Shown piece by piece: positions 1 to 64,000 of a DNA stretch of 64,000 nt. The stretch comes from Candidatus Methanoperedenaceae archaeon. Lineage in GTDB: Archaea; Halobacteriota; Methanosarcinia; Methanosarcinales; Methanoperedenaceae. A model generated the notes under the pieces. That model worked only from the letters and a program-made list of their open reading frames with translations. It was not told the DNA's origin and made no database searches. The stretch covers positions 1 to 64,000 of the forward strand of contig CAVWCX010000030.1 in assembly GCA_963753595.1 (NCBI GenBank). Reading direction: 5' to 3'. A program made the position numbers and the translations under genes. The first letter of the stretch is position 1. The number at the start of each line of letters is the position of its first letter.

Positions 1-1146
1 AAGGCTTTTCTTCTCTTTGAAAAGCGGTTTGATCTTCATCCCAAACAGGAATCGCAGGATTTTTACTCGTTTGATCAAAAGATCATACAGGGCAATGATC
101 AACGCAAATGATACCGTACTTAATATGAGGTATTTCATAATAACACCCATGTCCCAGCTGGCGATATAAAATCCAATTATGACGATTATTGTTTGATGCA
201 ATATATAGAATGGCAAAACAGCCTCATTCGAATATTTCAGTAAGCTGTTGTTGAAATTAAGGTATTTGCTCCCAAAGCCAAGTATTGCGATGAGCCAGAA
301 CCATGAATTGAATGCACGCAGGAACGAAAAAAAGTATGCACGGGAAGAGTAACCTGCTTCAAGCAGGAAAAATCCGGATATGAATGTAAGTACACCCAAC
401 AGCAGCGCGATCTTCCTGTGCCTCTCAATGCTCACTCTGAATTGCATATTTGATGCGACCAGGTAGCCCAGGATAAAGAAGATCAGATATGTCAATAGAC
501 TCCAGCCGCCAAAATCTCTTCTTCCAATGCCATCCGGCTGTTGATTGACGAACAGCTCCATGAAAAAGACGGGAAGAGCAAGCAAAAATATGATTCCCGG
601 TTTTTCAAAAGAAATAGCCATCCTGAAGATGAAATTTTGTGTTTTCTCTTTTTTAAGGTAGCGAAAGATTGGTAGTGTAAGCAATGAGAAGATGAAAAGA
701 ATTTCCAGATACCACAGGTGCAGCCCCATCCAGGCAAAATTCCCGCCAAAGCCGTATAGACCTTCAAAGTAATGAGGAAAAAACCGGACAAACGAACCGG
801 CGAATTGAGAATGGCTTACACGCTCAATGTAAACCTGTGGCGGCACGAGTACGAATATACCAAATAACAGTGGTATCACAAGTCGGTTGAACCTTTCATT
901 AATAAACGATCGGTTGTTCCTGAAATCCAGGGCATAGTATACGCTTATAGCAGAAAGTATGAAGAAAAGAGGCATGATCCACTGAGCCACAATTTCAACA
1001 AATACGCTCATGCCAAAATCCAGCTGGTTGTTCTTTACATGCCAGTCTTCGTAATTGAAAAATCTTGCATTATGAAACAGAAAAATCATCAGCATTGCAA
1101 GTACTCTTAACCAATCAATATCGTAGCGCCTTTCATTATTGCCCAT
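1..1146 (-). CDS. Acyltransferase-3 family membrane protein (OpgC/MdoC-like), 3' end runs off window
   Basis: Not in ORF track. My translation from ATG 1146: MGNNERRYDIDWLRVLAMLMIFLFH...WIMPLFFILS...HLWYL...VLPFYILHQ, open to base 1; motifs typical of acyltransferase 3. Confidence 0.85.
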   Translation of the reverse strand, partial: MGNNERRYDIDWLRVLAMLMIFLFHNARFFNYEDWHVKNNQLDFGMSVFVEIVAQWIMPLFFILSAISVYYALDFRNNRSFINERFNRLVIPLLFGIFVLVPPQVYIERVSHSQFAGSFVRFFPHYFEGLYGFGGNFAWMGLHLWYLEILFIFSLLTLPIFRYLKKEKTQNFIFRMAISFEKPGIIFLLALPVFFMELFVNQQPDGIGRRDFGGWSLLTYLIFFILGYLVASNMQFRVSIERHRKIALLLGVLTFISGFFLLEAGYSSRAYFFSFLRAFNSWFWLIAILGFGSKYLNFNNSLLKYSNEAVLPFYILHQTIIVIIGFYIASWDMGVIMKYLILSTVSFALIIALYDLLIKRVKILRFLFGMKIKPLFKEKKSL

Positions 1147-1424
1147 TTCCGGATTCCTACCTGTAATAATAGAACCTAACGGCATGCTCATCAGCCACTG
1201 CCAAGCGTATATGTAAGCAGATTTACTCTATTCATATTTGAAGCTGTTTATCGCTTCACCTTTTCACGTTTTCAGGTCATATTCTTCATTTAATAACCTC
1301 AATTAAATTAACTGCCATTATTTGTATTAACACTTAACCTTAACACGCTGCCTGAGGCTATCTGAGTTACATATATTTAATCGGAAAGTCAAGTGTTAAG
1401 TGAATGTATGAAAGTGGAAGGTAA

Positions 1425-2693
1425 ATGGCGAGAGGATTAAAAAGAACGCTTGGATTATTCGATGCTTCTGCAATAGGTATCGGGGCTATTATCGGGTCAG
1501 GTATTTTTGTGGTAACCGGGATCGCAGCAGGTCTTGCAGGTCCGGCCCTATTGATATCTTTAATTATCGGCGCCTTCATTTCAGGATTTACGGCCCTGAG
1601 TTTTGCTGAACTTGCGCATTCGATGCCTGAGGAAGGAGGCGGTTATAAATTTGCCCATGAACTCGTCTCACCTTTTGCAGGTTTCATTTCCGGCTGGCTC
1701 TGGATTTTATCCAACATAGTGTCCGGTGTGGTAGTGAGCCTCGGATTTGCGAGCTACCTTTCATTAATGTTACCTTTTCCCGTGAATGTGAATCTGTTAG
1801 CAGCCCTGGCATGCCTTGGTGTTACTTTCATAAATTATCTCGGGGCCCGCGAATCAAGTCTCCTCAATGATATCCTGGTGATCATCAAACTCCTCATTCT
1901 GGCTCTTTTTGTCGTGTTCGGCATTACTTTCGTAAAGTCAGGCAATTTTTCGCCATTTATCCCCAACGGAGGGATCGGCATCATGCAGGGGGCTACTCTC
2001 ATATTCTTTGCGTATTCGGGGTTTGCAAGGGTCACCCTCATCAGTGAGGAAGTGAAGGATCCTGAAAAAAATATCCCTCGTGCTATTATTCTTGCATTGG
2101 GCATCTCAACAGTTGTTTACATGCTTGTAAGTTTCACTGCGATAGGGCTTGTGGGATATAAAGAACTGGCATCATCAGGTTCACCTCTTGCTGATGCCTC
2201 TCAATCTCTGGGTAAAAACCTGACTTATTTTGTGTCCATTGGCGCCCTTGTTGCAACTTTGAGCGTCCTTCTCACAACACTCCTGGGATTGTCCCGCATT
2301 TCTTATGCAATGTCAAGGGATCATGACCTTCCGCAGTTCTTTACAAGGCTGGATGATCGTTCTACTCCTTACTATACCGTTTTGATCTTTGGCTTTACAA
2401 TGACAATCCTGGCAGTATTCTCAAACCTGATCCAGGCTATTGCATTAGCCAACTTCGGTTCACTGCTTTATTATCTTATTGCCAATATTGCCGCTTTGAA
2501 ACTTGAAAAAAGAGTATATCCCCGCATAATTCCCATGCTTGGAATAATCAGCTGTATGATCTTGTTGGTTTTTCTTACTCAGGATGCCTGGATAAAAGGG
2601 ATTATCATTCTTTTTGCGGGAGCTGCATATTATTATCTTATGAAAAGGCGGCAAGAAAATAAAGATAATGATCGGGAATTTCATGAACTTTGA
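1425..2693 (+). CDS. APC-family amino acid permease
   Basis: GAIIGSGIF, FFAYSGF..EEVKDP motifs, ~12 TM segments. Confidence 0.92.
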   Translation: MARGLKRTLGLFDASAIGIGAIIGSGIFVVTGIAAGLAGPALLISLIIGAFISGFTALSFAELAHSMPEEGGGYKFAHELVSPFAGFISGWLWILSNIVSGVVVSLGFASYLSLMLPFPVNVNLLAALACLGVTFINYLGARESSLLNDILVIIKLLILALFVVFGITFVKSGNFSPFIPNGGIGIMQGATLIFFAYSGFARVTLISEEVKDPEKNIPRAIILALGISTVVYMLVSFTAIGLVGYKELASSGSPLADASQSLGKNLTYFVSIGALVATLSVLLTTLLGLSRISYAMSRDHDLPQFFTRLDDRSTPYYTVLIFGFTMTILAVFSNLIQAIALANFGSLLYYLIANIAALKLEKRVYPRIIPMLGIISCMILLVFLTQDAWIKGIIILFAGAAYYYLMKRRQENKDNDREFHEL

Positions 2694-2701
2694 TCACATA
2701 G

Positions 2702-3497
2702 CTATTCGCTAACAGGAACTATCCTGTCTTTTAGTTTAGTCTCTAAATCCTGGTTCATCGTTTCAATGACATTGATAACAATGCTTTCGATTTCCGTTTT
2801 TCAGTATTTCGTCATCTTTGAAAAAATCATTGTCAGTTTTTGCATTATATTGTAATCCATGGGTCCTGTATGCAAAACCAAATGGCGCAAGAATAAAACC
2901 CATTTGCTGGAAATAAAGAAAAATATCCATTGCCGTTTTAATTCCTCCATCTTCATGCCCATTGACTAAGATCCCGACAACTTTTCCGGTGGTCAAACCT
3001 TCTTTTTTCAATAAGTAAAGATTTTGAAGGCATGTCAGCCTGTCCAGGAAATCCTTTAATCGCGCTGACATATTATTCCAATTTATGGGAGAAGCGACAA
3101 TCACTGCCCTGGAATTAACTAACATTTCGTGGAGTGCAGGCGCATCATCAAGCTGGTTCCTGCACGGGTAAGTACATGCTGAATCCCTCATACTGTAGCA
3201 GCACCAGCAGTGCTGGATATCCAGCTCGTTCAAATTAAACCGCCTGAAACTAACGCCTTTTCTTTTGAGGGCTTTTTCCGCAGTATCTAATAAAGAGCTG
3301 GTATTGTGACCTCTGTGAGAACTCCCATTGATCAATAATACGTCAAATTTTTCTCCATCGAACTTAAGTTTTTGTTTATCCTTAAGTTCCGAATATTCCT
3401 TGGAAGAACTGCTGCATTGCGGGCATTCTTCAGGAGGTTCAGTTCCCCTGTGAATATAACCGCATACGCTGCATTTCCATTCTCTACTTTTTTGCAA
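2702..3497 (-). CDS. Rubredoxin-like domain fused to flavodoxin/iron-sulfur flavoprotein (NAD(P)H-dependent FMN reductase family); apparent 1-nt frameshift near 2797-2801
   Basis: WKCSVCGY..PPEECPQC then INGSSHRGHNT, CWCC..CTYPC, ASPINW. Likely TTG start 3497 after AAGGAG. Removing one base of the T5 run restores a plausible C-terminus ending TAG at 2702. Confidence 0.8.
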
Positions 3498-3705
3498 GTT
3501 GCTCCTTTTCGTTTCCGCGGATGCAATAGTAAACATATTTAAATCCCATTTTATCATGAACAGGGCAGCCAGGACACAAACACCCTTTTTCCTCTTTAAT
3601 GCATTTGCTTTTTCCGGAAAAACAAAAGGCTATTTCTTCATTGCATTCGATATATGTGGGACAGAGCCTGCATATGCATAATTTAATGGCTTCTTTCTTA
3701 TCCAT
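3484..3705 (-). CDS. DUF2769-like small Cys-rich protein
   Basis: CICRLCPTY..C...FC..GKS.CI.EEKGCLCPGCPV...YYC pattern; GGAG upstream. Confidence 0.8.
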   Translation of the reverse strand: MDKKEAIKLCICRLCPTYIECNEEIAFCFSGKSKCIKEEKGCLCPGCPVHDKMGFKYVYYCIRGNEKEQLAKK

Positions 3706-3967
3706 ATTATACTCCTATGATCGCAATATATTGAATTTATTGAGTTTGATGTATTTAGCTATTCAGGTTGAATAGATATAAGAATGCATCCTTTATGCTT
3801 TCCATTTTCATTTCAAACAGCTCCTCCCATTTTTAAGCAGGAGGATTTGGAGGTTCTGGATTAAAGTTATATATTAAAAATAACAATTCAAATTATTGAT
3901 AATCCGTCATGGATTGTTTTTCGGGGAGTGGAATTTCAGTATCGTATAATATAAGGGAGGAATATTA

Positions 3968-5359
3968 ATGAAAAATAAGAATAAGTATATTTTGATATTG
4001 TTGATAGTGCTTGGAGTTCTGGTCGCAGGATGTTCGGGTCCAAAGCAAACAACTCCTGTAACACCAACACAAAATGCGCCCACCGATACGCAGACTGCGC
4101 CTGAAACAAAACCAATCGAAAAAGGTACTGAAAATGATAAAATGACAGATCAGGATGCCCAAAAGATGGTCACAGAAGGCAGGGAAATATTCCGCCACGA
4201 CACTTTTGGTGATGAGGCTTACTGGGGCGACACGCTGAAGCTGCACCAGGCCATTGCCGGGGAAGCTAATGGAGGTGTTGGGGGAGGAGTGGACCCAAAG
4301 ACGGCTCTCGCAGTTGGTTTAAAAGTTGACGTGGATGCACTTCCCAAAGAACTGGTTGATAATCTTAAAGCAGGAAAAGTAAATCTGAGCGACCCTGCTA
4401 CCACGATCGCTCTCCTTTCGCTGGATGCAGTTGTGGGAGTTAAAGGTTTCTTTGATGAAAATAAAAACCTGAAGTCGATCGGCATTACCTGTGCCATCTG
4501 CCATTCAACGGTGGATGATTCATTTACAGCCGGAATTGGTCACAGGCTTGATGGATGGCCCAACCGCGATCTCAACGTGGGAGTAATAGTTTCACTTGCC
4601 CCGAACCTTCAACCCGTTGCAGACCGTCTGCATACCAATGTGACAACTGTTAAAGCAGTTCTCAATAGCTGGGGACCCGGGAAATATGATGCCGAACTTA
4701 ATATGGATGGAAAAGCCTTCCGTCCTGATGGAAAGTCGGCAGCCACGCTGCTTCCGGCTGCTTTTGGTCTTGCGGGTGTGAACCTTCATACCTATGGAGG
4801 ATGGGGCTCAGTCACGCACTGGAATGCCTATGTAAGCGTTACGCAGATGCGAGGTAATGGCACATTCTATGATCCAAGGCTTAACAATAAGGCAAAATTC
4901 CCCCTTGCTGTTGAAACAGGAGACTGGAACATAAGAAACGATCCTGACATGGTAACATCGAAGCTTCCTGCTCTCCAGTTCTATCAACTATCCCTCAAGG
5001 CACCAATACCGCCAAAAGGCAGCTTTGACGAGAAAGCAGCAGCGAACGGGACGGCAATCTTCAATGGTAAGGCAGACTGCAACAGATGCCATGTTCCGCC
5101 GATCTTTGCTGAGCCGGGATGGCCAATGCACAAAGCCAGTGAACTCGGAATAGATGATTTCCAGGCCAAACGATCGCCAGATGAAATGTATAGGACAACT
5201 CCTCTTAAAGGCCTCTTCTCACACATGAAAGGCGGCTTTTATCATGATGGACGCTTTGCCACTTTGATGGACGTTGTCAACCATTACGACAAATTATTCG
5301 GATTGGCACTGACGGACAATGAAAAGAACGACCTCATTGAATACCTGAAATCAATATAA
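3968..5359 (+). CDS. Lipoprotein di-heme c-type cytochrome (cytochrome c peroxidase/MauG-superfamily-like)
   Basis: Lipobox LVAGC, Thr/Pro linker, CAICH and CNRCH heme motifs, C-terminal FYHDGRFATL...DLIEYLKSI. Confidence 0.8.
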   Translation: MKNKNKYILILLIVLGVLVAGCSGPKQTTPVTPTQNAPTDTQTAPETKPIEKGTENDKMTDQDAQKMVTEGREIFRHDTFGDEAYWGDTLKLHQAIAGEANGGVGGGVDPKTALAVGLKVDVDALPKELVDNLKAGKVNLSDPATTIALLSLDAVVGVKGFFDENKNLKSIGITCAICHSTVDDSFTAGIGHRLDGWPNRDLNVGVIVSLAPNLQPVADRLHTNVTTVKAVLNSWGPGKYDAELNMDGKAFRPDGKSAATLLPAAFGLAGVNLHTYGGWGSVTHWNAYVSVTQMRGNGTFYDPRLNNKAKFPLAVETGDWNIRNDPDMVTSKLPALQFYQLSLKAPIPPKGSFDEKAAANGTAIFNGKADCNRCHVPPIFAEPGWPMHKASELGIDDFQAKRSPDEMYRTTPLKGLFSHMKGGFYHDGRFATLMDVVNHYDKLFGLALTDNEKNDLIEYLKSI

Positions 5360-5373
5360 ACAAGATATATTCA

Positions 5374-5413
5374 ATGCCTCCATATAAATGAAGGCAACAT
5401 TTTTTTTTATTTT
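5374..5413 (+). terminator. Hairpin plus oligo-T terminator after cytochrome gene
   Basis: tgcctc...gaaggca imperfect stem followed by long T run. Confidence 0.5.
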
Positions 5414-5800
5414 CAAATGATTTATTAGATTTTTAAGCCATCCTTCGTCGCCTTTCTATTTCATTAACTTGAAAATGAAATTTGTCAATAGATCAAAGAG
5501 CTTCATAACCAGGACTGAATAATTCCCTAACCTCTTCTTCATCTCAAATTGCGCCTCCCCTTTTAAAATCTCAAACTTAGCAACGTGAAGTACTCAGGGC
5601 GATTTTGCTCATGTTTCAATCCTTGTTTTAGTGATTGTATTTGCCCATTAGTTGAGTTAAATATTGTGTTCTTCACACCCCTGTTTATATTGATGTGAAA
5701 TATACTATATTTAGTAATATTTTACCCAAACTCTAATAGTTATGATTGAAGCTCCAAATGCTAAAATTGACTTTAAAAAAACAGACGAAATAAAGATATT

Positions 5801-6217
5801 ATGAGACCTAAAGTCCTTGTTGTTGATGATGAACCGACTAATATTGAACTTTTAGAGGGGTATCTATCGAAAGATTATGATATTTTGAAAGCTCACGATG
5901 GGAATGAAGCAATGATCATTGTGGAGGCAAATCCTCCTGATATCATATTGCTTGACATAATGATGCCAGGGATGAATGGATATGAAGTTTGCAAGAAACT
6001 TAAAGATGATCGTAATACCAATCATATACCTATCGTTATGGTTACAGCTTTGCATGAAAAAGAGGATAGGAATAAAGCAATCGAAGCAGGAGCAGATGAT
6101 TTTATAACTAAACCATTTGATATTATTGAATTGACCGTGAGAGTGAAATCGTATCTCAGGACAAAACTATATTATGATACTATGTTGGGTAAACCTAGTT
6201 TTCAGCTTCGCATATAA
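5801..6217 (+). CDS. Single-domain response regulator (REC)
   Basis: VVDD, LLDIMMPGMNG, MVTA, FITKPF. Confidence 0.92.
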   Translation: MRPKVLVVDDEPTNIELLEGYLSKDYDILKAHDGNEAMIIVEANPPDIILLDIMMPGMNGYEVCKKLKDDRNTNHIPIVMVTALHEKEDRNKAIEAGADDFITKPFDIIELTVRVKSYLRTKLYYDTMLGKPSFQLRI

Positions 6218-6231
6218 TTTTTAGACTTTGG

Positions 6232-6734
6232 GGTCAAGGGGTAGAGAACCCTGCGCCCTTCGAGGGCGCAGATGAATCGTACCCTTGGTATTTATTACTT
6301 TCACCCCACTCTATCATAAGCAATATATATTCTTAAAATAATGTCTATGCTTGATGAAAACGTATCAATTCAGGATATACCCGAACATGGTGCAGAACCA
6401 TCATCTTGCCAAATCCATCTCAGATGCGGGCTGGTATCAGTTAATGCAATTCACGAAATCCAAGGCAGAATGTGCCGGGAAAACAGTTGAATTCGTTAAT
6501 CCCGCAGGAACATCTCAGACCTGTATTTGCGGTTTCAGTGTCCCGAAAGACCTGTCAGTGAGGATACATCGGTGTCCTTCCTGCGGTCTTGTCATGGGAA
6601 GAGATCAGGTTTCTGCAATATTAATCGAGAATAGATGTACGGTAGGAACTACCGGAATTAACGCCCGTCAAGGATATCTCAGCGGAGTATCAATGCAGCG
6701 GGACGCTCCGTGGCTTTCGCCCGGAGCAGTTCAC
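6232..6734 (+). mobile_element. Internally deleted IS200/IS605-family (tnpB) element
   Basis: Left hairpin ctgcgccct-tcg-agggcgcag (6251-6271); right hairpin gctccg..cggagc (6705-6727) ending GTTCAC (6734); truncated tnpB inside; left boundary approximate. Confidence 0.8.
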
Positions 6735-6737
6735 TAA
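6351..6737 (+). pseudogene. tnpB: tnpB remnant (N-terminal ~12 aa joined to C-terminal zinc-finger/RuvC-III part)
   Basis: MKTYQFRIYPN joined directly to MVQNHHLAKSISDAGW...TSQTCICG...CPSCGLVMGRD. Confidence 0.85.
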
Positions 6738-6738
6738 G

Positions 6739-7149
6739 TCACGTCCATATTAACAAGTACATGTGTATACCAATAATTAGTGCCAGGATCCATGATGCCA
6801 ATGCCAACTTCATGGCCGTAGCAAGCCTGCCCCTCATCCTCATTACTCCCGCAAATACCAGGTTTATGTAAATCCATATCGCAATTACTATCAGTCCAAG
6901 CGTATGGTGCACTAACATCTCAATGTTAAAAAATCTACCCCGGTATTCATTTTCAATGTAACCGAGCATCGAGGGCAGCATTACGACAGCTATCGCTATT
7001 ATCTGCAATGGTACGGCGACTCTTAAGACGGCGCAGTGTTTTCCCAGATTCCTCTTTTTTGCGAGAAATACCGCGCCAGATACCGTCATAATGAGCAGCA
7101 CCTGGATTGCCAGGTTTATCATTGCCTGGGTCTTAACATCAAAAACCAT
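6739..7149 (-). CDS. Four-TM membrane protein (DUF420-like)
   Basis: 4 hydrophobic helices with KH..VHHTLG histidines. Confidence 0.6.
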   Translation of the reverse strand: MVFDVKTQAMINLAIQVLLIMTVSGAVFLAKKRNLGKHCAVLRVAVPLQIIAIAVVMLPSMLGYIENEYRGRFFNIEMLVHHTLGLIVIAIWIYINLVFAGVMRMRGRLATAMKLALASWILALIIGIHMYLLIWT

Positions 7150-7395
7150 ATGTCTTCATCACATGGGGATATATTAAAAGTATTTGGCCACCTGATTGAC
7201 GGTTTCTCCCTTTTTAATTCCATTAAGATTATCAGCTTAAAGGATAATTTCCTATAGGGGTGCTATTCATGATGTACAATAAAATTTCTGAACTTACCCG
7301 GGAAGAAATGGACCCAAACCGTGCTAAAATTGATTTCCCTGAGCAGGAATTGTGGGCCAAAAAGGATAAAAACGACACGTTTAACTGATGATCAT

Positions 7396-9954
7396 ATGCA
7401 ACTATTCAACATTTCTAAAAAGACAAATCCAACGAATCCGCGCCCTCTTGCATTCTGGAGCCTCCCTGCTGCTGAACTACTTGCACAACTTCAGACAACA
7501 CCATTGGGCATTACCAGCGACGAGGCACGGCAACGGCTCGCACGTTATGGTTCCAATCTCCTGACCCCCAGAAAAAGATCGGACTCACTTGCGCTTTTTC
7601 TTACTCAATTCAAAAGCCCTATTACCCTCATCCTTCTCTTTGCGGCTGGATTGTCACTTTTCCTGCATGAACATGTTGATGTTCTCATTATCCTGGCGAT
7701 TGTCTTCATAAGCGGCCTTCTCGGATTCTGGCAGGAGCGGGGAGCTGCCAATGCGATCGGGAAGTTACTCGCTATTGTGCAAATAAAAGCCACAGTGCTT
7801 CGTGATGGAAGCCCGATAGAAATTCCTGTCGAAGAGATCGTGCCAGGGGATGTTATTATCCTGAAAGGCGGAGATATTATTCCAGGGGACTGCCTGATCC
7901 TTGAATCCAAAGACTTATTTGTCGATGAAGCGACGCTGACGGGCGAAACATATCCGGTTGAAAAATTAACAGGGGAACTGGTGAAGGAAACACAGCTTGG
8001 TAAGCGGAACAACACGCTTTTTATGGGTACTCATGTCGTGAGCGGCAGCGCGAAAGCTGTGGTTGTCTGCACAGGGACAGGAACCGAATTCGGTAAGGTT
8101 TCCGAACGGTTGAAACTGCGGCCGCCGGAGACGGAGTTTGAGCGCGGCGTCATGAGGTTCGGGTATTTCCTTATGGAGATCACTATGCTTCTGGTTATTG
8201 CAATTTTTGCTATCAACGCCTTTCTGGGACGCCCTATCCTGGAATCACTTCTTTTTTCCCTGGCTCTTGCTGTCGGGCTGACCCCTCAACTGCTGCCGGC
8301 GATCATCAGCGTGAACCTTGCACACGGCGCAAAGCGCATGGCACAGCAGAAAGTGATCGTTAAACGTCTTGCTTCTATTGAAAATTTTGGCAGCATGAAC
8401 GTTCTCTGTTCAGATAAGACCGGAACTCTGACCGAGGGGGTAGTGAGAGTGAATTCCACTCTGGATTTTGAAGGTAAAGAAAACGAAAAAGTTCTTTTCT
8501 ATGCTTATATCAATGCTTTTTTCGAGACCGGTTTCATGAATCCGATAGACAGCGCGATAAGGAACTATCGCCAGTTCGATATGTCCGGTTACCAGAAACT
8601 GGATGAAGTGCCGTATGATTTCATTCGTAAGCGATTAAGCATCCTTGTCTTAAAAGACGATAAGCATCTAATGGTAACCAAAGGAGCACTTACGAATGTG
8701 TTATCAGTTTGTTCATCAGCGCAAACTTCCGATGAAAAGATCGTGGACATTGAGACTGTGAAGGAACAGATCCAGCAAGCCTTTGAGAAGCAGAGCAGTA
8801 TGGGATTGCGCATATTGGGTGTTGCCTACCGGGATGTCGGATCTGATCCGCTTATAACCAAAGACCATGAAGCTGCGATGATTTTTTCAGGTTTTCTCGT
8901 TCTATTTGATCCTCCAAAGGCTGGAATTGCGGACACTATTAACAAATTAGAGCACCTTGGCGTCTCATTGAAGATCATCACCGGGGACAACAAACTGGTT
9001 GCTGCCAATGTCAGTCAACAGGTTAGATCCTCAAATCCTCAAATCCTCACAGGTTCAGATCTTCGTTCAATGAGCGATGAAGCGCTGCGGATGCGAGTGA
9101 ACGATATCAGTATATTCGCAGAAGTCGAGCCAAACCAGAAAGAACGCATCATAATGGCTCTGAAAAAAAGTGGAAATGTTGTAGGGTATATTGGAGATGG
9201 AATTAATGACGCATCAGCCCTCCATGCTGCCGATGTCGGTATTTCTGTTGATAGCGCCGTTGATGTTGCAAAAGATGCTGCCGATATTGTACTTCTGGAA
9301 AAGGATCTGGGTGTTCTTGTGCAGGGCGTACGCGAAGGAAGAACGACATTTGCCAATACACTTAAGTATGTATTCATGGCCACGAGCGCCAATTTCGGGA
9401 ACATGTTCAGCATGGCCGGAGTATCGCTTTTCTTGCCTTTTCTCCCCCTGCTGCCGGGACAGATCCTGCTTACCAATCTTATGACTGATATCCCGGAGAT
9501 GACAATAGCTACCGATAGCGTGGATAGCGAAATGGTTGATCATCCCAGGCGCTGGGACATTGGCTTTATCCGCAATTTTATGCTCGTCTTTGGAATCTTG
9601 AGTTCCGTCTTCGACATTCTTACATTCGGCGCTTTGTTTTTCATCCTTCATGCAGCACCTGACCAATTCAGGACAGGGTGGTTTATGGAATCTGTTATTT
9701 CAGCTTCGATGATCGTGCTAGTGATCCGCACCAAAAAACCTTTCTTTAAGAGCATACCAGGGAAGTATCTTTCCGCAGCTACACTGTTGATCGTTGCGGG
9801 TGCGCTTCTTTTCCCTTTCATTCCAATCGGGAAGGTATTTGGATTTAGTCAGCTTCCGATTTCGTTCCTAATTCTTATGGGAGTGATCGTGGCATTTTAC
9901 ATCATCTCGGCAGAAATAGTGAAAGCGTTGTTTTACAGGAGGATGAAATTTTAA
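7396..9954 (+). CDS. mgtA: Magnesium-translocating P-type ATPase
   Basis: TGET, AVGLTPQLLP, DKTGTLT, GDGIND, SANFGN motifs; start at ATG 7396 (GTG 7321 possible). Confidence 0.9.
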   Translation: MQLFNISKKTNPTNPRPLAFWSLPAAELLAQLQTTPLGITSDEARQRLARYGSNLLTPRKRSDSLALFLTQFKSPITLILLFAAGLSLFLHEHVDVLIILAIVFISGLLGFWQERGAANAIGKLLAIVQIKATVLRDGSPIEIPVEEIVPGDVIILKGGDIIPGDCLILESKDLFVDEATLTGETYPVEKLTGELVKETQLGKRNNTLFMGTHVVSGSAKAVVVCTGTGTEFGKVSERLKLRPPETEFERGVMRFGYFLMEITMLLVIAIFAINAFLGRPILESLLFSLALAVGLTPQLLPAIISVNLAHGAKRMAQQKVIVKRLASIENFGSMNVLCSDKTGTLTEGVVRVNSTLDFEGKENEKVLFYAYINAFFETGFMNPIDSAIRNYRQFDMSGYQKLDEVPYDFIRKRLSILVLKDDKHLMVTKGALTNVLSVCSSAQTSDEKIVDIETVKEQIQQAFEKQSSMGLRILGVAYRDVGSDPLITKDHEAAMIFSGFLVLFDPPKAGIADTINKLEHLGVSLKIITGDNKLVAANVSQQVRSSNPQILTGSDLRSMSDEALRMRVNDISIFAEVEPNQKERIIMALKKSGNVVGYIGDGINDASALHAADVGISVDSAVDVAKDAADIVLLEKDLGVLVQGVREGRTTFANTLKYVFMATSANFGNMFSMAGVSLFLPFLPLLPGQILLTNLMTDIPEMTIATDSVDSEMVDHPRRWDIGFIRNFMLVFGILSSVFDILTFGALFFILHAAPDQFRTGWFMESVISASMIVLVIRTKKPFFKSIPGKYLSAATLLIVAGALLFPFIPIGKVFGFSQLPISFLILMGVIVAFYIISAEIVKALFYRRMKF

Positions 9955-9985
9955 GTGGCCTGAAATCTGCCAGTCGATTTAACAA

Positions 9986-11224
9986 TTAAAGCTTTCTTCT
10001 CCAGGTTCCTGATATTGATGAATGGGGCATGATCCAGCCATTATATTTCAATTTGGAATTCGATTTGATCGGAGGATTTGGAACGCCGATAAGGACTTCC
10101 TCGATCTTTGTCTCAAAATCATCTCCCAACTGCAATTCAAATGTTGCTCCCTTTGTATATGAAATGAATTCATATGTCCTCAGATCAAAAACAGGAACAA
10201 TTCCCTTTACTTCGAAAAAAAGCTCGATGAATTCTTTTGGAGGGATCTTGATATTAAAATATGCATTCAATTTAAGGATCTTATTTCCATCGCTCTGGCT
10301 TATTATCTCATAAACAACGTATAATTCCGGCTTGATCTCCTTTTCATTCCTGGAATTATTCGGCCTGCAATTTTCAAGATCAAAATCATTTCTCCTTATG
10401 TAAACGGGCTCAAGTGGCATAAGATTCTTATTGCAGGTATATCCGCTTATTTCAAAAGAAGTAGAGAATTTGAAGGAAATATCCTGGTATTTGTGAATAT
10501 TTTTCAGGATCTCTTCCTCTTCCTCGGTTGTTGATCCCGGAACAGCAGAATCGAAAAATGCAACAAGACCGTCCCTGTTTATCAATTTTGAAGTACCCCC
10601 GGCTTTTGCCTCATTTTTTGCCATATAATCATACATCCTGTTCAGGACTATCTTGTCATTTTCACCTTCCACTTCACCTTCTTTCTTGAAGATTATTGAA
10701 AGATTGGACATTCTGGGCTCTTCTGACAATTCAAGCAAACCATGTTTTTCATACAGAGAGTATATTTCATCATCTATTTGCTCATATTTATTTAAATTTC
10801 GTATTCCTTTTAAAATAAATCCTATCAATTCATTCCTTGTAAAATGCCTGTCAATTATTTCATCTATGATGGATCTTGACACATCTTTGACCATCAACGC
10901 AAGAGGATGCTCTTCCAGGACAAAAACAACAAAACCTGAAAGTATAAAGGCTTCACCCACTTTGCCAAAAAGCTCAATAATAACGTTCATGATGTGTGAA
11001 ATTCCAGTCGGCGCCGAAATAGGGATCAATTCCTTTGCAAGCAGAGAAAAAAGTAAAAAGATTATACCTATCAGCCCTATTTTGACCGCTTTACTCCTGC
11101 GTTTTTCAAACAGGTCTTTGAATATCGATTTTTTGTATGTCATAGTAAGATTGTAATATTTTGATTTATTTGAATGACTCAACTTTACCTGTTGATCGGG
11201 ATTTGACGCCATGCGGTGTTTCAT
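9986..11224 (-). CDS. Hypothetical protein, 2 N-terminal TM helices plus large soluble domain
   Basis: 412-aa AT-rich ORF; start may be later (MTYKK, ~11143); no recognised motif. Confidence 0.7.
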   Translation of the reverse strand: MKHRMASNPDQQVKLSHSNKSKYYNLTMTYKKSIFKDLFEKRRSKAVKIGLIGIIFLLFSLLAKELIPISAPTGISHIMNVIIELFGKVGEAFILSGFVVFVLEEHPLALMVKDVSRSIIDEIIDRHFTRNELIGFILKGIRNLNKYEQIDDEIYSLYEKHGLLELSEEPRMSNLSIIFKKEGEVEGENDKIVLNRMYDYMAKNEAKAGGTSKLINRDGLVAFFDSAVPGSTTEEEEEILKNIHKYQDISFKFSTSFEISGYTCNKNLMPLEPVYIRRNDFDLENCRPNNSRNEKEIKPELYVVYEIISQSDGNKILKLNAYFNIKIPPKEFIELFFEVKGIVPVFDLRTYEFISYTKGATFELQLGDDFETKIEEVLIGVPNPPIKSNSKLKYNGWIMPHSSISGTWRRKL

Positions 11225-11483
11225 GTGGCATAATTTAATGAGAGCTGGGCGCTCAAGGTTCAGGTCAGTTGTCTAAGTTGTGAATACAGAAACATCCCAA
11301 GGTATAAATGCAAATTTAATAAGGTTATCTATAGTTTAATTGGTTTTTTTGGGTTTTAAACGTATTTAATGATTGATTTTATGGATTTAAAGTCCATTAT
11401 TTGTTTTTAAAGATTATCAGTCACAATACGGGTTCGCAGTAATCCACACCTGCCAATCCAGTGAACTCGCAGGTAGAACACAG

Positions 11484-11604
11484 CATCAAGCCCATAAAAA
11501 TGGGCACCATTATGAATATTAAAAAAACAACGAACAAAAACGAACTGAAACGAACTCCAATGGCGTGAGTGTCCTCTGTGCGCTCGGTGGTTTTTTCAAA
11601 CCAG
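11484..11604. repeat. AACGAAC 10-mer hairpin element, copy D (chimeric right arm)
   Basis: aaaaaaacaacgaacaaaaacgaactgaaacgaactcc ... ctctgtgcgctcggtggttttttcaaaccAG; shares arm and end with copies at 55.5k/58.8k/61.5k; left boundary tentative. Confidence 0.7.
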
Positions 11605-11632
11605 AGGACAATACGATGAAAATCAACAAATA

Positions 11633-12340
11633 TTATAAATTTTTCATTTTGAATACAACAACATTTGCCATCAACATTGTTCCTTCCGGATCCTCATTAG
11701 CAAGATTCATCGGTTTTTGAATAAATACTTCAGGTCGAGCGCCAAATGCCTCTGAGAACTCATCCACCGTAAATAATTCTTCGGGTGGATGTGAATGCCC
11801 CAATATCGATTCTGTCAATCTGCGCTGCCTATTGATCGCTGTCTTGCTTGCTCCTTGTCGATAATTCGGGAATCCAAAGACCAGGCTTCCATTTTTCTTG
11901 AGATTCCTGTGAATGAACGTATTCAAATCCCCTAAGAATATCTTTTTATTTTCGCTTGCCGTCCCACCGTTGCATAATGCGATCTCATGTTCTGAGCTTA
12001 CCATCAGGAGACAACTGGCAATACAGGGCATCTGGGCGTCCAATGCTTCTTTAAAGGTCATCTTTAAGGGCATATATTTCACCAACGATAGCCGGGGAAC
12101 ATCATAGATCGTAGTAGAAGGCTCTATATTGACCAGCGTTGCTTTTATTCCCAATTCCTCTATGATCCTGGCACCGATTCCCGGACCACCCCCCAGATCG
12201 ATAATATCATCCCCTTCTTTTAGCTGACCAGGCAGGACACTTTTGACCAATTCATGCATAATATTGATCTTTTTAGCAAATGTATTTGCGTAATCTGTCC
12301 CGTCGAATTTGGTGATACTGTCCATATAATTCCAGCCCAA
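11633..12340 (-). CDS. Class I SAM-dependent methyltransferase-like protein
   Basis: IIDLGGGPGIG..LVNIEPS motif I/II. Confidence 0.65.
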   Translation of the reverse strand: MGWNYMDSITKFDGTDYANTFAKKINIMHELVKSVLPGQLKEGDDIIDLGGGPGIGARIIEELGIKATLVNIEPSTTIYDVPRLSLVKYMPLKMTFKEALDAQMPCIASCLLMVSSEHEIALCNGGTASENKKIFLGDLNTFIHRNLKKNGSLVFGFPNYRQGASKTAINRQRRLTESILGHSHPPEELFTVDEFSEAFGARPEVFIQKPMNLANEDPEGTMLMANVVVFKMKNL

Positions 12341-12493
12341 ATATATCCCCCAGAATACTTGAACCTGCTGCCTATCAGGCTCCCGAAATAAACACAGCTC
12401 TGGGGAGCATCATTCATTTTTATCTGTCATTGTCAATCCTTTCGACAGGGAGAGGATTTTTAAGTTAAGTCATTCAATTAAATAAAAAGATAT

Positions 12494-15124
12494 ATGGAGA
12501 AAATAAAATCTCGTATCATAAGCAGCGGTGTACATTCTCTCGATGAGGTAATACAGGGTTTCAGGCTTGGTGATAATGTAGTCTGGCAGGTTGACCACCT
12601 GGAGGACTATTCATTTTATGCGCAAAGATTTATCCACCAGGGCATCATGGAGGGTTATAAATGTGTTTATATCAGGTTTGCTCCTCACGAACCGATACTC
12701 AAACCAATGGAATATCTGGATATTATTCCGGTTGATCCCGGGAAGGGATTTGATTTTTTCAGCAGTGAAGTGCACAGGATAATTGAGAAATTTGGCAGAC
12801 AGGTTTTTTATGTTTTTGACAACCTGTCCTCCCTGGTAGTTGAATGGGCAACTGATGAACTTCTTGCCAACTTCTTTAAGGTCACCTGTCCCTACCTGTT
12901 CGAACTTGATACGATTGCATTTTTTGCGCTGACAAGGGGTAAGCATAGCCACTCTGCAGTTGCCAGGATACGGGATACGACCCAGATATTGATCGATGTC
13001 TATCGTGTGGACTCCAGGACATATTTGCATCCTTTAAAAGTCTACGACCGCTATTCACCACAGATGTTTTTACCGCATGTTTTTTCTGGTGGAAAGCTCG
13101 TGCCTTTGTTCAGCAGCGGAGAAGCAACCGCAGTTTCCAAAAGCCGCCAAAGGAAAGTCAGCGCCAGTATGATAGCCCCTTGGGACAGTGTATTTAGGAA
13201 ACTTACACAGTATTACGAAACAGGTAAGGAATCCCTATCTCCTGAAATAATTTCGCTAAAACAGGAACTTTCAAGGATGATAATAGGAAATCATGCACTG
13301 TTCAATAAGCTTGCTGATCATTATCTGACCCTTGATGACCTTTTAAATATCAGGGACAGGATGATCGGTTCAGGCCGGATAGGAGGAAAAGCTGTAGGCA
13401 TGTTGATCGCAAGATGTATTCTCATGAAGGATGGAAAACATCACAAATTCTCAAAGATCCTTGAGCCGCATGACTCATTTTATATCGGATCAGACGTATT
13501 TTTCACGTATCTTGTTAATAACGACCTTTTTCGCCTGAGGTTACAGATATCTGAGAGCTCAAGTATCACAAGAGAAATGTTCGAAGATGTGGAAAAGCGT
13601 TTTCTTGCAGGAAAATTTCCTGAAGAGATTAAAGAGGAATTTCGTAACCTGATAGACTATTTCGGACAGGCGCCCATAATCGTAAGGTCGAGCAGTTTGC
13701 AGGAGGATAGTTTTGGCAACGCATTTGCAGGAAAATACCGAAGCGAATTCTGTGCCAATCAGGGCAATCCGGAGGAAAGACTGGAAGAGTTTATGCGTGC
13801 CGTAAAGCTTGTATATGCAAGTGCATTAAATCCTGATGCTCTTTCATACAGAAAGGCACATGGCATTGAAGACACAGATGAAAAGATGGCTATCCTTGTG
13901 CAGCGGGTATCCGGCATACCTTATAAGCATTATTTCTTTCCGACCCTTGCCGGTGTGACATTTTCGAGAAATCTCTTTGCCTGGACCCCTCGCATAGACC
14001 CTGAAAGGGGAATGATACGGCTTGTATTCGGTCTTGGTACCCGTGCAGTGGACAGGGTAGGCAGGGATTACCCCAGAATGATAGCGGTCAGTCATCCGGA
14101 ACTCAGACCTGAGATCGGCATGGAAATCACAAAATATTCCCAGTGGGATGTCGATCTGCTTGACCTGAAGGACAATGAGTTCAAGACAATACCTTTTTCT
14201 GAGCTGGTCACTGATTGTGATTATCCCAACCTTAAATTATTTGTGTCAGTATATCAGGATGATCATCTATATGATCCTCTCACTGGAGTTATAGAATGTT
14301 TACCTGAAAATCTTTTTCTAACCTTCAACAATCTCATAAAAAAGACCGATCTTGTACAGAACATAGGTGAAATGTTGAAAATAATTGAAAAGAGTTACGA
14401 TCACCCCGTGGATATTGAATTTACAGCATTTGTGGATTCAAATAACAGGACAAAGATCAATTTGCTGCAATGTCGTACTATGAAGATCCCGGGAATTGCC
14501 GGTCCTGTTGACATACCTTCCAATATACCCCCAGAAAAGATATTATTCAGGTCCGGCAAGATCATTAATGGGGGAGTGATCACTGATATACGCTACATAG
14601 TCTACATAGATCCCAGAGTATATTCAAGGATCGATGAACTTCATATCAAGAAATCGCTGGGGCGAGTGATTGGCCGGATAAATGAACGATTTGGTCTTGA
14701 TGGGGTAAAGTTCATTTTAATGGGACCCGGGAGGTGGGGTAGCAAGAATATTGACCTTGGTGTAAATATTGGTTATGCTGATATAAATAAGACTGACGTT
14801 CTTGTTGAAATTGCGCGAAAGGGCGCCAGTCATACACCTGAAGTTTCCTATGGCACACACTTCTTCCAGGATCTGGTAGAAGGACATATCATCTACATGC
14901 CTGTTTATCCGGATATGCCCGGATCAGAGTTCAATGAGGAATTTTTCGATGTATCAAAAAATGTTCTTTCTGAACTTTTTCCTGATGACGGCAAGTTCAG
15001 CAGTTTTATCAAATTGATAGATATTCAATCTTCAACAGATGGCGGATATGCCGCAGTTGTTGCCGACCCCCAGAACCAGAGAGCTATATGCTTTCTAAGT
15101 CCGCTTCAATCAGTTGATGCATAA
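12494..15124 (+). CDS. PEP/pyruvate-binding (PPDK_N/PEP synthase ATP-grasp) protein with N-terminal degenerate KaiC/RecA-like domain
   Basis: N-term SSGVHSLDEVIQGFRLGDNVVW; IGGKAVG, IVRSSSLQEDS..FAGKY, GLGTRAV, GPGRWGS, SYGTHFFQDL. Confidence 0.85.
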   Translation: MEKIKSRIISSGVHSLDEVIQGFRLGDNVVWQVDHLEDYSFYAQRFIHQGIMEGYKCVYIRFAPHEPILKPMEYLDIIPVDPGKGFDFFSSEVHRIIEKFGRQVFYVFDNLSSLVVEWATDELLANFFKVTCPYLFELDTIAFFALTRGKHSHSAVARIRDTTQILIDVYRVDSRTYLHPLKVYDRYSPQMFLPHVFSGGKLVPLFSSGEATAVSKSRQRKVSASMIAPWDSVFRKLTQYYETGKESLSPEIISLKQELSRMIIGNHALFNKLADHYLTLDDLLNIRDRMIGSGRIGGKAVGMLIARCILMKDGKHHKFSKILEPHDSFYIGSDVFFTYLVNNDLFRLRLQISESSSITREMFEDVEKRFLAGKFPEEIKEEFRNLIDYFGQAPIIVRSSSLQEDSFGNAFAGKYRSEFCANQGNPEERLEEFMRAVKLVYASALNPDALSYRKAHGIEDTDEKMAILVQRVSGIPYKHYFFPTLAGVTFSRNLFAWTPRIDPERGMIRLVFGLGTRAVDRVGRDYPRMIAVSHPELRPEIGMEITKYSQWDVDLLDLKDNEFKTIPFSELVTDCDYPNLKLFVSVYQDDHLYDPLTGVIECLPENLFLTFNNLIKKTDLVQNIGEMLKIIEKSYDHPVDIEFTAFVDSNNRTKINLLQCRTMKIPGIAGPVDIPSNIPPEKILFRSGKIINGGVITDIRYIVYIDPRVYSRIDELHIKKSLGRVIGRINERFGLDGVKFILMGPGRWGSKNIDLGVNIGYADINKTDVLVEIARKGASHTPEVSYGTHFFQDLVEGHIIYMPVYPDMPGSEFNEEFFDVSKNVLSELFPDDGKFSSFIKLIDIQSSTDGGYAAVVADPQNQRAICFLSPLQSVDA

Positions 15125-15238
15125 TACCTGCCTGGATACCCTGGAGGACATTCATAAGGTGAAAAGTAAGTATTTTGTTCGTATCCATCCGAAACAATTA
15201 TTACCTAAGAGGACAATATAATATTTGGGGTTAAAAAC

Positions 15239-15523
15239 ATGAATAAAAATGAATTATTCAAGAATAAAAAGTTAGGATTCGGATTTGCCTCATTTATAGG
15301 TTTGGCCTTTTTAGGTTTCGTGGCCGGCTGGGTATTTCTGATCCCGATAGCAACAGGTGCATTCCTGGTATATGGTTATGTTGTCTATACAAGGGACCAA
15401 AAGCACAGGATCAGTTTGAATTATAAACCAAATGACGCTATGAAAGCAATTGCCCGCCGTGAAATGGAGCTTAATAACGAAAAAAGAATAATATATGAGC
15501 AAATGAAAGGAGAAAAATTTTAG
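15239..15523 (+). CDS. Small membrane protein
   Basis: 94 aa, two TM helices plus charged tail. Confidence 0.6.
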   Translation: MNKNELFKNKKLGFGFASFIGLAFLGFVAGWVFLIPIATGAFLVYGYVVYTRDQKHRISLNYKPNDAMKAIARREMELNNEKRIIYEQMKGEKF

Positions 15524-16034
15524 TCGAATAAATAAAACTAAGTCATTTAAGTTTTTTCCTTATAGACGCATCTCTTTCGTAAGATTTTGGATAATGTTGA
15601 AATAAAACCAGGTCAAGTTAGAGATGGATCGAGGTGGCCATCAAAGTACTTCATAATAATAACGATTATTTTGAGCATAAAAATAATATGGGGTCTATAT
15701 AAGCCATTAAATACATTTTTATTATTGATGAACATACTTGAAATTACAGAAGATAAGATCTTCCAGACATTAGGTAAAGGAAGAGACCCGGAATATAAAC
15801 CAGTAGACAAAACCCAATGGGTAAAGACATTTGAACCGTTTGATTATACGTGCCTCGTAAAGTGAAAACATTAATTCAAATAGCTTTATCCATTATTTTT
15901 TTTTAGTCCTGGATTGAGACAGTCGATATCAACTTTTGAATTAATGTTGTAAACTTCACACTTCCCTATATATTCATGTGAATTCTAAATATATATAAAT
16001 ACAAATCATACATTTAATTTCAGGAGATTAATAT

Positions 16035-16172
16035 ATGAAATATGTCCATATTCAGTCAGTACTTCCCCAGGAAGATGTAATCGCTTTAAAAGTAAAGTCC
16101 GGGGAGTCTTCAGTGAAAGATGCAATTGCAAAGGCGATCTACCATTATTTAAAATGTGAGCTGGCTGAATAA
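16035..16172 (+). CDS. Small DUF5371-like (ribbon-helix-helix-like) protein, 45 aa
   Basis: Not in ORF track: CAGGAG RBS then MKYVHIQSVLPQEDVIALKVKSGESSVKDAIAKAIYHYLKCELAE. Confidence 0.75.
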   Translation: MKYVHIQSVLPQEDVIALKVKSGESSVKDAIAKAIYHYLKCELAE

Positions 16173-16307
16173 ATATGAATAAGCCGGATGGGGCTCATAA
16201 TCTCATTACGATCACCTGAAAATATACTTATTATTGATCGTGTAAAATATCTCAAGTAACTATATATCTGAGAAAATGCCTATTATTTTTGATTGGTGAA
16301 TTTTTTT

Positions 16308-16820
16308 ATGAGTCATAGGGAAGAGTTAGAAAAGTTGGCAAAAGCATGCGAAGAGTGTTCGGGTAAAGATAGAGCGTCACTGGATGAACATCTTGAAAAG
16401 TGTCCTGCATGCCTGGAGTACAAGAGGAAGGCTGAAAAGGTCAGCCAGATGATGGAAGCCGTACATATGCTTGCATTGAAACCGGAACAGGAACGGCGCA
16501 AGATATTGGGCGCCCGGATGGAGCAGTTCGCAAGTATGACAGAAGATAAGAGAATGACAGCAATTAGCGATATGCTCGATTCAATTGCTGAACTCTCTGA
16601 GGAAGACAGGATAAAGATCGCAAAAACAAGAACCGAGATCATCACAAGTTTACCTGAAGAAAAAAAAAGTGTTTTAATGGGGACATTGAAGAAAGTAATG
16701 GCCGGGTGGACCCCTGACAGGAAGATGATGGAAAAACAGGCTGTAATGGCCGCCACCCAGGATTATTTCATATTGAAACGAATGATGGTCAGGACTATGT
16801 TTACGAAGATGCTGGAATAA
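16308..16820 (+). CDS. Hypothetical helical protein with N-terminal Cys/His zinc site
   Basis: CEEC...HLEKCPAC then Met/Lys/Glu-rich helices; ATG 16308 (GTG 16293 alternative). Confidence 0.75.
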   Translation: MSHREELEKLAKACEECSGKDRASLDEHLEKCPACLEYKRKAEKVSQMMEAVHMLALKPEQERRKILGARMEQFASMTEDKRMTAISDMLDSIAELSEEDRIKIAKTRTEIITSLPEEKKSVLMGTLKKVMAGWTPDRKMMEKQAVMAATQDYFILKRMMVRTMFTKMLE

Positions 16821-16832
16821 GAAGTTCTCCTG

Positions 16833-17537
16833 CTATTTTCCCCTCACGATCTTCAATTTTGCTCCATCTATCTCATACTCATACCATGAAGTAGGTTTTG
16901 ATGACAGGCCCACCACTCGTATAAGATTCTTATCACTTTCCGTCCTGATCTCTATTACGCCGTCAAAAAGTTGTTTTAATGTCGCTATTGCCTGTTCGTC
17001 ATGCATGCCGCTTTCTACCATATATATTCCCAGGCCCCCGGTTGATTTTATGCGGCCTGTAAAGACATGGAGGAACCTGAAAACTGTCTGGATATTTGAA
17101 TACATTAAAATGGTTGAAAGTGAATTTATATGGAGCTGGTTTTTCGGGATATTTTTATTCGTTATGAATTCTTCGAAGTAATAACTGATCTTCACTCCAA
17201 TTCCAGTCAGGTCGACCGGACTGCTTGCTATTCTGATATTCTCATCCTCTTTGATCTTACCACCAAGGGTTTTGCTTACGCAGTCGATTAAACCGATCCG
17301 GTCCAAAGGCAAATTCAATTTATTATCTGTGAACCATTCCAGAATATGAGGGGCTGATTCCCGGGTCGTTACGGTTATCACTGAATTCCCATTTATGGCT
17401 GCACCATGATACATGATAAAATTAAGGATCAACTCCTTTCCACTCATGGGAGGTCCGATCAACATAATATTCGAACCTTTTCTTATGCCCACGATTTCAT
17501 CATCAAGTTCTTTGATTCCAAGTGTGTAGTCGCTCAT
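16833..17537 (-). CDS. KaiC/RAD55-like RecA-superfamily ATPase (degenerate Walker A)
   Basis: LGIKELD..GPPMSGKE...INSLSTIL...LKQLFDGVIE. Confidence 0.85.
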   Translation of the reverse strand: MSDYTLGIKELDDEIVGIRKGSNIMLIGPPMSGKELILNFIMYHGAAINGNSVITVTTRESAPHILEWFTDNKLNLPLDRIGLIDCVSKTLGGKIKEDENIRIASSPVDLTGIGVKISYYFEEFITNKNIPKNQLHINSLSTILMYSNIQTVFRFLHVFTGRIKSTGGLGIYMVESGMHDEQAIATLKQLFDGVIEIRTESDKNLIRVVGLSSKPTSWYEYEIDGAKLKIVRGK

Positions 17538-17546
17538 CGATTTCCC

Positions 17547-18368
17547 TCACCTTTTCAACGATTCATAAATCCTTTTGCGTTCAAAGAGATCACAGAAAAT
17601 CAATACAATACCAATTATGTTATCGCCATCCATCTTGATCGTTGAACCGATAATATCAACAGGAATTTTATTACCTTCCTTTGTCACCAATATTGTGTCC
17701 TCAGCAAGACCATAGAATTTTTCTTCACGGATTGCCTTTGTTACAGGATCTTCGATCTTTTTGTCAATATCTTCGCTAATAATGTTGAAGATACCTGCCA
17801 GTGGTTTCCCTGAAGCCTCATTTTGTTTCCAGCCGGTCAGGGCCTCAGCGATCGGGTTCATCAGTTTTATTGTTCCTTCCGGGTCCGTGGCGATCACAGC
17901 ATCACCTATGCTTTCAATCACTGCTGAAAGCCATTGGTTTTTTTCGCGCAAAATTCTTTCACTCTGTTTTAACTTTCCTTCCATTTCATGTTTATAGAGA
18001 GAGATCTCAATAGTTATTTGCAGTTCTCTTTCTTTGAATGGCTTAATTAAATATCCGAACGGTTCCGTGATTTTTGCACGCTCGAGTGTTTTTTCATCAG
18101 CAAAAGCGGTGAGGTACACGACCGGAATGTCAAAAAGATTACGTATTTCTCCTGCGGTTTCAATCCCGTCCATCTTGCCATGGATCACAATATCCATCAG
18201 CACGAGATCAGGATTATTTTCTTTTATCGATTTGATGGTTTCTTCTCCTGTAGATACTATTGCCGGAACATGATAACCCATCTTCTTCAATTTTCTTTGT
18301 AAGTCTTCAGCAATAATAATTTCATCTTCAACGATCAGTATCTGTTTCACAGTCTTCTCTTGCGTCAT
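17547..18368 (-). CDS. Response regulator with PAS domain
   Basis: IVEDE, LMDI..MDG, YLTA, KPF then SIGDAVIATD..MNPIAEALTGW. Confidence 0.9.
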   Translation of the reverse strand: MTQEKTVKQILIVEDEIIIAEDLQRKLKKMGYHVPAIVSTGEETIKSIKENNPDLVLMDIVIHGKMDGIETAGEIRNLFDIPVVYLTAFADEKTLERAKITEPFGYLIKPFKERELQITIEISLYKHEMEGKLKQSERILREKNQWLSAVIESIGDAVIATDPEGTIKLMNPIAEALTGWKQNEASGKPLAGIFNIISEDIDKKIEDPVTKAIREEKFYGLAEDTILVTKEGNKIPVDIIGSTIKMDGDNIIGIVLIFCDLFERKRIYESLKR

Positions 18369-20899
18369 TTTATCCCTTTAAATTTAATGGTAAATTCTGT
18401 CCCTTCCTTTCGATTTAGATTGATTTCGCCATGAAGCTGGTTTTCTGCCAGTATTGTGACAAGATGCAAACCCAATGACCCGGTTTTTCTAAAATCCAGA
18501 TCTATTGGTATGCCAATGCCATTATCACTTATCACAAGTTCAAGCATATTTTCAGCTGTTTTACGAAACTGTATCGTAATTTCACCAACTCTACCTGCTG
18601 GAAATGCATATTTTAAAGAATTTGTGACCAGTTCATTAATTATCAAACCGCACGGAATGGCAAGATCAATATCCAGCTGAATGTTTTCGATATTCATGTT
18701 AAGTTTGATTTTCCCGGAATTTTTTACATAAGACTGAAAAAGGTTAGCTACCAGATCACTCAAGTAATCATATAAATCGATTCTTGCCAGGTCTTTTGAT
18801 TGATAAAGTTTTTCATGCACAAGTGCCATGGATGCTATCCTGTTCTGGCTTTCTGTAAATATTTCAATCACATTTTTATCTTTGATGAACTGGGTTTGAT
18901 GATCAAGGAGACTGGAAACGATTTGCATATTGTTCTTTACACGATGGTGGATTTCTTTCAGAAGCATTTCTTTTTCCTTAAGGGATGCCCTGATCTGTTC
19001 CTCGACCCCCTTGCGCTCTGTGATATCCCGCATAAAAACATAGAACCTTCCGCTTCCGATCCCCATATAATTGACACTGGCTTCAATTCTGACAATCCTG
19101 CCATTCTTGCATTTGTGACTGGTTTCGAAGCGGGCCCAGCCGACCTTTGAGATGTGCGCTATGCGTTGGGCAATGATTTCCCCGGTATCTATCACATCGA
19201 TATCTTTCAGGGTCATTTTAAGCAATTCGTCGCGACTATAACCTATTAAAGAGCAATAGGAATCATTGACGTCCAGGAGGTGACCCTGTGAATCAACAAC
19301 ATAAAAACCATCCATGGCAGTTTTAAGTATAGTTTTATATTCTAACTCCGCCTTCTTCCTTTGCGTGATATTCCTCGCAACTTCAATACCTGCAATAATA
19401 TTACCTGTTGAATCACTTAAGGGAGACGCTGTAATTTCAAAGTAATTTTTCTCTTCCCCTATTATCATGCACCTTTCTTCTGTATGAATCTTACCATCCT
19501 TAAAAGACATGTTAACAGGACATTCCTCGCAAATATGATCTATGTGTTCATATTTCTTGTAACAATACTCCCCTTTTTGGTCTCCCATAATATCCTGATG
19601 GATCTTATTCTGGTATAATACCTTAAAATCAGTGTCCTGGATGCTGATCGCATCTCCGATTGCAGCAATAATACTTTCCGTTTTGGCTTTTTCTTCTTCA
19701 AGCCGTTTCAAACTTCCTTCTATTGTCTTTTGCGCTTGCTTTTGCTCGGTTATATCACGGATTATAAATGATAGGCCCGTTAAATTATGATTTGAATCCA
19801 GCAACTGGGATGTTGTCAAACTCACGAAAATCTTACTGCCATCCTTACGGATCTTCTCTGTTTCTATCCCGAAAGCAGATTTGCCATCCAGGGTATCACG
19901 AATGATCCCTTCACCATGGGTCTGTAAATTCAATGGAACTATGAGACTTGAAAGTTTATTTCCCATTACCTCTTGCGCTTCCCAGCCAAAAAGTTCCTCA
20001 GCGCTGCGGTTCCATGAAGTTACCAGATATTCGAGATCCGTTGTTATTATTGCATCATTTGCGTTATCGAACAGGGTACGGTATTTATTCTCCACTCCTT
20101 TACGAAGCTTTTCTTCTACTATGGCCAGCTTTTCGTAAGGTAGTTCTATAGACGATTTATACAAACCAAGATAAAAATAGAAAAAACCGGTGATTATAAG
20201 AAAATGTCCTGAGAATTCAAAAGAAAAGTATACCAGATTACCGAAAAGCACGATCCAGGAGCCTTTTGCTAAATAATTCAAGTTATTCTGCCCTGTTTCT
20301 CTGGCCATTTGTGTATAAAGATGGCCTGCAACAAAAATAATAAATGAAATTACAAGCAATAAAAATACAGTAGCTGTGGAATAACTATTAAGGCCAAATT
20401 CACCAAAAGGAGAATTTTGATTAAAAAACACAAAAGCCAGGGAGACTGACAATATTGCCATTGTAAACAAAACCATGGAATATTTGTTGATCAATTTAGG
20501 AAGTGAATCTTTGTGCACATATACACTTGCAAATAATAAATAGGCCAGGATGATTCGGGATTCAAGAAAAAAAAAGGCTGCCTTATGAGATGAATTGGGA
20601 GTGATAAAATCCGGCATGAAAGGATAGGAAAGTAAATGAAACAGAATTAAAAATCCGGTAATAAGAAAAGAAGTACCCAAAAAAAGAGAATGATTATCCC
20701 TGCTTTTATTATATGCATACCACGTTATGGCAAAAATTGAAAGAGCAACGAAAACAGAGAATAATTCGGATAATATCTCAAACGTCTCTTCCAGTGATTG
20801 GGAGTTATTTAATCCTGATGAATCTATAGTTTCCTCTAAAATAAATCCCAGCAGGAAAACCGACACTATTACCGCCAATAACTTAAATAATGGATTCAT
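18365..20899 (-). CDS. Membrane (MASE3-like) multi-PAS sensor histidine kinase, HisKA_2 type
   Basis: N-terminal TM bundle, three PAS/PAC, EIHHRVKNN, NELVTNSLKYAF, DNGIG, GSLGL. Confidence 0.92.
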   Translation of the reverse strand: MNPLFKLLAVIVSVFLLGFILEETIDSSGLNNSQSLEETFEILSELFSVFVALSIFAITWYAYNKSRDNHSLFLGTSFLITGFLILFHLLSYPFMPDFITPNSSHKAAFFFLESRIILAYLLFASVYVHKDSLPKLINKYSMVLFTMAILSVSLAFVFFNQNSPFGEFGLNSYSTATVFLLLVISFIIFVAGHLYTQMARETGQNNLNYLAKGSWIVLFGNLVYFSFEFSGHFLIITGFFYFYLGLYKSSIELPYEKLAIVEEKLRKGVENKYRTLFDNANDAIITTDLEYLVTSWNRSAEELFGWEAQEVMGNKLSSLIVPLNLQTHGEGIIRDTLDGKSAFGIETEKIRKDGSKIFVSLTTSQLLDSNHNLTGLSFIIRDITEQKQAQKTIEGSLKRLEEEKAKTESIIAAIGDAISIQDTDFKVLYQNKIHQDIMGDQKGEYCYKKYEHIDHICEECPVNMSFKDGKIHTEERCMIIGEEKNYFEITASPLSDSTGNIIAGIEVARNITQRKKAELEYKTILKTAMDGFYVVDSQGHLLDVNDSYCSLIGYSRDELLKMTLKDIDVIDTGEIIAQRIAHISKVGWARFETSHKCKNGRIVRIEASVNYMGIGSGRFYVFMRDITERKGVEEQIRASLKEKEMLLKEIHHRVKNNMQIVSSLLDHQTQFIKDKNVIEIFTESQNRIASMALVHEKLYQSKDLARIDLYDYLSDLVANLFQSYVKNSGKIKLNMNIENIQLDIDLAIPCGLIINELVTNSLKYAFPAGRVGEITIQFRKTAENMLELVISDNGIGIPIDLDFRKTGSLGLHLVTILAENQLHGEINLNRKEGTEFTIKFKGIK

Positions 20900-21074
20900 G
20901 CTCTTTCCACCTGGTTTACCTGTCTTTTACCTGTGCAATCCAGGTTTTTGTTCATAATTTTTTCAAGTCTCATATATAATTTTTCAAAAGATTTCATGGT
21001 TATTTAAACTCACATGAATATATACTGGAGTGTGATGCTATGTATAAGAAAATAATAATAAGAAGGGCATCTTA

Positions 21075-21842
21075 ATGCGAATTTATATTGCGTATAATGG
21101 CAAATTCGGGGAACGCATAATAGGGAACCTGTTAAATTACAGGAATTTCTGTATTTCCTGTGATAAATTGTGCATTTTTTGCAGGGACGATAAGAATCTT
21201 GATTTTTCAAAAAACATTATCGGGATATATACACAACCTGAAAATCTTCCGGAATATATCGAAGAACCAATAAAGTATCTGCCTGCTGTCATTCCGGAAA
21301 ATGATGTAATATTAGCAATAAACCTGCATCCCGATATTATAACCGAAATTCCCGCAATGGCAAAAGATGCTGGAACGCGTTTGATCATAGCTCCTATTGA
21401 AGAACCGAATTGGCTGTCAGGAGGATTAAGGAACCAGTTAAAAGAGAAATGTGAAAAAGCCGGGATTGTATTTGCCGCTCCAAAACCATTCTGCTCCCTT
21501 AAGAAAGGTGATGATCCATTAATTGATTATTTTATAGAACAATTCAGGATAGGCTTTCCGAGATTTAAGATCGGGGTCCTGAATAACAATATTGCAACAG
21601 TACAAATCCTGAGCAGCCAGCCTTGCGGGTGCGCTTATTATGTGGCACAGAAACTTAAGAACACTCCGGTAGATGATAAACTGGATGAGGTCATATCAAG
21701 TGCGCACCATGCATATCCCTGCACTGCGGGGATGGAAAGAGATGCCGAACTCAAAGATACAATCCTGCATAAAGCAGGATACATTATCAGGGAAGCGGTT
21801 CATGAAGCATTATTGATCAAAAATAATAAATATTGTTCATAA
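21075..21842 (+). CDS. DUF166-family protein
   Basis: LHPD, PKPFCSL, QPCG, HHAYPCTAGM..LHKAG pattern. Confidence 0.75.
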   Translation: MRIYIAYNGKFGERIIGNLLNYRNFCISCDKLCIFCRDDKNLDFSKNIIGIYTQPENLPEYIEEPIKYLPAVIPENDVILAINLHPDIITEIPAMAKDAGTRLIIAPIEEPNWLSGGLRNQLKEKCEKAGIVFAAPKPFCSLKKGDDPLIDYFIEQFRIGFPRFKIGVLNNNIATVQILSSQPCGCAYYVAQKLKNTPVDDKLDEVISSAHHAYPCTAGMERDAELKDTILHKAGYIIREAVHEALLIKNNKYCS

Positions 21843-22245
21843 TCAGCTTCCGGCCTGTAAAGCGCAGGTTTTGGCTGCGCTTCGACAAATATCTCCTCAA
21901 TAATATGGACGCACCATCCTGAAATCCTTGAGATGGCAAAGATCGAAGTAAAAAGGTCAGGATCAATTCCCATTATATAATAAACAGACGGACTGTAAAA
22001 ATCAACATTGGGATAAATTATCTTTTCTTCGGTATCGAATTTTGTTTTTATCCATTTCCCTGCATTTCAATTTTATCAATTTCAATAAGCATTTTCATAA
22101 CTTCAGTATTGGCGCCGCCATGGATGTCCCCTGAAAATCCGGCTTTATATATCAAGACTCTTTCGAATTCTATCCCAACAGGCCACAGTGTTGCCATTTT
22201 AGATATGAGCCTGATGGATTGGTTTATTTTGGCATCTTTTGTTTT
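21835..22245 (-). pseudogene. Citrate synthase remnant with internal deletions
   Basis: Minus-strand pieces SGDIHGGANTEVMKML and IYPNVDFYSPSVYYIMGIDPDLFTSIFAISRISGWCVHIIEE..LYRPEADY. Confidence 0.8.
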
Positions 22246-22254
22246 GACCTGTTA

Positions 22255-23247
22255 CTAATTCACCATCGCATCCACAACCACATGCCATACACCTGGTGCA
22301 TATTTCTTGATCCTGTGCACCCCGATTATCCTGGCGCTTCTTCCCTGCTCTTTTGAAGCCTCAAGTATCCTTTCCAATGGACGCTGCTCGATAGCCTCCG
22401 GCACAGCCTCATGATAATGCAGGATGCCACCCGGTAACAGGGCGCTGATCCCTTGAGGAAGATATTCATGGCCATCAAGATATCCCATAATAACACGGTC
22501 TGCTATCCCGCAAGGAGTAACTTTTGTACAGTCTCCTGCTATGGGTTCAATGATATTCCCTGCCTTGTTGAGCGTAATATTTTCTTTCAAATAGCCAAAC
22601 GAAACAGGGTTTATTTCAATGGAAATTATTTTTTTGGGTTTTGAGTGAACTGCCATGGGTATTGAAAAATATCCGATCCCTGCGAACATATCAACAACGA
22701 TCTCATTCATTCCAAGCTTGCTCATTCGTTTTTTTTCAACAAGATTTCCCTGTGAGAACATAACCCGTATGGCATCAAGCTTGAAAAAGCAGCCGCTTTC
22801 TTTATGGATCGTTTCAGTGCGATTCCCGGCTATGATCTCGCGATGAGGCTCCCTCATCAGGCCGCGTATCCCCCTGTCAAGAAGCACACTTACGCATCCT
22901 GGATAAAGGCAGAGTAATGCTTCCCCTATCTCAAATTTTCGATGCTCCAGCTTTTCATTAAGTGTTACAATTATTATTTCCCCAAGTACCTGCCATCCCC
23001 GCGGCAATAATTTTTTCTCACTTTCAGGAATATTAATGCTGCTGGAGAGTGTTTTTTCCGGTAAATAATATTCAGGTTTGTCCTGCTCGACCAGAATAAA
23101 TTCATCTGATTCAAAAGATTCCTTAACAGGGATCTCGATGAAACCATTCTTTTTCACAAACTTCCTGGTCTTATCAAGAGCCGATCCTGAAAGTAGTTTT
23201 TTGCGGACGGATTCTGATTCTTCTGCACTTATGCGTACAGCTTTCAT
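22255..23247 (-). CDS. Trm5/Tyw2 (Met-10+) family tRNA modification enzyme, Taw2-like
   Basis: TIHKESGC.F.LD..VMFSQGN, VVDMFAGIGYF, EINP, KKYAPGVWHVVVD. Confidence 0.85.
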   Translation of the reverse strand: MKAVRISAEESESVRKKLLSGSALDKTRKFVKKNGFIEIPVKESFESDEFILVEQDKPEYYLPEKTLSSSINIPESEKKLLPRGWQVLGEIIIVTLNEKLEHRKFEIGEALLCLYPGCVSVLLDRGIRGLMREPHREIIAGNRTETIHKESGCFFKLDAIRVMFSQGNLVEKKRMSKLGMNEIVVDMFAGIGYFSIPMAVHSKPKKIISIEINPVSFGYLKENITLNKAGNIIEPIAGDCTKVTPCGIADRVIMGYLDGHEYLPQGISALLPGGILHYHEAVPEAIEQRPLERILEASKEQGRSARIIGVHRIKKYAPGVWHVVVDAMVN

Positions 23248-24242
23248 GAATTTCGGACAATATACAGGATATCGCTAAGGATCGAGCTTGCAGTTTCGAT
23301 CGAACCAGCGCCTCTGCCGCTGATAGTGATCCTTCCTGCAAGGTCTGTCAATATTGATGCGACGTTCAATGTGCCCCCAACAGCAAGCGGATGGCGCTTT
23401 GGAACAAGCCGCGGCGCTACTGTGAGTTTTCCCTCCCGTGCTTCGCAGATGAGTTTGACAACGTAATTATTCCTGTTAGCAAGTTCAAGCGCTTCAGGCG
23501 TTATTTTCGTGATGCCCGTAACATCAACATCTTTGTAAGTTGAATCCAGCCCGAAAATAGAATTTGCAATTATTACAAGCTTGATAGCAGAGTCAATGCC
23601 TTCGACATCGTATGTAGGGTCGGTTTCAGCTATCCCCAATTCCTGCGCTTCCTTAAGAACAAGATCATACGGCATTCTTTCCTCAGACATCCTTGTCAGG
23701 ATGTAATTGCATGTGCCGTTCAATATTCCTTCCATCCCAAAGACAGTGTTTCCTGCGAGTGTTTCATGAACAAGGTTAAAGATCGGGACTGCTCCGCCTA
23801 CAGTTGCTTCGTACCTGAAGAAAAGCCCGTTATCCTCGGCCGCCTCTTTCAATTCATTAAAATACAATGCCAGAGGCCCTTTATTAGATGTTACAACATG
23901 TTTTCCGGATTTGAATGCCAGGCGCATATTACTGAGTCCTGGTTCTCCATTATTGATATTTGTAGGGGTGGCTTCAACAACAATATCATGTTCCACATCA
24001 CGTATGATATCCATTGCATTCTTCGAACCAACTGCAACAGATCCGGTTTGTTTTTTTCTTAAAAGCGCGCTTTCAAGATCAATTCCCCTGATATTTATTT
24101 CACTGCCTCTTGAATCAGAAATCCCGACAACACGAAGGTCAATTCCATCTTTTTTAAGATATTCCTGCTTTGATAAAATAGAACGTGCGACACCCTGGCC
24201 TACTGCGCCAAATCCTATGATAGAAATATTTACTGTTCTCAT
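23244..24242 (-). CDS. hom: Homoserine dehydrogenase
   Basis: GFGAVG, VVTSNKG, EATVGGAVP, GILNGTCNYIL, GRGAG. Confidence 0.95.
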   Translation of the reverse strand: MRTVNISIIGFGAVGQGVARSILSKQEYLKKDGIDLRVVGISDSRGSEINIRGIDLESALLRKKQTGSVAVGSKNAMDIIRDVEHDIVVEATPTNINNGEPGLSNMRLAFKSGKHVVTSNKGPLALYFNELKEAAEDNGLFFRYEATVGGAVPIFNLVHETLAGNTVFGMEGILNGTCNYILTRMSEERMPYDLVLKEAQELGIAETDPTYDVEGIDSAIKLVIIANSIFGLDSTYKDVDVTGITKITPEALELANRNNYVVKLICEAREGKLTVAPRLVPKRHPLAVGGTLNVASILTDLAGRITISGRGAGSIETASSILSDILYIVRNS

Positions 24243-24751
24243 GATCCCACCGAATTCAAGCGAATAGGCTCTATCATAAGAAGGTCTTTCTTAATTGCAA
24301 CAGCTCTCAATATATCAAGTGCCCTGCCTAATTCTTTTTCACCAATTGCATTGATCACAAGATAAGCCGATGATGTTTTTTCAATAGCTGGCATTGAAAG
24401 CGACATATCCACGACTTCAGCAAAGCCGGTTGAATCAATTTTATCAATAGTATCTCCCATATCAGAATGAACGATATGCCCGATGAGAATAACTGAAACT
24501 GTTGACCTTAGCCTTTCTTCCCCTACCCTTGCTACTTTTACGCCGCTTTTTTCAAGACGGTCAATAAGCTTGTCCAAAACACTGTGTTCTATCTCAAATG
24601 TTATCTGTACCGGGATTGTCCCGCGCGGTGTTTTTTCATCATGCTGGTGGACAACGCTCATGATGTTCCCGTGGAATTCCGATATTGGCGAGAGCGCCAG
24701 CACCAGTTGTCCGGGGATATCCTTAAGCTCCATGGTCATCGAAACGATCAT
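24239..24751 (-). CDS. ACT-domain amino acid-binding protein (archaeal hom regulator)
   Basis: LKDIPGQL...GNIMSVVH; overlaps hom start. Confidence 0.85.
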   Translation of the reverse strand: MIVSMTMELKDIPGQLVLALSPISEFHGNIMSVVHQHDEKTPRGTIPVQITFEIEHSVLDKLIDRLEKSGVKVARVGEERLRSTVSVILIGHIVHSDMGDTIDKIDSTGFAEVVDMSLSMPAIEKTSSAYLVINAIGEKELGRALDILRAVAIKKDLLMIEPIRLNSVGS

Positions 24752-24773
24752 GTCCCCAAGTATGCACAGGTGA

Positions 24774-24926
24774 TTAATAAGTTTTTTTGGTGAAGTCTTT
24801 TTGTTGATGAGGCGCTATATATGAATCCATGCACCCCAGCGTACAGAACATCTTTTCCCTGACATGTTCACGCCTTACATATATTTCTTTGCTGCAATTC
24901 TTGCATTTGATTTCGATTATTTCCAT
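24774..24926 (-). CDS. Small TRASH-like metal-binding protein, 50 aa
   Basis: Not in ORF track: AAGGAG RBS, MEIIEIKCKNCSKEIYVRREHVREKMFCTLGCMDSY... Confidence 0.65.
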   Translation of the reverse strand: MEIIEIKCKNCSKEIYVRREHVREKMFCTLGCMDSYIAPHQQKDFTKKTY

Positions 24927-25105
24927 GTTGGATTCTCCTTTTTATCCATGTTTGGATGTATTTTAGCGTACGGAAAATTCAGGCAACTCCCGTTTCCCCG
25001 TATTCCAGAAATACCAAGCTAACACCACTTTCAGCTTATTCCAATACCACTAAGAGTTCTATAATGATGTTAAAGTTTATAAGATTTTGCTATCTGAAAA
25101 ATATA

Positions 25106-25582
25106 TCAATTTTGAACGTCTCTCCATGCAAGCAACCCTCCGGACGCGACCAGAGCACCCGCAAGTGCAACCATATACAGGCCGTATCCTGCCCCTGATT
25201 GCATGGATGCGCCCATAAAGTCGCCGGAGAATTCCCAGATGCTTCTAATATTGACTACCCAGCCACCAATCGTCAGGACTCCGCATATGAACATTGCCAT
25301 ACTCTGGATTTTATCCCGGAGAAATACTGCAACCGCTATGCTGACGATCCCCAGGGCAAGAACTCCCGGTCCCTGGAATTCCCAGCTTGCTTTTTCACTC
25401 CACAGGCCAAGCAGAAGCCCATTTCCACTGATCCAGCCAAGACCATTTACCGATATGCTTGACGCAATGCCAAGCACGCTTGCTTTTGCGCTGTACCATG
25501 GTAAAAAGACACTTATTATAGATACAATTCCACCAGACAAGGCAAGAATTTGTGCATTTCCAAATCCTTTTTTAGTTACCAT
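25106..25582 (-). CDS. Membrane protein (FLPW motif)
   Basis: 4 TM helices, SVFLPWY, GAGYGLY. Confidence 0.7.
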   Translation of the reverse strand: MVTKKGFGNAQILALSGGIVSIISVFLPWYSAKASVLGIASSISVNGLGWISGNGLLLGLWSEKASWEFQGPGVLALGIVSIAVAVFLRDKIQSMAMFICGVLTIGGWVVNIRSIWEFSGDFMGASMQSGAGYGLYMVALAGALVASGGLLAWRDVQN

Positions 25583-25641
25583 CCTGGCATTTCATGTATC
25601 TATAATATAAATTCGTTATCCCAGATCGAAACTGTCTGGAT

Positions 25642-25806
25642 TTATGATATTATTTTTCTTCCGGGTATTTTATAAGCCCATCTGTTGGAACTATTTATAT
25701 AATATATTTCTTCAGAATTCGCCTTTTCGATATATTGTATATTTCCTTCCTGTACTTCGCCCGAGTCAAGTTTGAATTTAACAGCATCACCAATAGTGTA
25801 TTTCAT
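25642..25806 (-). CDS. Small beta-barrel (SH3/KOW-like) protein, 54 aa
   Basis: Not in track: GGGGTGA RBS, MKYTIGDAVKFKLDSGEVQEGNIQYIEK...WAYKIPGRKIIS. Confidence 0.55.
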   Translation of the reverse strand: MKYTIGDAVKFKLDSGEVQEGNIQYIEKANSEEIYYINSSNRWAYKIPGRKIIS

Positions 25807-25821
25807 AGCTTCACCCCTGGG

Positions 25822-25935
25822 TCAATACTGATCCTGATCTATTTTTTTCGTCAGATCATTGTTATTTCTCATCGGGCAATCCGGACACAGCCTTCTGCAT
25901 CCTCTTTCATCTTCATTTTTAGCCTCATTCTTCAT
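25822..25935 (-). CDS. Possible 37-aa Cys-motif peptide
   Basis: MKNEAKNEDERGCRRLCPDCPMRN...; GAGGT upstream; abuts RBS of next small ORF. Confidence 0.3.
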   Translation of the reverse strand: MKNEAKNEDERGCRRLCPDCPMRNNNDLTKKIDQDQY

Positions 25936-26042
25936 TTTTATTCGACCTCAAACCTACAAAATGATATATTGTATTATATGAAATATCCGGTCAGAAAAAT
26001 GAGCATGAAATTTCTCGATCTTATGTTATAAAATCGAAATCA

Positions 26043-26789
26043 TTACATTCTCCTGAAACTCAGAACACCGATTCCCATCATCATAACAGCGAATAGCACC
26101 AGCATTCCCATATCAAAAAATATCGAAAAATGATTAATACCCAGAATTATACCGCGCAATGCGTCAACACCATAAGTTAATGGATTAAGGAATGTTACAG
26201 CAGTCAGCCATGGTGCAAGATTGCTCACAGGGAAAAGGGCGCCGCTAAAGAAGAACATGGGCCACATCACGAAATTTATCACAAGGCTGAACCCTTCCGG
26301 GCTTTTGAGGTTCGCACCTATCACAAGTCCAATGCTCACCATCGCTATTGATATAAGAAGAAGCATCAGGAACGCTTCCAGTACCACAAGAGGAGTGAAA
26401 GGAATACTTATAAAAAATCCGATTATAATAAGATATGCCACCTGTACCATCGCATCCGTTACACCTCCCAGCATCTTTCCAACAAATACGCTTGCTCTTG
26501 ATACCGGTGCAACAAGCACTTCTTTTAAGAAATCAAGTTTCCTGTCCCATATTATATACACCCCGAAGAAAAGCGAAGTGAATAATACGGTCATGACCAT
26601 TATTCCCGGATAAATAAAGACCTGGTAAGGATAGCCGCCCATGCTTTCCACTGATGAACCCAGGCCTCCCCCGAACCCGAATATCCATAAAAGCGGTGAG
26701 ATCAATGCAGAGACAAGCCGCTCTTTCTCACGCACATAGATCTTTGCTTCACGGAGCCATACTGCGTAAATACCTTCTATTTCACTCAT
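26043..26789 (-). CDS. ABC-2 type exporter permease
   Basis: LKEVLVAPVSR, FFSGALFPV, NPLTYGVDALR. Confidence 0.92.
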   Translation of the reverse strand: MSEIEGIYAVWLREAKIYVREKERLVSALISPLLWIFGFGGGLGSSVESMGGYPYQVFIYPGIMVMTVLFTSLFFGVYIIWDRKLDFLKEVLVAPVSRASVFVGKMLGGVTDAMVQVAYLIIIGFFISIPFTPLVVLEAFLMLLLISIAMVSIGLVIGANLKSPEGFSLVINFVMWPMFFFSGALFPVSNLAPWLTAVTFLNPLTYGVDALRGIILGINHFSIFFDMGMLVLFAVMMMGIGVLSFRRM

Positions 26790-27739
26790 TTTTTCATCAT
26801 CCTGTCCCAGAATCCGCCTTCGGCTTCACCTTCTCGTATCTCCCTGCCAGTGTAATGAAGGAACACATCATTTAATGTTCCTCTTCTTACCTCAACAAAA
26901 TCAATGGGACCAGTGTTTGAAAGCAGGTCTTGCAGATGTTTGCCTGCATCCTTTATCGAGATATAAAGAAGACCATCCTTTTCATCAGTTTTTATTACAT
27001 AATCCAGTTTCCTGATACTTTCAATATCCGGGATCTTTTGTTTTATCGTAACAACATCGCCTGCTATCCTGCTTATTAGCGCTCCTGGCGGGTCCAGAGC
27101 CACGATCTTTCCATAATCAATGATTGCCACCCTGTCGCAAAGCTGTTCTGCTTCTTCCATGTAATGAGTGGTAAGCAAAACGGTCATACATTCCTTTTGC
27201 GCAAGTTCTTTTATGTAATCCCATATGTGTTCTCTGGTCTGCGGATCAAGACCAAGTGTAGGTTCATCAAGGAAAAGAACTTTAGGATGATGCATTATCC
27301 CGCGGGCAAGTTCCAGGCGCCTGCGCATTCCCCCTGAATACGTATTTACAAAATCATCCGCCCTTTTTTCAAGGTTCACAATAGATAAGACTTCATCGAT
27401 ACGCTGTTTTCTTACTGCTCTGGGAACTTCAAAAAGGAGATTATGAAGAGCGAGATTTTCGCGCCCTGTGAGCAGGTCGTCAACACTTGCCTGCTGGAAG
27501 ACTATTCCAATGGATTTTCTCACTTTCCCTGGTTCTTTGACAACATCAAAACCATTGACCCATGCTCTTCCTGATGTAGGTTTTAAGATAGTGCAAAGCA
27601 TTGAAATAAGAGTTGTTTTCCCTGCGCCGTTGGGGCCAAGAAGCCCGAATATCTCTCCCTCGTTGACCGTGAGGTTCAGTTCGTTAACAGCGGTTATTTT
27701 ACCGAATGTTTTAGTGAGACTTTCGGTTTTGATGGTCAT
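26786..27739 (-). CDS. ABC exporter ATP-binding subunit (DrrA-like)
   Basis: GPNGAGKT, YSGGMRRR, LDEPT, TTHYMEEA. Confidence 0.93.
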   Translation of the reverse strand: MTIKTESLTKTFGKITAVNELNLTVNEGEIFGLLGPNGAGKTTLISMLCTILKPTSGRAWVNGFDVVKEPGKVRKSIGIVFQQASVDDLLTGRENLALHNLLFEVPRAVRKQRIDEVLSIVNLEKRADDFVNTYSGGMRRRLELARGIMHHPKVLFLDEPTLGLDPQTREHIWDYIKELAQKECMTVLLTTHYMEEAEQLCDRVAIIDYGKIVALDPPGALISRIAGDVVTIKQKIPDIESIRKLDYVIKTDEKDGLLYISIKDAGKHLQDLLSNTGPIDFVEVRRGTLNDVFLHYTGREIREGEAEGGFWDRMMKK

Positions 27740-27787
27740 GCCAATTAATACGCTTTTACAGATTAAAAAATTGATTGTCCGGATTTG

Positions 27788-28150
27788 TCACAGGTTTGTT
27801 ACATCACTTGTGCTTTCAACTACGATCTCACGGACATTCTTATATTGCGCTACTTTACCATTAATGCGTACTTTGTCGCCTGTTTTCAAAATATCATACA
27901 CTTCCTTTGCCCCGCTGTCTTTTGAAATGAATACCTTGACGTTGATATTTGAAATTGAGAGGATGAGGTTATCCCCTTTTGCTGTCATCTGTTTTGAGAG
28001 GATCGTTCCTTCCAGTGATACTCTCTCCCCGATCTTGGAATCCTCTGAATATGCGGCAACCTGTGGAATAAAACCAAAATAGGCGATAATAAGTGAAAGT
28101 ACTGCCATTGCCAGCAGTACCATCACTATTTTTTCTTCTTTTTGCAACAT
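27788..28150 (-). CDS. Membrane-anchored OB-fold protein
   Basis: N-terminal TM, IGERVSLEG..GDKVRINGKV..Y..EIV. Confidence 0.75.
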   Translation of the reverse strand: MLQKEEKIVMVLLAMAVLSLIIAYFGFIPQVAAYSEDSKIGERVSLEGTILSKQMTAKGDNLILSISNINVKVFISKDSGAKEVYDILKTGDKVRINGKVAQYKNVREIVVESTSDVTNL

Positions 28151-28151
28151 C

Positions 28152-29033
28152 TCATTTATCTATCGATATCAATGTTACATTGAAGATAAGGGTTTTTCCT
28201 GCAACTTCAGGGTTCTGGTCCATAATTACTGATGTCTCATTGAAGCTGATCTTCATGTCCGTCATCTGGCCGAACATGCCAGGGACTTTAACCCTGGTAT
28301 CCGGAATACGGTTATGCCGCAAGGTTATATTCGTAGCATTCACATCAACCACTGTTGTGGTAAACGGAGCACCCTCTAACTGTATGACCTCATTAATAGT
28401 AATATTTGGTTTTGTAGTAATGTTCTTATCATCAATTTTTATTACAGTTTCATTCCATGGCGCTCCTGAATTCCAGATATTGAACCCCACGGTCATATTA
28501 TATTTCAATGATACTTCTGAGGTAATATTCATGATGGTACTATTGATATTAGTATCAGGGATCGTAATAGTGTCCCCCACAGAATGATTTGGACCAAAGA
28601 ATTGCTCAAACTGGCTGATCGGTATTTCAAATACTCTGGGAATCACCCTTGTTGCCGGAAGCTCCAGGATTATTGGACTGACCTGGATATTGCGAGGATC
28701 TACCATATAGCCTTTTTCCGGAGGGATCGTTAAAATTCTTGTTTCTCCTTTTTTCATTCCGATAACCCCGTCATCAAATCCTTCTATGACCTGTCTCTTT
28801 CCCACGGTAAAAGGGAGCGGCTCATAAGTCGCACCCATAGTGAATAAATCATTAGCTTTAGCAACACTTTCAATCGAAGTATCAAAAACTTTCCCGTCCT
28901 GGAAACTGCCAACATAATTAACGGATATATTATCCCCCTTTTTTACTGTTTGTCCTGTTTTATCCACACAGCCACTGAATAATATTGCGGCCGCTAATAT
29001 AAGAATTAATAATTTTTTCATGATATCGCTCAT
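28152..29033 (-). CDS. FKBP-type peptidyl-prolyl isomerase lipoprotein with enlarged insert
   Basis: Lipobox LFSGC, VNYVG..VFDTS, VIEGFDDG, IPPEKGY, NPEVAGKTLIF. Confidence 0.88.
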   Translation of the reverse strand: MSDIMKKLLILILAAAILFSGCVDKTGQTVKKGDNISVNYVGSFQDGKVFDTSIESVAKANDLFTMGATYEPLPFTVGKRQVIEGFDDGVIGMKKGETRILTIPPEKGYMVDPRNIQVSPIILELPATRVIPRVFEIPISQFEQFFGPNHSVGDTITIPDTNINSTIMNITSEVSLKYNMTVGFNIWNSGAPWNETVIKIDDKNITTKPNITINEVIQLEGAPFTTTVVDVNATNITLRHNRIPDTRVKVPGMFGQMTDMKISFNETSVIMDQNPEVAGKTLIFNVTLISIDK

Positions 29034-29114
29034 CCAGAGTGATGATAACGTATAAGTAATTTGTGATTATTCATAGCAACATATTTTAAATCCTTTGTTC
29101 ATCAGGAACCAGAT

Positions 29115-30140
29115 ATGGAAATTTCGTCATTTATGCCTTTAATAACATTGAGTGCCAGTTTAATAATAGCTGCTGCAATAAGTGTAATAATAAAGATCCT
29201 GCAAAAAAGAGCCGAAAAGACAAGTACAAAGATTGATGATATAATTCTTCATGCGATAGGAAGACCTCTTTACATACTTGTTATTGTTGCAGGCATTTAT
29301 TACGCCATCCACCAGACTCCCTTCCTGGCAGATCAGATAAATATATATGACAAGGATTACGGGATTAGACGCTTCATTATCACTATCTTTGTAACGTGGA
29401 TCATAGCATCACTGGCAAAAAAGATAATTAAAGAGTACGGTTACGAAATTGCTGCAAGAACTGAAGGAGATACAGATGACAGGCTTGTGGCACTTGCGGA
29501 TATGTCTGTAACTTATATTATCTGGTTTTTAGGCATTGTGACTGCCCTGTCGGGTATCGGATATGAGATTACACCATTCCTCACAGGCATGGGAATTTTG
29601 GGTCTTGCAGTCGCTCTTGCTGCCCAGAACCTGCTTTCAAACGTTTTTGGGGGCGTGACCATTACCCTTGACCAGCTTTATAAAGTAGGTGACAGGGTAG
29701 AAATGGGCGGGGTTTATGGGGATGTATATGAAATAAAACCCAGGTATACAAAGATAAAAACATTGAATAATACCATTATTACAATGCCCAACTCCAAAGT
29801 GATCAATGAACAGATAATTAATTATGCATTTCCTGATACAACAGTGAGAGTCAAGATACCGGTTAATGTCGCATGTGGCACAGATCCGAAACTGCTGGAG
29901 AAAATCATACTTGAGATCGCAGGTAAAACGCCTCTTGTCCTTAAAGAACCAAGGCCTATCTTGCGTTTTATTGAATATGCTTCATCGTCCCAGAACTTTG
30001 AATTGATCGTATGGGTGAGGCATTATGATGACAGGCATCCGGTCCTTGACCATGTTTTGAGGGAGATGTTCTTACGCTTTAAAGATGAAGGCATAGAGAT
30101 ACCATTTAACCAGATGGATGTGCATATTAAGAAAGATTAA
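29115..30140 (+). CDS. mscS: Small-conductance mechanosensitive channel
   Basis: GILGLAVALAAQ..SN, VGDRV, MPNS, GIEIPF. Confidence 0.9.
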   Translation: MEISSFMPLITLSASLIIAAAISVIIKILQKRAEKTSTKIDDIILHAIGRPLYILVIVAGIYYAIHQTPFLADQINIYDKDYGIRRFIITIFVTWIIASLAKKIIKEYGYEIAARTEGDTDDRLVALADMSVTYIIWFLGIVTALSGIGYEITPFLTGMGILGLAVALAAQNLLSNVFGGVTITLDQLYKVGDRVEMGGVYGDVYEIKPRYTKIKTLNNTIITMPNSKVINEQIINYAFPDTTVRVKIPVNVACGTDPKLLEKIILEIAGKTPLVLKEPRPILRFIEYASSSQNFELIVWVRHYDDRHPVLDHVLREMFLRFKDEGIEIPFNQMDVHIKKD

Positions 30141-30141
30141 A

Positions 30142-30570
30142 ATGGATTTAACACGAAAATCAATACTCACAGCAGGCTGCGCGGTTGTATTAACATCAGG
30201 ACTGATAATTCTTCTTGTTCTTCTAACCGCATACCCATTGTCCTATTTTTCAATTCCTGTTCAAAAACTTATCCTGATCCTGGTTTTTATTTTTCCATTA
30301 ATTGCTGCAATACCTCTCATTTTTAAAAAACTAAACCAGCTTCCAGATGAGAAAAAGATACTTGGCTGGACGTTTATGGGACTCGGGGCGGAATTTATCC
30401 TGTTTCCGTTCATGCTTTTGATCTATATTTTTAATTTTTCATCGGTATTTAGCATAATTATTGGAGGGACAATTATAATGCTTTCACTAATATTTGGATT
30501 ATCTGCCGGCTTAATTAGTATTGTAACAGGGATCTCACTGGTCAATAGAAAAGAAAGAGTAAAGCCTTAA
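30142..30570 (+). CDS. Membrane protein
   Basis: 4 TM helices, follows mscS. Confidence 0.65.
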   Translation: MDLTRKSILTAGCAVVLTSGLIILLVLLTAYPLSYFSIPVQKLILILVFIFPLIAAIPLIFKKLNQLPDEKKILGWTFMGLGAEFILFPFMLLIYIFNFSSVFSIIIGGTIIMLSLIFGLSAGLISIVTGISLVNRKERVKP

Positions 30571-30593
30571 GGACTCTAAAGTAAAATATAACA

Positions 30594-30944
30594 ATGAAAA
30601 ATATGTCCGATGATGATGAACTTGCTCAAATAAAACAGAAGAAACTCGCTGAATTGATGAAGCGCCAGCATGATGCTGTAACCCCAAAACGCCAGATCGT
30701 GATTGAAGTATTCACATCCCCGACCTGCCCTCACTGCCCCACAGCTGTTCAGATGGCAATGGATGTTGCTTCACAGACCCAGGGTGTCCAGGCATTTGAG
30801 ATTTCAACAGGTACACCCCAGGGTTTTGCTAAAGCGGCGCTTTATGGTGTTAAGGCTGTCCCAACAGTATTCATTGACCACAAATGCGCTTTTGTTGGAA
30901 CCCCGCCATCTATCGAAGCATTGCGAAAGGCATTGAAAATTTAA
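30594..30944 (+). CDS. Thioredoxin/glutaredoxin-like protein
   Basis: FTSPTCPHCP, YGVKAVPT. Confidence 0.88.
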   Translation: MKNMSDDDELAQIKQKKLAELMKRQHDAVTPKRQIVIEVFTSPTCPHCPTAVQMAMDVASQTQGVQAFEISTGTPQGFAKAALYGVKAVPTVFIDHKCAFVGTPPSIEALRKALKI

Positions 30945-31402
30945 ATATCAAAAAGGATCTTCTCAAAATTCCCATCTTTAAGGCCCTTAAACTCAACTCC
31001 GCCTTTCACTCCTGAAATCTCAACGCCGTCAAACTCACCGGAGCCGCACAAGACATCCTGCTCTGGGTGGGTTCCCGGAGTGATGCTGCAGCTTACCCGC
31101 GTCCTGTCCCCGGCTGAAACAACTATCTTTAAGCGCTTTGACGCCGGATGCTTTTTAGAAAGGGCAATAAAAGGTGAGCCAACTTCACGTATCATAAAAA
31201 GAATACATTTCAAACCTTTTATTATAGTTTCACCAGTCCCGAAACCCGATGCTACGAGTAAATCTTCCGGTTCAAGGGCAAGAATTATTTCCTCTTTATC
31301 AGTTTCAAGGAAGAATTGTTTATTTTCTCCTACTTTGACTATTCCGAGTGTCCCTTCTTTTCCCCGTACAAGGAGCAATTCTTGAGTATTTAAAGGGATC
31401 AT
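30941..31402 (-). CDS. Conserved hypothetical protein
   Basis: Likely start ATG 31402 overlapping stop of upstream zinc-ribbon ORF; HPASKRLK..CSITPGTHPEQDVLC. Confidence 0.7.
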   Translation of the reverse strand: MIPLNTQELLLVRGKEGTLGIVKVGENKQFFLETDKEEIILALEPEDLLVASGFGTGETIIKGLKCILFMIREVGSPFIALSKKHPASKRLKIVVSAGDRTRVSCSITPGTHPEQDVLCGSGEFDGVEISGVKGGVEFKGLKDGNFEKILFDI

Positions 31403-31560
31403 TCTTCCGTGAACATAGGACTGGTATTTCTTGACTGGCATGACGGGCACATCACTTTCTTCCCGACACCTCTGAACTCGTTTTTGCAATCACCGCATTT
31501 ATAGAATTTTGCATTTAACTGCTGGACCTCAACATTGAACGCATCACCGACACTGCACAT
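31399..31560 (-). CDS. Small zinc-ribbon protein, 53 aa
   Basis: Not in track: GGAGGTGA RBS, MCSVGDAF...YKCGDCKNEF..VMCPSCQSRN. Confidence 0.75.
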   Translation of the reverse strand: MCSVGDAFNVEVQQLNAKFYKCGDCKNEFRGVGKKVMCPSCQSRNTSPMFTEE

Positions 31561-31614
31561 GCTTTTTCACCTCCGTAATAATCATACATGTTTTATCCTG
31601 TTCTTATATTAACT

Positions 31615-32106
31615 TTATGCAAGATATTTGTTGATATGCCGCTCATAAACCACTGCCTCCACTGCTTTTCCTGACCAGAACTTAATAAGTTCCCCTCTGT
31701 TGATTACCGCTGTCAGTGGAAGTTTCTTCTCTTGGGCCTCTTCGTGGAATATTATCTGGTAAAGCCCTCCTTCCGGCCTATCCTCGATTACCTCAAATAT
31801 TTCTATCCTGTTCCCGTATTTTTCTTTGATTTCAAGTATGTTTGGCTCATTGCTTTCACATATCCTGCATTTATCCTCTCGCATCCGGCTGCGCCTGATA
31901 TTCAGGAAAACAGGGATTTCTATTTCATTTATTCTCTTGACAACAAGGGATATCTGGCTGTATTTTTCATCCACGAATTGCTCGATAAAAACCTTGAAAT
32001 CGACCCTTACCTCATCAACTGTCATTGAATTCTTTTTTGCCAGCGCTTCGATAAATCTCTGTTTGAAGGATTCTTTATGTGCCGTTAAGAGGTCTGTCAG
32101 GTTCAT
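31615..32106 (-). CDS. Hypothetical protein with C-terminal thioredoxin-like CxxC
   Basis: CRIC ... LPLTAVINRGELIKFWSG. Confidence 0.65.
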   Translation of the reverse strand: MNLTDLLTAHKESFKQRFIEALAKKNSMTVDEVRVDFKVFIEQFVDEKYSQISLVVKRINEIEIPVFLNIRRSRMREDKCRICESNEPNILEIKEKYGNRIEIFEVIEDRPEGGLYQIIFHEEAQEKKLPLTAVINRGELIKFWSGKAVEAVVYERHINKYLA

Positions 32107-32155
32107 AGTAATTGATCAGGAATATAATGCCTGATGATTAAAAGGTTTTGATAGA

Positions 32156-32171
32156 TAAAAAAAGAAAAAAA
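32156..32171 (-). terminator. Oligo-T terminator after hdrD
   Basis: A-rich run on + (T tract on -) just after hdrD stop. Confidence 0.5.
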
Positions 32172-32182
32172 GTAGGTCAAAC

Positions 32183-33595
32183 CTACTTCTTTGGAGCATC
32201 CTTTGCAGGAGCTTTGGGCGCTTCCGTCTTCGGGGCTGGTGCTGCCTTTGGCTCTTCCTTCTTTGGTTCAGCCGGCGGTTTGGGCGGGATCGTCTGCGTC
32301 CTGAAGAGGTCGCTTATAGATTCCTTTGGAGCGCCTGGTGCGGGTGGTTTGACATCGGTGCTCAAGCCCATCAAATTAGCTGTGAGAACTACAAGATCGT
32401 CCACGCTCATGTCCAGTTTGAGTTCATCCCTGCCGTCAAGAAGGTTTCGCCTGCAGAACGGGCATGTGCTGATCAATGCTTCTGCGCCTGTTTCTTTCGC
32501 ATCGTTCATTCGGCCCTTTGCTACGCCAAGAGCAAGATCGGGGATGCCTGCTTTTACGCCTCCGCCTGCGCCGCAGCATCTCTGTTCCTTGCGGTTTCGT
32601 TTCATTTCCACAAGTTTGATGCCTGGCATGCTCTTTATGACTTTCCTTGGCTCTTCAAATACACCAACGTGTCTTCCAAGATGGCACGGGTCATGATAAG
32701 TGACAGTTTTATTAAGGCTCTTTTCCCACTTTATCTTACCTGCATCAAGCTGTTCGGCCAGGAACTGTGACATGTGGATCGCCTCAAATGGAAGCGGTTT
32801 TCCGTATGCTCGCGGCCAGTCGATCTTTGCTGCCCTGAAACATCCGGCGCACGCAAAGATTACTCTCTTTGCGCCTCTTGCTTTCAAGGCTTCAACATTA
32901 TGAATGGCAGCTTTTTTCGGGGTATCGTTTATATGCTGCTGGCCTGTTCTTATAAGAGCTGAACCGCAGCACCATTCCTCCTCGCCGAGGACCATGAACG
33001 GAACATTGAGTTTATTCAATATCCTTGCAGTACTGACACCAAGCACCTGCTGGTTGTATCCTGCGGTGCATCCTATGAAATATGCAATATCGGATTTTTC
33101 AGCTATCTTGATTTCCGGGGTCATCCATGCAAGCCTGTCTTTTTGCTGCTTCATGTATGGATTATGTCCTTCTTCAATGAGCTTTGGGAAAAGGCTCTGC
33201 TTGCCAAAAGGACCTGTTCCGTACTTAACGAGGTTCGCTCTTGTGGATTCCCAGAGTTCTATCGTGTTGATGCCGGCGGGACATACTGTTCCGCACATTC
33301 CGCAGGTTGTGCAGTTATAAAGATCATCAGTGAATTTCTTGATCTCTTCCTGGGGGATCTTTTCTGGCCCGAAAAGCCTTGCCTTGAGGCCATAGCTCTT
33401 GTTCATGAAATCTTTCCATTTCTGGATCTTATCCCTTGGCTCAATGTCCTGGTTCTTATCCCTTGCATCATACGTGGGGCAGTATTTTACGCACTCGCCA
33501 CACCTTGTGCATGCATCGAATTCCATTAACTGGGCTGCTGTAAAATTTACCGTGTTTATTGAAGGTTTCTCTTTAGCCAATTTACTCGCCTCCAT
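32183..33595 (-). CDS. hdrD: CoB-CoM heterodisulfide reductase subunit D
   Basis: CTRCGEC..CP, CTTCGMC..CP, two CCG domains ([25 protein letters not shown]). Confidence 0.92.
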
Positions 33596-34370
33596 GGTTG
33601 ACCAATATGGTCAAGGGTGCTGTTATCATATGGAAATACTTGCTAAATGGAAGATAAGCAACACAGAATAGCAAAGTGAAGACCTCATGGAACATTACAG
33701 TGATGTTATTGAAAAATGTAGGTGGATATGCTTCAATTAATTCTCTGGTGACATCTCCTCTTAGGAGCTGGGCGTAAAATCCTGTAATGACAACAATTAG
33801 CAAGCCCAATATCAATATCCAGTCAATATCGGCGTTGCGTGCCTGGACATCTTTGCCTGTTGAGAAGAGCCGTCTTGCTATAGCTATAACTATGCCCAGA
33901 ACAAGCATATAACCAAAGATATCATTTGGCAGTTCAAGAGATTTCCATACACCCACAAAGTAGGTATAGTCCTCGTTCAACAGGAACGGCCCTGCAAACT
34001 CAGCCGCCGCAGCAATAATAGTTAATATCAACAATCCGATCCAGCCCCAGAAGATCAGGATATGCATGAACCATTCAAGTTTCCTGCGCCTGTATGTCCT
34101 GCGCTGGAATGCCACATCCAGAATTAATATTTCAAGGGCATGTCCTAAACCTTTTTCAAATATTTTGCTAATTATAAATTTAAGGGCGCCCCATGCACCA
34201 TAAGCTTTTGTAGCGCCTTCGGGGATTCCGCGGCCCCATTTTTCTAATTGTATGTAAATTCCAACAATGAACAGGATGATAGATATGATCGCTGCGATAA
34301 CCATGATCCTGTAATCGATGAAAAGTGTATCGAATACCGTTTTACCAAATATTGTAAGGCCTTCTGCCAT
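33582..34370 (-). CDS. hdrE: Heterodisulfide reductase subunit E (cytochrome b)
   Basis: 5 TM NarI-like, [21 protein letters not shown]; upstream of hdrD. Confidence 0.88.
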
Positions 34371-34533
34371 TTTATCCTCCTATTATAGCCTGACGGCTTT
34401 CTTTCCCCTAAGAATCTATGTAATATTAAGCTTTCTATATGAAGTCAGGATGTTGAATCCGATATTTTTCGGATTTAGACATTATGAGGTCATGACACAT
34501 GTTTTATTATCTTACAAAATAAAGAAACTCATA

Positions 34534-35751
34534 ATGCTGGAACTCTTTAATTCTCTTACCAGAAAAAAAGAAACATTTGAACCTTCAGGAGACATAGTCG
34601 GAATATACACATGCGGTCCCTCTGTTTATCAGTATGCACATATCGGGAATTTCAGGACTTTTGTGTTTGAAGATGTGCTTGTAAGGTACCTGAAGTTTAA
34701 AGGTTATAAAGTAAAAAGAGTGATGAATCTTACTGACATTGAGGATAAAGCAATAACCACTGCAAAACATGACGGAAAACAGCTTTCTGAATTGACAGAA
34801 TATTATTCAAAGATTTTTTTTAAGGATATGGAAACCCTGGATCTATTGCCAGCAGATGTTTTTCCAAAAGCCACAGAACATGTGCCTGAAATGATCGATC
34901 TTATAAAAAAGATAATGAAAAATGGTTACGCTTACCGCGGAGATGACGGTTCAATTTATTATGATGTCTCAAAATTCAAAGATTATGGTAAACTCTCACA
35001 CCTTAAGCTCAGGGCAGGAAAGAAAAAAATAAAACGGGACGATTGGGGCGAAGATACTTCAATTATCTCGGATTTCGCTGTCTGGAAGTCATATGAGAAA
35101 AAAGACGGGGATGTTTTCTGGGAAACTGAACTTGGAAAAGGCAGGCCTGGCTGGCATATCGAATGCTCTGCCATGGGTTCAAAGCATCTTGGCAAACGTT
35201 TTGATATTCATGTTGGAGGGATTGATAACATTTTCCCGCATCATGAGAACGTAATAGCCCAGAATTTCGGGGCATTCGGTATTAATCCGTCCAGATACTG
35301 GCTTCATTGCAGGCACCTCATGGTTAATGGCAAAAAAATGTCAAAATCAGCAGGGAATTTCTATACACTTCATGATCTTATCGATAAAGGATTCAAACCT
35401 ATGGCGATAAAGTATCTGCTGCTTTCCATGAACTTCAGGCGAAGGCTGAATTTCACATTCGATGGACTCGGGGAAGCCACCGAAAAATTCGACAGGATCT
35501 GTGCTTCGATAAAACGCCTGAAGATACAAAATGGCAACGATGATATCCAGAAGATCGTAACCAAAACAAGAAAACAATTTGAAAATGCGATGGATGATAA
35601 CCTGAACACAGGAAAAGCTCTGAAAATTATGGAAGAATTCACAGATGAAATAAAAAATATTAATCCTGACAAAGCATCCACACAAAAAATCCTGGGATTG
35701 TACAGGATTTTTGATTCCATTTTCGGATTACAGCTATTTACATCCTTCTAA
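34534..35751 (+). CDS. cysS: Cysteine--tRNA ligase
   Basis: [32 protein letters not shown]; start ATG 34534. Confidence 0.95.
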
Positions 35752-36085
35752 TTTGCATCTCATGCTTCTTGGGCTGAAGCTGCATAAGTAGCGACTTAAG
35801 TTTTGCATCATCAATCTTTCCCGCAAGCCTTCCGCTCTGGGCAAGTGACACAAGCTGTGCCTCAACATTTGCCACAAGCTCAGGCTTTGTCATCTTAAGA
35901 GTGTTCAATCTCTCTCTTGCTTCAGGCGTGAGGATCTGGCGCATGATAGCCTGCTTTTTAGCCTCATACTCAGCACGCGCCTGCTCCTGCTGTGCAGCCT
36001 GTGCCTGGCCTGAATACTGTTGCTGTTGTAATTGCTCAAGCCTTCTTCTTTTTATTTCTTCCAGATCCTCATCCATATTGATCAA
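35738..36085 (-). CDS. PDCD5-like double-stranded DNA-binding protein
   Basis: LEEIKRRRL...[22 protein letters not shown]. Confidence 0.92.
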
Positions 36086-36108
36086 TCTCCGTAATTACTA
36101 CGGTCCGC

Positions 36109-36558
36109 CTAATATTTTGCAAGAGCCGGATTGGTTTTTACAAGTTCGGATTTGACTTCATTTGCTGAATTATCCATGAAAGCCTGGCCTGATGGTGAAA
36201 TCATCCTGCCTGTCTTCTGGTTTTTCACAAATCCTGCCTTTTCAAGCTGCTGCAATGCTTCTCTTGCAATAGAGCCGCTTCCTTTGGCATGATGGATAGG
36301 TTTATTTCCATTCCGATGGCGTCCGCCATAGAAACTCCGAAGTCTTGAAACCCCGACCGGTCCGTCTATATAGACACGTCTTAAAATTGAAGCGCATCTT
36401 ACATACCACCAGTCAGCATTATCCGGTGAAAGCTCTTTATAAGCGCCTGTTTTAACAAAACCTGCCCACTCGGGCGGTTTGGCTTTCTCGTTCGTTTTCA
36501 GTTTCTGCGCCACATTGTTTATGAGCATTTCTGCGGGCACATCATATATTGTTGTCAA
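36109..36558 (-). CDS. rps19e: 30S ribosomal protein S19e
   Basis: PEWAGFVKTG, WWYVRCASILR, GSGSIAREALQQLE. Confidence 0.97.
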   Translation of the reverse strand: MTTIYDVPAEMLINNVAQKLKTNEKAKPPEWAGFVKTGAYKELSPDNADWWYVRCASILRRVYIDGPVGVSRLRSFYGGRHRNGNKPIHHAKGSGSIAREALQQLEKAGFVKNQKTGRMISPSGQAFMDNSANEVKSELVKTNPALAKY

Positions 36559-36644
36559 GTTAGTCCTCCGTAAAATTATCTTTATATGTAATCAAGATAG
36601 TCCCTTGAATGATTCAAGGGTCTTATTTAATTATCGTATAGTAT

Positions 36645-36899
36645 TTACCTTTTTCGGCAAAAAACCGCCGTATTACCCCTGACCTCAATAAGTTCTGAAT
36701 TTGAAAGGTCAGCAAGTTTTTGGGCCAGTTCTTTTTTTCCAGTTTCAGCAAACGCAGATTTAAGAATTTTAACTTTTACCATATTCCTGTTCTTCAACTG
36801 GATTTTTAACTCTTCAACCACAACGTCGATGCCTGATTTCCCCACATGTAACGTGGGTTCAATAGATGTGGCTTCTGCTTTTTTTTCCTGTTTGTTCAT
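36645..36899 (-). CDS. YhbY/CRM RNA-binding protein
   Basis: PTLHVGKSG..VKVKILK..VRGNTAV. Confidence 0.9.
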   Translation of the reverse strand: MNKQEKKAEATSIEPTLHVGKSGIDVVVEELKIQLKNRNMVKVKILKSAFAETGKKELAQKLADLSNSELIEVRGNTAVFCRKR

Positions 36900-37264
36900 G
36901 TTAATATCTCTTTTAACTTTTTCGCTGATTTGTCCAGTTCCAGAAGTATCAAACCCAACCCGATATTCGGGCTTGCAAGAAGAATCAGTAAGGCCTTGGG
37001 TCCTGCTCCTATTACAATTAATTTTCCATGATCCGATTCAACAATAACCCTTGTCGGTACGCCCATTTCAACATGCGTTGTTGCAGTCTCAGCTGCTCCG
37101 AGCATCGTGGCAGACATCGCAGCCAGCGATTCTACATATTGTTCTTTTTGCATAATAGCCCGAATGAGCAATCCATCACGGCTTGCGGCGGCACATGCTA
37201 TCACACCGCCTACATTTTTCAGATCTGTCAGCAGCTTATCTACCATTTCTATAGTATCGGACAA
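36896..37264 (-). CDS. Roadblock/LC7 (MglB-like) protein
   Basis: SRDGLLI..AAMSATMLGAAE..NIGLGLI. Confidence 0.9.
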   Translation of the reverse strand: MSDTIEMVDKLLTDLKNVGGVIACAAASRDGLLIRAIMQKEQYVESLAAMSATMLGAAETATTHVEMGVPTRVIVESDHGKLIVIGAGPKALLILLASPNIGLGLILLELDKSAKKLKEILT

Positions 37265-38434
37265 TCAGTTCCCTCCCGTGATCCTATCTATTAATACTTC
37301 AAATGCTTCAAATACCCCGATCTTATCTTTTGCTACTGCACGAACGATAGGTACGTCCTCTGGTAGATGGAATTGTTCCCTTATTTCTTCAGGAGTTAAT
37401 GCTCCCGGCAAATCCTGTTTATTTGCGACCACAACATATGGAAGTCCATAGGACTTTGTAATGTCAAGCATATGCTTTGCCCGAATAAAATCAGAAGGAT
37501 TTGTTGAATCCACAATAAGAAAAACACCCATCGATTCACCGCTGAGCAATTTTATGATCGGATCAAACCGTTCCTGCCCCGGTGTCCCGAATATATCGGC
37601 GCTAAAACCCTTATAATTCACATGACCGTGGTCCATGGCAATAGTTGTACCGAGCCTGTCAACTGATATCGCCCGCGTTGACAGCGCATGGACAAATGTG
37701 CTCTTTCCGGCATCAAAAGGACCTGTGACAAGAATTTTAGGTATAAATATCTTTATCCCGCCCGGCCTTAAAACCCTGAAAAGCATTGATTTCCTGGATG
37801 CCTCTGCCCAATCTGATTTCAATATTCCAAAATACTGGCCAAAGATAACACGTTCAGCTATTCCGCCGATAGAAATAATTGAATTAAAAAGGTCTCCCTT
37901 GATCAAATTCAATGTTTCATCAGAATAAGGCCACGCCGTGAAATTATAAACGATGGTATGATCATACAACATCGCCATCTTATTCCATGCCCTGACCGCT
38001 TCAATTGTTTCTTTCTCCCCGCACAGGTCCATTATTGTTGAAAGAGAACCGAAAACAATAGTACTTGGCGGTAATTCTTTTATAATATCCATTATTGTCT
38101 TGTCAAAATCTTCTATCTTATCAGGATTTGAAACAACATACTTTTCATTAGATTGAGCGCCTATTAAAGGATTATAGGAATCTACAAAGAATAATTTATC
38201 TTTGAATGCACTAATATCCCAGCCAAACTCTTCAAATTGGCCTTTAACAATATCAGGTATAGTGCTTGATACCACAAAAACGCATTTTCCTCCCGTCTTA
38301 AGCGTGCCATAAACGGTCTGCAAGCCAAAAATCTCACCTTCAACACCGGGCTGGCTATAATAAACAAGACTCTTACCTTTCGGGATACCGCCCCCAAGAA
38401 TTTCATCCAGCTTGGGGATACCTGTCTCTACCAT
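37265..38434 (-). CDS. Degenerate KaiC-like domain fused to MglA-like small GTPase
   Basis: TGIPKLDEILGGGIP with broken P-loop; C-terminal GPFDAGKST, GTPGQERF, NKQD. Confidence 0.88.
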   Translation of the reverse strand: MVETGIPKLDEILGGGIPKGKSLVYYSQPGVEGEIFGLQTVYGTLKTGGKCVFVVSSTIPDIVKGQFEEFGWDISAFKDKLFFVDSYNPLIGAQSNEKYVVSNPDKIEDFDKTIMDIIKELPPSTIVFGSLSTIMDLCGEKETIEAVRAWNKMAMLYDHTIVYNFTAWPYSDETLNLIKGDLFNSIISIGGIAERVIFGQYFGILKSDWAEASRKSMLFRVLRPGGIKIFIPKILVTGPFDAGKSTFVHALSTRAISVDRLGTTIAMDHGHVNYKGFSADIFGTPGQERFDPIIKLLSGESMGVFLIVDSTNPSDFIRAKHMLDITKSYGLPYVVVANKQDLPGALTPEEIREQFHLPEDVPIVRAVAKDKIGVFEAFEVLIDRITGGN

Positions 38435-38435
38435 T

Positions 38436-39146
38436 TCAATTTCCCCTTATGATCTTTATATTATGACCATCGATCTCATATTCAAACCATGGGGTTGGTT
38501 TTTGAGATATTCCGACTACTCGTATGAAATTTTTATCCTCCGCAGATTTTATCTCGATCATGCCGTCAAACAATTGTTTTAAAGTTGCGATTGCCTGGTC
38601 GTCATGCATACCGCTCTCTATTACATAAATTCCCAGAGCACCCGCTGCTTTAATACGGCCGGTAAAAACATGAAGGAACCTGAAAACAGTCTGAATATTT
38701 GAGTACATTAATATTGTTGAGAGTGAATTTATATATAACTGGATCTTCTGGGTATTCTTTTTCATAAAGAATTCCTCAAAAAACTGGCTGATCTTAACTC
38801 CGATACCTGTAAGATCAACAGGACTGCTTGCGATTTTGATATTCTCATTTTCAATCGAAGCGCCGCCAAGAGTTTTTGTAACACAGTCTATTATCCCGAT
38901 CCTTGACATTGGAAGATTCAAATTGTGTTCCTTGAACCATTCAAGAATATGGACTGCGGATTCACGTGTAGTGACTGTAATAATTGCATTTTCATTTTGT
39001 ACCACGCCATTATACATGATGTGGTTCAAGATGGCTTCCTTCCCACTCATAGGTGGTCCTATAAGCATTATATTCGAACCTTTTTTTATGCCTCCAATCG
39101 CATCATCCAGTTCCTTAATACCTAGTGTATAATCGCTCATTGTCAT
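38436..39146 (-). CDS. KaiC/RAD55-like ATPase (paralogue of 16833-17537)
   Basis: GPPMSGKE; long identical blocks shared with 16833 gene. Confidence 0.87.
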   Translation of the reverse strand: MTMSDYTLGIKELDDAIGGIKKGSNIMLIGPPMSGKEAILNHIMYNGVVQNENAIITVTTRESAVHILEWFKEHNLNLPMSRIGIIDCVTKTLGGASIENENIKIASSPVDLTGIGVKISQFFEEFFMKKNTQKIQLYINSLSTILMYSNIQTVFRFLHVFTGRIKAAGALGIYVIESGMHDDQAIATLKQLFDGMIEIKSAEDKNFIRVVGISQKPTPWFEYEIDGHNIKIIRGN

Positions 39147-39244
39147 CGTGCTTATGATGCTATTAGGATTTTGATGTATATAAATCCTAACAAGGGTTTT
39201 GAAAAAGTTATAATTATCATGCAGTCAATAACAATACTCAAGAT

Positions 39245-40594
39245 ATGGTAAATATAGTAATAATCGGACTGGGAAGTGGTGGCTTTGCAGCTTCTCTTTC
39301 TATTCGAAGGACTGACCCGGATGCTTTCATAACTATCATAGAGAAAAGATCTTATGATATGTTTTCTCCTTGCGGAATGCCTTATGCAATAGAAGGTTTA
39401 GTGCGTCTGGAAGAACTCATGTTCTCGCTGCCGGAAGATAAGCAAATAACAAAGCTTCTTGAGCATGAAGCCGTGTCAATAAATCCTGTTGAAAAAATTG
39501 TCAAAGTGAATAACCGAAAAACCAGGGAAACCCTATCTATTCCATATGATTCATTGATCATCGCATCGGGAGCACAACCGTTCATCCCACCCATAAAAGG
39601 AGCAAAAGATAATCCTGGTAATGGCGTTTATGTGCTCCACGATATTGAAAGCGCGCGAATAATTTCAGGCAATGCAGGGGAGACAAAAAAAATATCAGTC
39701 ATAGGAGCAGGCCCTATAGGTCTTGAGATCGCAGTGGCTTTACGAACAAAGGGGCTTGAAGTTGTGGTGATCGAGATGCTTTCTTTTGCAATGCCCCGCG
39801 CACTTGACAGGGATATGGCAAAGCTTGTTGAACAATCGCTAAAGGAAAGCGGGATTAGATTACTATTTAACAAAAGCGTTGAGAGTATAAATGGTTCTCC
39901 GGTGAGATCAGTTTCAGTGGGCGGTGAAGCAATAGAAACTGATATGGTAATTCTTGCGTCAGGTGTAAGGGCCGACTTTGAGATCACAAAAAATGCGGGG
40001 ATAGAGCATGGGAAATGGGGCATTAAAACAAATGCAAAAATGGAGACGAATATCAAAGGAATTTATGCGGTAGGCGACTGCATTGAGACCGTAAGCCTCA
40101 TCAATCACAGGCCAACGATGATGCAATTATCATCCGCAGCTTACAGGCAGGGAACGGTAGCCGGCACTAATGCCGCAGGTGGTTATGATATTTATGAAGG
40201 GGCGCTTGGAACTTTTGTTACGGTCATTGGAGATCTTGAAGTTGCAGCTACCGGTTTCAATGAATTCTTTGCCGAAGCGGCAAGATATAAGATAATATCA
40301 GGCAAAGCTCATGGAAAAAGTAAGCCCGAATATTATCCCGGCGCAAAAGATATTACTGTAAAACTCATCTGCGATGCAAAAACCGGAAAAGTGCTTGGCG
40401 GCCAGGCAGCAGGAGAGGGCGCCGGGGCAATTATAAATGTTATTTCACTTGGAATAAGATGCGGTATTGATGTTTTTTCCCTGGCCAGGACGGAAATGGC
40501 ATATTGTCCCATGGTTGGTGAGAATTATAATGTCCTGAATAAGGCAGCGGATTTTACGGTGAGAAAGCTTGAGAAGGTACAAAAACAGAAGTAA
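39245..40594 (+). CDS. CoA-disulfide reductase/NADH oxidase family flavoprotein
   Basis: GLGSGG, SPCGMPY redox Cys, GAGPIG, YAVGDC, MAYCP. Confidence 0.88.
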   Translation: MVNIVIIGLGSGGFAASLSIRRTDPDAFITIIEKRSYDMFSPCGMPYAIEGLVRLEELMFSLPEDKQITKLLEHEAVSINPVEKIVKVNNRKTRETLSIPYDSLIIASGAQPFIPPIKGAKDNPGNGVYVLHDIESARIISGNAGETKKISVIGAGPIGLEIAVALRTKGLEVVVIEMLSFAMPRALDRDMAKLVEQSLKESGIRLLFNKSVESINGSPVRSVSVGGEAIETDMVILASGVRADFEITKNAGIEHGKWGIKTNAKMETNIKGIYAVGDCIETVSLINHRPTMMQLSSAAYRQGTVAGTNAAGGYDIYEGALGTFVTVIGDLEVAATGFNEFFAEAARYKIISGKAHGKSKPEYYPGAKDITVKLICDAKTGKVLGGQAAGEGAGAIINVISLGIRCGIDVFSLARTEMAYCPMVGENYNVLNKAADFTVRKLEKVQKQK

Positions 40595-40599
40595 AGACA

Positions 40600-40785
40600 T
40601 CGAAATAGTGTCTCAAGGTCAGCATTCTTCTTTTCAAGTTCAGCAGTGCGCTCTCTAACGCGCTGTTCAAGTAAGGTGTTGAGTTTATACAGTTATTCTT
40701 GCACATGTTTGCGCTCTTCTATCTCCTTTATTAATTTTTCATTACTAACGGTCAATTCATAAGTGCGCTCCTTGATGCGCATGCT
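40600..40785 (-). pseudogene. Fragment of sensor kinase signalling helix
   Basis: MRIKERTYEL...EIEERKHVQE*LYKLNTLLEQRVRERTAELEKKNADLE with in-frame stop. Confidence 0.65.
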
Positions 40786-40862
40786 AACAAAATAAAAATT
40801 ATTGTGACTTTATATTTTTCTGTTATATTAACCTGTATCAACTTATCTCCCCTTCCTTAGTT

Positions 40863-43577
40863 CTAATTTGTCAATGATTTCAATGTAGGTGTCCCCTCAT
40901 CCAGGATAAGAATTGCCTTCAGTGTACCATCTTCCATTGATTCAATAGTAAATCCCATTTCCCGGAACAGTTTTATTGCCTTGTAATTATCCGGTAACAT
41001 CACAGCATGGATCTTCTCCAGTTGTTTATCCTTGCATATTTCGATCATGAAATCCACCATTTTTGAACCAAGACCCTTGCCCTGCCATGGATCTGACACA
41101 ATAAAGGATATCTCGCCTGCATTTTCAGTATGTTCGATATTAAGTCTCACAACCCCGAGCATTTTTCTCTTGCCTTCTTCTTCAATCTCTGCCACAATAG
41201 CAAGTTCCCTGTCATAGTCGATATTACAGTACATGGAACTGTACTCGTGTGCTACTGGCTCTATTATAGTTTGAAACACCCTGAAATGTATGGACTCCTG
41301 GGAAAAAGTGTGGAACATCTCAAGCCATAATGGTTCATCTTCAGGTTTAATTGGTCTCAGTATTACAGTTCGACCATCCCGGAGCTTCCATAAAGATTTA
41401 TATTTTTCCGGATAAGGGCTAATTACCAGATGCGAATGAGGTTTTGCATTGAGCAGTTCTTTATCGATCACTCCGCGTGCATCAAGAGCAAAAACCTCAT
41501 TTTCATTAATAAAGAGCGGATTAATATCAAATTCTTTCAATTGCGGGAAATCCACAAGCATCTGGGAAAAACGAACAATAATTTCTTCCAGGAGTTTGAT
41601 ATTCGCAGGAGGAAGATTTCTGTAGCCCTGGAGAAGCCGATATACTTTTGTTTCTTCCACCATTCTTCTTGCAAGCGTCTGATTAAGCGGCAAAAGCCCG
41701 ATAGCGACATCTTTGTATATCTCCACATCAATCCCTCCCCTTCCGAACATAATTACAGGACCGAATAGTGAATCAGTTTTTGCGCCAAGAATTAATTCAA
41801 TGCCCTTTTTCTTGATCATCTGCTGGACAGTTATCCCCTGGATATGCGCATCCGGTTCGTGTTCTTTTACACTTTTCATTATATCATCATAAGCCGACCG
41901 GAGTTCAGGTTCGGAATTAATGTCAAGTTTAACACCCCCTACATCCGTTTTATGAGATATTTGCTCTGACAGGATCTTAAGGGCTACAGGATAACCTGTT
42001 TGAATCGCACAAGTTACAGCTTCATCCACCGTTTTTGCCAATCTTGTTTTAACAACAGGGATATTATAATAATCAAGGAAACGTTTTGATTCGGTTTCTG
42101 TCAAAGTATATCGGTCTTCTTTGACAGCATTTTTGATAATAGAGATCAAGGGTTGTTTTGGCGGGGCGCTATCCACAGGTAACTCTACAGGGGTTTCATA
42201 AAGTAACTCAAGGCTGCGCTTATATTGATACATATACATATATGTCGCAATTGCCTGTTCCGGAGTGGAATAAGTCGGTACACCATTATCTGTCAAAATA
42301 TGATTTGCTTTTTCCACGTCATCATAACCCATAAAAGAAGTAAAATATGGTTTTGAGAACTTTTTCTTTTTGTAAATATCCACAATTTTTTCGGCTATTT
42401 CGGCTGGATCCGAACTTCCCTGGGGGGTATAGATAATAACCACGCCATCAACTTTATCATCGTTGAAGCATGCTTCTGCCGCAGCTTCATACCTCTTTGC
42501 ATTTGCATCCCCAAGCAGGTCAATGGGATTGCTCTTGCTCCAGTGAGGCGGAAGGATGCCATTTAGCTTCTCGATCGTTTCGCTGCTTAATTGGGCAAGT
42601 TCCCCGCCAAGGGCTATGATCGAATCTGAAGCCATTACACCAGGACCACCTGCATTAGTAATTATGGCAATGTTTGCCCCCTTGGGAAGCGGCTGCTTTC
42701 CTATAGCTTCGGCACAGTTGAACAGGTCCTCAATATCCTTTACCCGCACAATTCCCGCCCGCTTAAACGCAGCATCATATACCATATCTTCGCCGGTTAT
42801 AGCGCCGGTATGTGAAGCGGCTGCCTTTGCGCTCTGTGCTGTTCTTCCCGATTTCACAACAATTATTGGTTTTGTTTTTGAGAAGTGCCGTGCTGCGCTC
42901 ATGAATTTCCTTGCTTCTGTGATCCCTTCGATGTACATTAAAATGCTTCGTGTTTTGGGATCAGTGCCAAAATAGTCGATCAGATCCCCGAAATTCACAT
43001 CGATCATTGAACCTACTGAAACAAAATTGCTAAAATTTATATTCTCATGAACAGCCAGGTCAAGAATTGCTGACCCCAGAGCTCCGCTCTGGGACAGGAA
43101 TGCAATACTTCCGGGTTTTTGCTTTTTTGAAATAAAAGTCGCATTAAGATATATGTCAGGGTGTATTATTCCCAGGCAATTCGGACCTATTATCCTCATA
43201 TCATACTTCCTTTTTATTTCAAGTATCTTTTCTTCCAGAAGTTTTCCGGATGCCCCCACTTCTTTGAATCCGGCTGAGATGATGATCAATCCCTTAATTC
43301 CGGTATTTCCGCATTCCTCTACTATATCGGGAACGGTTGCTGCGGGAGTGGCAATGATAGCAAGGTCAACGACCTGGGGAAGTTGTGATATTGAAGTATA
43401 TGCTTTTTTTCCAAGGATTTCGGGTTTGTGAATGTTAACGGGATAAACGATTCCCTTATACCCCATTTCCGTGAGGTTTTTCATTAAAATGAATCCTACA
43501 GAGCCTTCTTCATCACTTGCTCCTATTAGCGCAATGGTTTTTGGATTGAAAATACTATCAAGATTTGATGATGCCAA
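40863..43577 (-). CDS. ADP-forming acetate-CoA ligase-like/GNAT fusion (Pat-type protein acetyltransferase)
   Basis: GPNCLG, SQSGA, SHTGA, NAGGPG, HKTDVGGV, C-terminal GNAT WQGKGLG; TTG start 43577. Confidence 0.9.
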   Translation of the reverse strand: MASSNLDSIFNPKTIALIGASDEEGSVGFILMKNLTEMGYKGIVYPVNIHKPEILGKKAYTSISQLPQVVDLAIIATPAATVPDIVEECGNTGIKGLIIISAGFKEVGASGKLLEEKILEIKRKYDMRIIGPNCLGIIHPDIYLNATFISKKQKPGSIAFLSQSGALGSAILDLAVHENINFSNFVSVGSMIDVNFGDLIDYFGTDPKTRSILMYIEGITEARKFMSAARHFSKTKPIIVVKSGRTAQSAKAAASHTGAITGEDMVYDAAFKRAGIVRVKDIEDLFNCAEAIGKQPLPKGANIAIITNAGGPGVMASDSIIALGGELAQLSSETIEKLNGILPPHWSKSNPIDLLGDANAKRYEAAAEACFNDDKVDGVVIIYTPQGSSDPAEIAEKIVDIYKKKKFSKPYFTSFMGYDDVEKANHILTDNGVPTYSTPEQAIATYMYMYQYKRSLELLYETPVELPVDSAPPKQPLISIIKNAVKEDRYTLTETESKRFLDYYNIPVVKTRLAKTVDEAVTCAIQTGYPVALKILSEQISHKTDVGGVKLDINSEPELRSAYDDIMKSVKEHEPDAHIQGITVQQMIKKKGIELILGAKTDSLFGPVIMFGRGGIDVEIYKDVAIGLLPLNQTLARRMVEETKVYRLLQGYRNLPPANIKLLEEIIVRFSQMLVDFPQLKEFDINPLFINENEVFALDARGVIDKELLNAKPHSHLVISPYPEKYKSLWKLRDGRTVILRPIKPEDEPLWLEMFHTFSQESIHFRVFQTIIEPVAHEYSSMYCNIDYDRELAIVAEIEEEGKRKMLGVVRLNIEHTENAGEISFIVSDPWQGKGLGSKMVDFMIEICKDKQLEKIHAVMLPDNYKAIKLFREMGFTIESMEDGTLKAILILDEGTPTLKSLTN

Positions 43578-43748
43578 GATATTCCCCCAGTTAAATGCAT
43601 TATAGTAATCTGGAAAAATAAATCTTTGCTTTTTTGGACAGAATTTATTCACCGCATTTAGTATTGAATAAAAAAAACCTCATAATTATAAGTATAAGAC
43701 GAATAAGTATTTATATAGTGAAAGAATATTATATCAAGGTTGAATTTC

Positions 43749-44519
43749 ATGGTTGATAAGAAAAAAATTAAGACAGAAAAAGGTGATTCAAAGCGCGTTC
43801 CTACCGGGATAGAAGGTTTTGATGAATTGTGCGGCGGTGGCTTACTAAGAAACAGGTCATATCTATTATCAGGAGCAGCAGGTTGTGGAAAGACCATATT
43901 TGGGCTCCAGTATCTCTATAATGGCATAACAAAATATGGAGAAAATGGTATTTATATAGCGACAGAGGAGAGACCTGACCAGGTCAGGGAAAATGTCCTG
44001 AAATTCGGATGGGATTTTGAGGCCCTTGAGGATGAAGGAAAACTTGCGATAATTGATGCATGTTCAACCAAGATAGGCATTCCATCCCATGAAAAATACG
44101 TTGATGTGAGACCTTTTGATCTTCGCTCAATGATGGACCAGATAATTGCCATACAGGATACGATCGACGCCAAGAGGGCGCTCGTTGATGGAACGACATC
44201 TATCGGTTTTTACCTGCAGGACCCTTCAAAAATCAGGGTTGAGCTTCTAAAATTGAGCACAACTCTTGAAGTACTGGGATTGACATCGCTTATGACCTGT
44301 GAAATTATAGATGAAACTTCAACAAGCAGGTTTGGAGTTGAAACGTTCGTAACTGAAGGTACAATAGTAATGTATAACAAACGGGTCAATGATGTCAGGG
44401 TTCGAAGTGTCGAGGTTTTCAAGATGAGAGGATCAGACCATAGTAAAGGCATCCACCCATATGAAATTACACCAACTGGAATAGTTGTGCATCCTGGAGA
44501 AGGAGTTTATACTTCTTAA
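43749..44519 (+). CDS. KaiC-like/RAD55 ATPase with intact Walker A
   Basis: TGIEGFDELCGGGL, GAAGCGKT, ATEE, KMRGSDH. Confidence 0.9.
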   Translation: MVDKKKIKTEKGDSKRVPTGIEGFDELCGGGLLRNRSYLLSGAAGCGKTIFGLQYLYNGITKYGENGIYIATEERPDQVRENVLKFGWDFEALEDEGKLAIIDACSTKIGIPSHEKYVDVRPFDLRSMMDQIIAIQDTIDAKRALVDGTTSIGFYLQDPSKIRVELLKLSTTLEVLGLTSLMTCEIIDETSTSRFGVETFVTEGTIVMYNKRVNDVRVRSVEVFKMRGSDHSKGIHPYEITPTGIVVHPGEGVYTS

Positions 44520-44540
44520 TTTTTTTAGATCTCTATTCCC

Positions 44541-45212
44541 ATGGGTCAAAAACCATTGATAGTATTGAATTTTAAAACCTATGCCGAAAGCATGGGCGAG
44601 AAAGCGGTACTGATGGCGAAATACTGTGAAGAAGTCAGTATTGGGTCAGGCATCGAGATAATTGCCTGCCCGCAGACGCCTGATATTTTCAGGGTTGCAT
44701 GCGCGGTAAAAATACCAGTTTTCGCCCAGCATGTCGATAGCGTTAGCGCAGGAGGTTATACCGGTCACATAACTGCGGATTGCGTCCTGTCAGCAGGGGC
44801 AAAAGGAACACTTATCAACCATTCGGAGCGCCGTATCCTGTTATCTGAACTCGATTCAGCAATTCAATCCGCAAAAAAAGCAGGGTTGCTGACAATTGCC
44901 TGCACGAATAATATTGCAGTAACATCAGCAGCAGCAGCGCTTTCCCCTGATTTTGTCGCAATTGAGCCGCCTGAACTCATTGGTTCTGGCATTCCTGTTT
45001 CTAAAGCAAATCCTGAAATCGTTATCGGCTCGGTGAGCGCTGTGAAAAAAATAAACCCAAAAGTCAAAGTCCTTTGCGGTGCAGGGATTTCCACAGGAGA
45101 TGATGTGGCAGCGGCAATTGAACTGGGGACACAGGGAGTGCTTCTTGCATCAGGTGTTATCAAGGCAAAAGATCCAAAGGCAGCGCTTTTTGACCTGGTG
45201 ACGAAGATTTAA
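44541..45212 (+). CDS. tpiA: Triosephosphate isomerase (archaeal type)
   Basis: LNFKTY, NHSE, IEPPELIG, CGAGI, LLASGV. Confidence 0.96.
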   Translation: MGQKPLIVLNFKTYAESMGEKAVLMAKYCEEVSIGSGIEIIACPQTPDIFRVACAVKIPVFAQHVDSVSAGGYTGHITADCVLSAGAKGTLINHSERRILLSELDSAIQSAKKAGLLTIACTNNIAVTSAAAALSPDFVAIEPPELIGSGIPVSKANPEIVIGSVSAVKKINPKVKVLCGAGISTGDDVAAAIELGTQGVLLASGVIKAKDPKAALFDLVTKI

Positions 45213-45251
45213 TGCAACGTTTATAGCATTACAAGTTGTTTTGATTTCTGA

Positions 45252-46859
45252 ATGACTTCCATCGAATTAGCAGCCAGGGATATTATAGAACAACTCCTTC
45301 GAAATGAGATCCCTGATGAAAAAGCCCTGAACGCAGCAAAAAAATCCGCAAGCATTCGATATAAGCTTTCATCCCTTCCTGGTAATTCCCAGATCCTTGC
45401 CGCTGCACGTAACATTGGGGAGAAACAATTCGTCCTTGAGCATCTCCAGTTAAAACCCGTTAGAACGATCTCAGGAGTCGCTGTGATAGCAGCCATGACA
45501 TCCCCTGCGCCTTGCCCTCATGGTCTTTGCATCCCATGCCCTGGTGGCGCTGATTCCAAATTCCACTCACCACAGAGCTATATGGGAGCTGAACCCGCCG
45601 CCAAAAGGGCTTTTGAGAATAATTTTGATCCCTATTTGCAGGTCTCATCGCGCCTGAAACAACTTTCACAAATAGGCCACCCGATCGAGAAGGCAGAACT
45701 TATCATAATGGGTGGAACATATACGTCGCGTACATTGTGCTACCAGGAATGGTTCGTTAAACGTTGTATCGAGGCCATGAATGATTTTTATGGAACAGAA
45801 TGGCGAACAGAAAGGGATTATGTTTCAGTGGAAGAAGTCCAATCTGCAAACGAGAGCGCCCAGGTAAGAAATGTAGGGATAACCATTGAGACAAGACCCG
45901 ACTGGACAAAAAAAGAGCATATTGATACCATTCTTGAACTTGGTGCGACAAAAGTGGAGATAGGTGTCCAGAACACGTATGATTTTATCCTCTCGGGCAT
46001 CCAGCGCGGCCATACGGTCGCCGCCAGCGCGGATGCCAATATGAGACTCAGGGACAGCGGATTAAAAGTTGGATTCCATATGATGCCAGGGCTTCCAGGC
46101 TCAACAGTGGATTCTGATCTTCGTGTGTTCCACAGATTATTCGAGGATGAGCGCTTCATGCCGGATTATCTCAAAATATACCCGACACTTGTCACTGAAG
46201 GAACACGGCTTCACGGGATGTGGGAAATTGGAAATTATGCGCCTCTTGAAGTGCTTGAAGCTGTCGGGTTGCTTGCAAATATAAAAGCCCTGCTGCCCAG
46301 ATGGGTACGCCTTCAAAGGATCCAGCGCGATATTCCAGCCTACCAGGTGCTTGCGGGAATAAAGAAAAGCAATATCAGGCAGCTTGCACAAGAGCGGTTG
46401 AAGGAAATGGAAGGGAAATGCAGGTGCATAAGGTGCCGTGAGGTCGGGCATAAGGAACTTTCAGGAATAAAACCGGGGAATATTGAACTGACAAGCGAAA
46501 AATACAGGGCTTGCGGTGGTCTGGAACACTTCATTTCATTCGAAGATGCAACAATGGATGTATTGGTCGGCTTCCTGAGGCTGCGCTTCCCGGCATCGCC
46601 CCATAGGGCAGAACTTAAAGGCGCAGCGCTTATCCGTGAACTTCATGTCTATGGCTCGATGGTAGCTCCGGGTGAGGACGCAGGTGAATCACAGTGGCAG
46701 CACAAAGGCTATGGTGAAGAGCTCCTGGCCCATGCAGAAGAAACCGCAAGAACTTGCGGATATGAGAAAATTGCGGTAACAAGCGGCATGGGTGTAAGGG
46801 ATTATTACAGGAAATTCGGGTACGAGCGAGAAGGACCATACATGACGAAAAGATTGTGA
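45252..46859 (+). CDS. elp3: Elp3 radical SAM/KAT tRNA U34 carboxymethyltransferase
   Basis: CPHGLCIPCPG, ETRPD, KIYPT, RELHVYG, QHKGYG. Confidence 0.95.
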   Translation: MTSIELAARDIIEQLLRNEIPDEKALNAAKKSASIRYKLSSLPGNSQILAAARNIGEKQFVLEHLQLKPVRTISGVAVIAAMTSPAPCPHGLCIPCPGGADSKFHSPQSYMGAEPAAKRAFENNFDPYLQVSSRLKQLSQIGHPIEKAELIIMGGTYTSRTLCYQEWFVKRCIEAMNDFYGTEWRTERDYVSVEEVQSANESAQVRNVGITIETRPDWTKKEHIDTILELGATKVEIGVQNTYDFILSGIQRGHTVAASADANMRLRDSGLKVGFHMMPGLPGSTVDSDLRVFHRLFEDERFMPDYLKIYPTLVTEGTRLHGMWEIGNYAPLEVLEAVGLLANIKALLPRWVRLQRIQRDIPAYQVLAGIKKSNIRQLAQERLKEMEGKCRCIRCREVGHKELSGIKPGNIELTSEKYRACGGLEHFISFEDATMDVLVGFLRLRFPASPHRAELKGAALIRELHVYGSMVAPGEDAGESQWQHKGYGEELLAHAEETARTCGYEKIAVTSGMGVRDYYRKFGYEREGPYMTKRL

Positions 46860-47842
46860 AAAGCATACAAAATTATAAATTAACGGTAAATAATTGGATG
46901 CCTGTGCAAAAAAAGATCGCGATCACTGCTCTTGTCCCGCCGGAATTAATATTTGCGTGCAGAGGTGAACCATTTGATGTCAATAATGTCATCCCCGGAT
47001 CAAAAAAATACCCGCGTAACAAATTATGCGCCTGGACTGCCATCTGGCAGGAGATGCTTTCAAAGAGAGAGATAAATATTGACTCTCTTATCGTAGTAGC
47101 AGGCGGGGATTGCCATAATGCGCTCGTAGATGGCCAGAAAGTTGCAATGAGCGGCATTCCCACCCACTTTTTCTTTTATCCTTTCGACGGGGATCCCGAT
47201 TACCTGGAATCACAATTGTATAAACTCAGTGATTTCCTTGGAAATATTGGATCACCTGAAAAACCCGGGCAGATCAGGGAGCTTAAAAAATTAGGGAAAA
47301 AAATAGATAAAAAAAGAGCAGATGGCAAGATCTCATCAGGGGATGCTTTCAGGATCATGATCTCTTTTTCCGACCTCATGGGTGATCTTGATAAATTCAA
47401 GAAAGTTATTTCCTCAACAAAAGAGCGAAAAATTGAAATGAAGAACAGGGTTGCATTGATAGGTGTTCCTCCGATATTTCATGATTTCCATGATGTGGCT
47501 GAGTCTCTGGGACTTGCGGTGGTTTTTGATGAACTTCCTTTTGAATTTATCAGGCACTCAGGAACTGATATTCCTGAGATCGCCCGTGATTACTGCAACT
47601 ACACCTTTGCCAGGCCGCTTGATTTCAGGATAAAATTCCTCCAGCAGGAACTTGAAAAAAGAAAAGTTGACGGTGTAATACATTATACGCAATTTGCCTG
47701 CCATCACATGCTTGAAGATGAGATCATGAGGTCAAAGCTTGATTACCCGATGCTGACCATACAGGGAGACCTTCCGGGAAATACTCCTGAGCAGATAAAA
47801 TTGAGGCTTGAAGCCTTCAGGGAGGCGCTTGAAAGGTCATGA
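46856..47842 (+). CDS. 2-hydroxyacyl-CoA dehydratase (HgdB/FldC-like) Fe-S subunit
   Basis: LCAW, GGDCH, FACHH, RLEAF; GTG overlaps elp3 stop (ATG 46898 alternative). Confidence 0.85.
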   Translation: MKSIQNYKLTVNNWMPVQKKIAITALVPPELIFACRGEPFDVNNVIPGSKKYPRNKLCAWTAIWQEMLSKREINIDSLIVVAGGDCHNALVDGQKVAMSGIPTHFFFYPFDGDPDYLESQLYKLSDFLGNIGSPEKPGQIRELKKLGKKIDKKRADGKISSGDAFRIMISFSDLMGDLDKFKKVISSTKERKIEMKNRVALIGVPPIFHDFHDVAESLGLAVVFDELPFEFIRHSGTDIPEIARDYCNYTFARPLDFRIKFLQQELEKRKVDGVIHYTQFACHHMLEDEIMRSKLDYPMLTIQGDLPGNTPEQIKLRLEAFREALERS

Positions 47843-48525
47843 TAGGGCTTGACGTGGGCAGTACGACTGCAAAAAAAGTTTCAATTGAAGATGGCGAATT
47901 AAAATATAAGATAACAGGGACACACAATTGGATAGACCTGGTAACTGGAATTGATGGGAATGATATTATTTCAACCGGGTATTTCCGGAACTCAGTCCCG
48001 CATCGCGCCTCTGTCACTGAAATAACAGCTGCCATTTATGGTGTCAGGCATTATTTCCCTGATGCTGATGTGATCGTGGATATCGGGGGACAGGACACAA
48101 AGGTCATAGATGTCAAAAAAAATAATTTCATAATAAACGACAAATGCAGCGCAGGAACAGGTGCTTTTCTTGAGTTCGTTGCAAATTATTTCAAGATCGA
48201 TATAAAAGAGCTTGGTTCATTTCACAGCAGGGCAAAACGAATTCCTGCGATAAATAACACATGCGGAGTATTTGCTCTTTCCGAGATGATCTCACAGCTT
48301 GTAGCCGGATATACACAGGAAGAAGTTATTGCAGGGATGCATTATGCATTTGCGCGCAGGATCTCATTTATGATACCAGAGGCAGAAGAACTTGTTCTTA
48401 TTGGCGGGACTGTAAAGAATAAAGGAATGTTATCAGCTCTTAAGGATATCCTCCAAAAAGAAGTACTTGTACCGGAAGAACCACAGATCGTGAACGCTCT
48501 GGGTGCCCTTAAGTATTACTGCTGA
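47839..48525 (+). CDS. HgdC/BcrAD-family CoA-dehydratase activase (ASKHA ATPase)
   Basis: GLDVGSTTAK, DIGGQDTK, NDKCSAGTG, NTCGVFA. Confidence 0.9.
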   Translation: MIGLDVGSTTAKKVSIEDGELKYKITGTHNWIDLVTGIDGNDIISTGYFRNSVPHRASVTEITAAIYGVRHYFPDADVIVDIGGQDTKVIDVKKNNFIINDKCSAGTGAFLEFVANYFKIDIKELGSFHSRAKRIPAINNTCGVFALSEMISQLVAGYTQEEVIAGMHYAFARRISFMIPEAEELVLIGGTVKNKGMLSALKDILQKEVLVPEEPQIVNALGALKYYC

Positions 48526-48621
48526 TCAATTTTAGTATAATCAATACCATCGAATTCCAGGTTTATTAAAATATTCTCCACAATTCTTATTTAGTGTTAG
48601 AACAAGTATCGGTGGGATTTC

Positions 48622-49653
48622 ATGGAAAGGTTCAAATCGAGAAATATTCTGTTTGTAATTATAATAGGTGCGATTATTTTTGCAATTTTCGCAAAACAGA
48701 TAGGATTTGAGAAATTTTTTAGTTTAGTGAATAACGCCAATAAACTTTTCCTTCTTCTTGCAGTATTTTTTAATTTAATGAATATGATAACCTTTACCAT
48801 CTCATGGAGATTCCTTATACCTGCAAAGATCAGCCTGTATAAATTATTCAAATTCTATATGGCTGGAACATTTATCAATAACATAACTCCATCATTCGGG
48901 ACAGCCGGAGAACCGGTAAAAGCAATGTACCTGGGGAAAGAAACAGGAACGAGCAAGTCTGAATGTTTTGCAGGTATCGTATCAGTGAGGATGCTAAATA
49001 TGTTCCCATTCTTAACGATCGGGATGTTTGGTATCTGGCTTCTGTTTTCCAATCCTATGATAAAACTGGGGTTCTGGGCGATAGTAGGATTGGTTTTCTC
49101 TATAGGGCTTGCTCTTTCAATATTCTTTCTTATAATCTATTTTTATATAAGAAAAGATAAATTATCTTCATTTGTCCATTCATCCATCCGATTTTTTGCT
49201 CCATTTATCGGGCTGGTGAAAAAAGGTTTTGACCATACTTCATACATTACTGCTGTGGATGAGTCGATCAACTCATTCCATGGTGGTCTCACGAATATAC
49301 GCCATGATAAAAAAGGCCTTGCAAAAGTACTTGTTTTATCATATCTGGGGTGGGTTTTTGACATGCTGGCGATATATATGGTATTTCTTTCCATAGATGG
49401 AAATTATATCCATATCAGTGTATTGATCATTTCCTATACCGTATCTATGGTAAGTAGCTGGCTTCCTCTTTTCCTGCCCGGAGGGCTTGGGATTGTTGAT
49501 GGTACAATGGCGATCCTTTTCATTTATGGAGGCGTCCCTGCTGAGATAGCGATACTTGCAACACTTCTTTACAGGCTTTCATCCTACTGGTTCAATACTA
49601 TATTGGGAGCATTCTATTTCTGGATTCTTTTAAAACCAGCTGATCCTTCGTGA
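48622..49653 (+). CDS. Lysylphosphatidylglycerol synthase TM/flippase-like (UPF0104) protein
   Basis: SWR, NNITPS..GEPVK, PGGLG..DG, LLYR. Confidence 0.85.
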   Translation: MERFKSRNILFVIIIGAIIFAIFAKQIGFEKFFSLVNNANKLFLLLAVFFNLMNMITFTISWRFLIPAKISLYKLFKFYMAGTFINNITPSFGTAGEPVKAMYLGKETGTSKSECFAGIVSVRMLNMFPFLTIGMFGIWLLFSNPMIKLGFWAIVGLVFSIGLALSIFFLIIYFYIRKDKLSSFVHSSIRFFAPFIGLVKKGFDHTSYITAVDESINSFHGGLTNIRHDKKGLAKVLVLSYLGWVFDMLAIYMVFLSIDGNYIHISVLIISYTVSMVSSWLPLFLPGGLGIVDGTMAILFIYGGVPAEIAILATLLYRLSSYWFNTILGAFYFWILLKPADPS

Positions 49654-50533
49654 AAGTGAAACTGCCTTTTATATCCACATGGTCGGGAAGTTCCCCGAAT
49701 TTTGCCTTTAATATCAGGTCAGCTATCTGGGTTTCCATCACTTTTGATATCCCTATTATGGATGAAGTTGGCCTGGGATTAACATCCACAACATATGGTT
49801 TATCCCCGAGCACTATATCCACGCCTGCATACCCGCGGCATCCCAGTATCCTTGCAGTTCTTGTTGCCACGTCTATTATCTCTTCGTTCCGTTCGCAATG
49901 ATATGGCACCACGCTTCCTTTGTACGAAAATCCGTCTTTAATTTCGATCAACTGCCTGTTTACTGTAAGGGGAAGCTGGGTTTTTCCTGTTATCAAACTG
50001 ACGCTTAAGTGTTCTCCTTCTATGAATTCCGTAGCGATGTAACCTTCTTTTAATTTCCCTCTTTTGCTTCTGTGTATTCCTTCGGAAGCGCAGCCAAATC
50101 TTGGTTTTATCACGAAATCACCATTATATTCCCCATCATTTTCACTGTTTCCAATGGTTTCCGGGACAGGTATATTTTCATGGGAAAGTGCGCGGGTACA
50201 TTCCAATTTATCCGCGCACAGGCGCACTGAATCAGATGGGCACCCGAGGTTCACGGAATTATTTTCAACTATCCCGGTCATTTCCCCCAGGAGTTCATCA
50301 GGCGCAATAACTAAAGCTGCATCACATTCTTTTGACAATTTCCTCAGCGTTTCCTCAAATCCGGTTGTTCTGACAGCCTTTCCTGATTGAAGTTTTACAC
50401 CTGCCGAAGGATAAAATACAAAATGTCCGCATGAAACAAAACTTTTCACAAGGGTATCAAGCATTGCTTTTCCTTCAAGCATGAATTCCTCGATGCCTGC
50501 ACCCACTGCATATTCTGCGACAAGGATTTTCAT
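49598..50533 (-). CDS. mfnD: ATP-grasp tyramine--L-glutamate ligase (methanofuran biosynthesis)
   Basis: EYA..EGKAML, IAPDE, KPRFGCAS, GYAGVD, DVNPRPTSS. Confidence 0.75.
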   Translation of the reverse strand: MKILVAEYAVGAGIEEFMLEGKAMLDTLVKSFVSCGHFVFYPSAGVKLQSGKAVRTTGFEETLRKLSKECDAALVIAPDELLGEMTGIVENNSVNLGCPSDSVRLCADKLECTRALSHENIPVPETIGNSENDGEYNGDFVIKPRFGCASEGIHRSKRGKLKEGYIATEFIEGEHLSVSLITGKTQLPLTVNRQLIEIKDGFSYKGSVVPYHCERNEEIIDVATRTARILGCRGYAGVDIVLGDKPYVVDVNPRPTSSIIGISKVMETQIADLILKAKFGELPDHVDIKGSFTFTKDQLVLKESRNRMLPI

Positions 50534-50559
50534 AGGATAATGTAATGGAGTGGTAAATA

Positions 50560-51100
50560 TTAAAACTGCGGTTTCTTTTTGAAATACCGCTCTTTTTCAC
50601 TGAATATACATCCGCAATATTTTTGCATATAAAGTCCCAGTTCCTTTGATATATCACGGGATTCCTGATATCCTTCCCTGAAATCCTCATAATAGAATTC
50701 GATCCCGGATTGTTCAGCTATTTTTTCTCCAGACCCGCGCGAGTGTATCGTGTTTCTGGTATGGCGAAATGAGAAGTGTGGTCGTGAAAGCATCAAATTC
50801 CAGTTGTTTTGCCATTTTTGCGGTTTCTTCAAGTCTGGCAGTGTAGCAGAATGTACATCGTTCTTCTGCGGCAAGAGCTCCCCTGAGATAGTTTTCTATC
50901 TCGTAATTATTATCGTAGATCACTTTTGTTCCTTTTAACTCCACATATTTTTCCACCGATAACAGACGATTTTTATATTCCTGGTATGGATGAATATTGG
51001 GATTATAAAAAAAAGCTGTTACATCATGTCCTTCCTCCAGCATTCGTTTATGAGGATATGTGAAACACGGGGCACAGCAAACATGGGTGAGAATTTTCAT
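50560..51100 (-). CDS. queH: Epoxyqueuosine reductase QueH (DUF208) homologue; 1-nt frameshift near 50721-50736
   Basis: HVCCAPC, NPNIHP, RCTFCY, TTLLISPYQ in one frame; DFREGY..LYMQKYCGCIFS in the next. Confidence 0.85.
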
Positions 51101-51175
51101 AATATCTATTATCTTGTTTCCTTATACTTTAATATAATACCGACGTGATTTATTCATCTTTTCAATGAGGATTTT

Positions 51176-51916
51176 TTATTGACAAGGATAACTTTTTTCT
51201 TCCCGGTAGTACTGGAAGAGATTTTTGCACCAATCCCTGAATCGGTCGTCATAGCCGAAGATTGCAGTATTATGATCTATCTTTCCATCAGGTCCGGGAA
51301 GTTCCAGCATGCAAAATTTATCGCTTACGATCACTGATATTTTAATCTCGTCCATGACTTTAGTTTCTATCTTTTTCCTGTTTTTTTCACTAAGCAGCGA
51401 ACCGGAGCATTTGTCTTTTGGAAGTATTACTCTTATTTCCACTCCCTCTTCCAATTTATTTTCGATATCGGGCAGATGGTGCCTTGGAAAATCATCGGAC
51501 ATGTACCACATGTAGCTTTTTATACCATCCCCCAATTTTTCATGGGTATTTAATATATTATAGACACCTGTTATTATCTCTCCTGTAGAGAGGGCGTCTA
51601 TTTGTCTCAGGAGATTAAGAGGAATATGTGAAGTTTCATGGTTCAGGAAGAATCCTGATTTCCCGGATATTAAGTCCAGACTTGATATGCTGGATAAAAC
51701 CAGTTTCCCGAAGAGTGTATTATAATATTTGCCATCCCCTTTTTTCTCGATCAACTGGGCTTCTGTTAATCTTGAAAGTTGTCTTGATGCTTCAGTCGAG
51801 TTCATGTCAACTTCTTTGATCAGGCTGGTGAACGTCATCGGTTTTCCATCCAGGGTTTTGAGAATACAAAGCCTGTTTTCTGAAGACAGTTCCGTAAATA
51901 GCTCGTAGATTTTCAT
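51176..51916 (-). CDS. Winged-HTH transcriptional regulator (ArsR-like plus DUF1724-like domain)
   Basis: ELSSENRL..EASRQLSRL..W..LFQYY. Confidence 0.85.
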   Translation of the reverse strand: MKIYELFTELSSENRLCILKTLDGKPMTFTSLIKEVDMNSTEASRQLSRLTEAQLIEKKGDGKYYNTLFGKLVLSSISSLDLISGKSGFFLNHETSHIPLNLLRQIDALSTGEIITGVYNILNTHEKLGDGIKSYMWYMSDDFPRHHLPDIENKLEEGVEIRVILPKDKCSGSLLSEKNRKKIETKVMDEIKISVIVSDKFCMLELPGPDGKIDHNTAIFGYDDRFRDWCKNLFQYYREEKSYPCQ

Positions 51917-51925
51917 CGTTTTTCC

Positions 51926-52000
51926 CTGTTACATTTGTGTAACCTTTGTTATATGTTTTTTGCTAATTTTACATTCATGCCAGATTTTTATTAAGCATTT
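51926..52000. promoter_or_regulatory. Divergent promoter with palindromic operator GTTACA-N4-TGTAAC
   Basis: Palindrome 51928-51943 and tgccagatttttattaagcat block, both conserved at 63112-63182. Confidence 0.65.
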
Positions 52001-52032
52001 CCTGAACCATTTTTCCCCTGGTGATAAGAACA

Positions 52033-52269
52033 ATGGTCGGACACGAATTTGCATTCTATGTGACCCTGAAGCCAAACATGATAAAAGACCTCAAGATCAG
52101 ATGCGATTACAGGGAAGAATTTGAGTTCGGAGGAACCCTGGACGTCGATGAGATCAAGATGGTCGAAGATGAGATCCTGAGGGTCGCGGGTAAATTCGGT
52201 GTAATAGATTTGGGCATTTCGATGTCTGAGTTGAAGACGATCATAAAAAAACAGAGGTTAAAGAAATGA
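52033..52269 (+). CDS. Small hypothetical protein
   Basis: GGTGA RBS then MVGHEFAFYV...; first gene after the shared promoter. Confidence 0.55.
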   Translation: MVGHEFAFYVTLKPNMIKDLKIRCDYREEFEFGGTLDVDEIKMVEDEILRVAGKFGVIDLGISMSELKTIIKKQRLKK

Positions 52270-52384
52270 ACAAACTACACGAAAACACTCGGAATATCCG
52301 TAAATTTGAGAGATTCGGGGAACTCAGAAATAAGGCAATAATTCATGAAGGCAAGAAGCTTGCTGCGATAAAGGGTGATCTGCA

Positions 52385-53551
52385 ATGAAACAGCCAATAC
52401 TAACTCTAATTGCAGTATTTGCTCTCATTTTTATGATCGTTCCTGCTAACGCTGAACTTGAGGTCGTACTGGAACAGCTCTCACCCCAACCCGTTGAACC
52501 GGGGCAGGATCTGACGCTGTCAATAAGGCTAGAAAATGAAAATAGCGATATGGAAAATGTACGTCTTGAGATCGTTCCGGATTCGCCGATTACAATCAAG
52601 AATGAAAACAGGCGCATTATCGATGAAGGCAGGATTGTCCAATATGGCGCCATAACTGAAACCTACCTGTTACATGTCGATCCTCTCGCAGCTTCCGGCA
52701 CATACGAGATCGAATTCAGAACACGCTGGTCTGGCAATGGCATGTCCACTGAAACAAACAAAACCTTCAAGGTATTGGTCAGGGGAGCGCCTCAGCTTAT
52801 GATTTCCAAACTCACAGTAAATCCAGGAGGAATAAGCCCGAAGGATAAAATTGATCTAACGTTCCAGGTCTCAAATGAAGGAACCGGTATGGCACGGGAA
52901 ATTCAGGTAAGTGCCGACATGAGCGATCTGCCTTTTGTATCCCTGGATGCTGATACCAAGGTCATAAAAAGACTTGAACCTGGAGAAAACATTCAATTGA
53001 ACTACCCTATCCAGGTTAAAGACAAGACCGAAATTTCATCCTACTCTATCCCGATTAAAATGGATTATAAGGACGAGAACGGCAAAAACATAAGCTCGAA
53101 AAGTCTTGCAGGAGTCCGGGTTCTTGGTAAAGCAGAACTTGCGATATCAGATATAAAGATCGAACCACAAAATCCGGTAATTGGTGACCTTGTTACTGTT
53201 AATATGCGCATTGAAAATTCAGGAACAGGCGAGGCTAGATCTGTTAAGATAAAACTTGATGCCCCGTTTGAGGGAACAAAATCCGCATTCCTTGGCAAGA
53301 TCAAGCCCGATGACGATGCACCCGGGATTTTTACATTCTACGCAACAAAAGATGGTAATATTCCATTGTCCGCATCGATAGAATATGAAGATGATCTGGG
53401 CATGCGATCTGTCAAAGAATCACTGGATCTTCATGTATATAAACAGAATGAAAATAGCATGATGGCACCTATAGTTGTGGCTGTGCCTGTTATTGGTTCG
53501 ATCGCATATTATCTATCCCGCAGGAAGAAAAACCCGGGCAATACTAAATGA
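52385..53551 (+). CDS. COG1361 S-layer-domain protein
   Basis: Signal peptide, repeated Ig/CARDB-like domains, C-terminal TM plus RRKK. Confidence 0.85.
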   Translation: MKQPILTLIAVFALIFMIVPANAELEVVLEQLSPQPVEPGQDLTLSIRLENENSDMENVRLEIVPDSPITIKNENRRIIDEGRIVQYGAITETYLLHVDPLAASGTYEIEFRTRWSGNGMSTETNKTFKVLVRGAPQLMISKLTVNPGGISPKDKIDLTFQVSNEGTGMAREIQVSADMSDLPFVSLDADTKVIKRLEPGENIQLNYPIQVKDKTEISSYSIPIKMDYKDENGKNISSKSLAGVRVLGKAELAISDIKIEPQNPVIGDLVTVNMRIENSGTGEARSVKIKLDAPFEGTKSAFLGKIKPDDDAPGIFTFYATKDGNIPLSASIEYEDDLGMRSVKESLDLHVYKQNENSMMAPIVVAVPVIGSIAYYLSRRKKNPGNTK

Positions 53552-53560
53552 AGAGGGGTT

Positions 53561-54760
53561 ATGTTCAACAACTTTAAACTTTCTACATTCCTGGCATTGC
53601 GGTCAATGATGAAAGGAAATAAAAGCACACTGCTTTTAATAATCTTCATAATGTCAATGGTCTTTGTAAATCTAGTATTTATAAATTCCATTTTTCTTGG
53701 AGTGACCGAAGCCACCAATAACCAGGTGATCAACTCGCTCTACAGTAACATTGTGATCGAACCAAAAAAGGATGCCAAATATATAAGCGATGTTTATTCC
53801 CTGGAACAAAAGATAAAAAATATCCCTGGTGTAGCAGGCATATCTGCACAATATGTAACAGGCGCCACGCTTTCATTTGAGGATAAACATGGAACATGGA
53901 CAGTTCGCTCTATTGATCCTGATGATGAGATGAAAGTTACTACAAATTATAATTTCCTGATCGCCGGAAAATACCTGAGCAGGCTTGACAGGAACGAGAT
54001 CCTGCTTGGAAAAGAGATCGCAGGAGGATATGGAGGAGATCTTGATTATAGTTCACTTGGAGTTAAAGTTGGTGATAACATAGATGTGCTGTATAATAAT
54101 GGAGTTAAGAAAAGCTACAGGGTAAAGGGAATTTTTGATGCGAATTTCATACAAACCAATACTATGGCATATATCAGCCAGAAAGAGATGGAATCCGTAG
54201 TCGGCCTGGAAGATAAGGCCTCACAAATACTGGTCAAGACCATTGATAAGGGAAATGAAGACAGCTACATTAAACAGTTCCAGGAGATGGGTATTAAAGA
54301 AGAAATAAAACCATGGACTGTCTATTCCGGCATGGTAAAAAACATAACGAACAGCTTTAATATGATCTCAATGATGATATCTGCTATCGGTTTGTTCGTG
54401 GCTGTTATTACTATATTTATTATTGTCTATACCAGTACTATCAGCAAGCGAAAACAGATCGGAATTTTGAGGGCTATCGGAATAGAAGAATCTGTGATAA
54501 TACAATCCTATATATTCCAGGCATTGTTCATTGTGATCTGCGGTATAATTATTGGTTTGATAATTATATTTATTGCAATAAAACCATATTTCATTGAGCA
54601 TCCATTGAAATTCCCAATCGGACTGGCTTCATTACTGATCCTTCCTGAAAGAGTAACATTTAATGCGATCAGTCTGGTTATTGCTGCCATTGCTGCGGGG
54701 TTTATACCTTCCTGGCTGGCTGTGCGAAAGACGATAATAGATACAATATGGGGTGATTAA
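53561..54760 (+). CDS. ABC transporter permease (LolE/FtsX/MacB-like)
   Basis: KRKQIGILRAIG, periplasmic MacB-like domain. Confidence 0.9.
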   Translation: MFNNFKLSTFLALRSMMKGNKSTLLLIIFIMSMVFVNLVFINSIFLGVTEATNNQVINSLYSNIVIEPKKDAKYISDVYSLEQKIKNIPGVAGISAQYVTGATLSFEDKHGTWTVRSIDPDDEMKVTTNYNFLIAGKYLSRLDRNEILLGKEIAGGYGGDLDYSSLGVKVGDNIDVLYNNGVKKSYRVKGIFDANFIQTNTMAYISQKEMESVVGLEDKASQILVKTIDKGNEDSYIKQFQEMGIKEEIKPWTVYSGMVKNITNSFNMISMMISAIGLFVAVITIFIIVYTSTISKRKQIGILRAIGIEESVIIQSYIFQALFIVICGIIIGLIIIFIAIKPYFIEHPLKFPIGLASLLILPERVTFNAISLVIAAIAAGFIPSWLAVRKTIIDTIWGD

Positions 54761-55463
54761 AATGATAAAAATGACAGATTTTACCCATACCCCTCTGGAA
54801 ATAAAGGGACTTTCCAGGATTTATGGAATGGGAGATGTGAAAGTAAAGGCGCTGAATAATGTCTCATTTGAAATTCCGCACGGGGAATTTGTAGCCATTA
54901 TGGGTAAAAGCGGAAGCGGTAAATCAACATTGCTGCACCAGCTCGGATTACTCGATACACCTGCTTCAGGCCAGATCATTTTCGGTGGAAAAAACATACT
55001 TGAGCTGTCCGAATCCGGCAAAGCGAGATTTCGTCTTTCAAAATTCGGTTATGTCTTCCAGGAGTATGCGCTTCTTCCAGAGCTCAGTGCACTTGAAAAT
55101 GTCTATCTTCCTGCAATCGCACTCGGGAGAAATGAAGATGATTATATTAAAGCTGCAACTGTTGTACTTGAACAGGTTGGACTTGGCACAAGGTTGCATC
55201 ACCGCCCCCGCGAGTTGTCAGGAGGAGAGCAGCAGCGTGTTGCGATCGCAAGAGCGCTGATAAACAAACCTGAGATACTATTTGCGGATGAGCCAACTGC
55301 AAATCTTGATACTGCCTCTACAAAACAAATCCTTGAGTTATTCAAGGAATTAAATAAGACCGGGCTGACGATCCTGATGGTGACCCATGAACCCGATGAT
55401 ATGAAGTATGTGAGCAAGGTGATCTGGTTGAAGGATGGAGAGCTTGCAGAGAGGGGATCATGA
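54753..55463 (+). CDS. ABC transporter ATP-binding protein (LolD-like)
   Basis: GKSGSGKST, LSGGEQQR, DEPT. Confidence 0.93.
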   Translation: MIKMIKMTDFTHTPLEIKGLSRIYGMGDVKVKALNNVSFEIPHGEFVAIMGKSGSGKSTLLHQLGLLDTPASGQIIFGGKNILELSESGKARFRLSKFGYVFQEYALLPELSALENVYLPAIALGRNEDDYIKAATVVLEQVGLGTRLHHRPRELSGGEQQRVAIARALINKPEILFADEPTANLDTASTKQILELFKELNKTGLTILMVTHEPDDMKYVSKVIWLKDGELAERGS

Positions 55464-55471
55464 CTATTTTC

Positions 55472-55597
55472 ACCGCAAAGTCAAATATAAATCCCTGGTT
55501 CATAAATGACATGAAAAAAGCAACGAACTGGAACGAACTCCGGTTGCGTTGGTTCGTATGGAGTTCAATGTTAATTTTTTCATACCAGAGCACAAAG
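55472..55597. mobile_element. AACGAAC hairpin MITE-like element copy B (55481-55586) inside an accgcaaag 9-mer array
   Basis: accgcaaAG|tcaaat...ttttttcatacc|AG agcacaaag; reverse-complement homologue of 58836-58970. Confidence 0.75.
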
Positions 55598-55632
55598 TAA
55601 TGCTAAGATTGTTTGAAATAAGGTTGATAAAC

Positions 55633-56424
55633 ATGACTAAAAAGGTTGAAATGAACGAATGGAATCCGGAACAGTATTTACAATTTAGATCAGAAAGGAC
55701 TCAGCCAGCTATTGATCTGGTTTCAAGAATAAATATTGCACATCCCAGATCAATAATCGATATCGGTTGCGGACCTGGAAATAGTACACAGATATTAGTG
55801 AATCGATGGCCGGATAGTGAGGTAGTCGGTTTGGATAACTCGACCGCAATGATCGAGAAAGCAAGACAGGATTATCCAGACCAAAAATGGATCGTTGCTA
55901 ATGCAGAAAATATTGATCCGAATAGCAAATATGACCTTATTTTTTCCAATGCAACACTTCAATGGCTCCCTCATCACGAGACACTTTTACCAGAATTATT
56001 TAATTGTGTAAATCCCGGAGGCGCCATTGCTGTACAGATACCCAAATTTAAGAATATGCCAATTAATGTGGCTATTGAGACTGTAGCAAATAAATGGATA
56101 AACTATACAAAAGGCTGCGAAGAACTTTTTACTCTTAAATATATGGATTTTTATTATGATATTCTCAATAAATTAGCGACAGGAGTTGAATTATGGGAAA
56201 CTTCCTATTTTCATATTTTAAATTCCCAGGAATCTGTAATAGATTTTATCAGGACTACAGGACTGAAGCCATATCTTGATCGTCTGCCAACCGATGAAAT
56301 GAGATATGGATTTGAGCAGGAAGTATTAACAGAGTGTAGAAAATATTATAAAGTACAATCTGATGGCAAGGTTTTATTTCCATTTGATAGAATGTTCTTT
56401 ATCGGATATAAGGGTTTATTATGA
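55633..56424 (+). CDS. tam: Trans-aconitate 2-methyltransferase-like
   Basis: WNPEQYLQF..RTQP, DIGCGPGNST, FSNATLQW, TGLKPYL. Confidence 0.85.
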   Translation: MTKKVEMNEWNPEQYLQFRSERTQPAIDLVSRINIAHPRSIIDIGCGPGNSTQILVNRWPDSEVVGLDNSTAMIEKARQDYPDQKWIVANAENIDPNSKYDLIFSNATLQWLPHHETLLPELFNCVNPGGAIAVQIPKFKNMPINVAIETVANKWINYTKGCEELFTLKYMDFYYDILNKLATGVELWETSYFHILNSQESVIDFIRTTGLKPYLDRLPTDEMRYGFEQEVLTECRKYYKVQSDGKVLFPFDRMFFIGYKGLL

Positions 56425-57227
56425 AAAATATGAATAAGATATCTAAAAAGAAATTGGTTTTCATTGCACTGCTGGCAATTTTTGCAATAATCGTACTGGC
56501 ATGGCTGGCCCCTTTGCAAAGAACTGCAGGGGTACGAATTGGTTTTAGCGTTGGTAGTTCTCAGGGAGCAACAGAAAACAACACCGAAATTGAAATTGTA
56601 AAGGTGCATGGAGAATTCTTTAATGAGGGAGATATAATTGCAAAAAATCTGACTGCTACGGTAATATTTACAGATGATGCCCACAATAAAGTTGTCAGGA
56701 AAACTGTGAAAGAAGGAGTGGATCTGCTCCCGAACAAAAGGTTAATAGTAGAATTTGATTCAGAATATTCAAGAGAGAAGACCATACCGAAAACATATGT
56801 CAACGTTACCGTTCAGTTCGATTATATGGAAAACGGGATTTTAAAAACAACGAGCGATGAACCAGATTCTTCAGACAAGGGGAATAATAACACTGGCAAA
56901 TTAATTTATGGCAACGCTACTGTTGAGAGTATTGAAATGATGGCCCTTGAATCATTTCCCGTTCAGATAAAAGTCAACGCTAATGGCTATCTGCCTGATG
57001 GCTGCACCAAAATAGACGAAATCAAGGAAGAAAAAAAGGATAACACCTTTTTAGTCATCATTAAAACAGTTCGACCTGCGGATATATTTTGCACTGAGGT
57101 TATAGTGCCCTTCCAGGAAGTGATTTCGCTTGACGTTTATGGATTGAAAGCTGGAGAATATAATGTCGATGTCAACGGTATAAAAGGAAAATTCGAATTA
57201 GGAACAGATAATATCATCCGGGAATAA
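56421..57227 (+). CDS. Membrane-anchored hypothetical protein
   Basis: N-terminal TM; C-terminal ESFPVQ..GYLPDGC..CTEVIVPF..GEYNVDVNG domain. Confidence 0.7.
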   Translation: MKNMNKISKKKLVFIALLAIFAIIVLAWLAPLQRTAGVRIGFSVGSSQGATENNTEIEIVKVHGEFFNEGDIIAKNLTATVIFTDDAHNKVVRKTVKEGVDLLPNKRLIVEFDSEYSREKTIPKTYVNVTVQFDYMENGILKTTSDEPDSSDKGNNNTGKLIYGNATVESIEMMALESFPVQIKVNANGYLPDGCTKIDEIKEEKKDNTFLVIIKTVRPADIFCTEVIVPFQEVISLDVYGLKAGEYNVDVNGIKGKFELGTDNIIRE

Positions 57228-57271
57228 TATCTAAATTTGAATTGTAAGTATATTGCAAAATTTAAGAAGAG

Positions 57272-58015
57272 ATGAGTATGGATAAAAATAATAATATCCA
57301 GCAACACTATGATCAGTTGCTTGCCAGGCAATATACATGGGTTTTTGGTGATGTTCAATCAAGAGTCGAGGAAAATAGAATATTGTTTCATTCTTTGGGA
57401 TTGGGAAATGGGGCTGGCGCTCTTGCCGTCGATCTTGGCTGTGGGCCCGGTTATCATTCCCTGGCATTGAGCAACTTGGGATATGAAGTCGTGGCAGTCG
57501 ATTCATCGCAAGCCTTGCTGAATGAGCTGGTAAGTCATGATGATAGCAAAAGGATAAAGACGGTACGTGCGGATATTCGCAAGATCCGTGATATTGTTGG
57601 TTGTCAGGCAAATCTTGTGATTTGCATGGGGGATACTCTTTCTCTTCTGGATTCATATTTGGATCTAACAAAACTTTTAAAGGATGTTCGCCAATGTTTA
57701 TCCGGGAAAGGACTTTTGATTCTTTCATTTCGCGACCAGACTCGCGCATTGGAAGGGATTGACCGGATATTGCCGATCAAGAGTGAACGGGATAGAGTAT
57801 TTACCTGTTTACTGGAGTATGAAAAAGACAAGATTGAAGTAACTGATATCCTGTATAAGTTTGCTGACAGGAAATGGAGCCTTGAGAAGAGTTCTTATAA
57901 AAAGATCCGGATTTTTTCTGAAAAACTGGAAGCCATCATTTGTGACGTTGGTTTTAAGATAATACGGAAAGATGAAAATATTGGGTTTGTGACATTGTTC
58001 ATGGAAAGGGAATAG
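57272..58015 (+). CDS. Class I SAM-dependent methyltransferase
   Basis: AVDLGCGPG, VAVDSS, CMGDTL. Confidence 0.88.
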   Translation: MSMDKNNNIQQHYDQLLARQYTWVFGDVQSRVEENRILFHSLGLGNGAGALAVDLGCGPGYHSLALSNLGYEVVAVDSSQALLNELVSHDDSKRIKTVRADIRKIRDIVGCQANLVICMGDTLSLLDSYLDLTKLLKDVRQCLSGKGLLILSFRDQTRALEGIDRILPIKSERDRVFTCLLEYEKDKIEVTDILYKFADRKWSLEKSSYKKIRIFSEKLEAIICDVGFKIIRKDENIGFVTLFMERE

Positions 58016-58078
58016 TGATGTGTGAAACCCTGGAAAATACAAAAAACCTTATGGGCTCCATAGTTAATTGAAATTAAT

Positions 58079-58747
58079 ATGGCAACGCTTGATCCTACCT
58101 ACTGGGGCTTTTTCGTATTCGGCATTCTTGCGGGCCTTTGCCCCTGCAATACCGTGCTTTGTCTGGCGCTCATAGGCTCGGTGGCAGGCGATGGTGCGGT
58201 TCGATACCCATTTCGGGATTCACTAAGGCTGACCCTGCCGTTTGGCATAGGCACGCTGCTCATTCTTACTCCTCTTGGAGGCATCGTTGCGTACATTGGG
58301 AAAAGCGTAGTACTGTTCAATGCATCTATAGCGTATGCATCCGGTGGTGCCGTGATGCTAATAATGGCACTCCAGCTTTTTGGCGTTTATCATTTGCCTG
58401 TTCGGGATATTTTTATGCGTTTACGTCTGCCGGCATCATTCACTCCTATGGGAACATTCCTGCTTGGCGTTTCATTCGGGGCTATTACCATTGGGAGAGT
58501 GGCTCCAATGCTCTTTTCCGTGCTTGCAGTTGCAGCATTATCAGGTTCGGTTGTATATGGCGTTACTGTATCGTTCCTTTTCGGGATAGGCATGATGCTG
58601 CCCCTTGTAATCATAAGTTCCATCGGTGGTGCAACAGGTAAAACCGTTCGTGGAAAGCTTAAAGATGGAGGCATATTGCTTGATCGTATCCTTGGTATAA
58701 TTATGGTTTTTGCAGCAGGATATTTCTTCTATATGGCAATGAAATAA
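58079..58747 (+). CDS. CcdA/DsbD-like transmembrane protein
   Basis: GILAGLCPC in TM1, 6 TM, FGIG..LP. Confidence 0.75.
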   Translation: MATLDPTYWGFFVFGILAGLCPCNTVLCLALIGSVAGDGAVRYPFRDSLRLTLPFGIGTLLILTPLGGIVAYIGKSVVLFNASIAYASGGAVMLIMALQLFGVYHLPVRDIFMRLRLPASFTPMGTFLLGVSFGAITIGRVAPMLFSVLAVAALSGSVVYGVTVSFLFGIGMMLPLVIISSIGGATGKTVRGKLKDGGILLDRILGIIMVFAAGYFFYMAMK

Positions 58748-58773
58748 CAATTTATATATATATATATTTAAAC

Positions 58774-58980
58774 ACCGCAAAGGGCGAAAAGTACGCAAGG
58801 AACGATTTTCCTAACCTTTGCGCCCCTTGCGTTCTGGTATGAAAAAACAACGAACTAATACGAACTGAAACGAACTCAAGCTACCAGAGTTCGTTCGTGT
58901 TCGTTTATGTTCGTTTATGTTCGTTGTTTTTTTTCATTTTTATTTATGAATCGGGAGGATTCATGGCCGACTTTGCGGTG
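58774..58980. repeat. 9-mer periodic palindrome (accgcaaag-type x3 / ctttgcggt-type x3) interrupted by AACGAAC element
   Basis: Left arm 58774-58800; right arm 58816-58835 plus 58971-58979. Confidence 0.8.
58836..58970. mobile_element. AACGAAC hairpin MITE-like element copy A
   Basis: CT|ggtatgaaaaaac(aacgaac 10-mer)x3...(gttcgtt)x4 gttttttttcat, then small hairpin atgaatc/gattcat, ccga|CT. Confidence 0.8.
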
Positions 58981-59023
58981 AGTCCTTGAATAAGAAGCTA
59001 CCTGGTAATTCAAGTTCAATGAG

Positions 59024-59710
59024 TTATGGGCTCTTGCCAGCTTGATTCGTGATCCGGTTCCTATCGACCCAAAAAGCAATAACAACAAGCCCGATCTGGC
59101 CTGCTGTCATAGTGAGGGCGACAGAAATCATGTCCGGTGGAGGGGGGCTGAAGATATTGCCAATAAAAAGGACCATCAGGATCAATACCATAATGGCAAG
59201 CCCATATTTTCCCGGCGATGAAACACTATGGGTCACGCTCCTGTAAAGATAAATCCCTATAAACAAAAGTCCAATTTCTACGATCATTGTACCTGCAAGG
59301 CTGTTCCAGAGAGATAAACCAAGTATGGGAGAATTTTTTCCAGAGATCGTCATATCAGGTGTATGTGAGATTACATCCAGAATAAAATGCGAGAAGATCG
59401 CAATTGCGAGTATGAATGCCGGCCGCTTCCTTTGCGAGCGAACCCCTGTTGGCCAGAGCCAATATACCAGAAAACCGGCTGTTGCCCACACAAATGCACC
59501 CAATGCGCTGTGGCTCAGGGGATAATCGTAGAATTCAAATGGTGATACGACCGTGGCGCCGGGGACGATCTTTGCGTGCTCAATCCCGAAAAGCAAAAAG
59601 AGCCCAAACAGGATGTCAAGTATGATCGCACCGAAAAGCAGCAGACCAAGTGATAATCTTGGCTCCACCTTTTTGAGTGCAAGTCCGATGCCATAGTGAC
59701 CGATAAACAT
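59024..59710 (-). CDS. Membrane-bound metal-dependent hydrolase (YdjM-like)
   Basis: MFIGH, D, SHS, SHFILD..H. Confidence 0.75.
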   Translation of the reverse strand: MFIGHYGIGLALKKVEPRLSLGLLLFGAIILDILFGLFLLFGIEHAKIVPGATVVSPFEFYDYPLSHSALGAFVWATAGFLVYWLWPTGVRSQRKRPAFILAIAIFSHFILDVISHTPDMTISGKNSPILGLSLWNSLAGTMIVEIGLLFIGIYLYRSVTHSVSSPGKYGLAIMVLILMVLFIGNIFSPPPPDMISVALTMTAGQIGLVVIAFWVDRNRITNQAGKSP

Positions 59711-59748
59711 TTTTTAACCTCGTTCGATATTTATGATGAGAGAAAAAC

Positions 59749-59978
59749 TCACCCGGCCTTTTTATTCTCTATCTCAACCAATTTGTTTATTCGTTCTTCT
59801 ACAATATCCATCGAATCTTCAAACAATTTCCTGTTAATATCAATATTGAAGTATTTTTTAAGTTTCTCTTTCGGGGTAAGTGTAGTGCCTGCTGAAAGAT
59901 ATTCAATATAATTCTTGTTGAATTCTTCCGGATCATCCCTGTATTTTTTGAAAAGAGAAAGAGAAATTGCCTTTGAAT
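59749..59978 (-). pseudogene. C-terminal fragment of M3 oligoendopeptidase F
   Basis: SLSLFKKY..YIEYLSAGTTLTPKEKLKKYFNIDI; no upstream catalytic region. Confidence 0.65.
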
Positions 59979-60184
59979 TCGTTTCTTCAAAAACCCCCCT
60001 GCGTTTCAGTATCCAGCCTGCGCGCAAAAAAGGGAACCAACAGGTTAGTGGCTCGATGATGAAAATGTGCTCACCATCGAACAGGTATCAGTAAGTGCGC
60101 CAGTCCATTTCACGACCGGGGGGCATTATCAACGTGTTTTCCATTTGACCCTTACTAAGGGGTGCCAATTATACGTATGAATAG
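59979..60184 (-). pseudogene. Decayed SRPBCC-family gene, copy 1
   Basis: LFDGEHIFIIEP // LLVPFFARRLDTETQGGF with stops and a deletion. Confidence 0.6.
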
Positions 60185-60263
60185 ACTTTTAAAAACTAAA
60201 ATATCCATCACCGTACTTTTAAAAACTAAAATATCCATCATCGTACCTTTAAAAAACAAAATA
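60185..60263. repeat. 30-bp tandem repeat, ~2.6 copies
   Basis: acttttaaaaactaaaatatccatca(c/t)cgt at 60185 and 60215, degenerate third at 60245. Confidence 0.85.
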
Positions 60264-60444
60264 AACTGAAATAATTGTCAGGATATTTATATTGTTTTAA
60301 GTCTTGTAAGGAAAGTGAGGAAGCCATTACCATACCTTTCCTATACCACAAGAAATGTACAATGTTTCTGGCCTCCTCTTTCTTTCATACACTCTAAGTC
60401 CCTGCCAGTTCTCATTATGTGCATGCCCTTTATTTGGATTTCTT

Positions 60445-60612
60445 TTATTTTTCTCCTTCCGCCCGCAGTTTGAGAGCTTGATTCATAACTTCAAAACCCC
60501 TGCGTGTTTCAGTATCCAGACTGCGCGCAAAAAGGGGAACTAACAGGCCAGTAATGATTTCACGCTGTATAAATCGCACACCTCCAGCAACAAGCGGCTC
60601 GATGATGAGCAG
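60445..60612 (-). pseudogene. SRPBCC-family C-terminal fragment, copy 2
   Basis: LIIEPLVAGGVRFIQREIITGLLVPLFARSLDTETRRGFEVMNQALKLRAEGEK*. Confidence 0.7.
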
Positions 60613-60630
60613 CTAAAATTGCAGCATCCC

Positions 60631-60770
60631 ATGGATGGATATAACTGTACGGAGATTGTTCTCATGGCGATGCAGGAAGCCGGATATCCCCACAGCCTTT
60701 GGAACAGGGATCGGGAGACGGGACTGCGGTGCCGTAACCGGAGGGATAATTGCAATTATAGTTCTCCGCA
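60631..60770 (+). pseudogene. C_GCAxxG_C_C family fragment
   Basis: MDGYNCTEIVLMAM then frameshift to TAFGTGIGRRDCGAVTGGIIAI. Confidence 0.65.
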
Positions 60771-60855
60771 TAACATCATTTTGGGATAGGGTGATCATTA
60801 ATCCAAATTTTATTACTTTCACAATGCCCTATCTTAGCGTATAAAACCATGCAAA

Positions 60856-61409
60856 CGAATTGGAACGCGGATGACGCGGATTGCGCGGATGCCCGCGGAT
60901 CGAATTATCCTTATTCCAATAGAAGGAGATACAAAATGTTGTATTCAGAAATGACAGAAAAAATCATCAATTCGTTTTACAAAGTTTATAATGTATTGGG
61001 CTATGGCTTTCTGGAAAAAGTTTATGAAAATGCCCTGGTAATTGAATTAAAAAGTGCGGGTTTCAAGGTCTTACAGCAGCAAAATATCAAAGTTTTCTAT
61101 AAAAATCAGGTAGTTGGAGATTATTTCGCAGATATTATTGTGAATGACCTGATAATTTTAGAAATAAAAGCGTCTGAGGGTTTAAGGGATGAAAATAAGG
61201 CTCAGTTGATCAATTATCTAAAAGCTACCAATAAAACAAGTCGGGCTTTTGTTTAATTTTGGTAAAAAACCAGATTTCAATAGAGCAATCTTCTCGAATG
61301 ATAGAAAGGAAATATCATATACAGAAGCCTCAAATCCGTGTGAATCCGCGCAATCCGCGTCATCCGCGTTCTATTCGTCTGGATGAATACTATTCTTTAA
61401 ATCCCGGAC
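60856..61409 (+). mobile_element. GxxExxY cassette bounded by periodic inverted repeats and 11-bp flanking direct repeat
   Basis: IRs 60855-60900 / 61334-61378 (28 bp perfect); aaccatgcaaa at 60845-60855 and 61410-61420. Confidence 0.7.
60936..61386 (+). CDS. GxxExxY protein (PD-(D/E)XK-like fold); 1-nt frameshift at A4 61233-61236
   Basis: AGGAG RBS; LGYGFLEKVYENAL, ADIIV..ILEIKA, AQLINYLKAT; shifted frame continues VGLLFNFGKKP. Confidence 0.88.
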
Positions 61410-61514
61410 AACCATGCAAATAACTCAACCCATCCTGCTGTAACAAACACCGATGCTGACTTCTGCGCAGTATTTTGACGGATATTCCAGCCTTTGTCTG
61501 GACAGGCAATTTCT

Positions 61515-61662
61515 AAACAACGAACTAAAACGAACTGCAACGAACTCAAAGCAATCAGAGTTCGTATTGAGTTCGTCGGAGTTCGGTGTTAATTTTTTTC
61601 ATACCAGCTCACGGAGGAAATAGAGCAACGTTGACTCTGTGATTTCTGAGGCATCTGTAGTT
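61515..61662. repeat. AACGAAC element copy C (61515-61605) abutting a cacagag-type 9-mer palindrome (61608-61662)
   Basis: aacaacgaactaaaacgaactgcaacgaactc...gagttcg x3...ttttttcataccAG ctcacggag gaaatagag...ctctgtgat ttctgaggc atctgtagtt. Confidence 0.75.
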
Positions 61663-61702
61663 AATTATCATTACCAGATGCAATCAAACAAACAGCATTC
61701 CA

Positions 61703-62355
61703 TCAATGCTTGTGGTCATCACCTTTCAAGATCAGAACACCAAGGGCCACCAGCCAGATACTCCAGAGAATGTAGCCAATAAAGTTGGCGGTATCAGTGC
61801 CGGGGACACCCAGCGGGATAAGGAGACCAAGCATTATGAGGAGCGCCGAGATGATCCCGAGCCATGAAAACCAGAGGCGTCCGATGTTTTTACCCAGGGA
61901 TTGGATGATAAGAATAGTCCAAACTCCTGTGAAGAGATAACCGAATGTCTCACCTATGATCGTCCCCAGGATCTTATTGAGCAACTGGAATGTTGCCACA
62001 TCACCATTTTGCGCAAGACCTGGCACGATCAATATCCATCGTGATAAGCCAATGACCTGCACAACTGCGGCCAATACACCCATCCACACCGCCATGCGGC
62101 TGCTCCCCAGGCGGCCAAGGATGACAGCAATGGGGCTAACAAACCAGCGCCAATCGCAAGGATGCTAAACCAGAAAATTATCGCGGTTTGGTTTGCCATG
62201 AATTGCCGAAGGATCTCATTTGCCGGCTCTTGCAAGATATCGGGATAATTAAAAACCGATCCTAATCCAATAAACGCTATGTTTGCCAGAACCGCACCAA
62301 GTACGAGCAATGCCGCCGCCAGTTTTCTGTAGGACCGCTCTGAAAATTCGTTCAT
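61703..62355 (-). CDS. DUF4386-like membrane protein; 1-nt frameshift at 62132-62135
   Basis: FNYPDILQEP..(shift)..QVIGLSRW..IGETFGYLFTGVW. Confidence 0.75.
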
Positions 62356-62374
62356 GCTTTCCTCATATTAGTCC

Positions 62375-63100
62375 TCATTTTGCGTCCCAATAGTACTCGA
62401 ATAGCTTTTCGCACCACTTCCTGAACCTTTCATCATGGCCGAAAAAGGCAGTATTCTGGTCGATCTTGCCATCCGGTCCGGGCAGTTTGAGCATGGAGAA
62501 ACTATTTGCCGTCATTATAGATAATTTGATCTCATCCAATGCCCTGAACTGTAATTTTTCCATGTTTTTTTCCCTGAGTTTCAAAGTTGAGATCAGATCT
62601 TTTGGAAATATTACCCTTATCTCCATTCCCTTTTCCAATACCTTTTCAACATTAGGCAGATGATGCCTGGGAAAATCATCTGACATGTACCAGAAGTGGC
62701 CTGAAAGACCTTCGCTCAATTTTTCCTGTGTGTTTAAAATATTATAAACGCCTGTCACGATCTCTCCTTTAGATAAAGCGTCTATTTGTCCAAGGAGATC
62801 AAGAGGGATTGATGAAGTATCATGTTCAAGGAAATATCCTGATTTCTCAGATATGAAGTTCATCCCCGATATGCTGGATATAACCAGTTTCCCCAGAAGC
62901 GTATTATAATATCTCCCATCCCCTTTTTTCTCAATTAGCCTTGCCTCAGCTAATCTTGATAATTGTCTTGATGCTTCTGCCGAGGTCATGTCAACTTCCT
63001 TGATCAGGTTGGTGAATGTCATATGTTTTTCATTCAGGGTCCGGAGTATATCAAGCCTTTTTCCTGAAGACAGTTCCGTGAATAGCTCATAGACTTTCAT
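62375..63100 (-). CDS. Winged-HTH regulator, paralogue of 51176-51916
   Basis: Shared blocks YELFTELSS, EASRQLSRL, WYMSDDFPRHHLP, LPGPDGKID. Confidence 0.87.
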   Translation of the reverse strand: MKVYELFTELSSGKRLDILRTLNEKHMTFTNLIKEVDMTSAEASRQLSRLAEARLIEKKGDGRYYNTLLGKLVISSISGMNFISEKSGYFLEHDTSSIPLDLLGQIDALSKGEIVTGVYNILNTQEKLSEGLSGHFWYMSDDFPRHHLPNVEKVLEKGMEIRVIFPKDLISTLKLREKNMEKLQFRALDEIKLSIMTANSFSMLKLPGPDGKIDQNTAFFGHDERFRKWCEKLFEYYWDAK

Positions 63101-63109
63101 GGTATTTTC

Positions 63110-63185
63110 TTGTTACATTGGTGCAACCTTTGTAATATGCCTGTTGCCTGGATCTGCATTGTGCCAGATTTTTATTAAGCATCTC
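63110..63185. promoter_or_regulatory. Second copy of divergent promoter/operator (GTTACA-N4-TGCAAC)
   Basis: 63112-63127 near-palindrome plus tgccagatttttattaagcat. Confidence 0.65.
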
Positions 63186-63223
63186 CGGATCAATTTTTCC
63201 TCTGGTGAAAAAGGTGATAAAAC

Positions 63224-63922
63224 ATGAACAATGAAAATATAATCCGGTTAACCGGGGTCACTAAGACCCATGAAGCTGCAGGAGGTACATTCCATGCGCT
63301 TCGGGAAGTTAATTTGGACGTGAAGCCTGGTGAGTTCGTTGCCATAATCGGTAAATCAGGCAGCGGTAAATCGACCATGCTCAATATGTTAAGCGGTATC
63401 GACAGGCCGACATCAGGGGAAATATGGATCGGCGATACTCCTGTTCATACGCTGGACCAGGATCAGCTTGCAAAATGGCGCGGGAAGAATGTCGGCATCG
63501 TGTTCCAGTTCTTCCAGCTGCTGCCCACGCTGACCATTCTTGAGAATGTGATGCTGCCTATGGACTTCTGCAATTCCATCCCCGCACGTGAACGTAAGGG
63601 GAGGGCGCTGAGCCTGCTGGAACAGGTCGGTATCAGTGAGCAGGCATATAAGCTTCCCGCACTTCTTTCCGGCGGTCAGCAGCAGCGTGCTGCTATTGCA
63701 CGCGCTCTCGCGAATGACCCTGCATTGCTTATGGCAGATGAGCCGACCGGAAATCTCGATTCTCATACCTCGGAGGCTATTTTACAGCTTTTTAAGGGCC
63801 TTGCAGCATCGGGTAAAACCGTTATAATGGTGACGCATGAACGAGACATAACGCAATGGGTTTCAAGCGTGGTAAAGTTATCAGACGGGCAGGTTGTTAA
63901 TGGAAGTGGTTCACATGATTAG
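63224..63922 (+). CDS. ABC transporter ATP-binding protein (LolD/MacB-like)
   Basis: GKSGSGKST, LSGGQQQR, DEPTGNLD. Confidence 0.93.
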   Translation: MNNENIIRLTGVTKTHEAAGGTFHALREVNLDVKPGEFVAIIGKSGSGKSTMLNMLSGIDRPTSGEIWIGDTPVHTLDQDQLAKWRGKNVGIVFQFFQLLPTLTILENVMLPMDFCNSIPARERKGRALSLLEQVGISEQAYKLPALLSGGQQQRAAIARALANDPALLMADEPTGNLDSHTSEAILQLFKGLAASGKTVIMVTHERDITQWVSSVVKLSDGQVVNGSGSHD

Positions 63923-64000
63923 TGTACGCTGGCGCAAAGTGCTGGGCGATCTGTGGATTAACAAGACACGTACATTGCTGGCAGTACTGGCTATCGCTAT
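63915..64000 (+). CDS. ABC permease, 5' end only
   Basis: MISVRWRKVLGDLWINKTRTLLAVLAIA overlapping ATPase stop. Confidence 0.75.
   Translation, partial: MISVRWRKVLGDLWINKTRTLLAVLAIA

Follow-up and report, generated by a model that had tools for sequence, protein, structure and literature searches.

The locus and its host palindrome

Two convergent open reading frames (ORFs) for membrane proteins, located at 58079-58747 on the plus strand and at 59024-59710 on the minus strand of the window, enclose a composite of two palindromic elements. The window is the whole 64,000-nt stretch of DNA analyzed here and represents contig C30 of G000, a Candidatus Methanoperedens genome that comprises 2.89 Mb in 37 contigs and is 92% complete. 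The outer element is a host palindrome composed of 9-mers of the CGCAAAG type. The inner one, named T10 here, is a hairpin insert of 135 nt at 58836-58970 (Table 1). A preliminary description had placed this insert between the last two 9-mers of the host with a CT dinucleotide on either side, and the sequence agrees with this position. The further statement that the host palindrome is restored exactly upon removal of the insert was true for the period but not for the pairing of the arms. Deletion of 58836-58972 in silico brought back the exact 9-nt period with three units per arm. The resulting palindrome is nevertheless imperfect: unit 1 pairs perfectly with unit 6, while units 2 and 3 agree with units 4 and 5 at 8 of 9 bases each, in the non-mirror order 1-2-3..2'-3'-1'. 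This unit order is common to the whole host family.

TABLE 1 Positions of the parts of the composite palindrome and of the other T10 copies in the window
Position	Strand	Feature	Evidence or remark
58764-58772	.	Host-repeat flank ATATTTAAA	TTTAAAT side of the host family; alignment of the insert-less sequence to the empty C18 copy, flanks included
58773-58800	+	Host palindrome arm 1, CGCAAAG-type 9-mers CACCGCAAAG, GGCGAAAAG, TACGCAAGG	Sequence; inverted repeat I12/I13
58801-58815	.	Host palindrome loop, 15 nt	Homologous to the C18 and C2 host loops, reverse orientation
58816-58833	+	Host palindrome arm 2, units CTTTGCGCC and CCTTGCGTT	Sequence
58834-58835	.	CT, crossover dinucleotide copy 1 (AG in recombinase orientation)	Sequence; CT at 20/24 intact left junctions in G000
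58836-58851	-	T10 end corresponding to the IS110-family right end (reverse complement of ..GTTGTTTTTTCATACC)	Alignment A2, six full-length elements
58849-58925	.	Internal hairpin: three AACGAACnnn, 13-nt loop (58876-58888), four GTTCGTnnnn	Repeats and fold; absent from full-length IS
58926-58970	-	T10 end corresponding to the IS110-family left end, minus strand TCGGCCATGAA..TTCATAAAT..ATGAAAAAAAA	Alignment A1, five full-length elements
58971-58972	.	CT, crossover dinucleotide copy 2; also opening bases of the terminal 9-mer	CT at 21/21 intact right junctions in G000
58971-58980	+	Terminal host unit CTTTGCGGTG	Empty copy has CTTAGCGGTG; TCTGTGG.. instead when T10 is in a CACAGAG-type host
58981-58997	.	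Host-repeat flank AGTCCTTGAATAAGAAG	Reverse complement of the TTCAAGRACT side of the host family
55492-55588	-	T10 copy 2, degraded, beside CGCAAAG-type units	HMM positions 1-124
61514-61607	-	T10 copy 3: hairpin and CATACCAG end kept, left-end box missing	Profile match; end alignment
11492-11604	-	T10 copy 4: hairpin arm 2 replaced by CTCTGTG 9-mers	Profile match

Within T10, 10-mers of the AACGAAC type at 58849-58876 and of the GTTCGT type at 58889-58925 form a long hairpin, and the part that corresponds to the left end of an insertion sequence (IS; see below) includes a small hairpin at 58946-58964. Repeats and fold agree on this arrangement, which had been read from the letters before. Folded as single-stranded DNA, the insert reached -31.5 kcal/mol compared to -12.6 ± 2.6 kcal/mol for 200 shuffled sequences (z = -7.3; none as good), and the whole composite of 215 nt reached -51.6 kcal/mol compared to -24.6 ± 3.1 kcal/mol (z = -8.7) with a closing stem and three branches. 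A sequence of 135 nt is too short to encode a recombinase, and no ORF of such a family is present at the locus. No Rfam family was found in the window at gathering score.

The T10 repeat family

A genome-wide search for further copies yielded 89 nhmmer matches in G000, which were combined into 45 loci and identified T10 as a repeat family rather than a chance structure. In a first sample, matches to T10 were present in all 18 of 18 genomes of the same genus and hardly at all beyond it. An 18-nt stretch of the insert matched about 70 contigs assigned to Candidatus Methanoperedens or ANME-2d and a few unrelated bacteria.

The preliminary description had expected a CT or AG core at 9-mer boundaries, and this was found for most intact ends of the family. 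Of the intact ends in G000, 20 of 24 on the left and all 21 on the right carried the CT, and 9-mer flanks occurred on the left side in 18 of 24 copies (CTTTGCG or CTCTGTG type) and on the right side in 19 of 21 (TTTGCGG.. or TCTGTGG..). Similar numbers were obtained for 80 T10 loci of other genomes, with CT at 20/24 left and 20/22 right ends and 9-mer flanks at 15/24 left and 22/22 right ends. When both flanks could be assigned to a type, the host type was the same on both sides of T10 in 26 of 27 copies, the 27th being a tie. T10 resides almost exclusively at the junction of the first unit, although other junctions look equivalent.

Several loci deviate from this general picture. Copies of T10 cluster regionally, with three within 6 kb of window sequence and three within 9 kb on contig C34. 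The copy at 11492-11604 contains CTCTGTG-type 9-mers directly before an end similar to CATACCAG and is a chimera of two periodic hairpin families. A truncated T10 on contig C19 of G000 (74670-74816) is located directly beside the 3' end of a putative tRNA gene (ggttcgactccgg...). Downstream of the IS110 ORFs at loci L147 and L150, a T10-like left-end box (..TTTTTCAT..CAGTTCATAGCCGA/CTTTGCGGTG) follows 9-mers of the ATCCGTG type instead of GTTCGT 10-mers, possibly a variant miniature element whose cargo is a different hairpin family.

A full-length IS110-family element with the ends of T10

A search of the genus with the Pfam model DEDD_Tnp_IS110 resulted in matches in 27 of 49 genomes, which were sorted into three groups. 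T10-like ends were present in group 3 but not in groups 1 and 2. A longer copy with the ends of T10 around an IS110 ORF, as had been looked for on the basis of the preliminary description, exists in other Methanoperedens genomes and, in decayed form, in G000. The group 3 element was found in its full length of 1672-1675 bp at five loci (L158, L156, L154, L169, L165), which are 87-100% alike. The loci L152, L151, L172, L170, and L153 harbor related copies, and a second subgroup is about 73-75% alike. The other IS110 lineages were rejected as parents of T10, since the intact group 1 element on contig C18 of G000 and group 2 have the ends TCGTATATA.../...TAATAGTACGYT, which do not resemble those of T10.

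The group 3 element starts with TCGGCTATGAACTGCGGTTCATAAATGAACATGAAAAAA, ends with TTTTTCATACCAG, and is located between 9-mer units. In recombinase orientation, its layout is 9-mer/TCGGCTATGAACTGCGGTTCATAAATGAACATGAAAAAA ... ORF ... TTTTTCATACC AG/NN-9-mer. Its ends resemble those of T10 from the window and from four other genomes. The likeness extends over about 40 nt at the left end and about 16 nt at the right end and is followed by divergence on both sides. The first 39-42 nt of the element were 90-97% identical to eight other T10 copies from G000, and TTTTTCATACCAG was invariant or nearly so in alignment A2 of T10 with six full-length elements. The target of group 3 is the position after the AG of the first unit, once of the second, in an array of CACAGAG or CGCAAAG units, with an AG again at the right end. 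Junctions of the form ..CACAGAG/TCGGC...CATACCAG/NN-CACAGAG were read at seven loci, and the layout of T10 is the same. Thus, T10 and the full-length element share the target position, the orientation, and the dinucleotide at both junctions.

The ORF at 1477-2712 of locus L154 encodes 412 amino acids with the domains PF01548 (DEDD_Tnp_IS110, 86.1 bits) and PF02371 (Transposase_20, 84.1 bits). This product matched the chain 8wt6_A of the IS621 recombinase, albeit weakly (E = 5e-14, 55 bits) and in the C-terminal part only. The core of IS621 is CT. About 50 nt past the right end of the IS110 element at L154, positions 2964-3179 matched domains 1-4 of a group II intron (RF02005, 69.8 bits). A comparison of the loci of the parent element with Rfam produced no match to the RNA of the left end; only the nearby group II intron and a tRNA were found.

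A bridge-RNA-like guide in the left end

The left non-coding end of the group 3 element comprises about 237 nt before the start codon. An RNAalifold consensus of 11 left ends contained 38 base pairs, 6 of them with compensatory changes. Besides a long outer stem, the fold has an inner stem, GACCA/TGGTY, and an internal loop whose two variable segments are arranged around a small hairpin; its second region is more conserved. The 3' segment of this loop reads GT-NNNNNNN-TCTGG, in which NNNNNNN is a guide of 7 nt. The left junction was readable in 8 copies. In 7 of them, this guide was identical to the left flank, and in the eighth it agreed at 6 of 7 bases. Six group 3 copies, all of them following CACAGAG, possess the guide CACAGAG. 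The guide CGCAAAG, carried for example by L151 and L152, was present in a copy following CGTAAAG and in two others; one of these two is followed on its right side by CGCAAAG units. The copy at L172 (G048:C224, about 1100-2810, minus strand) resides in the 5' non-coding end of a group 2 IS110 element and thus inside another IS at a non-repeat target, and its guide CCACGAG is identical to its left flank CCACGAG.

The 5' segment of the loop is reverse complementary to the right flank, AG included, and it fits less cleanly than the left guide. At most one mismatch was found for L151, L152, and L172, the fit was offset by one base for L158 and L169, and it was poor for L154 and L165. In L172, this second guide is complementary to AGATTAC on the right flank. 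The second, conserved region of the fold contains ATACCAG, which is the right end plus AG. The RNA of the left end may be described as bridge-RNA-like, and its anatomy together with the bacterial precedent suggests that the element is guided by RNA. T10 does not contain the bridge-RNA region, because its likeness to the IS ends about 40 nt into the left end and the RNA fold of the IS starts at about nt 75.

Origin of T10

T10 is very probably a non-autonomous miniature derivative of an IS110 element that kept the end boxes only and was inserted in trans by a full-length copy with a CGCAAAG guide. As T10 possesses the donor ends while lacking a recombinase and a guide RNA, such a copy would have had to provide both. 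The preliminary description had proposed a non-autonomous element that targets palindromes, and the ends shared with IS110, the missing ORF, the independent insertions, and the empty sites described below speak for this proposal. T10 would have retained the left end of the parent over about 40 nt and its right end over about 16 nt, and the bridge-RNA region plus the recombinase gene between them would have been replaced by the hairpin of 10-nt repeats. The parent would provide a DEDD/serine recombinase and the bridge-RNA-like fold in its 5' non-coding end. In the first internal loop of this fold, the 7-nt guide would be identical to the 9-mer unit left of the insertion site, and the second guide in the same loop would be complementary to the unit on the right. 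Recombination would then occur between the AG (CT on the other strand) of a circularized form of the element, which is a presumed intermediate, and the AG at the end of the first 9-mer unit. This should place the element in one orientation between units one and two and leave AG/CT at both junctions.

Alternatively, each T10 may have originated by local internal deletion of a resident full-length IS110 element, so that T10 itself never moved. Ends and target position are indeed common to T10 and the IS, and an internally deleted IS exists at L170, which is devoid of positions 75-257. The 10-mer hairpin, on the other hand, is foreign to the IS and is nevertheless present in nearly all T10 copies across many species. 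When T10 hairpin and parent IS were compared for complementarity, the best result was a match of 9 nt (E = 0.39). Moreover, five inserts in G000, those of the window and of contigs C2, C5, C10, and C24, are essentially identical over their whole 125-135 nt: three share the same 125 nt, that of C24 has one mismatch, and that of the window has one extra 10-nt unit and no mismatch to this subfamily. Independent deletions would not yield the same foreign insert repeatedly, and local deletion is consequently a very improbable origin of T10.

Another possibility is that the 207-bp structure is a single composite repeat that was multiplied as a whole, with the "empty" palindromes being deletion derivatives. 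The same layout recurs many times, which would be expected in this case, and the hairpin can be deleted: at C1:45257 (45200-45280) of G000, a remnant of 11 nt, GGTATGGCCGA, is located between CT and CT in a CACAGAG palindrome. This remnant looks like the tips of T10 joined at a CAT microhomology after deletion of the whole hairpin. The surroundings of the five near-identical inserts do not agree with joint multiplication, however, since their hosts differ in unit number, loop, and flanks. The identity reaches as far as CTGG in one direction and through CTTTGCGGTG in the other, and the flanks diverge beyond. T10 also occurs in CGCAAAG- as well as CACAGAG-type hosts with flanks that agree on both sides. 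In the CACAGAG-type hosts, the unit following T10 is TCTGTGG.., so that the terminal unit belongs to the host. Targets without an insert are frequent: among the 42 exact CTTTGCGGTG sites of G000, 7 come after a ..GCCGA end and about 22 come immediately after another 9-mer.

Empty host palindromes were identified as paralogous sites within G000. The empty copy at C18:25715-25834 was alike in 101 of 125 columns to the filled copy on C2 in forward orientation, and the sole gap of this alignment was exactly the T10 insert, with CT/ACT common at the break. The likeness included 15-20 nt of non-palindromic flank, TTCAAGAACT on one side and TTTAAAT on the other. In contrast, the host palindrome of the window, after removal of the insert in silico, could be aligned to the empty C18 copy in reverse orientation only (96/126 columns). 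This indicates that T10 uses either of the symmetric arms of the host palindrome, the arm on the TTTAAAT side in C2 and that on the TTCAAGGACT side in the window. The same target sequence is available on both strands of the palindrome, and both are used by T10. Opposite arms of the same asymmetric host family would not be occupied if the composite had been multiplied as one unit, and the full-length IS occupies the same position as T10. These data show that insertions of T10 are independent as well as site- and orientation-specific, and they make a single composite repeat, a case the preliminary description had itself considered, extremely unlikely. A target duplication of 9 bp as the source of the 9-mers was also rejected because the unit number does not differ between filled and empty copies.

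That a different enzyme moved T10, either an HUH transposase of the IS200/IS605 type acting on the hairpins or a serine recombinase with a 2-bp crossover, the likeness to IS110 being secondary, is scarcely credible: a large and a small hairpin, the single orientation, the 2-nt identity at both junctions, and three Y1_Tnp fragments in G000 would be compatible with it, but the Y1 fragments are short or broken and not adjacent to 9-mer arrays or T10, no longer element with T10 ends and another ORF was found in G000 or at the 80 loci elsewhere, and the ends of T10 match the IS110 element on both sides. The HUH and GxxExxY proteins that had been named as candidate mobilizers are unsupported. The Y1/HUH transposases were rejected with these three fragments, and 9-mer arrays near them, as in the layout of REP/REPIN sequences and RAYT that was considered for the host palindrome, were not present in G000. 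The GxxExxY/PDDEXK_3 candidate was rejected, too; it was represented by three loci with four matches, two of which are halves of one broken gene, and these loci have nothing in common with the ends of T10. Two of the three are located between CGCGGAT-type arrays. Split T10 copies with a large insert were found neither in G000 nor at the 80 loci of other genomes.

Helper element and history of the locus

The very probable origin of T10 as an IS110 miniature mobilized in trans leads to the question of the helper. The sole group 3 copy in the G000 assembly (C3:56802-58259) is distributed over three frames; its left end is degraded, and its guide reads CCTATAG. No intact cognate group 3 recombinase was found in this assembly of 92% completeness and 37 contigs. 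Because the only assembled cognate copy is a pseudogene, the helper of the five-copy burst is not in the assembly and was therefore unassembled, extrachromosomal, or just lost. The near-identity of the five copies argues for a very recent activity of this T10 subfamily. The subfamily was found only in G000: its left-end variant, with up to 3 mismatches allowed, was present in none of the 48 other genomes of the genus and had no match in metagenome contigs. A pattern for the junction of a T10 circle or for a tandem copy had no match in the metagenome contigs searched.

At the orthologous locus of genome G008, the same two genes (82-90% identical) are 26 nt apart and contain neither palindrome nor T10 between them. 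A metagenome contig (X2 record 11) likewise joins both flanking genes, with about 42 nt in between. Since the whole composite is missing from both, it was either gained in the lineage of the window or lost in those of G008 and the contig. An allele of the window locus with the palindrome but without T10 was found neither in G008 nor in contigs from four public runs. In genome G009, a CGCAAAG palindrome that appears to be empty is located 125 nt after the first gene at the end of a contig. A single metagenome contig, X3, joins 58824 to 58971 with 85% likeness, which may be another empty palindrome of another organism. None of the public sequencing runs contained more than 0.10 of the sampled words.

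Relation to known elements

The closest counterpart of T10 and its parent is a pair from Pseudomonas putida. ISPpu9, an IS110-family element, inserts into REP sequences and carries an A box of 43 bp together with a B box of 16 bp (PMC12288879). It possesses AG at both ends, one copy being derived from the target, and its target specificity is attributed to a bridge RNA; minicircles and transposition were demonstrated experimentally (PMC12288879). Its partner MITEPpu9 resembles a transposable element of the miniature inverted-repeat kind (MITE) and has the boxes of ISPpu9 around the sRNA gene ssr9 (PMC12288879). T10 is likewise short and non-autonomous, its boxes of about 40 and 16 nt correspond to the 43 and 16 bp of ISPpu9, AG is present at both ends in recombinase orientation, and the targets are intergenic palindromes. 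T10 differs from MITEPpu9 in its archaeal host, in its target, which is an array of 9-nt units in a palindrome and not a REP sequence, and in its cargo, which is a hairpin of 10-nt repeats and not ssr9. In addition, T10 is known from its sequence alone.

The parent of T10 resembles IS621 and the IS110 bridge recombinases in general by both Pfam domains, by the match to the IS621 sequence, and by its use of repeated elements as targets. It differs from IS621 in so far as this match is weak and limited to the C-terminal part, and no Rfam family corresponds to its RNA. The bridge RNA of IS110 elements is described as encoded in a long left end, with a target loop that varies and a donor loop that is better conserved (PMC11208160). 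The left end of about 237 nt, the variable first loop, the conserved second region, and the guide matching the target are the corresponding features of the T10 parent.

Like the MITEs of Sulfolobus, T10 would be an archaeal non-autonomous derivative of an insertion sequence. The parents of the Sulfolobus MITEs, a subject of Redder and coworkers in 2001, are said to be DDE-type elements that have terminal inverted repeats and target duplications, and not IS110-family elements. A literature search retrieved no paper linking Methanoperedens with MITEs or with palindromes plus insertion sequences, and no archaeal IS110-derived MITE was mentioned among the titles and abstracts listed for IS110, MITEs, and archaea. 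To the extent of these titles and abstracts, the assumption that such an element had not been described in archaea can be maintained, while the bacterial precedent is in print with MITEPpu9/ISPpu9 (PMC12288879). T10 is therefore an archaeal representative of an element type known before from bacteria, and the mechanism is not new.

Periodic repeats and guide resetting in Methanoperedens

The host palindromes belong to a larger set of periodic sequences. In the output of TRF for G000, a period of 9 was the commonest with 380 of 1687 rows, many of which are AT-rich chance arrays. Paired inverted arrays were observed for the families CGCAAAG, CACAGAG, CGCGGAT/CACGGAT, and ACAGGAT and for the 10-mers ATCTGCG and ACGAAC. 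In the window, a PDDEXK_3/GxxExxY-type ORF (about 60933-61256, plus strand; region 60865-61369) is located between inverted arrays of CGCGGAT-type 9-mers at 60865-60900 and 61333-61369. A counterpart of this layout, in which the ORF is broken, was observed at C2:122570-122950 of G000. This arrangement looks like a gene cassette inside a periodic palindrome.

The sole intact IS110 element of G000 (C18:29750-31560, L001/L017) belongs to group 1, encodes 402 amino acids, and resides in arm 2 of a CACAGAG palindrome. Its relatives in six other Methanoperedens genomes occupied arrays of CACAGAG, of ATCCTGT, or of the 10-mer ATCTGCG, or were located outside arrays. The 5' non-coding region of group 1 has a loop (CAGAGAA, GGATTAA, or AGATGAA) that is complementary to the right junction. 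Judging from these loops, group 1 is a second IS110 lineage with re-set guides. At least two IS110 lineages of the genus would thus contain guide loops re-set to different repeat families.

It is conceivable, but rather doubtful, that the 9- and 10-nt periodic hairpins of Methanoperedens represent an undescribed REP-like superfamily that serves as a landing pad for diversifying RNA-guided recombinases, with T10 seeding nested pads. As the cargo of T10 is itself a periodic hairpin, each insertion may seed a potential landing pad inside an older one. If true, this would drive the nested growth of repeat clusters.

T10 would be a clear natural archaeal case in which a miniature element exploits a bridge-RNA-guided IS110 recombinase, and the parent element, the target family, the empty sites, and a very recent burst of five copies could all be recognized in the sequence. 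The parent elements appear to document natural re-setting of the guide to CACAGAG, to CGCAAAG, and once, inside another IS, to CCACGAG. Guide re-setting is what makes bridge recombinases attractive for genome editing, and the group 3 elements may be considered compact archaeal orthologues. For the organisms themselves, T10 would explain part of the dense intergenic repeats in Methanoperedens, which break the assemblies of these uncultured methane oxidizers.

What the first reader, a model, noticed from the sequence alone, without database searches (positions are those of the whole stretch)
60845..61420. GxxExxY nuclease-like gene packaged as a hairpin-bounded cassette with an 11-bp target-site-like duplication
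Seen: the ORF is enclosed by inverted repeats of tandem 9-mers. The left arm is acgaat-tgg-aacgcggat-gacgcggat-tgcgcggat-gcccgcggat (60855-60900) and the right arm its near-perfect complement (61334-61378), with 28 bp perfect. A 31-nt tail with a small hairpin follows, and aaccatgcaaa is directly repeated on both outer sides (60845-55, 61410-20). No transposase or integrase is inside. Known: GxxExxY proteins are ~130-aa PD-(D/E)XK-like proteins of unassigned function. Inference: a minimal mobile or selfish unit whose only protein may cut, or bind, the periodic palindromes (analogous to RAYT/REP), or whose RNA/ssDNA folds into one long stem that loops out the gene.
Basis: partly seen in the sequence, partly recalled or inferred. 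Interest (0 to 1): 0.82.

Follow-up and report, generated by a model that had tools for sequence, protein, structure and literature searches.

The report
Repeat-armed nuclease cassette riding archaeal transposons
A broken copy of a small nuclease gene sits between two mirror-image repeat arrays; this gene-plus-repeat unit is widespread, comes in matched gene/repeat types and is carried about by other jumping genes, while the supposed 11-base insertion scar is not an insertion scar.

Summary
The arms, ORF, frameshift and 11-mer pair are real. The 11-mers are not a target-site duplication. The right copy is conserved internal flank (20 of 30 related right ends), the left matches in 1 of 12, and 1 of 54 cassettes has such a repeat.

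The unit is a GxxExxY (PD-(D/E)XK) gene between inverted 9-nt-periodic arrays. In this Methanoperedens genus six protein clades each carry their own arm type (74 of 86 loci), and this arm type recurs beside the same clade in bacteria of many phyla. Arms also form many gene-less hairpins.

Shown movement here is by other transposases. Cassettes lie in shells of a Mutator-like IS (8-bp duplications; empty site for a second copy in this genome), hairpins in IS4-like and other MITEs, and a group II intron targets the arms. The window copy is an inherited remnant lacking shell ends.

That the nuclease acts on its own arms is inferred (about 45%). I found no paper linking gene and arms. This scan noted the unit before on other DNA.

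The parts
60770..60812 (+). Left flank shared with cassettes that lie inside Mutator-like IS shells; the shell's terminal repeat is missing here
   Evidence: Homology to G006, G034, G015 and G033 copies starts at 60770; no TIR match in the window
60813..60822 (+). Conserved upstream motif TTACTTTCAC, also seen upstream of F-clade cassettes; role unknown
60840..60846 (+). TATA-like box at fixed distance from the left arm (probable archaeal promoter; inference)
   Evidence: Pattern matched in 10 of 12 distinct left ends; position
60845..60855 (+). Left 11-mer: a local variant of the variable stretch between TATA box and arm (usual form AAAGTGCAAA); not a target-site duplication
   Evidence: 1 of 12 left ends has it; alignment of ends
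60855..60900 (+). Left arm: four CRCGGAT units at 9-nt period behind GAAC (arm type E)
60936..61386 (+). GxxExxY / PDDEXK_3 nuclease gene, clade E; frameshifted near 61233 in this assembly (first frame stops at 61256; the intact relative is 149 aa and reads through the right arm)
   Evidence: related contigs in runs X1 and X2 lack the extra base
61334..61378 (+). Right arm, inverted copy of the left arm; in G005 a group II intron is inserted at 61335/61336
61372..61389 (+). Small 5-bp hairpin overlapping the stop codon, conserved in related right ends
61410..61420 (+). Right 11-mer: conserved internal flank of the cassette, present at unrelated sites
   Evidence: 20 of 30 distinct right ends carry a version with at most 3 mismatches
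61421..61489 (+). Further right flank shared with copies at other sites and variably shortened
   Evidence: (L037 match to 61489)
61516..61590 (.). Neighbouring gene-less hairpin of a different arm type (F, ACGAACT at 10-nt period)

Best explanation
What it is (shown, about 0.85): a decayed, inherited copy of a cassette made of a GxxExxY PD-(D/E)XK nuclease gene between two inverted arrays of a clade-specific 7-mer at about one helical turn's spacing. In Methanoperedens the cassette and its gene-less hairpin derivatives make their long-range jumps as passengers of non-autonomous IS shells, moved in trans by Mutator-like, IS4-like and other transposases. The window copy has lost both shell ends. 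The 11-mers are an internal flank plus a chance or converted look-alike. How the gene and arms work (inferred, about 0.45): the arms are arrays of recognition sites for the cassette's own nuclease. It binds them on DNA (duplex or extruded cruciform) and nicks or cuts nearby; repair then copies, swaps or deletes cassettes and leaves gene-less hairpins. This is a selfish nuclease-repeat partnership like RAYT/REPIN with a different enzyme.
For: Cognate arms at 74 of 86 genus loci across six clades. Arm types cluster on the protein tree (11 changes vs shuffled mean 26.1, 0 of 200 as low). The same E arm flanks the same clade in bacteria of many phyla at roughly 50-70% protein identity. The arm core is near-invariant while linkers vary, and there is no strand bias in wobble pairs. 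Catalytic-type residues D66, E76, K78, Q90, Y94 are invariant in 50 sequences. The fold is nearest Cas4 SSO0001 (E 1.2e-4) and Hjc resolvases. All 7 non-autonomous TIR pairs of a 2.2-kb Mutator-like IS hold GxxExxY DNA of three clades, 4 with exact 8-bp duplications. The ruvC-flavodoxin spacer is 151-186 nt in 9 genomes, 931 with an E cassette here and 999 with an F cassette in G036. Hairpins lie in 5 of 5 IS4-like MITEs here and in 13 of 16 elsewhere. A Flavobacterium operon junction is empty in 3 genomes and holds cassettes of two different clades in 2.
Against: No biochemical evidence. Co-inheritance of gene and arms as one piece of DNA could give the tree pattern without recognition. Arms occur in 49 of 49 genomes (E), 48 (F) and 46 (C), including genomes without the cognate gene. 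The excess of arms in genomes with the cognate gene weakens once the cassettes' own arms are subtracted (E p 0.014-0.02, C 0.06-0.23, F 0.10-0.13; kin not independent). This genome has about 100 arm loci but no unbroken GxxExxY gene in the assembly. Every precisely bounded jump I found is explained by an IS transposase. An automated test found an intact shell at only 4 of 32 hairpins in this genome (8 of 32). The shell census is partly biased because many loci were fetched around GxxExxY genes.
Confidence: 0.55

Rival explanations
1. Passive cargo. The arms are old ends of the cassette that persist and multiply only because IS-derived MITEs and introns carry or target them; the nuclease does something unrelated (for example general junction or flap processing) and does not read the arms.
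For: All sharply bounded moves involve IS ends. Arms are common without the gene. The density link is weak after correction.
Against: It does not explain why the same arm core stays beside the same clade across phyla and domains, or why bacterial cassettes begin and end close to the arms without evident IS ends (not searched systematically).
Confidence: 0.2
2. Regulatory containment. The arms are operator sites or an RNA stem that keeps a potentially toxic nuclease switched off or processes its transcript (IVS-like), and mobility is incidental.
For: A conserved TATA-like box would start transcription near the left arm (inference). The ORF reads through the right arm into a small hairpin. The two arms of one cassette are more alike than arms of different cassettes (0.81 vs 0.69, 0 of 2000 permutations; 44 pairs kept after an identity filter).
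Against: No sense-strand preference for G-U pairs (55 vs 59, p 0.78). Dozens of gene-less hairpins per genome need another explanation. No Rfam match to the cassette.
Confidence: 0.17
3. One reading: an autonomous minimal element running from 60856 to 61409 that made an 11-bp target-site duplication.
For: An exact 11-bp direct repeat is present. Repeats of 8 bp or more are somewhat more frequent than in controls (9 of 54 vs 8.9%).
Against: Homology to other copies extends past both 11-mers. The right 11-mer is conserved at unrelated sites. Only the window itself has a repeat of 10 bp or more (1 of 54; control 0.6%). The repeat lies 7 and 38 nt from the GAAC/GTTC arm anchors, so it is asymmetric.
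Confidence: 0.04

Closest known systems
RAYT / REP / REPIN systems and TIRYT 'TIRtrons' (PMC3733652, abstract and passages read; PMC5581495, search listing only)
   Same: A nuclease gene flanked by inverted repeats that also form a genome-wide gene-less repeat family; several gene/repeat types can coexist in one genome.
   Different: The enzyme is PD-(D/E)XK, not an HUH tyrosine transposase. The arms are periodic 9-10-nt arrays without GTAG/CGTC tags. The genes are patchy, often multi-copy and decayed. The host is an archaeon.
Passenger-carrying non-autonomous IS derivatives (MITEs, mobile insertion cassettes; the term MIC is recalled and also used in earlier scan notes)
   Same: IS-derived terminal repeats, 8-bp duplication, no own transposase, empty site.
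   Different: The passenger is itself a structured gene-plus-arm unit that exists without IS ends in bacteria and has entered shells of several unrelated IS families. The window copy has no shell ends left.
Paired tandem-repeat 'global regulator binding sites' of Geobacter metallireducens (PMC2700814, passages and supplement legends read) and octa-/nonanucleotide repeats of G. bemidjiensis (PMC2996986, passages and Table S6 hits read)
   Same: Tandem 7-9-mers in inverted pairs, dispersed, with IS elements inserted at fixed distance. The G. bemidjiensis consensus TCTTTGCG and CCTCTGTG units resemble arm types A and B here.
   Different: Read there as regulator sites or left unexplained. GxxExxY is not named in the 12 of 15 supplementary files searched. 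The E-type motif was not found in them.
Cas4 (SSO0001, 4ic1) and archaeal Hjc resolvases
   Same: PD-(D/E)XK fold; D..ExK plus QxxxY residues.
   Different: About 18% identity; no CRISPR context. A shared fold does not give the substrate.
Group IIE/IIF introns such as Ge.ur.I1-1 (PMC3753933, passages read)
   Same: Target choice by a short EBS1-IBS1 pairing, with several IBS1 variants in the 5' exon. The Methanoperedens intron's EBS1 candidate complements the arm unit and changes with the arm type.
   Different: This intron is a parasite of the arms, not part of the window copy. Its class was not determined.

Membership tests
GxxExxY / PDDEXK_3 (TIGR04256, PF13366) | Profile match above curated cut-off | tested here: met
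   112.5 bits vs cut-off 35; 116.9 vs 22
GxxExxY / PDDEXK_3 (TIGR04256, PF13366) | Intact full-length gene | tested here: not met
   Frameshift near 61233 in this assembly; related contigs lack it
RAYT/REPIN | HUH (Y1) tyrosine transposase | tested here: not met
   Pfam, NCBIfam and fold give PD-(D/E)XK
RAYT/REPIN | Gene flanked by cognate inverted repeats that also occur gene-less across the genome | tested here: met
RAYT/REPIN | Repeat population depends on the cognate gene | tested here: inconclusive
   Diagonal excess for E, C, F but weak after correction; arms present without the gene
RAYT/REPIN | GTAG or CGTC terminal tag (PMC3733652 abstract) | tested here: not met
   Arms begin GAAC and end GTTC
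RAYT/REPIN | Enzyme binds and cleaves the repeats | not testable with these tools
   needs biochemistry
Non-autonomous IS derivative with passenger gene (MITE/MIC), relatives and second copy on C2 | Terminal repeats shared with an autonomous IS | tested here: met
   Shell ends align to both ends of a 2.2-kb IS with a PF00872 transposase; the C2 copy's left end is 77% like the shell end over 111 nt, its right end resembles the other TIR only loosely
Non-autonomous IS derivative with passenger gene (MITE/MIC), relatives and second copy on C2 | Target-site duplication and empty site | tested here: met
   Exact 8-bp repeats in 4 of 7 shells and around the C2 copy; short spacer in 9 genomes (none shows the 8-mer exactly, G045 has 7 of 8)
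Non-autonomous IS derivative with passenger gene (MITE/MIC), the window copy | Terminal repeats and duplication at its own ends | tested here: not met
   No TIR near the window copy
ORF-bearing intervening sequences of 23S rRNA (recalled; lead from e1-739520) | Located in an rRNA gene and excised at RNA level | tested here: not met
   The window copy lies among protein-gene fragments with no rRNA match; RNA excision itself could not be tested (laid contigs only)
Integron cassette (attC/IntI) | attC sites and an integron integrase | not tested
   no search made
Catalogued anti-phage systems (PADLOC 2.0.0) | Match to a defence-protein model | tested here: not met
   0 families for 3 of 3 proteins

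The most novel reading that the evidence does not exclude
GxxExxY genes and their periodic arms form an undescribed, cross-domain class of selfish system. Each clade of a small PD-(D/E)XK nuclease recognises its own helically phased repeat array and propagates cassettes and gene-less hairpins without a transposase. The hairpin population is stable enough that several IS families carry it and a group II intron lineage has tuned its targeting loop to it.
Probability: 0.33. Interest if true: 0.85.

Novelty: new variant of a known kind. Interest (0 to 1): 0.6.

Why it matters
PF13366 is a large family listed as 'Unknown' in the PD-(D/E)XK survey (PMC3424549, table row read), with at least 7994 relatives among 8000 candidates scored. 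Six matched protein/arm pairs in one genus give a ready-made specificity matrix, so one cross-binding or cleavage experiment could assign a substrate. It would also explain repeat families catalogued in Geobacter without a cause. In Methanoperedens the arms mark about 100 loci in one genome and are used by MITEs and an intron, so they shape its variable regions. The window copy itself is a remnant, and its headline feature (the 11-bp duplication) is not what it seemed.

Tried and rejected
11-bp duplication as insertion scar: rejected. My first duplication test (68 loci, none at 11 bp or more) missed the window's own repeat because the alignment swallowed it; it was redone anchored on the arm ends.

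Empty site for the window copy itself: not found. G005 and run X1 carry cassette sequence at the same locus and G045 is rearranged there. The G006 cassette site beside pyrG is occupied by other DNA in this genome, so it is no clean empty site. Of six gene-less hairpin loci searched in 5 relatives, one gave a clean empty site, two revealed further MITEs, one had no match, one lacked joined flanks and one was not analysed further. Four more loci fetched were not searched.

Hairpin-structure recognition by the intron: dropped after the EBS1 candidate was seen to pair with the arm unit.

mRNA-specific stem: no wobble bias.

Database searches with no useful hit: Rfam (one chance-level hit), PDB by sequence (none significant), PADLOC, phages (no match); plasmids gave only 8 records.

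RNA runs: only short or small-share contig matches, so no statement on expression. A homodimer prediction was not obtained.

The tree used 50 rows: a random third of the bacterial loci, minus rows with stops or under 95 aa. The bootstrap had not settled, and my loose E pattern also labels C arms ('EC').

Literature searches: GxxExxY (3 papers hold the term, 2 listed; passage read in one, incidental); PDDEXK_3/PF13366/TIGR04256 (2 papers); tandem inverted repeats; Methanoperedens with MITE/IS; intron with REP (0); Geobacter repeats; group IIC/attC; RAYT/REPIN. None of the listings or passages I saw links the gene to the arms. Subscription papers, bioRxiv supplements and 3 of 15 files of PMC2996986 were not searchable.

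Full report
OBSERVATION. The described features are present: inverted arms at 60863-60900 and 61334-61371 (38 nt, 92%) with 28 perfect pairs, the 11-mer at 60845 and 61410, and a GxxExxY ORF at 60936 (TIGR04256 1.4e-32, PF13366 8.4e-34). The ORF is frameshifted near 61233; the second frame continues through the right arm to a stop at 61384-61386. Related contigs in runs X1 and X2 lack the extra base, so the break is recent or an assembly error. The host is a Methanoperedens by the titles of matching relatives.

THE 11-MER IS NOT A TARGET-SITE DUPLICATION. A second, decayed copy on contig C2 shares sequence with the window beyond both 11-mers and has two different variants there. Among 30 distinct right ends, 20 carry a version within 3 mismatches. 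Among 12 distinct left ends only the window has AACCATGCAAA; the usual form is AAAGTGCAAA. Of 54 cassettes with both arm anchors, only the window has a flanking direct repeat of 10 bp or more (control 0.6%); at 8 bp it is 9 of 54 vs 8.9%. The match is best read as drift or short-patch conversion in a variable stretch between a conserved TATA-like box (10 of 12 left ends) and the arm (inference).

GENE AND ARMS TRAVEL TOGETHER. PF13366 is found in 41 of 49 genomes of the genus. Six protein clades each have their own arm type: A CGCAAAG, B CACAGAG, C CGCAGAT (10-nt period), D CAGGAT, E CRCGGAT, F ACGAACT. 74 of 86 classified loci carry the cognate arm within 330 nt (100 loci examined, 8 without a hit, 3 in an armless clade X, and 4 rows, one being a clade-less hit, unassigned or below the identity bar). 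For clade E, 54 of 74 loci from many bacterial phyla plus G006 have inverted flanks scoring 30 or more, against 1 of 247 shifted controls (79 fetched, 5 at contig edges). In 44 E cassettes the C-R-C-n-G-A-T core is near-invariant, linkers vary, the two arms of a cassette co-vary (0.81 vs 0.69), and G-T wobbles show no strand preference (55 vs 59). This fits DNA-level recognition better than an mRNA stem (inference). The intact G006 protein folds confidently over residues 1-120 (mean pLDDT 85) as a PD-(D/E)XK nuclease nearest Cas4 SSO0001 and Hjc (best Z 8.7, a modest margin), with invariant D66, E76, K78, Q90 and Y94.

GENE-LESS HAIRPINS. This genome has 180 arm matches at 100 loci, 27 with two or more types, and no unbroken GxxExxY gene. 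E, F and C arms occur in 49, 48 and 46 of 49 genomes. Density is higher where the cognate gene is present (E 11.6 vs 6.9 per Mb, p 0.007; C 3.6 vs 1.5, p 0.0009; F 11.9 vs 4.9, p 0.057; 12 mismatched pairs all p at least 0.16). Subtracting the cassettes' own arms leaves only E below 0.05, and kin are not independent.

WHAT MOVES THEM HERE. (a) The ruvC-flavodoxin spacer is 151-186 nt in 9 genomes, 288 nt with an A hairpin in G021, 931 nt with the E copy in this genome and 999 nt with an F cassette in G036. The insert here is 736 bp between two ATATTTGT copies, much longer than arm to arm. (b) Its left end is a degenerate terminal repeat of a 2.2-kb IS encoding a 504-aa Mutator-family transposase. 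All 7 non-autonomous pairs of these ends that I could read hold GxxExxY DNA (4 E, 2 F, 1 B), 4 with exact 8-bp duplications (partly ascertained around GxxExxY genes; the 2 full IS copies showed no exact duplication). This IS was not found in the window's genome. (c) 11 full IS4-like elements (DDE_Tnp_1) and 5 MITEs share ends in this genome. All 5 MITEs carry an E hairpin, 4 with exact 10-bp duplications, as do 13 of 16 such MITEs from other genomes (these may stem from few captures). (d) Three more short shells carry D or B hairpins, one with a clean empty site in 3 relatives. An automated scan, however, finds an intact shell at only 4 of 32 hairpins, so most are unexplained or eroded. (e) In Flavobacterium one operon junction is empty in G061, G104 and G111 and holds an E cassette in G050 and another clade's cassette in G075, with arms close to the gene borders; divergence is too high to read junctions.

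THE WINDOW COPY. Homology to shell-borne cassettes runs from 60770 to about 61489 with no terminal repeat. It abuts a gene fragment (weak C_GCAxxG_C_C hit, E 0.009). G005 shares the right arm and the next 1.2 kb at 91% and run X1 covers the same locus, so it is an inherited remnant.

A PARASITE OF THE ARMS. A group II intron (TIGR04416) has 45 copies in 12 of 49 genomes. Of 30 fetched (29 distinct sites), 21 end exactly in an arm unit by a strict pattern (chance 18 of 199,897 positions), and 28 by eye, at the same register in E, B and A arms. In G005 it splits the right arm of the orthologous copy. Its EBS1 candidate complements the unit and changes in the A-targeting copy, as expected from EBS1-IBS1 targeting (PMC3753933, passages). 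This shows the arms are a long-lived target, not that they fold.

MECHANISM. Shown: cassette anatomy, clade/arm coupling, IS-mediated carriage, presence/absence. Inferred: phased arms are sites for the cognate nuclease, whose cuts seed recombination, deletion and hairpin formation (about 0.45). Rivals are passive cargo (0.2), regulatory containment (0.17) and an autonomous element with an 11-bp duplication (0.04).

COMPARISON AND NOVELTY. It works like RAYT/REPIN but fails membership (no HUH enzyme, no GTAG/CGTC tag). Relatives qualify as passenger-carrying IS derivatives; the window copy no longer does. Similar paired repeats were catalogued in Geobacter as regulator sites or unknown (PMC2700814, PMC2996986). 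My searches found no paper tying GxxExxY genes to them. The scan has reported the gene-plus-arm unit, an IS-carried form and arm-targeting introns in other genomes; those notes are leads, not support. New here: the six-clade matrix in one archaeal genus, same-site replacement by different clades, carriage in several IS shells, and the disproof of the 11-mer. Interest 0.6.

Noticed in passing
window 61516-61590 and 58828-58929: Two gene-less hairpins of arm type F (ACGAACT, 10-nt period), the commonest type in this genome.
   Followed up: partly
window 59749-60770: Graveyard of gene fragments: oligoendopeptidase F tail, a twice-present piece at 60003 and 60506, 30-nt tandem repeats at 60185-60263, and a weak C_GCAxxG_C_C fragment. 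G045 has an F-clade GxxExxY cassette and an inverted E end in the same region.
   Followed up: partly
G000 C1:5159-5361, C20:23073-23275, C24:80468-80670, C7:130832-131029, C33:4842-5039: Five IS4-like MITEs with about 10-bp duplications, each carrying an E hairpin; 11 full IS copies supply the transposase.
   Followed up: yes
L372:216-2435, L373:274-2492: A 2.2-kb Mutator-like IS of Methanoperedens (504-aa transposase, only weak Pfam hits) whose ends frame GxxExxY cassettes.
   Followed up: yes
L150-L179: Group II intron family with ORF-less (about 715 nt) and RT-bearing forms that inserts at a fixed register in the arms; one tandem insertion at L163.
   Followed up: partly
L269 (C2, about 13350-13690), L261 (C33, about 52470-52650), L264 (C7, about 79555-79705): Three further short elements of about 340, 178 and 149 bp with their own terminal repeats, carrying D, D and B hairpins; parent IS families not identified.
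   Followed up: partly
L311 (G021) and G000 C24, about 84520-84600: 'Outward' A-type hairpins in which a right arm is followed by a left arm, as a circle or tandem junction would look.
   Followed up: no
L259 (ruvB-ruvA spacer): The 10-15-nt ruvB-ruvA spacer holds different inserts in G000 (400 nt, with a D hairpin), G005 (665 nt) and G006 (1223 nt): an insertion hot spot.
   Followed up: no
L324 (G045 C19): A Mutator-like end with a truncated E left flank abuts an ORF that from recall resembles a Tc-type toxin subunit; not tested.
   Followed up: no
L023, L422, L447: A seventh GxxExxY clade (X) with none of the six arm types nearby.
   Followed up: no
window 61703-62355: DUF4386 gene split by a frameshift; related contigs in three runs have an extra base at 62131.
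   Followed up: no
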